Shown one piece after another: positions 1-64,000 of a DNA stretch of 64,000 nt. The notes beneath the pieces are model-generated. The model made no database searches. It saw only the letters and a program-made list of their open reading frames with translations, and was not told the DNA's origin. Positions within the stretch are counted from its first letter, which is position 1. The number at the start of each line of letters is the position of its first letter. The position numbers were made by a program, and so were the translations under genes. This stretch comes from the human T2T-CHM13v2.0 reference genome, Homo sapiens: NCBI RefSeq assembly GCF_009914755.1, contig NC_060936.1. The stretch is one strand, 5' to 3'.

Positions 1-336
1 GGTACCTGTGTCAATCAAAATGGACTAATTCAGAATAATTGATGCATGCATGCAGAGTTTGGCCCATAGAACTAAAACAAACACTGGATTGATTGACTAT
101 ATTTAAAAAGTCCGATTGGAACTTTTATACTGTGATCTTGTTCATTAATAAAGGTCGGCATTGTGTTTATGTCAACTTCAATCAGAAAGGAGCTAAGAGG
201 ATCAGTTTTGCCTACAGCAAGAGGAGATGGAGTTCAATTAATTTCCCATAAATATAGTATTTTCTGTGTTTTTGTTTGTTTTTGCTATGAAAAGAAATCA
301 AGGCTCATTTTTAAAATTGAAATAACTCAAAATCTT

Positions 337-673
<337 letters not shown>

Positions 674-1040
674 CTAATGACAATATTAGCATTTGTATTT
701 TATGGCCTTTAAGTTTTCAAAATTACTATGTATTCTGATAACTTGTTCAATATTCCACCAACAGAACAAAGCAAGCAAAATATTTATTATTATTTAACTA
801 TAAAAAACCTTTCTGTACATTAAGTAATCAAAACTATACAGCAGAGAATTATCAAAGATAAAACTTAAATGTTTTTTAAAGTAATGAAACACAAATTAAT
901 CTTTTCACTACTAAATAAATTCTGTCATGAACTTGCAATTCTAATGGATATTCTGCCACTTCTTGTTGAATGGGTCTTAAAGTTCTTGATGCAGAATAAG
1001 AGCAATCCTAGTGTATTTGAAATCAAATCACGTATTGACG

Positions 1041-1063
1041 TTCACTCTTCTTTTTATCTACAG
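1041..1063 (+). promoter_or_regulatory. Putative splice acceptor of the OR6C65 coding exon
   Basis: Pyrimidine tract TTCACTCTTCTTTTTATCTACAG ending 25 nt before the ATG; ORs typically have non-coding 5' exons. Confidence 0.55.
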
Positions 1064-1088
1064 ACCTATCAGAATTCAGAACTAAGCC

Positions 1089-2027
1089 ATGCCAAATATG
1101 ACATCAATTAGAGAATTCATTCTTCTGGGATTTACAGATAACCCAGAGTTACAAGTTGTGATATTCTTCTTTATGTTGATCACATACTTATTGAGTGTAA
1201 GTGGAAACATGATCATCATTATGTTAACATTGTCAAATATTCATTTGAAAACTCCTATGTATTTCTTCCTCAGGAATTTCTCTTTCTTAGAAATTTCATT
1301 TACGACAGTCTTCATTCCTAGATTTCTGATCAACATTGCTACAGGAGACACAACCATTTCCTATAATGCTTCCATGGCCCAAGTATTTTTTTTAATTCTT
1401 TTGGGATCAACAGAATTTTTTCTTCTGGCTGTCATGTCTTATGATCGCTATGTGGCTATCTGCAAACCTCTACATTATACAACCATCATGAGTAACAAAG
1501 TCTGTAATTGGCTTGTAATCAGCTCCTGGCTGGCTGGTTTTCTCATTATTTTTCCCCCCGTGATTATGGGCCTCCAACTGGATTTTTGTGACTCCAGCAC
1601 TATTGACCATTTCATCTGTGATTCTTCCCCTATGCTGCTGATTGCTTGCACAGACACACAGTTTCTAGAGCTTATGGCATTTTTGCTAGCAGTATTCACA
1701 CTCATGGTAACTTTGGCCTTGGTGGTTCTCTCCTACACACTCATCCTTAAAGCAATTCTGAAGATTCCCTCTGCCCAGCAAAGGAAAAAGGCTTTTTCAA
1801 CTTGTTCCTCCCATATGATTGTGGTTTCTGTTTCTTATGGGAGTTGCATTTTTATGTGTGTAAAAACATCTGCAAAAGAAGGTATGGCTTTGAGCAAAGG
1901 TGTAGCAGTGCTTAATACCTCTGTTGCTCCTATGTTGAATCCCTTTATTTATACCTTAAGAAACCAGCAGGTGAAACAGGCCCTTAGGGAATTCACCAAA
2001 AAAATATTATCATTGAACAAGCAATAA
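1089..2027 (+). CDS. OR6C65: Olfactory receptor, family 6 subfamily C (312 aa)
   Basis: Intronless 7TM ORF with N-glycosylation site NMT and motifs [46 protein letters not shown]; name from recalled sequence and position next to PHC1P1. Confidence 0.9.
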
Positions 2028-2376
2028 TGATAACTAAATCTGTGGCTGAAACACAAATAAGCCAATAAAAACACAAAGCATCTTTCTACGTAATAGGTAT
2101 ACACAAAGGAACACACATGCAAAGATTCACACCATTGTAGAGCTTACTTCTAGTGATAAAACACACATATGGAACAATCAATATAATAGAAAATTACCTA
2201 GTACTTTAGTAAGGAACAAATGCTATTTAAAAAAAATAGAAGAAATATGGTATAGAAAGTAATATGGCAGGTAGAATTCAAATTAAATAGCTTGGTCAAA
2301 GATTTCATGGTCATCTTAAAGCTTCTTTTATTTTTTTTCTATATTCACACATGTTTTTCTGTATTCTTTATATATA

Positions 2377-2430
2377 TTTTTTATTATACTTTAAGTTCTA
2401 GGGTACATGTGCACAACGTGCAGGTTTGTT
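2377..2430 (-). mobile_element. Very short 3'-terminal L1PA fragment
   Basis: TTTTTTATTATACTTTAAGTTCTAGGGTACATGTGCACAACGTGCAGGTTTGTT is the reverse complement of the L1PA 3' end. Confidence 0.85.
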
Positions 2431-4249
2431 CTTAATCTTTTCCTTTTTTTCTGTAATTTTTCCATCTTATCATATCTGTTTTATATTTATCAAGCAGATC
2501 AAGATTGTGAGGTGTGACTATTAAATAAATATTGGTCTTTGCTTTAAAAAGATATATAGCAAGCTCTAAATAGCCTATTCCAATCCTACCTGAAAATAAA
2601 TCATTTTATAAAAAATTAACAGCAACTCACAATTAATGAATGGATTAGCACCTAATTTCAACGTTGAGAAAACTGTGCTTTGTAATCCCGTATTCTATTG
2701 AACCTGATATTCAGAATCTGTACATGGAAAAACAGCTGAGAAACAATAATCTTCTGTGAAAATGGGCTATTTCAAGCCATCCAAGTTTTGCCAACTCTGC
2801 TTCATCAGAAAGATTTATCTGTGTCTTTCCAGATTTCACATGTTCTGTTAAGCAAAAATGGAAGTGTGAGAGACTGGAGCTGTTGGGGAGAACAATCTCC
2901 AATAAAGTGCTGCAAGCAGAGATATTAGAAATGATTGCTTTTACACTAAATGCAGTGACTTTACATTTTGTGATATATTATCATAACAATCCACCATCAA
3001 ATAGATGAAGGTAGGAGGTCATAAAAATGCAATCCATGAAGTTGCTGAAAATTAATGCAGGTTTGATATACACCCCTTTACCATGCACATAATGATCAGA
3101 GAACACAATTTTATTGATGCCCAAATAAATAAGAATAGTTCAAAGACAAATCATACACCTATGCAGTTTCCAAATAGTCAGCATAAATAGTGCACACAAT
3201 TTAATTAGTAGGAATAAAAATATTTTAAATAAATATGAAATTCAGAGCCTTGAAAATTAAAAATTTAATTTGAGGAAAACCAAATATATATATATTTAAT
3301 TTTATAAATTAATATAAAATAGGAAGATTAGTACATAAACTAATTACTTATAAATTCTAATCTTATATAAGATATGAGACTAGACCTTAAATTTATAAGG
3401 TTATAATTTTTTAATACTAATAAAACCACAAAATTGTGTAATTATGTGATACTAAGGTAATAATGGTACTATGTGCAATTACATAAAGACATTACTTTTA
3501 AGGAAAAGTATTAACTAGAAAATATTTATAAAGCAGCAAATAAACTGAATATATATTTTAACTATGAAACAAATTACCAAAAGATACAAAGTTCTAAGAG
3601 CTATGCCTCTGAAACATTTCCAAGATTTTAATATTATTTTATTCTAAATTTTAGAAGTATAAAACATTCATTTAAAGTATATATTCTTGTAAATAGTTGT
3701 AGACTATAAAATGGTTGAAAAAATATTCACTTAGTAATATACAAAATATCCATAACATATATGCATGTTCCCTGTATAAAATCTTACTGTAGTGGATCAA
3801 TACTATAAAAAAGATACTAGTATAAGATAAGAAACATAAGGAAATTTGACTAGGAAAATTTGGGATATAATGTATCATTTTGTCTTTTAAATAGGCCCAA
3901 TGAAAACAATGTATCAGATCTTAAATTATACTACTATTTACCCACAAATCATCAACAAAAAATTTTAAAATCTCTTAGTTGAGACAGATATGAAAATAAT
4001 TATGTTAAAGCCATAAGGAAAACACATAGTAAATGAGCAATTAAACTTTTACTCAAACATGAAACTAATATAATTTGTATTCCTGACAACAAAATAATAA
4101 TGCACAACCCCCACTTTGTATTATAGAGACGTTTGTCCTAGATGCATTTAACCAATGCTATAACATACAAAGCTGAAGCAAAATTCATAATATTCAAAAT
4201 GAGAAGACAGATATAACATTTTTTCGATATTTTTTACAAATATTCCCCA

Positions 4250-5670
4250 GAAAAGTTTTAAAATTACTGGAAACTAATCATAAAAAATTGAAGAAGTAAA
4301 AAATAAATGGAAAGATATCATGTGTTCATGGATTCAAAAAATTAGTATTGTTAAAATGTCTATACTATCCAGGTGAACTACAGATTCAATGTAATCCCTA
4401 TCAAAATTCTAATGGCATTTCCATAGAAATAGAAAAAAATCAATCCTATAGTTGATAAAGAACCACAAAATCCCAAATAGCCAAACCAACCATGAGAAAG
4501 AAAGAACAAAGATGGAGGCACCACATTTTATGATTTCAAACTATATCACACAGTCATAACAATCAAAACAGTATGGCACTGGAATATAAAACAGACACAT
4601 AGAACAATGTGACAAATTAGAAAGCAAATTTTTTTTAGAAAAAAAATCACATTTGATCAGGTTCCAAGAATAGAAATGTGGAAAGGATAGTCTCTTTGAT
4701 AAATGGTATTGAAGAAACTGAATATCCACATGCAAAAGAGTGAAATCGAACCCTTACCTCACACTATATACAAAACTTAATCCAAAATGGCTTAAAGACT
4801 TAAATGCAGTACCTAAAACCATAAAATGCCTAGAAGAAAACATAGGGAGAAAGTTTCTTGACATTAGTCTTTGCAATGATTTTTTGGATATGACACCAAA
4901 AGCTCAGGCAACAAAGGCAAAATTAAACAAGTGGGACTACACCAAACCAAAAAGTTTCTGTAGTGGAATGAAACAATCAACAAAATAAAAAGAAAATCTC
5001 CTATGGGCTGGGAAAAAAAATAATTCTGTTAAAAGGTTAACAATCCAAAATATATAAGTAACAAATATAACTCAATAGAAAAAAAATCCAATTTTAAAAA
5101 TGGGCAAAAAACCTGAATAAACATTTTTCTTCCAGAGAAGACATACAAATGGGCAAAAGGCATATGAAAACATCCTCAACATCACTAATCATCAGGGAAA
5201 TGCAAATAAAAATCACAATAAGATATCACCTCGCACCTGTTAGAGTAGGTAGCCTCAGAAAGATAAGAGATTAAGTGTTGGTGAGGGAGTGGAGAAAAGG
5301 GAACAGCCATATGTAAATTGGTACAGTCACATGGAAAACAGTTTGTAGGTTTCTCAAAATATTAAAAATAGAATTACCACACAGTTCAATTGTGAGTATA
5401 TATTTATATATTTATGACTATATATTCATAGGAAATGAAATCAGCATTGAAGAGATATCTACACGCATATGTTCATTGCAGCATTGTTCACCAAGGCAAG
5501 ATATGAAGATAATCTAAGTGATAAGTGACAGATGAATACATAAAGAAAATGTAATATATATGTATATACATATATGTTTACACACACAACACACACACAC
5601 ATAAAGGGACGTTATTCAGTCATAAAGAAGAAATCCCTGCCATTTGTGAAAGCATGGATGAAATTATGTT
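4250..5670 (+). mobile_element. Old L1 (L1M-type) ORF2 3' part
   Basis: Degenerate ORF2 peptide (PYLTLYTKLNPKWLKDLN...KAQATKAKLNKWDY) and L1 3' sequence; boundaries approximate. Confidence 0.8.
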
Positions 5671-6213
5671 AGCAATGCTTTGTCTGAATTCGATAGGTTA
5701 TGAAATGATGTGTTTTCATTTTTATTTGTGATTTCTCCTTTGACCCGTTGGTTGTTTAAGAGTATGCTGTCTAATTTCTATATATTTGAAATTTTTTCAA
5801 TTTTTTTCCTCATATGGATTTCAAGTATTATTCCATAGTGATTAGAAAAGATGCTTTGCACAAGTTCAATATTTTCAAACTTACTAATGCTGATGTCATA
5901 AAATGGATTAGGAGTTTTTCCTTCTTTTTCTTCTTTTTTTTTGGAAAAGTATGAGAAGGATTGGTTTTTATTCTTTAAATGTTAGCAGAATTCACAGGTG
6001 AAGCCAGCAGGTCTCTGATTCTTCTTTGCAGGGAGGTTTTTGATTACAGAGTCAATCTCCTGACTAGTTACCGGTCTGTTCAGATTTTCTATTTCTTCAT
6101 GATTCAGTCTTGGTGGGTTGTATCTTTCTAGGAATTTGTCCATTCATCTAGGTTATTTAATTTGTTTACACCTATAAATTTATATCTTAGCATTGCTTAC
6201 ACTATATTCATAA

Positions 6214-6512
<299 letters not shown>

Positions 6513-7993
6513 ATAGTTTTTACACTCATTTTTTGCAAAATATTTTCTAATTTCCCTGTGGTTCTTTTTTTGGCCTCTTGGTCATTTAAAAATGTGTTGC
6601 TTACTTTCTGTATATTTGTGCAGAAAATTTTTTAGTCATCACTCTGTTATTGATTTTTAATTTTATGCCATTATAGGAAAACTACATTATATATGTATAC
6701 TTCTTAAAATAAAAAAACTACCGAGACTATTTTGTGGCCTTACATGTGTTCTATCCTGCAGAATATCCTGTGAACTTTAGAAGAATATATATTCTGATGT
6801 TGGGTCAAATATTCTGTATATCTCTGTTCATTCTAGCTTATTGTTTTATTGTTAAAGTCCTCTCTTTCCTTATCTTCTCTCTAGTTGTTATATCCATTAT
6901 TGAAAGTGGAGAATTGATTTCTACAACTATTACTTTTGAACTGTGTGACCCCCCTCTCAATTTTGTAAATCTTTGCTTCATATATATTGAATGCATTGTT
7001 AAGTGAGTAAATGTTTGTAATTTTTCTATCTTCTTCAAGATGAAAACTTTTATTAATATATAATGCACTTTATCTCTTATAATATTGTTACATTTAAATA
7101 GTATTTCATCTAATATTACAGGTAATCCAGTCCCATTTGGTTACTATTTGAATGGAACATCTTTTCCATACATTCACTTTCAACATATTTATATATTTGA
7201 ATCTAAACAGAGTCTCAGGAAGACAGCACATAGTTGGATCTTTTAAAATCCTTTCTGCAATTATCTCTTTTGATTGGAGAGTTTAATCTGTTTTGAATTT
7301 AAAGTAATTATTATAAGAGATGTGCTTCTGCTTCTTGCTATTTTGCCATTTGGTGTTTACATCGCCTATAGTTGGCCCTTCATTTCCACCATCACTGTCT
7401 TTTTTTATGTTTAGTTGATTTTTTGTAATGACATTTTCACATTTTATTCCTGTCTGTGTATATTACATAGACATTTTCTTGGTGTTCAGCATGGGAATTA
7501 TATTTAACACTCTAAAATTACTAGAACCGAATTTAAATTTATTCACATTTAACTTTAATACCATAAAAGAGTCTGTTCCTATAAATCTCCCTTTCCCTTT
7601 TTGGTAATTGATATCACAGATTTCATTGCTGTGCACTGTGTGCCAAATATCATAGAACAATAGTTTTATGCATTTTATATTAATTCTTTTATAATTAAAA
7701 TTGGAATTATAAAACAAAATTAAAATAATAGTAACTTTTATAGTTGTCCATGTATTTACCTTTATCAGAGACCTTTATTTCTTCATATGGAGTGCTGTTA
7801 CTGTCCAGTGTCCTTTCATTTCTACCTGAAGAACTTACTGTAATATTTCTTAAAGGGCAGTTCTAGTAGTAACGAACTTCCCTAGCTTTTATCTGGGAAA
7901 AATCTTAATTTCTCCCTAATTTTTGAAGAACAGTTGAGCCAGATATAGGATTTATAATTGTCAATACTTTTTTTCCTTTCCACACTTTGAATA

Positions 7994-8392
7994 TAGTCAT
8001 GTGTGACTTAATGATGAGGATACATTCTGGGAAATGTGACATTAGGTAATTTTGTCATTGTGCAAACATTATCAAGTATATTTACACAAACTTAGATGAT
8101 ATAGCCTACTACATACCTAGGCTATCTATATGATATAGCCTATTGTTCCTAGGCTACAAACCTGTACAGTATGTTACTGTGCTGAACAGTATGTTACTGT
8201 ACCGTGGGCAGTCATAACACAATGGTAAGTGTTTGTATACTTAAACATATAAAAGGTAGAGCATTGTGCTACAACATTGCTACAATGTTCACTAGGCAAT
8301 AGGAATGTCTCAGCTCCATTTTAATCTTATGGGACAGTCATCATTTGTGCAGTCTGCCATTTATCAAAATGTTATCATATGGTGTATGACTG
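7994..8392 (-). mobile_element. Tigger3a/MER7A-like non-autonomous DNA transposon
   Basis: Termini TAGTCATG...TATGACTG (degenerate TIR) with TA on both sides; internal AGCCTATTGTTCCTAGGCTACAAACCTGT is shared in reverse complement with the element at 38.3-39.4 kb. Confidence 0.8.
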
Positions 8393-9029
8393 TACATCAA
8401 CCTACTCCCTATTGCTTTCATGAATTCTAATAAGAAATGGAGTGATAGTCTAATTGAGGATAACTTGTATGTGATGAGTCATTTATCTCTTGCTGCTCTC
8501 AAGATTTTCTCATTTTTGGCTTTCAATTGTTTGATTAAAAATATGTCTTGATGTGGGTCTCTTAGAGATTATCCAACTTAGAGTTTATATAGCTTCTTGG
8601 ATTTGTAGGTTCATGACTTAAATTTAGGAAATTTCTGTCCATTACTTTTTTAATAGTATTTCTTCCCCATTTTTTTCCCAGCTGTCCATGTGGGATAAAC
8701 ACAATGCTCTTGTTGGTCTGCTTGATTGTGCCTCACAGATTCTTTAGTATCTGTTCACTGACTTCATTGTTTTCCTCGTACTTCATAATTTCAATTGTTC
8801 TATTTTTAGGTTATCTGATTCATTTGTCTGCTTGCACAAATTTGCTTTTGAATCCTTCTAGGTTGTTTGTATTTCCGTTGTTATTTATGGCTCCAGAATT
8901 TTGATTTGGTTTCTTTTACTATTTCAATTTCTTTGGTTATGTATTTTATTTTGTTCATGTATTGTTTTCTTGTCTTTGTCCATGTCTGTCTTCAGTTTTT
9001 GGAACATCTTCAAGGAAGTTGACTAATTA

Positions 9030-9532
9030 TTTTTTAACATAAGAAAAGTATGCAAATTTTATTTGATGTTAAAATTTTAATTTTTATGTGTGCATAAAGG
9101 TCTTCATGGAAAAAAAATAAGACTTGAAGAAAGGCTAGACCCAAAAGCCTATATACCATTATAATAAAAAGAGATAAATTGTGGAGTTGTGACAAAAAAT
9201 AGAAAAAGGAGTATGGCCTGGGGGCAGTAAATTGTGGGAATGTGATGAGGAAATGTATAGGGGAAACTAATGAAAAGATGGGTCAATTTAGTAAAATTTG
9301 TTCTTACACATTCTCTCAGTGTTACCTCCCCATCTCTGGTGATAAGAGTGTTCTCCTCTCCTGTTACAGGAAGAGCATCTTTCTCAGAGGAAATTTATAC
9401 CCTGCTTTTAGGTAGAAAGTGGAAGGCCAAAGAGCTCTTCCTGCATCTACTGTTTTCTCAATTGCCTTTAGCTCAAAATAATCAATATGCTAAAGTGTCG
9501 TATTTGGGAATAGCATGTTCTGATCCCCTTAT
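9030..9532 (-). mobile_element. ERV1 solo LTR, MER34/MER39-like
   Basis: Reverse complement begins AAGGGGATCAGAACATGCTATTCCCAAATACGACACTTTAGCATA, resembling the recalled MER34-family 5' end. Confidence 0.55.
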
Positions 9533-10227
9533 AATCTTATTTTGTATTGTTTTTCTTCTTTTTTGTAAGATAAAGACAAATATTTATTTAGTCCCCTGGC
9601 TTTATTATTTCATTTAGATAAATATAGGACTTTTAACTTTTAGGTTCAGGGGTACACATACATGTTTATTATACAGGTAAATTGAATGTTATGGGGGCTT
9701 GGTGTACAGATTATTTCATTACCCAGGTAATAAGCATAGTACCTGATAAGTAGTTTTTTGATCCTCATTCTCCTTCCACCTTCCACCCTCAAGTAGGCCT
9801 GGTGGCTGTTGTTTTCTTCTTTGTGTCTATATGTGCTCAAAATTTAGCTCCCATTTATAAGTGAGATCACATAGTATTTGGTTTTCTGCAACGTAAGCAT
9901 TGTAGAGGTCTATGCTACTATGAATAGCGCTTCAGTGAACATATGCATGCATGTGTCTTTATGGTAGAATGATTTATATTCCTTTGAGTATATATCCAAT
10001 AATGGGATTGCTGGGTCAAATGGTAATTCTAAGTTCTTTTAGAAATTGCCACACTGCTTTCCACAATGCTTAAACTAATTAACATTCCCACCAACCATGT
10101 ATGAGTGTTTCCTTTTCTCCATAACCTCACCAGCATCAGTTATTTTCTAATATTTTAATAGTAGTCATTCTGACTGGTGTGAGATGATATCTCACTGTGG
10201 TTTGGAATTGCATTTCTCCAGTGATGT

Positions 10228-10240
10228 TGAGCATTTTTTC
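10228..10240. repeat. Target-site duplication, left copy (TGAGCATTTTTTC)
   Basis: Identical 13-mer at 15702-15714. Confidence 0.95.
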
Positions 10241-12269
10241 TTTTTTTTTTTTTTTTTTTTTTTTTGAGACACTGGATTTCTTTAATTAAAAAAAAAATGC
10301 CAAGAAACATTATTTATACAGGGTTGATTGTTTTCATGTTGTTATTCTGTACCCTATAGTAGCCTCCATGAGAATCTGGTATTTCTTGCTGCTTGGAACT
10401 ACTTTGCAGTGATTACTTGGTTGCAGTCCAAGTACTCTCGTTTAGTCTGAGCCTGGAGATGTTCTAGACTTGCTTCTCCCACCTCTGAGATTAGGACAGG
10501 AAAAATGTGAAATTTCCCAATTACAGGATTATACGGTACCATCACATCATTTGTGGAAATTGGGGTGACTGTATAGCTGGGATTGGGCTAAGGACTGTGG
10601 TCTTATCTGTCCACATACAGCCAAAATGCCTATCCAGAAATCCAGTTCGTTGGAAAGGAAAATTGGTACTCCTGTGCCACAGGGGTTCCAGAAAAGGGAA
10701 GTCACTTTACCTTGCGGTGGTGGGATCCTGATGTCTTTCATCCATTTGTAGTAAAAGCTGGTAAAGCTTTTCTTACTCCTGGTTCCCTACCAGTATTTCT
10801 AAACATGTCGCACTTTCTCCACAGGCATGTGGTTTTGACCTTTTTTTCAATCTTCTAGAAAGGGAACGGAAGCAGAAGTGGGACATCGAGGGCTCTGCTG
10901 TCCTCTGCGCTGGGTGTGGAATGCTGCTGCACCTGTCCCTTCTGCTGGCTCAGGGAAGTGTCTTCTTGCCCACATTTCTGTGGGGAAAGGTTTTTAATCC
11001 TCTGATGCTTCCATCTTCCTGTTTAGGCCATGTGCCCAGAAACCTGGACTGATCTTTCTTTAATAGTGAACCCCTGGGCCACTGAAGAGTAACATGGCTC
11101 CACTGGACACAAAAGAGGGATGGAATCAACAGGCAGGGGGCCTTTTATAAGCCTTAGGAAAAGAAAATGAAACTATTTCATCTTTGGACTTTTCAATACT
11201 ATTGGAGTGATTTTTTTCTTTCTAAACAGGGAAAATAATGTTACAAAAGCATCTTTTTTGTTATTTGTTTGCATCCCTCCCCCACACCCTGGTGTTTTAA
11301 AATGAAGAAAAAAAACCACTTTTTGTACAAAAACTCTTAATGATTAAAAAACAAACAAACAAAACATATTGGCCTTGTCATTTGTGTGAAAGTGGGCAAA
11401 GACTGGAATAGAGTAAGACAACTGAAACCAATTTTCATCCTTTTACTGAGGAAAAAAATATTTAATATTTTTGTTATATAAGGAATAGTGCCTAAGGCAG
11501 GTACTTATACTCCTGACCTCAGCCCCACACACTCTGGTTTTATAAAGCTATAGGACAGAGCAGAGATGGAACTGAAAAACAGGGTAGAAAATAACATAAA
11601 TTGGAGGGGAACAGTGGGATGCAGAAAGAATGACAACAGCCACATGTGCCCCAGTCAAATACTTTTAGTCCCTGCAGCAGAAGATGCCAACCAAGTCTCT
11701 ATACTGGCTGGGGATCCTGCCATGGATGCAGGAGAAAAAATTCAATCACAAGGGAGTAAGTGACAACAAAAAGAAAAAACTCTGAGCCACAGCTACACTG
11801 GGAGGGGGAAGGACCAGATTTTGCTACTTCTGTCACACAAGCTAGAAAAACCCTACCTCTCCCATTGGGCAGGCAACCTGACATTCCACCCAGTTCCTTG
11901 CCTTACCATACTATGTATTCCTCCTCTTGGAGAATTAAGACCTGGGCTAAATGCTCCACTCCGGGATAAGGCTGAGCAGTCCTAGTTCTCTAGACTGCCT
12001 CTTTTATAAAGATTGGATTAAGGTACGTGAAATGGTGAGAACTGTAAAGATTTTAAAAAATAAAGTAGAACCCAGAGAAAATGTCAAAGCTGCCGCCATG
12101 TAGCACCAGCAACCAATTCTTGCACTTCTCTTCCCTGTCTCAGTAATCCCCTACAGAAGGTTACATGATTGGAACAACTCTTTCTTCCCTGCAAAGTCTG
12201 CTGGTACCAGGTTATAACCTGGACAGTGGAGAGTGTCTGCCTTAGGCTGGTTTGTGCAAGAGGGCCACC

Positions 12270-13977
12270 TTAGGTCTCCTTGAGGACATTTATCTTGGCG
12301 CAGATCTTGAGGGCAGGGCCCAGCTTGATGTTCATGGCACTCATAAGATGTTCTTCTTTAAGTAATAAAAGGGCCTGTCCATCAATCTCCTGTGAGCGAA
12401 ATTCCTCTGCGATCTCTTGGCAGCCTTGGAGAGAAGCAATAAACTCGTACACCTCCTCTACACTCCAACGGCTGGGATTACTGGACAGGAACACAGGGTT
12501 GATGCCATGTAATTCCGGTGTAGGTGGAGCTGTATTGGGATTCCCCAGGTCACGTTCTCCATGCCCAGCTCTTACTGATAAAGGCCCAGGAGATGTTGGA
12601 GAGAGTGCTTCATCATAACTGGAATTATCTGAACCCCGGCTAGAGTCTTCTTGACCCCGGTGGCACTTGCCCTGAATCTTGGCACGGGCAATGTCAGAGG
12701 AGCTGCGGCGGGGTCCACGCCTGCGAACGCGAGCATAGTTGGCTTCTTGAAACTCTTTCATTTTTTTCCTCTTCAGCCGGAACTGATGGCTACAGCTCAC
12801 ATTGTACCTCTTAGCGCAAGTCATGGAGCAGAACCTCTTAGAGCCACGAAACTGCTCTGCGGGGGCGTACTTCCCACAGTACTCGCACTTCAGGAGACTC
12901 GCCTTCTTATCTAACTCAGCAGATGGGCTGTCCACTCCCAAAGGGCCACCTGACTGATTCTCAGTCAGCCCTGTCGGAAGGCCAGTCTGTAGTGGCTTCT
13001 CAGACTCCTTCAGTAACTGAGAACAACCCACCGGGAAAGGTTCTGCTCCTTCCTGGATAACAAAGCCTTCAATGATGTGGGTGAGAATCTGGGGCTTCAC
13101 GATGGCCTGTGGGGGTTTTGAGTCACCCATTTGTCTAGACACCATGGCTAGTGTAGGAGGCGGTACTGAAGGGGCGGGGGTCAAGGCTACTAGTTCACTG
13201 CTTGGAGTATTAGCATTCACATTAGCCACTGATTCAGCTTTTTCTCCAAGACTGCTCTTCTCGTCCATGACTTTTGGGCTTTCTGCTACTGGAGATGCCT
13301 TGGCAGGAAGCATTGAACCCAATGTGGAGACATCATCTCTCTCCTCCTCAGAGTCAGCCTTGCGTTTGACAGCCAATGTCTGGGGTTTACCCGGCAAGTG
13401 CACAGACTGCATATAGAAGGCAGCAGGGACCTGGGCTACAACAGGTGAGGAGGTGGTAGCCCCACCCTTTACCACATGTGCTGTCCCCTGCACAGGAGCA
13501 AGGGTCATCCCAGGGGCCAATGTGGGAGGGCACTCCTGCAGTGCACCAGGAGCCTGGGATGAAGGTGGCGAGGAGGCCAAATGGGCCTGACCAGACTGCA
13601 CTGTACCTGGCATCCCCCGGGAAGTAGGTACAGCAGCTGCCAGCTGTGCCAACCCCAAAGCCTGTGCCTGGGCTGTACCTGGCTGTCGAGTGCCTACAAC
13701 TTGCACAGGGATATGGGGTGGTGGTTGCTGGGCAGCTGACATCTTAGCGGCCCCTAACTGAGGCGGCTTGATAGGTGCTACAGGTGGTTTGGATTGGATG
13801 GGAATTGGTGGCTTAGGGGCTGCATCAGGTGGAAGAGACAAGGGTGAAGACTGAAGCATGGGCTGAACGACCAGGGTTTGGGCTTGCTGCTGGGACTGGG
13901 AAGGTGGGACCTGCTGAGTAGGTGGGACCTGTGGTGGCTGAGGGGCAGTGAGGGTGGTGGCTTGCGGCTGCTGCTGT

Positions 13978-14009
<32 letters not shown>

Positions 14010-15335
14010 CTGCGCCAACTGGAGGTGTGTAGCTGTGTGAAGGAGCTGGGACTGCCGGTGCTGGAACTGCTGCTGGTGGTGGATGGCAATCTGCTGCTGG
14101 ATCACCACCTGTTTCTGCTGGAGGTGGATCTGTTGCTGTTGCTGAATCAGTGAATGGGGCTGGATCTGTGTGTAGGTGGCTGAGCTAATAAGTGTCTGGC
14201 TGGGCGCAGGTGTGGCTGTCCGTGTCAGGTTCATGCCCACATTCTGCTGGCCACTCCCATCTGCTTCTGCCTTCTTGGCTGCTGCACTTTCTGCCTCTGT
14301 CTGGCTGCCCTGGCTCACAGTCACTGTTTGGGCTGCAGGCAAGGGCTGCACTACTCCTGTACCCTTCCTGGGACAGCTCCCACCACCCATTCCTGAGGAA
14401 GGCAACTGACCCAAACCACCATGTGCCTGCCCACCTCCACCTGGACCCATGGACCCTGGGATGCTATTCCCACTGCCTCCACCAGCTTGACTAAGGTTGA
14501 GGGACTGGTTTGTGGCCCCAGAGGAAGCCTGTGCCACCGCTAGGGCCTGGCTAGAGGCCTGGGAGAGGCTAGAGACAGGGGAGGCTCCTGGAGGAATGGC
14601 CTTCTGAGTGGAGCCTTGCATCTGAGGTCCTTGAGCTGAGGCCTGTTGATTCCTTACTGCCAAGTTCTGAACCTGATCTGCATCTGCATGAACTCCAGGA
14701 GACTGAGCAGATGGCACCTCCTGCTGGACTGCAGCCACTGCCCCATTAGGCATCAGGATGAGTTGGGAGGCTAGAGGCACATTCCGACCCAGGGTTCGGT
14801 TTACCTGCAATAGGTTTCCCAGCTGTGGCCGTAGATACATCTGGGCCTGAGACTGGTTGAGGGGTGGGGAGGTGGTGTTCCCCAGTAGCACAGATTGGGT
14901 CAAGGTGGTAGCACTGGGAGAGCTCACACTCTGGGATCGGCTGATGAGCTGGGCGGCCGATGTGGTGGCCAGATTGATCGAGGCCTGGGTGGTGGTAGTC
15001 TGCTGCTGTGTAGTGCTGGTGTTTGGGGAGCTGGCCTGCCGACTGGCAGCAATTGTGGCCTGTAGTGCCTGTCCCCTCCCTCTCGGGCCAGCTGGCTGCT
15101 GACCTCTCACCTGCTGGACGGCAGCCAGGCTATGCAGCTGGGCATTACTGAGCTGCTGCTGGAGCATGAACTGGTGGAAATACTGAGCTGCATTGGGCTG
15201 CCGCTGCAGTGCTTGCAGAGCCTGCACTGCTTGTCGTTCATATAGTGACATTTGAGCTATCTGGGGCCGAGAGCTGCCCCCTGAGCTAGAACTCCCATTG
15301 GTGGAATTGGAGTTCTGCTCGCTCGCAGTCTCCAT
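12270..15335 (-). CDS. PHC1P1: Intact ORF (1021 aa) for a PHC1-like protein: Q-rich N-terminus, HD1, FCS zinc finger, SAM domain
   Basis: ATG at 15335 in strong Kozak context (ACTATCATGG); HD1 (PQILTHIIEGFVIQEGAEPFPV), FCS (CEYCGK...RFCSMTCAKRY), SAM (WSVEEVYEFI...EIDGQALLLL...KLGPALKI); no stops or frameshifts. The ORF-track start at 15428 is a GTG. Translation is not demonstrated. Confidence 0.7.
13968..14012 (-). repeat. CAG/CAA repeat encoding 15 glutamines
   Basis: CTG/TTG triplets on the + strand. Confidence 0.9.
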
Positions 15336-15399
15336 GATAGTGGTCCAGGGTCCCCAAGGCTGGTGCTCTGTCTGACTCAAGACCTTCTCGCCTGGCTGT

Positions 15400-15701
15400 G
15401 CACCCAAGTCTTCCCCGGGGGCGTCCACCTCATGTGCCGGGGTCCCCAGTCGCCAGGCTGGGCTGGGGGCTCGCTCGGCCTCCGCGGCGGGCTCCCCTCG
15501 CCTCCTCCCCTTCCTGGAGGGGCGGGGGCGCCGAGGGCGGGGTGGGAGGCGCCCGGCGCGACCGCGGCTCCCCGCCCCTCCCGCCGCTCCGGGTGCGGGC
15601 CCGGCCGCGGCTCAGCCAGGCCTCCGGGGCTCGCTCCGGGCCTGTCACTTCCTGCCCGGCCGAGAAGGTGGGGGCCGCAGGCCAGGGGCTGCGGTCCGGG
15701 C
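15400..15701 (-). promoter_or_regulatory. CpG-island-like 5' segment with GC boxes and an ETS-like site
   Basis: Very GC/CpG-rich; GGGGCGGGG at 15519-15527, CCCGCCCC at 15571-15578, CACTTCCTG (CAGGAAGTG on -) at 15646-15654. Confidence 0.55.
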
Positions 15702-15714
15702 TGAGCATTTTTTC
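15702..15714. repeat. Target-site duplication, right copy (TGAGCATTTTTTC)
   Basis: Identical to 10228-10240. Confidence 0.95.
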
Positions 15715-18700
15715 ATATGCTTGTTGGCCACATGTATGTCTTCTTTTGAAAAGTATCTGTTCATGTCCTTTGCCCACTTTTTAATGGGGTTGTTTGTTTT
15801 TTTGTAGTAAGTTTGTTTAAGTTCCTTACAGATGCTGGATATTAGACCTTTGTCAGCTGCTTAGTTTGTGAGAATTTTCTCCCACTCTATAGGCTGTCTG
15901 TTAACTCTACTGATAGTTTCTCTTGCTATGCAGAAGCTCTTTGGTTTAATTAGGTCCCATTTGTCAATTTTTACTTTTGTTGCAATTTCTTTTGGCAACT
16001 TTGTCATGAAATCTTTGCTAAGTCCTGTATCCAGAATGATATTTCCTAGATTTTCCAGGGCTTTTATAGTTTTAGGTATTATATTTATGTCTTTAATCTA
16101 TCTTGAGTTGATTTTTGTATATGGTGTAAGGAAGGGAGCTAGTTTCAATCTTCCACATATGGCTAGCCAGTTATCCCAGCACCATTTATTAAATACTGAG
16201 TTCTTTCCCCATTGCATATTTTTGTCAATTATGTTGAATGTCAGATGGTTGCAGGTATGCAGCCTCATTTCTGGGCTGTCTATTTTGCTTCATTGGTCTA
16301 CGTATCTGTTTTTGTTCCAGTACCATGCTATTTTGGTTACTGTATCCTTGGAGTATAGTTTGAAGCCAGGTAATGTGATACCTCCAGCTTTATTCTTTTT
16401 GCTTAGGATTGCCTGGGCTATTCAGACTCTTTTTTAGTTCCATGTGAATTTTAAAATAGGTTTGTTGTAATTCTATGGAGAATGTCATTGGTAGTTTGAT
16501 AGTAACAGCATTGAATCTATAAATTGCTTTCAGAAGTATGGTCATTTAAAAATATTGATTCCTTCTATCCATTAATATGGAATGGTTTTCCATTTATTTG
16601 TGTCATCTCTGATTTCTTTGAGCAGTGGTTTGTAATTCTCATTGTAGAGGTCTTTCACCTCCTTGGTGGGCTATATTCCTAGGTACTTTATTCTTTTTGT
16701 GGCTATTTTGAATGGGATTGTGTTTTTAATTTTGCTTTCTGCTTGAATATTATTGGTTTATAGAAATGTTACTGATTTTTGTATACTGCATTTGTATCCT
16801 GAAACTTTGCTCAGATTGTTTATCAGCTGAAGGAACTTTTGGGAAGTGATTATGGCATTTCCTATGTACGGAATCATATCATTTACAAACAGAGATAGTT
16901 CGACTTCCTCTCTTCCTATTTGGATGTCTTTTATTTCTTTCTCTTGCCTGATTGCTCTGGCTAGGTTTTCCGGTACTACGTGGAATAGAAGTGGTGAAAG
17001 AAGGCATCCTTGTCTTGTTCATATTTTCAAGGGAATGCTTCCAGCTTTTGCCCATTTAGCATAATATTGGCTGTTGGTTTTTCACAGACGGCTGTTGTTA
17101 TTTTGAAGTATGTGTGTTCGTTGCTTAGTTTGTTGCGGGATTGTAAATTATAGAGAAGATGATTTCTATCAAAAGCCTTTTCTGCATCTACTGAGATGAT
17201 CATGTGGTTTTTGCTTTTAGTTCTGCTCATGTGGTGAATCACATTAATTGATTTGTGTATGTCGAACCAATTTTGCATCCCAGGAATAAAGCCTACTTGA
17301 TCGTGGTGGATTAGCTTTTCAATATGCTGCTGGATTTGGTTTACTAGTATTTTGTTTTGTGTTTATCCATCTATGTTAATCAAGGATATTGACCTTAAGT
17401 TTTCTTTTTTTGTTGTTATCTCTGGTAGGTTTTGGTATCAGGATGATGCTGGCCTCATAGAATAAGTTAGAGAGGACTCCTTCCTACTCAATTATTTGGA
17501 ATAGTTTCAGCAGGAATACTAACAGCTGTTTATTACACATTTGGTAAAATTCAGCTGTGAATCTCTCTGTTCCTGGGCTTTTTCTGGTTGGTAGTCTTTT
17601 TATTACTGATTCAATTTCAGAGCGCAGTGTTGTTCTCTTCAGGGATTCAATTTCTTCCTGGTTCATTCTTTGGAGGTTGTATGTGTCCAGGAATTTATCC
17701 AGTTCTTCTAGTTTTTCAAGCTTGTGCACATAGAGATGTTCATAATAGTCTCTGATGGGTTTTTGTATTTCTGTAGGGTCAGCAGTAGTGTCCCTTTTGT
17801 CATTTCTGATTGTGTTTCTTTGGATCTTCTCTCTCTTTTACATTAGTGTAGCTAGTGGTCTATCTTATTAATTTGTTCAAAACACCAGCTCCTGGAGTCA
17901 TTGATCTTTTGTATGGATTTTCATGTCTCAATTTCCTTCAGTTTAGCAATGATTTTAGTTATTTTTTTTCTGCTAGCCTTGGGATTAGGGTTGGTTTGTT
18001 CTTTCTCTAGTTTCTCTATTTGTGATGCTTAGGTTGTTAATTTGAAATCTTTCTAACTTTTTGATATGGTCATTTAGTGCTATAAACTTCCCTATTAACA
18101 CTGCGTTGACTGTGTCCCAGAGATTCTGGTATGTTGTGTCTTTTTTGTCATTATTTTCCGAGAATTTCTTTATTTCTGCCTTAATTTCATTATTTACCCA
18201 GAAGTCACTTAGAAGCAGTTTGTTTAATTTCCATGTAATTTTATGGTTTTGAGTGGTTTTCTTAGTATTTATTTCTATTTTACTGCACTGTGGTCTGAAA
18301 GCATGTTTTGTAAGATTTTTTTTTAATTTATTGAGGATTGTTTTAGACCTGATGTGTGGTCATTTTTGGAGTATGTGCCATGTGCAGGTGAGAAGAATGT
18401 ATATTCTGCTCTTTTGGGATAGATGTAGATGTCCATTTGGTCAAATGCTGAGTTTAATACTATCAGTGGGGTGTTAAAAGTCTCCCACCATTATTGGCTG
18501 GTTATCTAAGTCTCTTCGTGAGTCTCTAACAACTTGCTTTATGAATCTGGGTGCTCCTGTGTTGGGTATATATATATATATATTCATGATAGTTAGGTCA
18601 TCTTGTTGAATTGAGCCCTTACTATTGTGTAATGCCCTTCTTTTACTTTTTTATCTTGATTTAAAGTCTGTTTTGTCTGAAATTAGAATAGCAACCTTTG

Positions 18701-20218
18701 CCTTTTTATATTTTCCTTTTGCTTGTTAGATTTTTCTTCATCCCTTTATTTCGAGTCTATGGGTGTCATTGCATCTGAGATGGGTATCTTGAAGATAGTA
18801 AACCATTGGGTTTTCATTGAGGCATTTAGCCCATTTACATTCAAGGTTAGTATTGATACATGCAGATTTGATCCCATCATCATGTTGTTAGCTGGTTATC
18901 ATGCAGAATTGTTTGTGTGGCTGCATTATAGTGTCACTGGTCTAGGTACTTAAGTGTGATGCCAGTAATGGTCTTTCTTTTGTAGTTGCCAGTAATGGTC
19001 TTTTCCATAGTTAGCACTCCCTTCAGGACTTCTTCCAAGGCAGGTCTGATGTTGATGAATTCCCTCTGCATTTGCTTGTCTGAAAGGGCCTTATTTCTTT
19101 CACTTATTAACATTAGTTTGGCTGGACATGAAATTCTTGTTTGTAAATTCTTTTATTTAAGGGTTCTGAATATAGGCCTCTAATCTCTTCTGGCTTGTAG
19201 AGTTTCTGCTGACAGTTCTGCTGTTAGCCTGATATAATTCCCTTTGTATATTACCTGCCTCTTCCTAGCTGCCTTTAACATTTTTCTCTCATTTTGACCT
19301 TGAAGAATCTAATAGCTATGTGTCTTGGGGTTATCTTCTTGTGTAGTATTTCACAGAGGTTCTCTGCATTTCCTGAATTTGAATGTTGGCCTCTGTAGTG
19401 AGTTTGGGGAAATTTTCATGGATAATATTCTGAAATATGTTTTCCAAGTTGCTAGGTTTCTCTCCCTCTCTTTCATGGATGCCAATGAGTCATAGATTTG
19501 GTCTCTTTACATAATCCCATATTTCTCATAGGTTTTGTTTATTCCTTTTTATTGTTTTTCCTTTATTTCTCTCTGACTTAGTCATTTTGGAGAGCCAGTC
19601 TTCAAGCTCTGATATTCTTTACTCAGTTTGTTCAATTTTCCTGTTAATACTTGCAATTGCACTACGAAATTCTTCTAGTATGTTTTTCAGCTCTATCAGA
19701 TAAGTTTGATTCTTTCTTATAATGTCCATTTGGCTATCACCTCTTGTATTGTTTTCTTGTAATCCTTAGATATCTTGGATTGGGTCTCAAGTATCTCCTG
19801 TATTTTAATGATCTTCATTCCTTTCCATAGTCTGCATTTTATTTCTGCCATTTCAGCCATTTCATCCTGGTTAAGAATCATTACTGGAAATATTATTATG
19901 GTTGTTTGGAGGTAAGATGATACTCTGGCTTTTTGAGTTGCCACAGTTTTTGTGCCAGTTCTTTCTCATTTGTGTGGGCTGATGTTTCTTTAATCTTTGA
20001 AGTTAGTATCCTTTGGATGGTTTGCTTTGCTTTTTTCACCTTTGATGCCCTTGGGAGTTTGATTATGGTATAAGGTGAACTCGGTTGACTGGCTTTGATT
20101 CTAGTCTGCTCCTGGGTTGTGGAAAAGCCCCCTCTGATTACTGTCTCTGTGCTCACATTGGTTTTGTTGGGTGTTCTAGTCAACAGGAATCACTTAGGCA
20201 GCACCTGCAGTTGGCATA

Positions 20219-20598
20219 TATATTAGTCCATTCTCACACTGCTATAAAGACATACCTGAGACTGGGTAATTTATAAAGGAAAGAGGTTTAATTAAGTCAC
20301 ATTTCCACATGGCTGGAGAAGCCTCAGGACGCTTACAATCATAGTGGAAGGTGAGAGAGAAGCATGTCTTACATGGTGGAAAATGAGAGAGTTGCAAACA
20401 AGAGCAGGGAAAACTGCCTTATAAAACCATCAGATCTCATGAAAACTCACCGGCTATCATGAGAACATCATGGGGGAAACCACCCTAATGATCCAATTAC
20501 CTCCACCTGTTTTCTCCCTTGACATGTGGGGGTTATGGGAACTAGGGATTATAATTTAAGATGATATTTGGGTGGGAACGTAAGGCCTACCCATATGA
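20219..20598 (-). mobile_element. ERVL-MaLR solo LTR (THE1/MST family)
   Basis: TATTAGTCCATTCTCACACTGCTATAAAGACATACCTGAGACTGGGTAATTTATAAAG...GATATTTGGGTGGG. Confidence 0.88.
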
Positions 20599-21509
20599 AA
20601 ATACAAGCCATGTCCTTGCCAGTGTGGCCCTAATCTGCTGTCTATGTATTTCCCGGGGAAACATGGTGTTGGGCCTGCCTGCAGAGTTTGGGGGAAATGG
20701 GACCACTGGGTTGGAAGTTCTAGTGGGTGTGGTCTATCTGGCTAGAAGAGGCAGAGGAGGGTGGAGTTGCCCACCCTGCCACTTGAGTGTTTGCACAGTA
20801 ACAGTAGGCTACCCCCTTCTGCAAATTCAGGCAGAAGTAGGACTGCTGGGCTGGTAGCTCTAGCTCCCCACCATAGGCCCAATAGAAGCCACACTTGTGG
20901 TACTTGGGAGCAGTAAGATTGCCAGACTTTCACTGTCAGATGGGGCTTGGTGCCAGCTTCCAGCCCAGTGGTCTTGCTTTGGCCTGAACTGGGCTAGCCA
21001 TTCCACCTACCCCCACCACTGGTAGCCAGGCAAGCAATACTTGCTAGAGCTTCCAGCCCAGCAATCCCATGTTTGTGTAAACTCAACTGGAGGGCACAAC
21101 CTCCTGTTGTCCTGGGAAACACCCAAACACCATAGCACATGACTTCACCTGCCCCTGCCACTGGTAGCTAGGCAGACAATGGTAGCTAGGCAGACAATGT
21201 TAGCAAGAGTTTCTGGGCCAGTGGCTCCTCTTCTGTGTGAACTCAGTTGGAGGGCATAGCTTCCTATTGCCTGGGGAAACAGCCAGATGGCTGAGTGGTA
21301 ACCAGGTAATCCTGCCACCAGTAACAAGGTGGGCAGTGCCTGCTAGTTTCTGGCCCAGTGGCCACAGAGCACATCTTCCTGTTGTCCTGGGAAACAGTCA
21401 GATGGCAGAGCATGTGACCCCATCTGCCACTACTACTCGTGGGCAGGTTGGCAACATGTACTAGAGCTTCCAGCCCAGCAGCCCTGCTTCTGCGTGAACT
21501 CAATGGAAG

Positions 21510-21708
21510 TATACCATTAGCTCTCCTGGGTCTCCAGCTTGTCAACTGCAGCTCTTAGAACTTTTTAGCATCCACAATTGTGTGAACAAATTTCTTATAA
21601 TAAATAAATAAATCTATCTATTTATCTATCTATCTGTCATCTATCTACCTATCTACTCATCCATCCATCCTATTGGTTCTGTTTCTCTAGAGAAGCCTGA
21701 CTAATACA
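21510..21708 (+). mobile_element. MLT2-type LTR 3' fragment with (TATC/TCCA)n
   Basis: Ends CCTATTGGTTCTGTTTCTCTAGAGAAGCCTGACTAATACA, the typical MLT2 terminus. Confidence 0.75.
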
Positions 21709-22713
21709 ACTGTATTTTCTCTAATGTCTCTTTTTTTCTAATAGGTGCAGACACACATATTTATATTGAACACATTAACTCATACTAAGTAAAGACTTAG
21801 ATCCCACGACATTCATGAACATGAGCTATTTTAGGTTCTTATTAAGGGATTGACAATTGAGGATGATAAAAAATATATATATTTAATACTATGAGGTGAC
21901 ATAATGAGTTTTTACCCATTATTTCAAGTAAATTATTACTTATTTAGATAAGGAAATAACCAATAACTCTTGGAATTTGAGTGTAACATGTGAAGCTTGG
22001 CTGAGTTCTGCATTTACTTACACATTATCACTTATGTGGATGAGGAATTTGTCGTGTTCTTGATGTGGACTACAAAAGGATACCAAATGGGATATTAAGG
22101 ACTTGACTTTTGTATTCCAAATTTTTATCACTGAGCATTAAACAGATGTACTTATTATAAACAAAGTAGAAAGAAAGGATTATAATCACAGTTTACTCTG
22201 GTACAAAGGCAAAAATGCATATCACAGTAAACTATAGATCTTTTTAAAAGTTTGCACTACAGCAAGGCCACCACCAAATAAAAACAGTAATTCCAGTGAA
22301 ATTCACAGCAAACTTACGTCTACTTTACCGTGTAGAGGTAGATCTACCTCTTTACTGTCTAGTAGATTTACCTCTATACCAATTACTACTGTGTAGTAGA
22401 TTTACCTCTATACCAATTTCTTTCTTTCCCTTATACTTTGTGTACTTTTCCTTATAAATTCTCTCTATTTTATTTCCTAACATAATGGCCTTCTTTTGAG
22501 TACAGGCTTCCCAGTCAAGAAATGTCTTAAACTTGACCATGTCTAACAAACTGAAATCATTCAATATTTTCTTAATAATATGAAAATTATGCAAGTATTT
22601 CATGCTTTTAAATCAGTGTTGAATTTCTCAAAAAATAGTGCCTTAATGTTTTATACTTATGTGTAAAATTTCTCTAGAATCAAGAAACAGGACATTTATT
22701 CTAAATCTTCTAG

Positions 22714-23073
<360 letters not shown>

Positions 23074-23792
23074 CATCTTTTTTATATGTGTTTATTTGCA
23101 TAATGCAAATAAAAACCATCATACTTCCTTCTTAGAAACATATTTAACAATTTATAAAAAATGGAAAATTTACCAAGGTATCAATAAATAATAGGGAAAA
23201 AGAGAAATAATTATACTACCAGGTATCAAATTGAAGGATAAACAACCACAATAAATATTCTGAAATCAGTAAGACATTATCAAAATAGAATCAATATCCC
23301 AGAAGCAGGCACATAATCCCTGTTTTATTCTCTATTACACTAGGAAGGATTAAAGGTATTAATCTTTTATAAGCTGAATTTATATTAAAATAATCATTTT
23401 TATAGAAACAGGTAAGGCAAACAAACAGTTCTCTAGGAAAACACAGAGATATTTATGAACATTTTAATTGTGCAAAGTTGTGGCTCAGTAACTCATTTGA
23501 GAAAACTTACAATCAAGGGATAATAGAACAATAATGCCAAGATGCATTTGTGTGTCTATGCATTCTAATATTATTTATAATAAGGAATATTTTCAAAGAT
23601 TGGTACGTTCAGCAAAGAATAATTTTATTCATTATGGCATATCCATACAATGAAACCATATTTAGTCATTAAAATGGATGTTGTAATTGTCTAAGCTAAT
23701 ATTAAATGGTTAACTATTGCTTAGAGACAAATGGAAGATTTTCTATTTGGGTATCAATGCTTAAAAATATATTACTAAGTGTCAAAGACAGG

Positions 23793-24156
23793 TGATATCG
23801 TTTGGCTGTGTCCCCACCCAAATCTCATCTTGAATTGTAGTTCCCATAATCCCCATGGGTCATGGGAGGGACCTGGTCGGAGGTAACTGAATCATGGGGG
23901 CAGTTTTTTCCCATGCTGTTCTCATGATAGTGAATGAATCTCATCAGATCTGATGATTTTATAAATGGCAGTTCCCCTGCACACAATCTCTTGCCTGCCA
24001 CCATGTAAGATATGCCTTTGCTCCTCCTTCGCCTTCTGCCATGATTGTGAGGCCTCCCCAGCCATGTGGAACTGTGAGTCTGTTCAACCTCTTTTTCTTT
24101 ATAAATTACCCAGTCTCAGGTATTTCTTCATAGCAGTATGAAAATGGACTGATAGA
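23793..24156 (+). mobile_element. THE1 (C/D-like) solo LTR
   Basis: TGATATCGTTTGGCTGTGTCCCCACCCAAATCTCATCTTGAATTG...AAATGGACTGATAGA; 5-bp TSD ACAGG/GCAGG. Confidence 0.92.
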
Positions 24157-24459
24157 GCAGGTGTCCACAATTAAAATGTATGTGGAGTAGTATACATCAA
24201 ATTGGTAACAGTGGTTATCTCTGCACATAAACATTTGAATATATGTTAACATCACATGAAGGCATCTTTTTCAAATAAAAAGATTCATGTTGTGATCTTT
24301 TTATTAAATTATATTTGTCTCTACAGTTGTGATAAAGTCTATAATAAATCAATGACTGAGTTTTTATTACTGAAGTACTATTACTGTTTATGCAAATGTA
24401 ATTTAAATATCCTGGTTTCCACTTATATAACATATTCAACAAGAAGATACTATTTTTTA

Positions 24460-24640
24460 AGCCAGGAACAATGGTACACACCTGCAGCTCCAGCTACTCA
24501 GGAGCTTGATGCAGGAAGTTCATTTGAGGCCAAGAGTTCAAGGCTGCAATCCTGCCTATGAATAGCTACTGCACTTCAGCTTGGGCAACATAGTGAGACC
24601 TCCTCTCATAAAAAACATGTAATTATTTTTTCAAAAAAAG
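24460..24640 (+). mobile_element. Free Alu monomer (FAM-like)
   Basis: Single Alu arm containing CCTATGAATAGCTACTGCAC; flanked by near-duplicates AAGAAGATAC(T/C)ATTTT. Confidence 0.7.
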
Positions 24641-26801
24641 AAGAAGATACCATTTTAATCATATTTTTAGCACTGTATTTAATCACTGCATTGAGAATGA
24701 TCTCAATTTATTGTGCTCTTATGTAAAAATATATTTTGCATAAAGTATTAAAAGTATTTGTTGTTTTATATATGTGGAAAATAATACAGAAATGTACAGA
24801 TGAAATTTGAGTTGCTTCTAATTTTAGATAAATACTAGTCAGCTCAATTGATGAAGGGAGTTACACTCCCTATATAAGTTTCACCAGTGATAGTGTATAA
24901 TAGTCTTCAGTGATTTCAACATTGTTTCAAAGATTATAATACCAGATACTTTTTCTTTCATAGACCCGTGGCTTATTTTGCTTGTCATATTTTAAATTGC
25001 TTTTTCCCATAGTCTTAAGGATGATACATGACAATGGACATTGCAGGTTGTTGGTTTATTCTTGCTAGACCTCACTCCTCCCCAGATACCTGGCTAACAT
25101 CCTGCTGGATAATTTTCTCAGTCTTCTCCTGGGACACAGGTCCCAAAATCAACCAATTAAAATATGATTGCTGGAGTCAAACTTGTACATGGATTCACTA
25201 ATGCCCTATTATTGTTTATCCCAAATGTCATTAAGCATTTGTTTCCTTAAAGCATATTTCTGAAATTATGTAAAGGAAAATATATTAAAGGTATTATTTA
25301 CTTTTTTCCTAGGGAAAATTAATAGAAATGGCCCTCTGTGAAGTATCAGAATAGCCTATCGTAAATAATTCTAGAATTTTTTTCATTTATGTCAGCAAAA
25401 CTTTTAACTAAGGATTTATTGTTAAGATGGTTGGTGGAATATTTCAGGCTTCCAGATTTTGGACAGTGTTGGGTGGAAACATGAGGAGACTATTTCACTG
25501 GATGTGTTAAGATGAAACATCAAGATCTTTATGATGAAATCTGTAACTTTGTAGGAGGGGAGAAAAAACAGTTATTTCTTCATGTAGAATTGACTCACTA
25601 CATGACTTTTGATTTAAGAGAATTGAGCACATTATTTTCTGTTCAATATTTAACTCTAACCATCCAAATTTTCATAATAGGTAAGTATTTTAAATTTATT
25701 TTTTGTGATTTAGCTTCTATCCATTCTATTCTGTAGCACTGATTAATCTCATATCATATTTATTTCCCTCTCTGTCTCTTATGTATATGCATATTTAATA
25801 GTTCAGAAATTAATGGAGATTTAAAAATCTTTTAAATGGTAATTTCTAGCAATTAAATAGGTAGAACACAGCATATTTTTCTTAATATTTATACATTTAC
25901 ACTTAGAAAGAGCTGGTGCATATTACAGATGTGGGTGTCCAAGATAGTTACTAGACAACATATGTGAAGTATTTGTGCATTTTATATCTGATTTAGATAT
26001 ATGAAGTAGTTGTGTACTTCATTAAAATATTTTCTGAACATGTTTTGGGTGCCTGACTACATTTAAAACATTTTACTAGAAATTTTAAAACACTCAACTG
26101 AAAAATACTACATTAATTGGATTTTAATGAAAAGGCTCTTTAAAAAAAATCAAGAATAAAGATAGGAGTTTCAGAGGCACCTGTATTACCTGAAAATAGA
26201 ATGTGTGGTGGATTGAAAAAAAAGTGGATACTATCTATATAAAGCCATTGTTTAAATGTTCAAAACACATTAGAATGACTTACCCACTGAATTATTATTT
26301 TGTTTTACAAAGAAAGGGGTAAAAGATAAATTAACAGAGGTAGTAGTGTCTACATCCTAAAAAAGATATTTATAATTTTCACCAAAAAATTGGGTTGATC
26401 ACTGATTTACATCATCAGTCCAAATTTTTATTCCTATAAAAGATACAGTAAGCAAAGCATAATGCCCCCTACATTTTAGCTAAATAGTAAAGCATTAGAA
26501 AAGTTTATGTTCTATTAATACATTTCCCCAAAATAAATGTAAACTATGGAGACAGAGTAAACATGTAGCAGTGACTGATATTAAATATAGAAGATATATC
26601 TTTAAAAGCAGAATTATGGAAAATAAGAAATATAAATGTATATATATACACTATTTTAAAAGTCCCAAGTGCTTCTTGTCACAATTCAATAGTATTTGAA
26701 AAAAAAATGTGCAAATATTTATACTTGTCTTTGGACTCATTGTTTTGTTCCTTTTGATGTTGATTTTATCAGTAATCTCTGACAGGAATCAATCATCAGA
26801 A

Positions 26802-27761
26802 ATGAAAAATAGAACATCAGTGACAGATTTCATCCTTCTGGGTCTGACGGATAATCCGCAACTGCAGGTTGTGATTTTCTCGTTCCTATTTCTTACGTAT
26901 GTACTGAGTGTTACTGGAAATCTAACTATCATCTCCCTTACCCTGCTGGATTCCCACCTGAAGACCCCCATGTATTTCTTCCTCAGGAATTTCTCCTTGG
27001 AAATTTCATTTACTTCTGTCTGTAATCCTAGATTTCTGATCAGCATTCTAACAGGGGACAAATCCATATCTTATAATGCTTGTGCAGCTCAGCTATTTTT
27101 CTTTATCTTCCTTGGCTCAACGGAGTTTTTCCTCCTGGCCTCTATGTCCTATGATTGCTATGTGGCTATATGTAAGCCTCTGCATTATACAACCATCATG
27201 AGTGACAGGATCTGTTATCAGCTTATAATCAGCTCTTGGCTGGCTGGTTTCTTGGTAATTTTTCCACCACTGGCCATGGGCTTACAGCTGGATTTCTGTG
27301 ACTCCAATGTCATTGACCACTTTACCTGTGACTCTGCTCCTTTGCTGCAAATCTCTTGCACAGACACAAGTACTCTAGAGCTCATGAGCTTTATTTTAGC
27401 TCTGTTTACTCTTATATCCACTTTGATATTAGTAATTCTCTCCTATACTTACATCATCAGAACTATTCTGAGAATCCCCTCAGCACAGCAAAGAAAAAAA
27501 GCCTTTTCAACCTGCTCCTCACATGTGATTGTTGTCTCTATCTCTTATGGAAGCTGCATCTTCATGTATGTGAAAACATCAGCAAAGGAAGGAGTTGCTT
27601 TGACAAAAGGAGTAGCTATACTCAATACCTCTGTCGCTCCTATGCTGAATCCATTTATTTACACTCTAAGAAACCAGCAGGTGAAACAAGCATTTAAGGA
27701 TGTTCTGAGAAAGATTTCCCACAAAAAAAAAAACACTGATTTGAATGCAATTTATAAATGA
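26802..27761 (+). CDS. OR6C76: Olfactory receptor, family 6 subfamily C (319 aa from the ATG at 26802)
   Basis: [14 protein letters not shown]...; OR motifs, with DRY changed to DCY; candidate acceptor CTCTGACAG ends at 26785. The ORF-track start at 26709 is a GTG upstream of that acceptor. Confidence 0.88.
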
Positions 27762-28094
27762 AACACACACACATTTTTTACCGAAGAACCAATAAAGATT
27801 TCAGCTTTAGTTCCTTTCTGTCTTCTTATTTGTATGTCTTCTCAGGAACACAACTGTTTCTACTATTTTATTTAATGTTAAATTAAATACTAATGTATTT
27901 AATGTTCTTACAAGTCCTTATATGAATTTATAGAGAAAAGTCATTATTAAATGATCTGATGCACATTCCTTGGTACAATTCAAAGAAGGAACTAAAGTCA
28001 TTTCCTATATTAATCTATATACTTAAAATAATATAATTGTAATTATATTTATCACTGCCAAACTTATTTCAACAGAATATGATAATGTATCATC

Positions 28095-28450
28095 TATGTT
28101 AACTCACATAGGTGAATATATGAATACACATGCACATGTATGTAGTCAAATATATGTGTGTTTCTGTGTGTGTCAATGTTTGTGTATGTATACATGTGTA
28201 TATTCATATATTCATATATTTGCATATATGAATATACACACATGTACACATTGTATGTTCATACATTCACATATATGAATATGCACACATATATACATAT
28301 ATTCTAAAGCTATTATATTTATGTATAATCTTTATATATTATAAATATATTTATATATAATATATAAAAAATATATATAATACACATAATATATGTGTGT
28401 ATATTCATATATGTGACTATATGAAGAGTGAATATATATATTCACTCTTT
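28095..28450. repeat. Low-complexity (TA/TG/CA)n tract
   Basis: Alternating purine-pyrimidine, AT-rich sequence. Confidence 0.85.
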
Positions 28451-31074
28451 CCATTTTTTTTCTTTAAAATGAAACTTAAAGGAAACTCTGGGATATAGTA
28501 ATAACTGGTATATGAACAAACTCTAAGAATTTAATAATTTAAATAGGGGAATTAATTTTTATAGTGATAATATTTAATTTATGCTTAACTTATATCTTAT
28601 ATAAAATAGAAAAAAATTAAGTTACATTTGTCATTATGACAGCAAATTATGAATTAGAATAACCTTTATTAGTTTTTCTTTTGTTTTTAGATCAATTTAT
28701 TGTGAATGCTTAAATAACAAAATCAATTAATATAACAAACTGTGTCATTAAGAATAATTTCCTGAGTGTAGAAATTTTCTAATTATAGTTATTACTTAAG
28801 AAAAGGGTGATAGCATTTAGCCACATCTCTATAAAACATTTCTACAGAGAACTAGCAACATCTGGCTTGGGAATAATGCTCTCTGAGGACTTTTATCCAA
28901 GATTGTGATTTATGACTCAATAACCATGCAATATAGTAGCTTATGGTATTGTTTTCTGTCTTTTATCAGTTGTTTCAGACTAGTTTTGATAAAATTTGCC
29001 CACTGTATTATGTGTGATTGTATTAGTTGCCAAATAAATATCAAAATAAAACACGTTTAAGCCAAAAAAAAAAGATTTATTGGATTGATAATCTTAGGAA
29101 GACTTGAAAGTTCTGAATTATTCTGTTTAGCTCAGGAGTCAGAAAAAAGGATTCATATGTGCCATGACACAATCTTGCTCAATCTCACTTTTGTGAGACC
29201 TCTGTCTCTTCCTGTTTTTATATGTCATATCTTTACTGTTTATTTTCTTCTTCCTTACTACAGATACTCTTTTGACAAATTATAAATACACTTTGCACTC
29301 TCCCATTTATTCTTTTCAATTCATGAAACAATGAAAACAGACTCCCTGGGACCAACTCCAAAAGAAGTGTCAGTTGAAAAGAGTTGATTGACCCATCTTT
29401 GAGTAGGTGTTAGTAACTGACATTTCTTTGATCCAAGAGGATCAGCTACATGATTCTCAGCCAAAGTGTGCTGGTTAGTTTATGCATGGTAGAGTTAGGT
29501 TGTTTGGGTTTGTAAGTCTGACTCTGTGGTTTGCAAGCTTGAGACTTTGACATCCTTAAAGTGCTTAGTAATGTTAACTATATTATTATTGTCATTGTTA
29601 TTGTAGTTAATGTTATTTACATGGCCTACCTGGGTCACATTGTTCTTTGAGAGGTGCAGTTGGGGGCTGGTAGCTATTCCTGCTTGAAAGTAAGAGCAAA
29701 ATAATTCTTGAGTAAAGAAAATGCCATTCAAACCTAAATCAGTCAAATCTATTTGGCCAATTTGGCTGTGTAGAAAGCATGGCTACCTGCAGATACAGAC
29801 ACTTACAAGGTAAAGGGCAAATGATAATGCATTCAAAACTCTTCAAAAACTGGCATCCCCTGAGTAAATTTATGATAGTAAAGGATTGACCTTATGCCTT
29901 GTCCAAGTGTCATATTTTATCTTGGATTCCTACCAATTATAGTCAAAAGAGAGTTAAATATATAAAGCATAATGTTTATTTCCATTATGCTTTATACGTA
30001 ACTAAACATTATAACTTAAAAATGGTTACTAGTGGCTGGAATTTTCATGTTCCCTATGTAGGAAGCCACATTCTTGGCATCTGCATACTAGAGCAGCTGA
30101 GATTCTTTGCACAGTAGGATGATGTAGGAAATAATTATCATAGTTCATTTTTCATTGTGTTTGTTTACTTTTTTTAACTAGGTGTGAAAATACATGACAA
30201 ATCATTCCTTTCCACGAAAGCACCTGTGATAAGTCCACATGACCCAAACCAAATGTTTTTCTTACTGGATTGTACTTTAATACTGCTAAATTCTGATTCG
30301 AGGGATTTTATTTTGTATTAATGAAGTAGCTAACTCTCCTTAATTGATGTGCAGCAAGTTTAACCTCTCAGTTACTTGGCTTTATTAACTGTCAAATTGG
30401 GTTAACACTCCATAACTCATAGAATTTTTAAAATTCGTTGAGAGTAAATTAAGTCCTTTAAACAGTTTGTTTCAGGAACTCAATAGATATTTGTTATTAT
30501 TTTATTATATAGTCTCCCTTTTTTCTTGCACTCTTCCACCCTGGATTTTAAAAACTGCATGTCTTCTCCTTTTGTTTAGGACATGCTTTCCCAAATTTAC
30601 CCATTACACATTTTTCTTCTGTAACTAAGCCATTGACAATATTTTTATGCTGTCATTCTGTATACACCCTGCCTTTTAAAATTGTATCTCAGAGTTTAAT
30701 ACTATATTCTGAGACGATGGCTTTTAAATTTATGTCTAACCTACTTTTATCATGTGCCCAAGGCCTAACTATCTGATTTTCTCATTTTCACCATGAAGAC
30801 GTGGCTTGAGTAGTGGGTATCATAACCAAAGTCTTTTTTTTTTCCTTTTGGATCTTAACCCCAAAATAACCTCAAATAAGCCTACTCTCCAAAACAACAA
30901 CAAAAAAAACCCATCCTTGCTAAACAATATCACATAAAATAACATTATCTTAGTCATAATATCATTTATGGAGATTGCCTGACAAGCTGTCCTTTCTACA
31001 GCTTATAGCACAATCTCCATAAATGATATTATGGCATATCTAGAACTGCCAAAGCAAATATTCCATGGACTTTT

Positions 31075-32110
31075 ATTTTATTTTATTCTTTTTTATTTGT
31101 ATAAGTTTATAGGGTATAAGCGTAATTTTGTCACATGTGTAGATTGTGTAGTGATGAAGTCAGGGCTCTTAGGGTATCACCCAAATAACATGCATTGTGC
31201 CCATTAAGTAACTTCTCATCATCCACCCCTCGCACCTCATCAGCCTTCCAAGTCACCATTGTCTATTATTCCACACTCTACATCCATGTATGCACATTAT
31301 TTGGTTCCTACTTATAAGTGAGAACATGCAGTACTTGTCTTTTTCTGTCTGACTTGTTTCACTTAAGATAATGGCCTCCAGTTCCATCCATTTTGTTTAA
31401 TTTTATACTTCTGCTTTTGTGAATAGTACTGTGATGAGCATATGAGTACAGGTACATATCTTTTTTATTTAATTATTTATTTAAATGATTTAATAATTAA
31501 TGATTTTAATGATTTCTTTAAATTATTAGTGACTTCTTTTCCTTCTTTCCTTTTCAATGATTTCTTTTCTTTCTTTCCTCTTCACTAGTAGGGTATTGCT
31601 GGATCAAAGGGTAGTTTATTTTTGTTCTTTGAGAAATCTTCATAGGATTTTCCATAGAGGCTGTACTAATTTACATTCCCATCAATCTTTGTAAGAGTTC
31701 CCTTTTCTCCACATCCTTGCCAACATATGTTATTTTTTATCATTTTAGTAATAGCCATTCTGACTGGTATAAGAGGATATCTCATTGCAGTTTTAATTTG
31801 CATTTCTCTGATGATTAGTAATGTTAAGCATTTTTTCATATACTTGTTGGCCATTCATATGGCTTCTTTTGAAAAATGCCTATTCATGTCCTTTTCCACT
31901 TTTAATGGAATTACCTGTATTGTTGTTATCATTGAGTTATTTTGAGTTTCTTATAAAACCTGGATATTTGTCCTTTGTCAGATGCATAGTTTGCAAATAT
32001 TTTTTCCCATTCTGTAGGTTGTCTTTTCACTCTGTTATTACTTTGCTGTGCACAATTTTTTTTTTTGGTTTAATTAAGTTCCATTTGTCTATTTTTGTTT
32101 TTTTGCCTGT
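31075..32110 (-). mobile_element. L1 3' end (L1PB/L1MA-like)
   Basis: Antisense L1 3' UTR plus ORF2 C-terminal peptide ([21 protein letters not shown]). Confidence 0.85.
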
Positions 32111-32628
32111 GCCCCAGCTACATTTCTCTGTGGATATCTGACTGCTCATAAAAATCAAGCTTCAAAAACTGAAAGATTTGTCTTTTTCCTGCAGTCAAAC
32201 TTGCTTTCCATCTAATCATTTATTTGCTGAGTTACCTAATTTGCCAAACCATAAGCCCAGGGTTCATCTCTTACTGCTTCTTTTCCTCTTCTTACCTCAA
32301 ATTTTCATTAAATTTCATTTGTTCTACTTTCACATGTTTCTCACATCATCTTACTGATCGCTGTACCAATGAGATTGTGTTATAACGACAGAAAATACCC
32401 AAGATCAATGATCATGGGTATCTTCAGCAATGAGGCTCACAATTCTCAGGGTGCCCAGAAGCCACTGGTCAAATCGCATATTGACTCACTGCTGACTCTT
32501 ACTTGCTGCCAGAAACTGCTGCCAAATAACACTGGCTTCTCCTTTTTTTGATAGTCCAAATCCAATGAGAATATTTCTAAGGTCAAACCTTACCTGCTGG
32601 AAAGGCAGAAACTTCAAAAATTTTCTAG

Positions 32629-35127
<2,499 letters not shown>

Positions 35128-35804
35128 AATTACATTTTGGAGGGTGGGGCTGGGGACACTACATTTATCCTTATCTGAACAGTGTAATCACCTTGAGACC
35201 TTTTCTTTAGTAATAATCACACACACACACACACACACACACAGAAACACACACACAGTCCCATTAAACCTCACAATCTTTTTTCAGTTCAGCATAATTT
35301 TGATTATTTATTTAATTATAAATGTAAATATTAACACACACACAATGAAAATCAATGCCACAGAGCCCTTCATCCAGTTGCCTATGCTCAAGATTTTGAG
35401 TGCAGACACCCAACACCGTTCTTCCAGGAGCACATGTATGTCACACTCTGTCATGCCAGTTAGCTAAACAAAAGGTTTGTCTCTTCCTCTCCCGAAAATG
35501 CACATTTCCCTGTTTTGAGTATGTGTGTTGTTAGATGATGTGGGTCTCCACAGGAGCTCTTCAGCCCCTGGTGACTTTGAGTGGCAGCAACATTCTCTGC
35601 TGCGAGTAAGGAATCCCTGTATGGCCAGGCCACCTGCTACTGTTGCTTCCGTAATGATCTCCGCAGCACAGAATCCCTGATTAAGAAAAATAAAAGTGTT
35701 AATTCTAATGGCTTCACAGTAAGCCATTAATTTGCATATCCCCCAATTGTATCTTGCTTAAACCTAGAAAATAAATGATCTCATGACCAAAAAAAAAAAA
35801 AAAA
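35128..35804 (+). other. L1-mediated 3' transduced segment with second poly(A) tail
   Basis: Non-L1 DNA after the L1 tail; AATAAA at 35770-35775; A16 at 35789-35804; TSD core TTCTAGGCTTA at 32623-32633 and 35805-35815. Confidence 0.8.
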
Positions 35805-35815
35805 TTCTAGGCTTA

Positions 35816-37945
35816 ATAAATGAAATTAGCAATTTTGTAAGGCAGAAAGTTAATTTATAAAACTAAATGTGTATATTTATAGTAGCAATAAGTAGTTGAA
35901 ATCCAAAATAAACAGTACCATTTACTGTCCTCAAAAATGAAATACTTAGGTATAAATCTAAGAAAATTTGTATGGAATGTATAGGCTTAAAAATACAACC
36001 ATTGGAACAAAATCATATGACCTTTGAAAAATGAAGCGATATACTATGTTTCTGAATAGAAGACTATTTTAATAAGCCAATTGTTCCTATCTTAATCTAT
36101 AGATTCTTGTAATCCCAACCAAAATCTTAGTGTATTTGTAGATATTAACAGCTTAAACCTAAATTCGATGTCTAAAGGCAACAGAAATATGTTAGTCAAA
36201 ACAATTTTGAAAAAGAATAAAGTATGAGTACTCATAATACTTCATTTCAAAATCTGCTATAAAGCTACAATAATCAAGATAGTGCAGTACTAGTAAAAAA
36301 AAATAAAGGCATATATCAATTTAAACAGAATAGACATACATGAAATGATGTCTAACAAAGGTACAAAGGCAATTTAATCAAGAAGGATTTTTTTAATAAA
36401 TAGTTATATAACAATTGTATCTCCATATGTAAAGAAATAAATCTCAACATTTACCCCAAGCCTTATATAAAATGTGACCCCTAAGTAAAATATAGAGCCA
36501 AAGGTAAAATGTAAAACTATAAAACTCTAGAAGAAAACATAGGAAACAATCTGAATGACCTTGGTTTTTCAAGAAGTTTTTGTGCTTGACCAAAGTCATA
36601 ATCCACAGGAAGAAAGTCTGGTAAGTTGAAATTCGTTTTATTCATTGTTTTAAAGTTCTTAAAACAACACTGTTAAGAATAAAATGATTAACTAAAGACT
36701 GGGAGTAAATGTTTTCAAATCACACTCTTGAGAGCACACTTGTCTCTAGAATATGTAAAGAACACTCTAACCTTAGAATAAAAAAACGAGCAACACAATA
36801 AAACCTGTGCATAATATTTGCATAGAGACTTCACCATAGAAGATTTATAGATTGCAAATATGTATATGAAAAGATGCTCTATGTCATGAATTATTAGGGA
36901 AATGCAATTAAAACCTGCATATCTATTTGAATATTCACAACAAAAATACTGGCAATATCAAATGTTTGCAAAGCTATAGAGCCACTGGGAGCCTCATACT
37001 TTTCTAGTGAGAATATAAAATGGTACAACCACTTGGGAAACCATTTGGAAGACTCACAGAAAGTTAAATTTACACATATCATATGAACTAGCAATTCTAC
37101 TCCTATCCAAAAGAAATGAAAAATTATGTTAATTCTCAGGAGTCTGGCTCTTGATCTTGATACTGTTCAAAAAAAAAATGTGTGATTTATCAGCCTCTAC
37201 TATGGGAAATTACAAAGGCTTTCCCTAGCAGGGTTCACAGGAGCAAGCTGCCCTTCCCATATCAAATGATACACTGTTATGCATTACAGTCTTTGAAGGA
37301 AATAACAGTAAAGGACTCAGATCATCCTGGCCAAATATGCTGTTACATTTATCTTTAATTCCAGCCCAGGTGCCTCCACTTGCAGGCCTCCTTCTTGGGA
37401 AAACCTGAAGACACTTTTCTCCACTCGGATTCAGTACTCAGCACTTTTACATTCCTAGCCCTGCCACTCTCTCCTTCCCATGGCCCCTTGCTTCCATACA
37501 ACTGCAAGAGATTTTTGTTGGGTGATCCCATGGTAGTAAGGGGAACCCTGTGTCTGTGTTGTTCTACCTGACACTCAATGCTGTGTCATTTCATGGTAGA
37601 AAATGGAACAGGCAGGAGTCCACATTTTCTCTGATTTTAGCCTTTCGTATACTATTTGCAGTGATTGATTTCAAACTTGACTGTTACTTTCCATTTAGGC
37701 TGGTTGCTTTTACCAACCACTCTAATATCCGGCAGCTCAACTCTCTCTTCAGCTCAGCAGGGCTCTTGATACCTCAGAAACATGTATGTGAATCTTTATG
37801 GCAGCTTTATTTATAATCAGCAAAAATGGAAACAATATATATGTTCCTCAACTGAGGAATGGATAAACAAACTGTGGTACATACATATATTGACATATTA
37901 CTCAGCAACAACAAAAAAATGATTCATTCAACAATAATGAATTGG
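35816..37945 (+). mobile_element. Old L1M ORF2/3' fragment, interrupted at ~37135-37770
   Basis: Degenerate L1 sequence (CTATAAAACTCTAGAAGAAAACATAGGA; GGAATGGATAAACAAACTGTGGTAC). Confidence 0.75.
37135..37771 (+). mobile_element. Probable old ERVL solo LTR (MER54/MER74-like; subfamily uncertain)
   Basis: ~640-bp GC-richer insert splitting contiguous L1 sequence; ends CAGCTCAGCAGGGCTCTTGATA. Confidence 0.4.
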
Positions 37946-38267
37946 AAAACAGGGTTTGAGTGGATTTCTTTTTTACAAAAATAGCTGTAAGCAATGTAGT
38001 TTGTAGACTTGTAACATGGGTTAAGAATTATGAAACTAATTGTTGTACAAGATTTAAATAAATATTTAGATATATTGTCATAATAGAAGTCAGTATTTCT
38101 ATGTTGAAGAAAGAAGTTACAATTAAAGAAAGATAATAATTACAATAAATTCTGTGATTGTAGTCAGAGGTATCATGATGGACTCTTGATTTGTTTCACT
38201 TGTTTTAATTTATAATCAGTAAATATAGGAATAAATATAGATGTGTCTTTATGCATGAATTAGCACA

Positions 38268-39432
38268 CAATCATGTGCCACACAACGATGGTACAGTCAA
38301 CAATGAACCACATATGTAACAGTGGTCCCATATAATTTTAATGGAGCAGAAAAATTTCTATCACCTGTTGACATCATAACTGTCATAATGTCATAGCACA
38401 ACACATTACTCATTTGTTTGTGGTGTTGCCGGTGTAAACAAATCTATTACACTGCCAGTCTTATAAAAGTATAGCACATACAATTATCTACAGTACATAA
38501 TATTTTAAAATAATAATAATTGGCTATGTTACTGGTTTATGCATTTGCTATATTATAATTTTGTTATTTTAGAATATGCTCCCTCTATTTATTAAAAAAG
38601 TTAATTATAAAGCAGCCTCAGGCAGATCCTTTGGTACGTATTCCAGAAGAAGGCATTGTTACCCTAAGAGATGACAACTCCTAGGCATGTTATTGCTCCT
38701 GAAAACCTCCCACTGGGACAAGATACGGAGTTGGAAAACAGTGAAACTGATCATTCTGACCCTATGTACACCTAGGCTAAAAAAGTTTAAAAAGTAAAAA
38801 AAAGATAAAAATTTTAAAAGTAGAAAAAAGCTTATAGAATAATGATATAAAGACAATGTTTTTGTACATCTATACATTGTGTATGTATTTTAAGCTAAGT
38901 ATTATTATAAGAGAGTCAAAAAGTTTTAAAAAATGAAAAGGGTATATGGTTAAAAAGTTATAGTAAGCTAAGCTTAATTGATTATTGGAGAAAGAAAAAT
39001 ATTAAAATAAATGTAGTGTGCCCTAAGTGGAGGCATTTATAAAGTCTACAGTAGCATACAGTAATGTCCTAGGCCTTCACATTCACTCACCACCCACTCA
39101 CTGACTCACCCAGGGTGACTTCCAGTCCTGCAAGCTCCATTCATGGTAAATGCCCTATACAGGTGTACCATATTTATCTGTTATACCATATTTTCACTAT
39201 ACTTTTTCTATGTTTAGATACACAAACACCACTGTGTTATAATTGCCATACAGTAGCATGCTACACAGGTTTGTAGCCTAGGAGCAATAGGCTATGCCAT
39301 ATAGCCTAGCTGTGAAGTAGGCTATACCATCTAAGTTTGTATAAGTATACCCCATGATGTGTGCACAATGGCAAAATCACCTAATGAAGCATTTCTCAGA
39401 GTGTATCACCTTTGTTAAGCAGTGCATGACTA
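38268..39432 (+). mobile_element. Tigger3b/MER7B-like DNA transposon
   Basis: Termini CAATCATGTG...TGCATGACTA; ~1.17 kb; homologous to 7994-8392. Confidence 0.8.
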
Positions 39433-39441
39433 TATATATTG

Positions 39442-39444
<3 letters not shown>

Positions 39445-39493
<49 letters not shown>
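39445..39493. repeat. (TA)n microsatellite
   Basis: Pure AT dinucleotide run next to the Tigger end. Confidence 0.95.
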
Positions 39494-39497
<4 letters not shown>

Positions 39498-40079
39498 CTA
39501 TCTCTAACTACCTTGAAGGGGAAAAAGCAGTGACACCTCAGTGACAATGGACGCACCTAGCACTCAGGCATTGGGTTTTCCCTTGCCGTTCCTTCTCTAA
39601 TAAATGGAATTACTTCTCCTTGTAAAACTGGTATATTTTAGGAATGAGGTATAGAGAATTCAATGTAAGTCTGAAGCAACTTTTGGTTTCAGAAAATAAG
39701 GATGGTCTAAAAATTCCAAAAGATGATAGCATATTGAAAGGTCACAGCACTCCACCTAAAAATGCTCCCAATAGCCAGTTAAACATCTTGATTGGATTGG
39801 ATTATAATCCCCAGAATAAAATGAATATTGATGAGTCTACACTGACACAAGCAAGTAAGTAAATAATCAGTTAGGAAGAAGTGGCAAGCTCTTCCTCACA
39901 GAATTTCAATTAGTAAATGTAGAAGGAATGAGGAAAATGATAAATCAGCATTAGCACACCACCATAATCATTGCTCCAAGTAAGATTTACAGATGAATGT
40001 TAAAGTGAATGGGTGAAAGTTTATATAGCATACTCACAGAGTATCAAAAAAAAATCCCAAATATTTTGTAATTAAAATG

Positions 40080-40475
40080 ATCATTGTAGCATTATTCACA
40101 ATAGTCAAAATATAGAATCAACATGTGTCTATAAACAAATGATTAAAGAAAACATGATATATATATGTAAATATATATACACACACAGTGAAGTACTAAT
40201 TATCCTTGAAAAAGAAGAAAATGCTGTCGTTTGTAACAATGTAGGTAAACCTGGAGGACATTAGGTTAAGTGAAATAGCTCAGGCACAGAAAGATAAATA
40301 TGGCATAATTTTACCAATATGTGGAATATTTAAAAAGTGGAGCTGATGGAAATAGAGAGTACAATGGCATTTACTAGGGACTTGGAAAATACGAGGAGTT
40401 TGAAGAGATGTTGGTTAAAGGATATAAAATTTAAGTTAGATAGGAGAAATAAGTTCAACAGATTTATTGAAAAAA
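40080..40475 (+). mobile_element. L1MA/MB 3' fragment
   Basis: CATTGTAGCATTATTCACAATAG...AACCTGGAGGACATTAGGTTAAGTGAAATAG. Confidence 0.7.
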
Positions 40476-41481
40476 ATTGAAGATAAGTAAAGTTAAATGA
40501 AGCATTTCAGATCAGCAAAATCCAAGAGAATTCTTTATCAACTGAACCACAAAAAAAGACATGAAAATTAAAAGATGAAGGAAGAACTGAGGAATTGAAT
40601 AAATAAGGATTCATATGTTGGTAAATAAAAATGAATATTGATCATCAGATTAAGTATAATATCTGGAGAAGTGTAAAAATATTTAAAATTAAAATGAATT
40701 TTAAAAATTATGGAAAGCTTATTTACACTTATTTTACATGTTGATTGTACTCTTCTCCACATATTTTTCCTCCTGGGTCCCAGGGATAAAAGGAACCCTT
40801 ATCTCAGACATGCCCTTTTCATCACAGAGTGGAGAGAGTATGGGTAAAACCACCTGGTGATTCTTGGGTAAAATTAACTCAGATTACAGAAGGTAATGAC
40901 AATGATTTGAGAAAATTGAATTCTCACAGGGAAGAACAGTGAATATTTAAGAATGATGAGATATTCTACCACATTTAACCCTGTTGGTCACAAATATTCA
41001 CTTCCCTCTTTGCTGCATGCAAAACATATTTATCCCTCTCTCAGGGAGACAGTCCAAAGGTCACATCAAGTCAGCCATTGTGCTCAACTTCCAGGATCTA
41101 ATGGCAATTTCTATACTTTAGAGCCACAACTGCCTTCTCTAAATTCAGACAGTTGATTTGTCTAATGCACACACCTTACAATTACTAGAGGAACAGGAAA
41201 AAAACAATCTAAGAAACACTATCATTCAGAGAGGATAGGAATTGGGAATACACAGCAAACACTGTCAATACCAAGTCTAAAATAGAACTTGATAGGCAAT
41301 GCAGGGGCCTCTTACTCTGTAGCTGTGGGAAGCCTCTTGACTGGTTCCCAGTTACGTTCCTTGAGAATAAGACCCAGCCACTTTTATTTCATGGCTCTTG
41401 AGTCACAATCTGAGAGGTATCTGCTTTTCTTTTTTACTTTGCCATATCCAAAAACGTTCTAAAGAAATTTTAAAGAACATT

Positions 41482-42569
41482 TCTCGGGGGAACCCCCCCC
41501 TCCGATAATTCAACGTTATCTCAGATAGGTTCTTTTCTATTTCCCTAAGTGTCAGCCGGTCTGAGAAATAAAGGGAAAGAGTACAAAAGAGAGAAATTTT
41601 AAAGCTGGGTATCTGGGGGAGACATCACATGTCGGCAGGTTCCGTGATGCCCCTTGAGCTGCAAAACCAGCAAGTTTTTATTAGTGATTTTCAAAGGGGA
41701 GGGAGTGTACAAATAGGGTGTGGGTCACAGAGATCACATGCTTCACAAGGTAATAAAATATCAGAAGGCAAATGGAGGCAGGGTGAGATCACAGGACCAG
41801 GGCAAAATTAAAATTGCTATTGAAGTTTCGGGCATGCATTGTCATTGATAACATCTTATCAGGAGACAGGGTTTGAGAGCAGACAACCAGTCTGACTAAA
41901 AATTTACTAGGTGGGAATTTCCTTGTCCTAATAGGCCTGGGAGCACTACTGGAGACCGGGGCTTATTTCATCCCTTATCTGCAACTGTGAAAGACAGATG
42001 TTCCCAGAGCGGCCATTTTAGAGACCTACCCCTGGGAATGCATTCTCTTTCTCAGGGCTGTTTCTTGCTGAGAAAGGGGAGTTCAGTGATATTTCTCCTA
42101 TTTGCTTTTGAAAGAAGAGAAATATGGCTCTGTTCCACCCGGCTCTCAAGCAGCCAGACCTAACGGTTATCTCCCTTGTTCCCTGAACATCACTGTTATC
42201 CTGTTCTTTTTTCAAGGTGCCCAGATTTCATATTGTTTAAACATAAATGCTTATGAACAATTTTGCAGTTAACACAATCATCACAGGGTCCTGAGGTGAC
42301 ACACATCCTCAGTTTATGAAGATGACGGGATTAAGAGATTGAAGTAAAGACAGGCATAGGAAATCACAAGAATATTGATTGGGGAAGTGATAAATGTCCA
42401 TGAAATCTTCACAATTTATGTTCGGAGATTGCAGTAAAGACAGGCAAAAGAAATTATAAAAGTATTAATTTGGGGAACTAATAAATGTCCATGAAATCTT
42501 CAAAATTTATGTTCTTCTGCCATAGCTTCAGCTTGTCCCTCCATTCAGGGTCCCTGACTTCCCTCAACA
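41482..42569 (-). mobile_element. MER11 solo LTR (ERVK/HML-8)
   Basis: Reverse complement starts TGTTGAGGGAAGTCAGGGACCC; 1088 bp; perfect 6-bp TSD AACATT (41476-41481 and 42570-42575); internal ~90-bp tandem repeat. Confidence 0.92.
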
Positions 42570-45500
42570 AACATTAAAGAAAAATAAAACTCCCTTGGGA
42601 CTAAGTTTATTTCTTAGCCTTCTTTTTTCTTTTTCTTTTTGTCTACAGACTGTGGAGCAGAAAATTGATTTACATTCAATCTCTCCTACCCAGGCTAACC
42701 ACTCAAAAACATGATCCTCTTTTAACATGCTGGATTCTTACTTGTATATATCAATAATCTCACTCATTATTATTTTTAAGTGCCTATTTACACTTAATTA
42801 CAGATACTTTAAACTTAAGAGATTTTTAAGGCAGAGCTATGTCCTTCTGAAAAAGTCCCACACCCAACAGAAATTACATACTTAATGTTAAGATATTGAG
42901 TTAATAGATTCAGAGGCTGAAACAAATAATGTGGTAGCAACATCACTGGCATGTTCTTGCTGTGAGATGGTTTTAATATACCTCAAAGAATGACTAAATT
43001 TTATTTTTAACTTGGGGAGGTGAGATATGGTTGGATCTTCAAATCTAATTCCCAGTTGTTTGTGGATCTTCTCTATTCCCATTCATACCAAGTGCCAAAT
43101 AGGCCAATTCTTTTATCAGTTTCTTTATAGCAAACAGGTTAATTCCAAATTCCCATTCATAAAGCCACAGATGCTTTTGGTATATATCTACCTTTCAGAT
43201 TATCTCAGGTGATGACTTTACTAAAATTTTCACTACTGCAGCATAACCTAGGCTGTTGCTGCTATATTTTCACTTCAAAGGAAGTCTACAGGTCAAGAAA
43301 TAAATTTCTTTTAAATGGAGGGGCCCTGAATAATCATTAAAAAATCTACGAAGTGTACATAAAAACATTCAACATATTCTATAGACAATTTTAATAGTAT
43401 AATTAAGTTTAACAATGTTGATGGAGCAATGGTAATCTGCAAAATTAAATGAATTTCTAATATCATTATATCAAAAATATGCTATGTATAAATAATATGT
43501 AAATATTATATAACTATATATTATATATAATTGAAAATAACATAGAACTACACAAATACTTGACAATGAATCTAATGATGGAAGCATAACATACACAAAA
43601 GAAACAATAAAATCTTATTGATAAAAATTTACATAGAGGCTATGACTTTCATATCTCTTTGTTATTTAACCTTAAGCAATACTTCTGGCCAGCCCTCCAA
43701 ACCTAATTTTGTGCACTTTTAAAGCATTCACAGTCAGTTTGAGATGTTACTTTTAAATACGCTTATTTAAAAATCCCAGAAACAAACATTACAAAGCTGG
43801 AATGCATTGAAACAGTGGTTCTTAATGGTGTGAACTGTTTTTGAAGGTCATCCATGTAATGATGGTCTTACAAGACATTGTCTGTAGACAGAATAAATAA
43901 TATATCTGACCTATGTAATTTCTTCTGTTTTTCAAATGTAAATAAGTTATCCTATGATTAACACAATATGAACTGATTTTACAATATCTCTGTATACATA
44001 GTAACTTTCATCCACACTGATTTCCATATATGGTAGATACTTCACCAAATTATATTATGGGGGATTAGATTAAGCAAAATATTTTGATTATTAAAAAACA
44101 GACATACTCATATCCTTATAAAAGTGTATTAGGAAATAGAATCAGACTTGTGCATTATTTTTCTCATTAGCATGGGCACCAGGCCTCTATCTGATGCTAT
44201 TGTTCTGCATTACTCTCTCAAAAGAAAGTGTCTCTGTTGCCTCCTATTTTAGTTGCTTTGCCAAAGTTAATTACACAGAAGCTTCATTAGTGATGTTTGA
44301 ACCTGGCCACTAAGGATCCTCTATTTATTCATATGATCCCAGTGCACTTCCAAGAGATAGAGCAGAAAAAATAAATATTTTGGGGATAGAAAAGCTAACT
44401 CTCTGCTCTTCTGAAATCAGAGGAAATCTGTTGCTTTCCTCCCTTACATCAAAATTTCTTACCATTATGACAGAGTCCAAGGAAAATATTTCCAAAGTGT
44501 AAAATAAGGAAGTTTCTAAAAAGAGTGTTTATTGTAGCGTGAAAATGCAAAACTAGGAGACCTCAAGATCCTTCAGGAAGTACCTGAAGGTTGATGATCA
44601 AGTTAAACCAGTACAAAGTTACAACTTCCTTAACACAACACAGTTCAACCCATTAGGGAGCTGCCACCTGAAATCGTGAAAAATTATCAAAACAGTAAGT
44701 ATTTTAAGGTAGGTATGACAATTACTTTCTCATTTGAGAGATAAGAGAAAGAAATTTTTGTTGGAGTACTCTTCTGTAATTTTGCTAGTTTAAGCTTGTT
44801 TCAAATTTTTAATATGGAAAACTGTAGCGAACATGTTTTTAAACTATTAACAGATCTTTGACAAGACTAAACATCATAGCTAGGACATATTTATGCATTC
44901 CTGTGTAGTCACACATGCAGTAGTTTGTGGTCACCCATAAAATATAAAGGACACACAGAAATATGCTTCCAAATCCTTGGAATATATACAAAAAAGCATA
45001 TTACATTGCTTATATTACATTGCTTATAATGTTAGCTTTTTTCTAAATTGTAAATATTCTCTTATGGTTAAATGTCTGGCCAGAAATAATTCAATCCCTC
45101 ATATTTATTAGTTCAACAAAAATGCTCCCTTAATGTCTAAGTGACACTAAGACCGAGAGACCTTTGTGTTGTTGCTCATGATGCACTGCACTGCACAAGA
45201 CGATCAAGGCGTAGAAGACTATTTCACTAAGATAGCTTTTTCCTAGTGTGTGTTCAAAGGGAGAGGCATGAAAACGAAGATGACAGAAAGGATGTCAATT
45301 CTCAGTTACTTCATAGTTTATGCTGCTTATTGCACTTTTCATGACCCTGAAGTAGTTGGGAGAAAATTAGTTCTTAAACCAAAATCAAAGAAAAAGGCAT
45401 AGTAAATTACTAGTACACTACTTTGCTTGTATAAAAGCAAAACTTAGAATACATTGACTTTATCTAACAAAGTCAAAAATGGTATTTGCATGAAAGAGGA

Positions 45501-46656
45501 TTGAGGCAACATGAAAAACCTCAGAATATTTGAAAACAAGGAACTGTTTTTCTTTCCTGGAATAAGATGATGAATAGTGTGAGAGTTTCGCAAAGAGACC
45601 AGTTTTGGGGGCAGTAAGGTAATCAAAGGCAACAGTTTTAGTTTTATGGATTTCTTGAAAAACCTTGAGAGTTTCACTAAGAAGTACTAAGAAGTAAGCA
45701 TATGTGACAAGCTGACTGTGTCTTACTGGCCAGTATGCTCTGTTAGCATCTTCATTCTCATTATGCCAGATTCGTACCATCTCTCTTAACAGATTTGTAT
45801 TAGGCTTTCTGCATAAGTATGTATTTTCCTGTAATGGTACCTTTAAAGCAAGATGGGCCTTGCCATATGTATCACATGGGATTTTATGAAGCACATGTCC
45901 ATAAGAGTAAGGAATTCATTTTCCCAGGCCCAGAAGACTGATGATATTTGCAGTAATTTTTTATACGCAAAGCAGGTGAAAAAGCATTCATATAACAAAC
46001 TAATTGGTATCTTATAAGGAGATACAATTTCATTGAGTGATGGAGAAATAGCAAGAACCCTAGAGACTGTGTTGTCAGATAAGACATATGTTTGTAGCTA
46101 CCATTATAAATAATTAATGCAGGCTAAGGACTGGAAGCAGTTATTGCTCCATGAACAGAAATAAACTCATTTCCTCTTGCTGAAGAATGTCATAATGGTC
46201 AGAGATGACATGAACAAAATAAGACCCATAATGCAAATTAAAGAAGCCAGTTAGTATTTTAGTCATCCTTCATTTGTGCCTGAAATTATAAATATATAAA
46301 TTAGGTGATTGCTGATGGCATAAGGGACAACACTGATAGGCAGCTTAGATGATGATGTCAAGGGCGGGCAACAAACTTCCTTAATTGCCTAGGTGGTTCT
46401 CAAATATTGATGTGCATATGAAACTCTTGGTAATTATACCACAGCTATTCTAATTTCTAATTTATCCACTAGGGCCTAACCTCATTTGCCTATTTCCTGG
46501 CTAAAACGTATTAGCTCTGTGTCCCAGAAAACTATACTTGTGACAAATGTCTTTGATATTTCTAATTCAGAGAATTATACACACTAAATAACCTAGTCAA
46601 ATGCAAGTATTTCTGGAAGAATAAAGTAAAGCATTGGATAAACACTACAGTAGTAA

Positions 46657-46978
<322 letters not shown>

Positions 46979-47719
46979 AGTGGTAATTTTAGTGTAAATT
47001 AAATGAGTTTCAAAATACAGAGCCTCGCCTTGTGCATGGCTTGCATCATATTTTCCAACAGCTAGGTGGAAGCATATCCTAACACAGAATTTAGTGGATG
47101 TGCTCTGACAGGAAAGCAAAGAGAGAGAAGGATCCAGAGCTGCTTAATTCCTTGAGAAGAGTGGAGAACTCCATGCAATAAATGCACACAGCCAGTATAC
47201 CTCAGGGAATCAGGCAAAAAGAGGTTGGGAATTTAGAAAGTTGAGTGTGGAGAACAAAAGCTGTGGAGGCAAAATACACTTGTCACAACTTGTCTTCTGA
47301 AAAAGAGGAAGATATATTCACTCTTAGTCAATACAATATAAAGACTGAAAAAAAAATTAAAAGTGCCATTGCATTTCTGAAGAGAAAAAGAGATGAGAGG
47401 CTGGTTAAACTCAAAGTTCAGGTAAAGGATCGTGTGAGAAGGTGAAAAGTAGAAAAGGGCAAACCATAGGTCCAATAATTAAATAGGTAAATTTTGTCTT
47501 TAAGACCGTCAGAACAAGTATTCTATCTCCTCTCCAAACCGTATTGTTGAACTTACACCTGTAGATGCAATTCACCGATAGCCTAGTCTATTCACAAGGA
47601 ACTTAGACCAGTGAGTCTAGGGCTGAATGCTATTCTGCAGAATGTGCTGCAGCCTGTTAATACTTACAGAAGTTACGATTCATTTAGATAGTCTCATGGT
47701 CCTCACTATATACGTTTTA

Positions 47720-48850
47720 ACAGTTTTATTGAGGTATAATCTATACTAAAAACTGCACTTGCACACAACCATGAAACCATCACCACAATCAAGGTGATAA
47801 ACATATCCATCACTCCTCCAAAGTTTCTGTGAGTCTTAAGTTAGTTTTCTTGGATTCTTTTTAGTTTTTGGGTTTTTTTTTTTTTACATAAACACTTAAC
47901 ATGATATCTATTCTCTTAAGCCTTTCCAGTGCACAATAAGGTTTGTTAACTATAGGCACCATGTTGTTCAGCAGATCTCTAGAACTTACTCATCCTGCAT
48001 AACTGAAACTTTATAACTATTGAACAACAACTCCCCATTTTCCCATCACTTCAACCCTTGGCAACCAAGATTCTAACTCTCCGCTTCTGTGAATTTGACT
48101 ATTTTACATGCCATATATAAGTATAATCATGCAGTATTTGTCCTTCTGTAACTGGATCATTTCACTTAGTATAACCTCTTGTAGGTTCATCTGTGTGGTC
48201 ACAAATCACATGATTTTCTTCTTTTTAAAGCTGAACAACATTCCATTATTGTATTATATATTCCACATTTTCTTTATCCATTCATCTGTTGATGGACATT
48301 TGGGTTGTTTCCATATCTTGGTTATTGTGAATAATGCTCAATATTTAAGAGTAAAGTTAGTTCTTTAAACTCCTTATTTCTATAATTTTGCATATATACC
48401 AACAGGTGGGATTACTGGATCATATAGTAGTTATATTTTAAATTTTTTGAGGAAAGTTTCATACTATTTTCTATGGTGGCTACACCATTTTACATTTCTA
48501 ACCAGAGTGTACAAGCGTTTCTATTTCTCTATGTACTTGCCCAAAGTTACCTTTTGTTTTGTTTTTCTTGTTTTTTAATAGCCATCCTTATATGTGTGAG
48601 GTGATATCTCATTGTAGTTTGATATGCATTTCCCTGATAATTGATGATATTAAGCATCTTTTTATATACCTTTTGGCCACTCATAAGTCTTCTTTGGAGA
48701 AATTTCTATTCAACTCTTTTGCCTGTTTTTAAATTGCATTGTCTTTTTTATGCTATTGAATTGTAGGAATTTTTTATGTATTTTGGAGATTAAGCCCTTA
48801 TCAGATATATGGTCTGTAAATATTTTCTCCCATTTCATAAGTTGTGTTCT
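47720..48850 (-). mobile_element. L1MA/MB 3' end
   Basis: TTTATTGAGGTATAAT...TTTCTTTATCCATTCATCTGTTGATGGACATTTGGGTTGTTTCC. Confidence 0.8.
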
Positions 48851-51569
48851 AAATTCCCCAGCATTCTCCAAATTACTACCATTTATCTGTTCATTTTGAA
48901 AATATAAGGATGAGTGAATTTGTATAACATTAATTAGAAATTAATTAATTTAATTATAGAAAAAAATTTAAAAACTGTTAGCTGAGTAGTCACAGTTATT
49001 TTTTCACTATACCTGGTTCCAAACTCCTGAGAATTCCAACATAGCAAAGAAACTTAACCATGATTACCCCTCCTGAGGGGTAATAGAATCACCAAAAAAG
49101 ACAGGATTAAAAAAAAAAAAAAGACCTAAAACTAAACTTTTCCTACCCACATATCTTTTACCTTATCCTGTATCTGGCTTCCATTCACTGCAAAAAAAAA
49201 AAAAAAAGAAAGAAAAGAAAAGAAAAAAGAAATATACTGCTATTGTAGCGTTGTTTTCCTTAACTCAAAAGTGTTGGGTCATAAGAAATTTAGAATGCTG
49301 TAGTATTTTAGGTGGACTGATGTACTGGAAAAAGAGGGAGGGGTTCTGACCAGGCAAAGAAAAGCTGAATAATACAGTGTTTTAAACTCCATGATTATTC
49401 CAGGCTATGGAAATGTAATGACATTATTTTTCTATTACAAGAAGTAGGTTTGTTCATATTTCTTTATGCTAAGTATTTTTGTTTCTCTAAAAACACTCCT
49501 CACTGAGGTTGGTTCTATTATAGCACAGAAAATTGGGCAACTAAATGAACCTTCTAATATGTGTAGAAAGAGATGGGTGGAACTAGAATTATGCAAATAA
49601 AAAGACTATTTCACTAATACATTCAGGTTGTATTAATCAGCAAATGTACTAGGAGTGTTGGTATGAAAGAAACAGACTTTAGGATATAAATAAGAAAGCA
49701 AATTATTTAAACAAAAAAGAAAATTCTACCTTGGTAATAATCATAAGCATAGCAGCAATTCTAATCTTCTTGACATTGCAGTATAAGCCTTTTAGCTTAA
49801 TATTGTCTAAACTTTAAAATACTTTTTAAAAATGGGTTTTTCAAAAAAACTTTTAAAACTCTGCTTTTTAAGAGATAAAAATACAGATACAGTTGTATAA
49901 AAGGTACATTAACTCATTGAAAAATTGTTGAACACATGCTATGTGTCAAGCAGAGTCTCCACAGCAGTAAAAGATGTAACAGAGAAAGAACAAAGCTCCT
50001 ATTCATAGTGTTTACTTTTGAGTGACCCTAAAGATCCACTGATCCTAAGAGTATTAGGATATCTTTGAACTTCTTGGGTATATCCATGCATATAATCTGT
50101 ATGAATTCCACCTGATTTTTCCATAAGAGAATCCGAAGTCTCTCTTAGAAAAGAAATGAATCTTTAGACACATAGTAGGTGGTTTTGGCCTTTAAAAAAA
50201 GAGGAAAACAGAGAGTAAAACAATTCTAGTCTCTAGAAAATGATATATGAGAATCAAATTCTGGAAAAAAGGAAAAAAAAATTCTAAGTTCTTAGGAAGG
50301 AAAAGGTCAGGAAAGAGATTACTATAAACAACCAAGCAGATAACAATAGCATGTAAGGAATTATAATATCAAGGTAAAGAAAGAAATAGTTCAGAGAGCA
50401 AAAAAAAACTCTGGAAAATGTATTAGCAAAATAGCATTTGCAGAACTTTGAATTGAAAATAGTCTGGCCTTTTGTCTAAGAATGTACTAAAAATGATAGT
50501 GCAGTTTGAAACAGGTATGAAAATAAGAACTTTGAACCAACTGACAGGAATAAGCATTAAAAATATAGCTTACTGTCACTATGTAGACAAATCTGTTTTA
50601 TTTCTTCACTAAACTTACCAAGAACCCTACATAGGCCAGATATAAGAGAAAATAAGGATATATAAAATATTGTCTCTAAAGAAGTTTACAGAAACATACG
50701 GGAGAAATACAAGTATAGTGAAGAGTATAATACAATGTGATATAATCCAAACCAAGTACATAAGTACTTGGGAAAAGACACAGGAGCATAGTTTCACATT
50801 CACTGTGTGGGTAAATGAACATTTCCTTGAAGAATCAATATGTATGCACCAGTCAGTCAAAAGATTAGCCTGTGCAGACAAGAGCATGTAGAAAATTGAA
50901 GAATTGCAAGTAGTCAATGCTAAGGCAACTTGAGCTATGAAGAAGAAAGGTAAGAAAATGGTAAGTGATGAGATGGGAAAATCAAGGAAGGTCCTGCCCA
51001 TGAAGAGCCTGGCAGTCCACATGAAAGTGATTAACCTGTAACAAGCAATAGGTAACACCAGTGGAACAGAAATCTCAAAGAAGGAGCATGACTTGACTTA
51101 GAGCATGTGGTATGTGAGGTGTCTGTGGAACACCCAACTTGTGATGTATACTTAGCAATGCTTTTTACCTGATCTTTGGCTACATCACATACATGATCAT
51201 CAAATCACCCTTGAAGAGTAGAGGGTAAGAAGAGTAACAAACAGAAAACAAGAAGCAGGAGGTCTGAAGATTATTGAGAATACCAATATTTCACAGATGG
51301 AGAAAGAGGAGACTAAAAAGAGAAACAATAAAAAGACAGATATAGAAAGAATATCAGTATTAGACATGAAGCCCATTGAAAGAATTATTGAACTTTAAAA
51401 CAAAAATACTATAGCAATTACAGGCAGGATTAAAAACCTAAATGTGCCCTTAGCTTCAACAGTAATGAAGTCTTTGCAGATTCTTCAGGGGGTGGAGGTG
51501 AAAGTGAGGACACAGAGGGTTAAAGCATAAATTGAGTAGGGGTGAGATGAGGAGACGTTAATGTCTTTT

Positions 51570-51965
51570 TAAATTTTTTTTAATTTTATGCGTACATAGC
51601 AAATGTATGTATTTATAGGCCACATGAAATATTTAGATACAGGGAGGTAATATTAAATAAGACATCATGGAGAATGAGTTGTCCATCCCCTCAAGCATTT
51701 ATCCTTTGAGTTACAAATAATTCAGTTATATTATTTGTTATTTTAAAATATACAATTAAGTTATTATTGACTATAGTGTCCCTATTGTGCTATCAAATAG
51801 TAATTATCCTTTCTATTTTTTTGTACCTATTAACCATTCCCACCTACCCCCGAACCCCCCACTATACTTCCCAGCCTCTGGTAAACATCCTTCTACTCTC
51901 TATGTCTATGAGTTCAACTGATTTGATTTTCAGATGTCACGAATAAGTGAGAACATACGATGTCT
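51570..51965 (-). mobile_element. L1MA-type 3' end fragment
   Basis: CCATCCCCTCAAGCATTTATCCTTTGAGTTACAAA...ATAAGTGAGAACAT. Confidence 0.8.
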
Positions 51966-52761
51966 TTCTAAAGGACCTAAAGATATATTGAAAAAGACGC
52001 AGCCTAGAAGACTATATTTAGTGGTGTTAAATGTAGATTTGCTTCTGGAGCTTGAAAGGAAAGGAATCACAACTGAACATCAAATGAAAGCCTATGAGAA
52101 TATTCATTTTGTAAAAACCTTGAACACAACTTTTTCTCACATTATAGATAAAATAATTGTACATCAACCCATCTACAGGTACTAGAGGGTTGAGAATAAG
52201 GAATGCCAGCAGAGAAGAATAAAAAGACCGGGGAAAGGCTCAGGGACAACGGTTGTATTCTGTTGTCATTGTTGTTTGTTTGTTTTTCAGGAAAAATGTA
52301 ATTTAATCTTAATACAATCCTCAGATGATAACAACTGAAGAGAATTAATGTTATTAATTACCTGGATATATCCTATATTCAGAGTTTGTCCTGGACAAAA
52401 AATGTTTAAGTACCTATAAAATGACATCATTTCTTTCTAACCCATTTGTAAATCCATTCCATGTAACAAACTACAATCAACTGCATTTGTAAATTCTGAT
52501 GGATAAGGAATGATCAAAGAAAAAGTTGGATTGTTTTACAAAACTTGATTTCTTAAGGAGATATCCACTGCTCATATATGTGAAATTTAGAAAGGTTATT
52601 GGAACACTGGCAACATTGATTATTCTATAAAGGGAGAAAATAAAAGTAGGCTGGTCAGCTTGGCTTCTAGATGCATATCCTTTTGCTATAGAATTCAAAT
52701 ATCTACCCCCTCATAAACCGTGATTTTTAAAGGAGGATTGGGTAGATATCAAAGAACAGTG

Positions 52762-53700
52762 ATGAAAAACCACACAGTAATAAGAACTTTTATCCTGCTG
52801 GGACTGACAGGTGACCCACACCTGCAAGTTCTGCTTTTTATCTTTCTATTTCTCACCTACATGTTGAGTGTAACAGGGAACCTGACTATTATCACCCTCA
52901 CATTGGTGGACCACCACCTTAAAACTCCTATGTACTTCTTTCTCAGAAATTTTTCCTTCTTAGAAGTCTCATTTACTACAGTCTGCATTCCCAGATTCTT
53001 GTACAATATATCAATGGGGGACAATACCATTACCTACAATGCTTGTGCCAGTCAAATATTCTTTGTTATTCTCTTTGGAGCAACAGAATTTTTTCTCTTG
53101 GCAGCCATGTCCTATGACCGCTATGTGGCCATCTGTAAACCCCTTCATTATGTGGTCATCATGAACAACAGGGTGTGTACCTTATTAGTTCTCTGCTGTT
53201 GGGTGGCTGGCTTGATGATCATTGTTCCACCACTTAGCTTAGGCCTCCAGCTCGAATTCTGTGACTCCAATGCCATTGATCATTTTAGCTGTGATGCAGG
53301 TCCTCTCCTAAAGATCTCATGCTCAGATACATGGGTAATAGAACAGATGGTTATACTTATGGCTGTATTTGCACTCATTATCACCCTAGTTTGTGTGATT
53401 CTGTCCTACTTGTACATAGTCAGAACAATTCTGAAGTTCCCTTCTGTTCAGCAAAGGAAAAAGGCCTTTTCTACCTGTTCATCCCACATGATTGTGGTTT
53501 CCATTGCCTATGGAAGCTGCATCTTCATCTATATCAAGCCCTCTGCAAAAGATGAGGTGGCCATAAATAAAGGAGTTTCAGTTCTTACTACTTCTGTCGC
53601 ACCCTTGTTGAACCCCTTCATTTACACCTTGAGGAACAAGCAAGTGAAACAAGCTTTCAGTGACTCTATAAAGAGGATTGCATTTCTCTCAAAGAAGTAG
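52762..53700 (+). CDS. OR6C2: Olfactory receptor, family 6 subfamily C (312 aa), all canonical motifs intact
   Basis: [14 protein letters not shown]...; NHT glycosylation site, [40 protein letters not shown]. The ORF-track start at 52720 is a GTG. Confidence 0.92.
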
Positions 53701-56229
53701 AAGCTGTGATGAATTGGCATAAAGTGAATGAAGAAGGCTCCCTAAATGTCATCCTACAGCTTTTAACTTATTTCATTGCTTCCTGACTACAGTTTAGTCA
53801 TGTGAACCTTCTCAATGACATTTAATATTGCATCCTAATCCCATCTTTATCAAAATCCTTATTATTTCGAACCAAGGTCATACATTGTGTTTTCCCTCAT
53901 TGTGAAACTAAAAATTACATTTCCAAAAATCAAGGTTTTCTCCACTTCTGATCTAGTCTTTTCTTCATTTCTCTAGGGAAGAAAAAAGTAAGAATACTTA
54001 TCAGTGTATACATTATCTACAAGTTAATTTATGTAGTAATAAAAATTCTTTCTCTAATACAAAATTATCAAAATTAATATTGTAAATCTAAGAATCAAAA
54101 CAAAAAATAGAAAGCAATGAGAGACATATATTAAAAATAAATTAAATCAAATAAGGTATTCCAGGTCTATCAGGATAACTGGGAAAGAAGACATCAACAG
54201 GAGTTAAAATTAATCCTATTTGAAGAAATGGAAACACCTTCAAAATCTCTGGCAAGACATATTAGCTATTGCTTTATATTACATGAGAGGAAACTCATGC
54301 AAAATGTATACATTTAATTTAAAACAAATGTAAACATAAAATCACTTATTATGGGTTACAAAATCAGAATGAATGCATAAGAGCAAATTGAAACACCGAA
54401 ATTTAAGTGCTTATTAAATAAGATAACTATTTACCACAACATAAAAGTAATTAAAGGGTTAAGAAGATATGGAGGATAACCAACCAATATTCTTTTTTAT
54501 ACAGAGAAAAGAAGAAACTAAAAATGTAAAAAAAATAGAATTATGATCAAGTGGAAAATAGAGGAAAATATTCAAAAGTTTAAAAGGTTAGAGCTGAAAG
54601 AAATAATTACTTCCACAGGCTGAAAAGGATGAAGATTAAATTATTACAAGAAAATTGAAAAAAAACCTCACTGAATTACAAACTCAGGGATTATTTATTT
54701 TAAATATCAAAAGTGGGCTTTGACATAGCAATAAAACATTTCTTCAAATTATTTCTATTGACATAATTTTGAAAATAACTGCCACTTTTGAACCACATCA
54801 AACTCTTTGTAAATGTCATAATTAATGTCTTTACCATCCTGTAAATGCATTTTAAGTGCATCAAAATATAGAAATAAAAAGGTTGCATACACTGGCCAAT
54901 ATATCATAGGTAGGAAATGATGGAGCCTGATTTCTGATTTAAAATCATGTTCAATCCACTATATGACTTTTCCTTTGAGGTGGGAGCAGAGTGAGAAAAG
55001 ATACTTTAACTGGAAATATATGAGCTCACACAGCTCTCTTTCTCTCTCTCTTGCTCTCTTTATATAAAATTACAATGTTAGTTTATCAATGTGTCTGCTT
55101 CTATTTTTTAAATGGCTTTATTGACTTTAAAGAAAAAAATTAAAATCTTACAATTTATGCAACAGATTTTATATACCAGAATCTGTCCTATTCTAGTTTA
55201 AGTAAGATTTTATGTTTTGATAAGGAGAAAGTAGATGGCATAAAATTGAAGCAATCACCTCCCTGCCAATATTGAAACATATTTATTATCAGCATGACTT
55301 CAGGAAGCATTCACCTCAGAGCTCTCATGTACTGAAATCACATAAGAAATATCTAAATTAGGAAACCTGCACAAAAGACTCTCTAAAATATTCATAATCT
55401 AAACCAAAGTAAATGTAACTATTATATATTATATATTTGCAAAGCAGGACTAAATTTTTAAAATTAACTCTTAAGTTGGATAACATATTATAAAATATAT
55501 TAGTTAAAAACCATTCAGGACACCAATATGCAAATTGAAACAGATAGAAGAGTAGAAGCAAAGAAACTAAGCCAGGTAGCATTGTTCCCATCTTCTTTAG
55601 ATGTTACTCCTAAGTGTTAATCTTCACTAAGGAAAAACAATGATATTTAGTAATTCACATCAGAAGCTTTGAGATTTCACTCAGAGTGAAAAATAGTATT
55701 CTTTTGCCTTGTAGGTATAAGGTGAGGAATATAATAGTTGAAAAGAAAAGAATGAAAGTCACTGATACTGAACAGCTGCTTCAAATAGGATTAAAATATG
55801 TTCATTTTATCAGACCAACATACACTATAGCACTTATTTAAATAGCTCTCATGCATATGTTCTGACATTCTGGCTCCTAAAGTAAATTCTCAGAATTGGG
55901 AGCATGGCTTTGAAATTATTTATATGTTCTGATTATTGGCATCCTATTAAACCAATGAGTCTGTAATTTTTTTTAAAAAACCTGATTTTGGAAACTTTTA
56001 ACAAAGGCTTCCAATCAAATCACTGCTTGATCTTAACATAAGTGTGTTCCAGGTAAAATGGATTTTAGGTAGAACATCACCACCCTGTAGATCAATATTC
56101 TAGCTCAGTTCAAAGCTCCATCCTGAGCTTTGGTAAAACAAGATCACCACTCCAGATATCTGTTTGGTGCTCCCTAAAAGTCTAAGCAGAAAATAGAGGA
56201 ATCTTGGTGCACATAGAAATCCAAATACA

Positions 56230-56536
56230 GGCCAAGTGTGGCAGCTTATACCTATAATCCCAACACTTTGGGAGAGCGAAGTGGAAGGATCATTTGAGCC
56301 CAGGAGTTGGAGACCAGCCTTGGACAACATAGAGAGATCCTGTCTCTAGAAATATTTTAAAAATTAGCCAGACACAATGGCACATGCCTGTAGACCCAGC
56401 TACTTTTGAGGCTGAAGCAGGAGGATCACTTGAGTCCAGGAGTTAAAGACTGCAGTGAGCTATGATTGTGCCACTGGATTCCAGCTGAGTGACAGAATGA
56501 CACTCTGTATCATAAATAAATAAATAATTTTAAAAG
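56230..56536 (+). mobile_element. Alu (AluJ-like)
   Basis: GGCCAAGTGTGGCAGCTTATACCTATAATCCC...; TSD GAAAT(C/G)CAAATACA. Confidence 0.92.
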
Positions 56537-57017
56537 GAAATGCAAATACACCTAGATGAAGCCAGTGAAATTCTTAGCCTGGAGTATTAAACTGTGAGGT
56601 ACAGAGAACCTCTGAGGCACATGAACCTAATCACTTCACCTAGGTTAAGAGTGATGTCATATAGAAAGCAGTCTTGGATAGTGAGGAAGCCACTGACTAT
56701 GCTATCATCATTTTGCCCAAGCATGCAACGGGGTCTAAGGAGCTGGCCCTGTGGTAAAGGAACTGTGACAAAAGTAGTTAAATTTTTAGAACCCCAGCTC
56801 ACATCTCCCTAACCATAGCAATAATTCCCCAGTTCTCTGTTAAATATACTTAATTAGACCAGTCTCCCCTATTTAGACTGATCATTTGAAAACAGTTCTT
56901 CTTTTATCCTAATATATCCACATAGTATTGGGCTGCCTTGTACTTATAAACTTTCTGTAAACCTTCAGATGTTTACATTCAACTATAAAATTATAACATA
57001 ATTTTCTTTAAAGAAAG

Positions 57018-57302
57018 TTTTTTTGTTTTTATTTTTTTCAGCCCAGTCTGGAGTGCAGTGGTGCAATCTCAGCTTACTGCAACCTCTGCCTCTAAGATTC
57101 AAGGGATTCTCATGCCCCAGCCTCCCTAGTACCTGGCATTACAGGTGTGTGCCACCACACCCAGCTAATTTGTTCATGTTTTTAGTAGAGATGGGTTTTG
57201 CCATGTTGTCCAGGCTGGTCTCAAACTTCTGGCCTCAAGTAATCTGCCCACCTCAGCTTCCTAAAGTGCTGGGATTACAGGCGTGAGCCACCACATGTGG
57301 CC
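57018..57302 (-). mobile_element. Alu (AluS/J-like)
   Basis: Antisense Alu with TSD TAAAGAAAG (57009-57017 and 57303-57311). Confidence 0.92.
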
Positions 57303-57829
57303 TAAAGAAAGCATTAAGATAAATATTTTTCAAGGCCATATTATCCTGGAAAAAAACATTGGTACAGTTATCTAAAATTGGGGGGCAAATGAAATTGTGA
57401 TGAAGTTTCTTAATGCATTTCTTTGCACTGATAAAAACTGTGAATTATCAACTAAAAAATAAATGAACAAACAGTGGTTTCCTGTGGCCAGGGGATATTT
57501 ATAAAGCTTAAAATCCATATGGCCACTAATGTGTCCTTTTTTATGAGGCACTGTGTTTATTCTGATAGATTTATTAATTAAGATACATTTATTCCCATAC
57601 TAGATACAAAATGAACAGATGGTGGATCTATCCACTTTTAGTCTTCTCCCTGAACTAAAAGTGCAGATAATTTACAATTGATATACTATTTTGTACCTTG
57701 TTATTGACTGCCCGACAGTTTCGATATTCATTTAATCTAAAAAAACACTCTGAGTAAACAATGAGAAAATATCACTAATGCATGAGATTTCTGAAATGTA
57801 ACCATTATAAGATTATTACATTTTAACCA

Positions 57830-58710
57830 CAATGTCTGCCATCTAACAAAAAATTAAAAGAAATGATTAAAGAAGTGACCATAAGTTGGGGGCAAAAACA
57901 AGGAAAACAGTCCACAGGTGACTCAGATGTTGGAGCCTGTTGGTAAACACTTTAAAATAACTATTATAAATATTTGAAAGATGTAGGAAGAGGGTAAACA
58001 AAATAGAGAAAACATGAACAATTGAAAATGAGCCTGAAATCTACATGTAGAAATCAAATGAAAATTCTAAAAGTAGGAAATGTCATATTTGAAATTAAAA
58101 GTTGGGGGTGAGTAAAACAGGAGGAAACAGGTGAAGATAAATTTGTTGTACTCAAAGGCAGGTCAGTTGGAAATATCCACACTCTCAAGTTCAGAGAGAT
58201 CAGAAAAGAAAAGACTCAAACAGAAGTTCAGAGACATATGAAACAAACAAACTTTCCAAAATATGTGTATGTCCCACAAATGGTGGAAAGAATATGGCAG
58301 AAACAATGTTTGAAGACATAATGACCAAAGAGTTTCCAAAACTTACTAAAGATATCTATCAACTGATTTGGGAATCTCAGGAAACCTCAATAAGAGCCAA
58401 AGAAAACCATAACTGTGTACCACATATCAAACCATAAGAAGTCCAATAGGAAATCTTAAAAGCACTCAGAAAAAGCAGGCACAACCAGACAAACAATTGA
58501 TAGTTTTAGTAGAAAGTGGAAGCCAAAGGATAATGGAATAGCACCTTCAAAGTCCTGAAGAAAAAAATCTTCCATTTCAGAGCTGTATACTAAGGAAAAT
58601 AAAGGCAAAGTAAACAAAAGCATTTAAATGTTATTGGCAGCATAGCTTCATAGTAAGACACACTACAGAAAGTTGTTATAGTTGAAGGAAAATGATTCCA
58701 AATAGAAAAC
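57830..58710 (+). mobile_element. Ancient L1M ORF1-region remnant
   Basis: A-rich degenerate similarity (TTTGAAGACATAATGACCAAAGAGTTTCCAAAACTT; ATGGAATAGCACCTTCAAAGTCCTGAAG). Confidence 0.5.
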
Positions 58711-59375
58711 AGAACACTTACACACTGTTGGTGGGAGTGTAAATTAGTTCAGCCATTGTGGAAAGCAGTGTGGCGATTCCTCAAAGAGCTAAAAGCAGAA
58801 CTACCATTCAAACCAGCAATTCCATTACTGGGTATACATCCAGAGGAATAGAAATAATTTTGGGAATAGAAATCATTGTACCATAAAGACACATACACGC
58901 AAATATTCATGGCACTATTCACAATAGCAAAGACATAGAATCAACCTAAATGCCCATCAATAACAGATTGCATAAAGAAAATGTGGTACATATACACCAT
59001 GGAATACTATACAGCCATTAAAAAGAATGAGATCATGTTTTTTGTGGGAACATGGATGGAGCAGGAGGCTATTATCCTTAACAAACTAATGGACAAACAG
59101 AAAAACCAAATGCCAAATGTTCTCACTTATAAGTGGGAGCTAAATGATAAGAACTTATGAACACAAAGAAGGAAAAAACAGACACTGCAGTCTACTTGAG
59201 AGGGGAGGGTGGGTGGAGGGAGAGGAGAAGAAAAGATAACTATTGGGTACTGATCTTAATACCTGGGTGAGGAAATATTAATAATATGTACCACAAACCC
59301 CCACCCCCATGACACATTTACCTATGTAACAAACCTTCACAAAAATACAAACCAAAAATTACAGTTAAAAAAAAG
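58711..59375 (+). mobile_element. L1PA13-like 3' end
   Basis: ACACTGTTGGTGGGAGTGTAAATTAGTTCAGCCATTGTGGAAAGCAG...AAAAGATAACTATTGGGTACT. Confidence 0.85.
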
Positions 59376-59859
59376 AAAATGCATGCAACTGACAAAGACA
59401 TGAAGAGAGAAAAAGGTAAATGTAAAAGACTACAAAACAAAAATCTTAAAATATGTTTTGCTGAGTTTAAAATATGCATACAAGTACAAAACATGACAAT
59501 AATTACCAAAGAGCAAAAAAAGCTACATAGAGATAGACTATTTCAAGTCATTCTTGCAGATCTTATGTTGTTCAGGTTGTGGTTAAAAATACTAACTAAG
59601 CTGTAAAAAGTCAAATAATAAATGTTGTACTCATTACTGAAATCATTAAAAGAATATTACAAAATGATAAAACTAAAAAGTTAATAGATAAGAAAAATGG
59701 AACAATAAAAAATGTGTGATCTAAATGATTTTATGAATGTATTAATAAGAATGAAGAACATATGAGGCAAATAGAAAATAACTAGCAAGATAGTAGACAT
59801 AAAACCCATTATAATTATTAGAGTAAATACTTTGTAATTGCTGATAAATATAAAAATGT

Positions 59860-62800
59860 GAGGTCCATTCCAAGATGGCCAAATAGGAACAGCTTCGGTC
59901 TGCAGCTCCCAGCGTGATCAACACAGAAGACAGGTGATTTCTGCATTTCCAACTGAGGTACCTGGTTCGTCTCATTGGGACAGGTTGGACAGTGGGTGCA
60001 GCCCATGGAGGGTGAGCTGAAGCAGGGCGGGGCATCACCTCACCCAGGAAGCACAAGGGCTCGGGAGATTTTCCTTTCCTAGCCAAGGGAAGCAGTGACA
60101 GACTGTACCTGGAAAAATGGGACACTCTTGCCCAAATACTGCACTTTTCCCATGGTCTTAGCAACCAGCAGACCAGGAGCTTCTCTCTTGTGCCTGTCTC
60201 GGTGGGTCCCATGCCTATGGAGCCTTGCTCACTGCTAGAGCAGCAGTCTGAGATTGACCTGCGAGGCTGTAGCCAGGTGTGGGGAGGGGCATACAACATT
60301 GCTGAGGCTTGAGTAGGTAAACAAAGTGACTAGGAAGCTCAAACTGGCTGGAGCCCACCACAGCTCAGCAAGGTCTGCTGCCTCTATAGACTCCACTTCT
60401 GTAGGCAGGGCATAGCTGAAAAACAGGCAAGAGAAACTTCTGCAGACTTAAACGTCCCTGTCTGACAGCTCTGAAGAGAGCAGTGGTTCTCCCAGCACGG
60501 TGTTTGAGCTCTGAGAACGGACAGACTACCTCCTCAAGTGGGTCCCTGACCCCCATGTAGCCTAAGTGGGAGACACCTCCCAGTAGGGGCCAACAGACAC
60601 CTCATACAGGTGGGTGTCCCTCTGGGATGAAGCTTCCAGAGGAAGAATCAGGCAGCAATATTTGCTGTTCTGCAGCCTCTGCTGGTGATACCTAGGGAAA
60701 CAGGGTCTGGAGTGGACCTCCAGCAAACTCCAACAGACCTGCAGCTGAGGTACCTGACTGTTAGAAGGAAAACTAACAACCAGAAAGGAATAGCATCAAT
60801 ATCAATAAAAAAGACATCCACACCAAAACCCCATCTGTAGGTCACAATCATCAAAGACCAAAGGTAGATAAAACCACAAAGATGGGGAGAAACCAGAGCA
60901 GAAAAGCTGAAAATTCTAAAAATCAGAGCACCTCTTCTCCTCCAAAGGATCACAGCTCCTCGCCAGCAATGGAACAAAGCTGGACAGAGAATGACTTGGA
61001 AGAGTTGACAGAAGTAGGCTTCAGAAGGTCGATAATAACAAAATTCGCCTAGCTAAAGGAGCATGTTCTAACCCATCTCAAGAAAGCTAAAAACCTTGAA
61101 AAAAGATTAGATGAATGGCTAACTAGAAAAAGCAGTGTAGAGAAGACCTTAAATAACCTGATGGAGCTGAAAACCATGGCACAAGAACTTCGTGATGCAT
61201 CCACAAGCTTCAATAGCTGATTCAATCAAGTGGAAGAAAGGGTGTCAGTGATTGATGATCAAATTAATGAAATAAAGTGAGAAGACAAGTTTAGAGAAAA
61301 AAGAATAAAAAGAAATGAACAAAGCCTACAAGAAGTATGGGACTATGTGAAAAGACCAAATCTACATTTGTTTGGTGTACCTGAAAGTGACAGAGAGAAT
61401 GGAACAAAGTTGGAAAACACTCTTCAGGATATTATCTAGGAGAACTTCCCTAACCTAGCAAGGCAGGCCAACTTCAAATTTCCTGAATTTGAATACAGAG
61501 AATACCACAAAGATATTACTAGAAAAAAGCAACCCCAAGACACATAATTATCAGATTCACCAAGGTTGAAATGAAGGAAAAAATGTTAAGGGCAGCCAGA
61601 GAGAAAGGTCGGGTTACCCTCAAAGGGAAGCCCATCAGACTAACAGCGGATCTCTCGGCAGAAACCCTACAAGCCAGAAGAGAGTGGGGGCCAATATTCA
61701 ACATTCTTAAAGAAAAGAATTTTCAACCCAGAATTTCATATCCAGCCAAACTAAGCTTCATAAGTGAAGGAGAAATAAAATCCTTTACAGACAAGCAAAT
61801 GCTGAGAGATTTTGTCACCACCAGGCCTGCCCTAAAAGAGCTCCTGAAGGAAGCACTAAACATGGAAAGGAACAACCGGTACCAGCCACTGCAAAAACAT
61901 ACCAAATTGTAAAGACCATCGAGGCTAGGAAGAAACTGCATCAATTAACAGGCAAAATAACCAACTAACATAATAATGACAGGATCAAATTTACATATAA
62001 CAATATTAACCTTAAATGTAAATGGGCTAAATGCCCCCAATTAAAAGACACAGACTGGCAAATTGAACAAAGAGTCAAGACCCATCAGTGTGCTCTATTC
62101 AGGAGACCCATCTCATGTGCAGAGACACATATAGGCTCAAAATAAAGGGATGGAGGAAGATCTACCAAGCAAATGGAAAACAAAAAAAAGCAGGGGTTGC
62201 AATCCTAGTCTCTGATAAAAAAAGACTTTAAACCAACAAAGAGACAAACAACTCAAAAGAGACAAAGGCCATTACATAATGGTAAAGGGATCAATTCAAC
62301 AGGAAGAGCTAACTATCCTAAACATATATGCACCCAATACATGAGCACCCAGATTCATAAAGCAAGTCCTTAGAGACCTACAAGGAGACTTAGACTCCCA
62401 CACATTAATAATGGGAGAATTTAACACCCCACTGTCAACATTAGACAGATCAATGAGACAGAAGGTTAACAAGGATATCCAGGACTTCAACACAGCTCTT
62501 CACCAAGTGGACCTAATAGACATGTACAGAACTCTCCACCCCAAATCAACAGAGTATACATTCTTCTCAGCACCACATCGCACTTATTCCAAAATTGACC
62601 ACACAGTTGGAAGTAAAGCACTCCTCAGCAAATGTAAAAGAAAAGAAATCACAAAAAAACTGCCTCTCAGACCACAGTGCATTCAAATTAGAACTCAGGA
62701 TTAGGAAAATCACTCAAAACCGCACAACTACATGGAAACTGAACAACCTGTTTCTGAATCACTACTGGGTAAATAACGAATTGAAGGCAGAAATAAAGAT

Positions 62801-64000
62801 TTTCTTTGAAACCAATGAGAACTAAGACACAATGACCAGAATCTCTGGGACACATTTAAAGCAGTGTGTACAGGGAAATTTATAGCACTAAATGCCCACA
62901 AGAGAAGCAGGAAAGATCTAAAATTGACACCCTAACATCACAATTAAAAGAACAAAAGAAGCAAGAGCAAACAAATTCAAAAGCTAGCAGAAGGCAAGAA
63001 ATAACTAAGATCAGAGCAGAACTGAAGGAGATAGAGACACAAAAAACCCTTCAAAAAATCAATGAATCCAGGAGCTGGTTTTTTGAAAAGATCAACAAAA
63101 TTGATAGACCACTAGCAAGACTAATAAAGAATAAAACAGAGAAGAATCAAACAGACGCAATGAAAAATGATAAATGGGATATCACCATCAATCCCACAGA
63201 AATACAAATTACCATCAGAGAATACTACAAACAACTCTATGCAAATAAACTAGAAAATCTAGGAGAAATGGATAAATTCCTGGACACATACACCCTCCCA
63301 AGACTAAACCAGGAAGAAGTTGAATCTCTGAATAGACCAATAACAGGCTCTGAAATTGAGGCAATAATTAATAGTCTACCACCAAAAAAAAGTCCAGAAC
63401 CAGATGGATTTACAGTCAAATTCTACCAGAGGTACAAAGAGGAGCTGGTACCATTCCTTCTGAAACTATTCCAATCAATAGACAAAGAGAGAATCCTCCC
63501 TAACTCATTTTATGAGGCCAGCATCATCCTGATACCAAAGCCTGGCAGAGACACCACAAAAAAAGAGAATTTTAGACCAATATCCCTGATGAACATCGAT
63601 GTGAAAATCCTCAGTAAAATACCGGCAAACCCAATCCAGCAGCACAAATAAAAAGTTTATCTACCATGATCAGGTCAGCTTCATCCCTAGGTTGCAAGGC
63701 TGGTTCAACATACATAAATCAATCAACATAATCCATCACATAAACAGAACCAACGACAAAAACCACATGATTATCTCAATAGATGCAGAAAAGGCCTTCA
63801 ACAAAATTCAACAGCCCTTCATGCTAAAAACTCTCAATAAACTAGCTATTGATGGGACGTATCTCAAAATAATTAGAGCTAGTTATGACAAACCCACAGC
63901 CAATATCATACTGAATGGGCAAAAACTGGAAGCATTCCCTTTGAAAACTGGCACAAGAAAAGGATGCCCTCTCTCACCACTCCTATTCAACATAGTACTG
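59860..64000 (+). mobile_element. L1PA (PA6/7-like) with intact 5' end, running off the window; ORF1 (60882-61912) and ORF2 (from 61976) disrupted
   Basis: 5' YY1 motif CAAGATGGCC at 59871-59880; ~1-kb 5' UTR; ORF1 C-terminus (REKGRVTLKGKPIRLTADLS); ORF2 pieces with stops and frameshifts. Confidence 0.95.

What the first reader, a model, noticed from the sequence alone, without database searches (positions are those of the whole stretch)
10228..15714. Full-length PHC1 retrocopy with a fully intact ORF: candidate Polycomb retrogene inside an OR cluster
Seen: 5.46-kb intronless copy with a perfect 13-bp TSD, a pure 25-nt poly(A) tail, ATTAAA signal, long UTRs, strong Kozak ATG and 1021 uninterrupted codons retaining HD1, FCS and SAM domains. 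Against my recollection of 1004-aa PHC1 it differs only by a 17-aa insert and about two substitutions (METE>META, KKAN>KKAS). Established: PHC1 is the SAM-polymerising subunit of canonical PRC1, and this locus is recalled as annotated pseudogene PHC1P1. Inference: a very young insertion, possibly human- or hominine-specific, able to supply a second PHC1 protein. Its intactness could simply reflect youth rather than selection.
Basis: partly seen in the sequence, partly recalled or inferred. Interest (0 to 1): 0.85.

Follow-up and report, generated by a model that had tools for sequence, protein, structure and literature searches.

The report
Young intact PHC1 retrocopy (PHC1P1)
This is the already annotated processed pseudogene PHC1P1, a very recent, full-length, reverse-transcribed copy of the Polycomb gene PHC1 whose reading frame is still whole most likely because it is young, not because it is used.

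Summary
Window 10228-15714 (minus strand) is an intronless, full-length copy of PHC1 mRNA. It has a perfect 13-nt target-site duplication, a pure 25-A tail and an ATTAAA signal. Its ORF runs 1021 codons and encodes the FCS finger, the SAM-associated region and the SAM domain.

Two corrections:
- The "17-aa insert" is a 51-nt alternative-donor extension of parent exon 3, predicted in the parent gene (Gnomon models).
- There are three amino-acid differences, not two: E4A, A710T and N813S. At residue 710 the retrocopy keeps the mammalian ancestral Thr, so the parent is the one that changed.

Copy and parent mRNA differ by 12 substitutions and 3 indels in 5442 nt (0.22%). That is too few for a copy as old as the human-chimpanzee split (P about 3e-5). 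Insertion on the human lineage is therefore supported but not shown directly.

The intact ORF is expected by chance in roughly 0.3-0.5 of neutral copies of this age. dN/dS is 0.24 (p = 0.065, seven changes), which does not discriminate.

The copy sits in an old L1 ORF2 fragment inside an olfactory-receptor cluster and lacks the parent's upstream promoter. Transcription and translation could not be tested here.

Verdict: a known, young processed pseudogene with unproven coding potential.

The parts
15702..15714 (-). 5' target-site duplication (13 nt). Its last base could equally be the first base of the mRNA copy.
10261..15701 (-). Retrocopy body: all 15 PHC1 exons joined (first exon 8896754-8897072, long form of exon 3), 5441 nt.
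15336..15701 (-). 5'UTR copy. About 77% G+C, CpG observed/expected 0.68, 37 CpG, the same number as the parent. It is the only CpG-island-like stretch in the 64-kb window. Contains one upstream ATG at 15431-15433.
12270..15335 (-). Intact ORF, 1021 codons plus TAA. Equals the predicted long-exon-3 isoform of PHC1 with E4A, A710T and N813S.
15060..15110 (-). 51 nt (17 aa) from the alternative downstream donor of parent exon 3. This is the gap in RefSeq's two-block PHC1P1 model.
13047..13094 (-). HD1 core motif (aa 748-763), invariant in the 9-sequence alignment. The domain name is recalled.
12804..12893 (-). FCS zinc finger (aa 815-844).
12279..12470 (-). SAM domain (aa 956-1019).
10261..12269 (-). 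3'UTR copy (about 2.0 kb). 4 substitutions and all 3 indels relative to the parent.
10281..10286 (-). ATTAAA polyadenylation signal, identical in the parent.
10241..10265 (-). Pure poly(A), 25 A. 5 are also present in the parent genome, so at least 20 are untemplated.
10228..10240 (-). 3' target-site duplication (13 nt).
15715..15858 (-). 5' flank: an old L1 ORF2 fragment in the same orientation as the retrocopy. Window 15702-15800 matches ORF2p residues 1064-1096.
9930..10227 (-). 3' flank: continuation of the same L1 fragment. Window 10154-10219 matches ORF2p residues 1103-1123.

Best explanation
PHC1P1 is a young processed pseudogene. A capped, spliced and polyadenylated PHC1 transcript was reverse-transcribed by the L1 machinery. 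That transcript started at the main RefSeq TSS and used the downstream donor of exon 3. The cDNA was primed on a T-run at a nick in an old L1 ORF2 fragment between OR6C65 and OR6C76, which produced a 13-nt target-site duplication. The event most likely happened on the human lineage after the split from chimpanzee, within roughly the last third of that branch. The 1021-codon ORF is whole because too little time has passed for a disabling mutation. Since the copy has no upstream PHC1 promoter and sits in an olfactory-receptor cluster, its most likely state is silent or weakly and incidentally transcribed, with no protein role.

Shown: the anatomy, the parentage, the isoform of origin, the divergence and the ORF integrity.
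Inferred: the age, the neutrality and the silence.
For: - Parentage: end-to-end alignment to the spliced parent mRNA with 12 substitutions and 3 indels in 5442 nt. The parent exons and this copy are the only PHC1-like loci in the assembly.
- Insertion marks: target-site duplication, pure A tail and ATTAAA signal.
- Insertion site: the two flanks match adjacent parts of L1 ORF2p, residues 1064-1096 and 1103-1123, so the copy interrupts one L1 fragment. The nick site reads T6/C on the opposite strand, which is L1-endonuclease-like (the consensus is established knowledge).
- Age: if the copy dated from the human-chimpanzee split, about 33 substitutions would be expected on its lineage alone (0.6% per lineage, recalled). 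P(12 or fewer) = 3e-5.
- No sign of gene conversion: differences are evenly spread (KS p = 0.82; largest identical tract 1144 nt, p = 0.43). The A tail and the duplication, which the parent cannot homogenise, are also pristine.
- Relaxed constraint: 2 of the 3 amino-acid changes are derived in the copy. One is E4A, at a site that is E in 119 of 119 matched non-primate PHC1s.
- ORF survival under neutrality: 0.75-0.80 for no stop and 0.43-0.67 for no frameshift.
- Published base rate: 9 of 14 human-specific retrocopies of coding genes keep their ORF, and none of the 16 studied was transcribed from its 5' CpG island (PMC5010893, abstract and section 5).
Against: - Pairwise dN/dS is 0.24, below 1, although p = 0.065 with 7 changes and the estimate includes the constrained parent lineage.
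- All 3 indels fall outside the CDS (P = 0.083 if placed uniformly), although they lie in simple T/A-rich runs of the 3'UTR.
- The copy carries a 367-nt CpG-island-like 5' end with all 37 CpG intact, which could in principle serve as a promoter.
- Array, TCGA and RT-PCR papers list PHC1P1 as expressed (PMC3484327, PMC9706917; passages only), but at 99.6% identity to PHC1 their specificity is unknown.
- If my recalled link of ENSG00000179899 to this locus is right, PMC3196496 Table 3 lists it as human-specific, biased to prefrontal cortex, with one fetal or infant brain EST.
- No ape, archaic or population sequence could be examined, so the age rests on a molecular clock alone.
Confidence: 0.8

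Rival explanations
1. It is a functional, human-lineage protein-coding retrogene. The copy is transcribed, either from its inherited CpG-rich 5' end or from a flanking promoter. It is translated into a PHC1 long-isoform variant (A4, T710, S813) that joins canonical PRC1 through its HD1, FCS and SAM domains.
For: - Intact 1021-codon ORF with a strong start context and all domains.
- None of the three changes falls inside the FCS, SAM or HD1 core.
- dN/dS is 0.24.
- No indel in the CDS.
- A CpG-island-like 5' end.
- A possible listing as a human-specific, cortex-biased new gene in PMC3196496, Table 3. The link from that ID to this locus is recalled only.
Against: - ORF survival is expected by chance in roughly 0.3-0.5 of neutral copies.
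- dN/dS is not significant and mixes in the parent lineage.
- E4A hits a residue that is invariant in 119 of 119 matched mammals, which suggests relaxed constraint.
- The upstream flank is a dead L1 fragment and there is no other CpG island in the 64 kb.
- RefSeq curates the locus as a pseudogene.
- 0 of the 16 comparable retrocopies used its 5' CpG island (PMC5010893, abstract).
Confidence: 0.08
2. It is a transcribed but non-coding regulator. Its RNA keeps the PHC1 3'UTR and acts as a decoy for microRNAs that target PHC1, as the pseudogene-ceRNA literature proposes.
For: - The roughly 2.0-kb 3'UTR is kept with only 4 substitutions and 3 indels.
- PMC3484327 (passage) tabulates 46 predicted microRNA sites shared by PHC1P1 and PHC1.
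- PMC8071448 (passages) lists PHC1P1 as a putative microRNA sponge.
Against: - Those claims are in-silico site predictions plus array signals that cannot separate a 99.6%-identical copy from its parent.
- No stoichiometry or perturbation data were seen.
- Transcription of this locus is itself unproven here.
Confidence: 0.09
3. It is an older retrocopy, predating the human-chimpanzee split, that looks young because gene conversion from PHC1 (46 Mb away on the same chromosome) has homogenised it.
For: Both loci are on chromosome 12, and identity is very high.
Against: - The differences are evenly spread with no long converted tracts beyond chance.
- The retrocopy keeps the ancestral Thr710 where the parent is derived.
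- The poly(A) tail (25 pure A) and both copies of the duplication, which have no parental template, show no decay.
Confidence: 0.03

Closest known systems
PHC1P1, RefSeq curated pseudogene (polyhomeotic homolog 1 pseudogene 1)
   Same: It is this locus. RefSeq places it at window 10261-15691, minus strand (and the supplied annotation).
   Different: - The annotation shows two blocks and gives no ORF.
- Here the gap is explained by the 51-nt alternative-donor segment.
- The 5' end is extended by 10 nt to the parent TSS.
- The ORF is shown to be intact.
Human-specific retrocopies with 5' CpG islands (the 16 loci of PMC5010893, such as NUS1P1, AK4P3 and ZNF322P1)
   Same: - Very young, full-length copies carrying the parent's CpG-rich 5' end.
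- Most have intact ORFs with 0-8 amino-acid changes and Ka/Ks below 1 with little statistical power.
   Different: - PHC1P1 is not in that list.
- Their filter matched each CpG island against the whole orthologous ape chromosome (section 11). By my inference this would discard a copy whose parent lies on the same chromosome.
- Human specificity of PHC1P1 is inferred here from a clock, not from an empty ape site.
- Its 3.07-kb ORF is long for a retrocopy of this kind, though I did not compare ORF lengths across that list.
Functional human-lineage retrogenes such as NANOGP8 and CSNK2A3 (named in a passage of PMC4558860)
   Same: A recent retrocopy of a developmental or regulatory gene with a preserved ORF.
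   Different: According to that passage, those have been described as functional. PHC1P1 has no evidence of that kind that I could find.
PTENP1-type pseudogene microRNA decoys
   Same: A retained parental 3'UTR, and a listing as a putative sponge (PMC8071448, PMC3484327; passages).
   Different: Only predicted sites are reported. I saw no experiment on PHC1P1.

Membership tests
L1-mediated processed pseudogene / retrocopy | Intronless copy of the spliced parental mRNA | tested here: met
   All 15 exons are contiguous, covering parent mRNA positions 1-5442 at 99.633% identity. In the genome search the parent matches exon by exon and the copy matches in one piece.
L1-mediated processed pseudogene / retrocopy | Untemplated poly(A) tail directly after the parental cleavage site | tested here: met
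   25 A at 10241-10265. The parent genome has only 5 A at that point.
L1-mediated processed pseudogene / retrocopy | Flanking target-site duplication at an A/T-rich nick site | tested here: met
   A 13 of 13 direct repeat abuts both ends. The target reads T6/C on the opposite strand. The L1 endonuclease consensus is recalled.
L1-mediated processed pseudogene / retrocopy | Parent's upstream promoter not copied | tested here: met
   The copy starts within 1 nt of the annotated TSS, and the sequence upstream is L1 ORF2.
Protein-coding retrogene | Intact ORF | tested here: met
   1021 codons with no stop.
Protein-coding retrogene | Purifying selection on the copy's own lineage | tested here: inconclusive
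   - Pairwise dN/dS is 0.24, with 3 nonsynonymous changes in 2316 sites and 4 synonymous in 747; Fisher p = 0.065.
- Only the 3 nonsynonymous changes could be polarised: 2 on the copy, 1 on the parent.
- No primate DNA was available to polarise the rest.
Protein-coding retrogene | Transcription and translation assignable to the copy | not testable with these tools
Published expression claims do not show that they separate the copy from the parent (PMC3484327, PMC9706917; passages).
Protein-coding retrogene | Retention across species or depletion of disabling alleles in populations | not testable with these tools
   No ape genomes, pangenome or population tables were reachable. One search returned no primate proteins (best hit Tupaia, 94%).
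Polyhomeotic (PHC) subunit of canonical PRC1 (encoded protein) | FCS zinc finger and C-terminal SAM domain | tested here: met
   zf-FCS_1 at 60.1 bits, PHC2_SAM_assoc at 81.8 bits and SAM_1 at 50.6 bits, all above their curated cut-offs.
Polyhomeotic (PHC) subunit of canonical PRC1 (encoded protein) | HD1 region | tested here: met
   The core motif at aa 748-763 is identical in all 9 aligned sequences. The HD1 name and its role are recalled, and Pfam has no model for it.
Pseudogene microRNA decoy (ceRNA) | Shared 3'UTR target sites plus sufficient expression | tested here: inconclusive
   The 3'UTR is kept. Expression was not testable. The literature offers predictions only (PMC3484327, PMC8071448; passages).

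The most novel reading that the evidence does not exclude
PHC1P1 is a retrogene specific to the human lineage that became a second, independently regulated source of a PHC1 long-isoform protein. PHC1 is a core, SAM-polymerising PRC1 subunit and a primary-microcephaly gene. The copy would be expressed in germline, early embryo or fetal cortex. It also preserves the ancestral Thr710 that the parent gene has since replaced with Ala, so modern humans would carry both the old and the new PHC1 protein forms.
Probability: 0.07. Interest if true: 0.7.

Novelty: already known. Interest (0 to 1): 0.3.

Why it matters
As it stands this is an ordinary, annotated young processed pseudogene. It has three practical uses.

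- **Confounder.** At 99.6% identity over 5.4 kb it can confound short-read RNA, exome, methylation and array measurements of PHC1, a microcephaly and Polycomb gene. Its diagnostic differences, including the three codon changes, could appear as spurious PHC1 variants. This is inference.
- **Dated snapshot of PHC1.** It shows that the long-exon-3 isoform, which in human RefSeq exists only as Gnomon models, was expressed in the germline or early embryo. It also shows that Ala at parent residue 710 (693 in the 1004-aa form) probably arose after the retroposition.
- **Possible second PHC1 source.** If it proved to be transcribed and translated, it would be a human-lineage duplicate of a PRC1 core subunit. 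That would be of real interest for human-specific chromatin regulation, but nothing here shows it.

Tried and rejected
- **Primate outgroups.** The protein word search listed its best 120 hits, all non-primate mammals, with Tupaia at 94% as the best. No primate or human protein appeared. I could therefore polarise only the three amino-acid changes, using non-primate mammals. The nine other substitutions could not be polarised.
- **Literature on age or coding status.**
  - 'PHC1P1' found 5 papers.
  - 'PHC1B' found 1 paper, seen as a listing only.
  - 'PHC1 + pseudogene + retrocop' found 1 paper.
  - 'PHC1 + processed pseudogene' found 3 papers.
  - 'human-specific retrocop' found 5 papers.
  - None states that the ORF is intact or dates the insertion.
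Either could settle the age question and the residue-710 question.
- **Ensembl ID.** I searched for ENSG00000179899, which I recalled as this locus. It appears in PMC3196496, Table 3, as a branch-12 (human-specific), cortex-biased gene with one EST. I could not verify the link from that ID to this locus with any tool (one search found nothing more), so I use it only as a flagged lead.
- **Gene conversion.** Rejected as the main explanation (plus the pristine tail and duplication).
- **Assembly or cDNA contamination.** Rejected. The copy has a target-site duplication inside a contiguous L1 fragment and an independent curated annotation.
- **Structured RNA.** The Rfam scan of 10000-16000 found 0 matches.
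- **Other ORFs.** Pfam on five other ORFs in the window found only an L1 reverse-transcriptase domain at 32668-33330. The other 4 of 5 had no match.
- **A stray hit.** PMC11065029 mentions PHC1 only for an unrelated intronic Alu.

Full report
**What is there.**
- Read on the minus strand, window 10228-15714 consists of a 13-nt direct repeat (15702-15714), a 5441-nt body (15701-10261), 25 uninterrupted A (10265-10241) and the same 13-mer again (10240-10228).
- The 13-mer occurs 3 times in the 64-kb window against 0.03 expected. The third copy, at 34341-34353, lies in another L1, next to the ORF at 32668-33330 that matches the reverse-transcriptase family. The repeat is therefore native L1 sequence that was duplicated at the insertion.
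- The largest ORF runs from the ATG at 15335 to the TAA at 12270, 1021 codons. The start context has A at -3 and G at +4.
- Pfam finds zf-FCS_1 (aa 815-844), PHC2_SAM_assoc (845-952) and SAM_1 (956-1019), all above their curated cut-offs.

**Parentage.**
- RefSeq places PHC1 at chr12:8896088-8923703 and PHC1P1 at this locus.
- I fetched the parent, joined its annotated exons in a script and aligned the result. The copy matches parent mRNA positions 1-5442 end to end at 99.633% identity.
- A whole-genome search with the ORF finds only this copy, in one piece, and the parent exon by exon. Beyond those it finds only the SAM exons of two paralogous loci (presumably PHC3 and PHC2, by recall) and CAG-repeat noise.
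- The copy starts within 1 nt of the TSS of the RefSeq Select transcript and ends at its cleavage site. The parent genome has five A there, followed by unrelated sequence.

**The '17-aa insert'.**
- Parent exon 3 has two GT donors 51 nt apart. Gnomon models such as XM_054371354 use the downstream one.
- The retrocopy contains exactly these 51 nt at 15060-15110. This is also the gap in RefSeq's two-block drawing of PHC1P1.
- The same segment occurs in 2 of 120 non-primate PHC1 proteins returned. One is a wallaby isoform, identical at 16 of 17 residues. The other is a fin-whale prediction.
- The insert is therefore a feature of the source transcript, not a change in the copy.

**Differences.** There are 12 substitutions and 3 indels:

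| Region | Length (nt) | Substitutions | Indels |
|---|---|---|---|
| 5'UTR | 367 | 1 | 0 |
| CDS | 3066 | 7 | 0 |
| 3'UTR | 2009 | 4 | 3 (+4, -3, -1 nt, all in T/A-rich runs) |

In the CDS, 4 changes are synonymous and 3 are not: E4A, A710T and N813S. Polarised with non-primate mammals:
- Residue 4 is E in 8 of 8 aligned outgroups and in 119 of 119 matched sequences out of 120, so Ala is derived in the copy.
- Residue 710 is T in 8 of 8 outgroups. Among 112 matched sequences it is T in 98, P in 8, S in 5 and A in 1. The copy therefore keeps the ancestral state and the parent is derived.
- Residue 813 is N in 5 of 8 outgroups. Among 114 matched sequences it is N in 102, A in 8 and S in 4, so Ser is probably derived in the copy at a variable site.
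- A passage of PMC8091745 says PHC1 has human-specific substitutions, most of them predating the archaic split. The residues are in a supplement I could not open.

**Age.**
- Total divergence is 0.22%.
- I take about 0.6% per lineage since the human-chimpanzee split (established knowledge, recalled). A copy of that age would then carry about 33 substitutions on its own lineage. P(12 or fewer) is 3e-5, and 9e-4 even at 0.5% per lineage.
- With 9-12 changes on the copy's lineage and rates of 0.5-1.0e-9 per site per year, point estimates are 1.7-4.4 million years. The intervals span 0.8-7.7.
- In relative terms this is about a third or less of the human branch.
- The differences are evenly spread (KS p = 0.82). 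The longest identical tract, 1144 nt, is unremarkable (p = 0.43).
- The tail and the duplication, which the parent cannot overwrite, are undecayed. Gene conversion is therefore an unlikely cause of the similarity.
- This is a clock inference. No ape, archaic or population sequence was available.

**Is the intact ORF evidence of function?**
- In simulation, 5-7 neutral substitutions leave the ORF free of stops in 0.80-0.75 of trials. Plausible indel-to-substitution ratios give 0.43-0.67 for no frameshift. An intact ORF is therefore expected in roughly 0.3-0.5 of neutral copies.
- Pairwise dN/dS is 0.24 with Fisher p = 0.065. It includes the constrained parent lineage.
- All three indels lying outside the CDS has P = 0.083 under uniform placement, but they sit in simple runs.
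- In PMC5010893 (section 5), 9 of 14 human-specific retrocopies of coding genes keep full ORFs.
- The data do not separate selection from youth, and youth suffices.

**Can it be expressed?**
- The copy lacks the sequence upstream of the TSS.
- Its 5' flank (15702-15800) matches L1 ORF2p residues 1064-1096 at E = 1e-13. Its 3' flank (10154-10219) matches residues 1103-1123 at E = 3e-4. The copy therefore lies in sense orientation inside one decayed L1 fragment.
- Its own 5'UTR is the only CpG-island-like stretch in the window: 77% G+C, observed/expected CpG 0.68, and 37 CpG, the same number as the parent.
- PMC5010893 found that none of its 16 human-specific retrocopies was transcribed from its 5' CpG island, although 12 were transcribed. 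Nine of the islands were heavily methylated in almost all tissues and cell lines except testis (abstract, section 6).
- PHC1P1 is absent from that list. Their filter matched each island against the whole orthologous ape chromosome (section 11). By my inference that would discard a copy whose parent is on the same chromosome.
- Papers that list PHC1P1 as deregulated or as a microRNA sponge rely on arrays, TCGA counts, predicted sites or RT-PCR of unstated specificity (PMC3484327, PMC8071448, PMC9706917; passages only).
- PMC3196496, Table 3, lists ENSG00000179899 as human-specific and biased to prefrontal cortex, with one fetal or infant brain EST. I recall that ID as this locus but could not verify it.
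- The Rfam scan found nothing.

**Verdict.**
- The locus is the known processed pseudogene PHC1P1. It was made by L1-mediated retroposition of a full-length long-exon-3 PHC1 transcript, most likely on the human lineage.
- Its ORF is intact as expected for its age. Any function, whether protein or RNA, remains untested.
- Interest is modest. It is a known object of a common kind, with a low-probability but attractive reading as a human-lineage second PHC1 gene.

Noticed in passing
window 15060-15110 (-); parent chr12:8902113-8902163: The 51-nt alternative-donor extension of PHC1 exon 3 has only Gnomon models in human. It also appears in a wallaby isoform (16 of 17 residues identical) and in a fin-whale prediction, 2 of 120 non-primate proteins in all. 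The retrocopy shows that this isoform was made in the germline or early embryo.
   Followed up: partly
window 13206-13208 (-); parent mRNA position 2495: At residue 710 (693 of the 1004-aa form) the retrocopy has Thr. So do 98 of 112 matched non-primate mammals and 8 of 8 aligned outgroups. The parent PHC1 in this assembly has Ala. The parent probably changed after the retroposition. PMC8091745 reports human-specific PHC1 substitutions, but the details are in a closed supplement.
   Followed up: partly
window 10261-15691 (RefSeq PHC1P1 model): RefSeq's two-block structure (10261-15059 and 15111-15691) reflects alignment to the short-exon-3 mRNA and is not an intron. The model also stops 10 nt short of the true 5' end at 15701.
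   Followed up: yes
window 32668-34476 (+): Another L1 ORF2 remnant. The ORF at 32668-33330 matches Pfam RVT_1 (E = 2.8e-40). The adjacent 362-aa ORF (33388-34476) has no Pfam match but contains the same 13-mer at 34341-34353. I looked at it once only.
   Followed up: partly
window 15401-15700: The retrocopy's 5' end is the only stretch in the 64-kb window that meets simple CpG-island criteria in 200-nt windows (one marginal 200-nt window inside the ORF aside). The olfactory-receptor genes around it have none.
   Followed up: yes
window 15431-15433 (-): There is one upstream ATG in the 5'UTR. By my reading of the sequence it opens a short out-of-frame uORF. It is inherited from the parent, whose 5'UTR differs from the copy's at a single base.
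   Followed up: no
window 62866-63651 (+), 59742-60299 (-), 15868-16437 (+): Unannotated ORFs of 185-261 aa with no Pfam match. They are probably chance ORFs in repeats.
   Followed up: partly
literature (PMC5010893, section 11): The published screen for human-specific retrocopies with 5' CpG islands compares each island with the whole orthologous ape chromosome. By my inference it is therefore blind to retrocopies that landed on the same chromosome as their parent, as this one did.
   Followed up: partly
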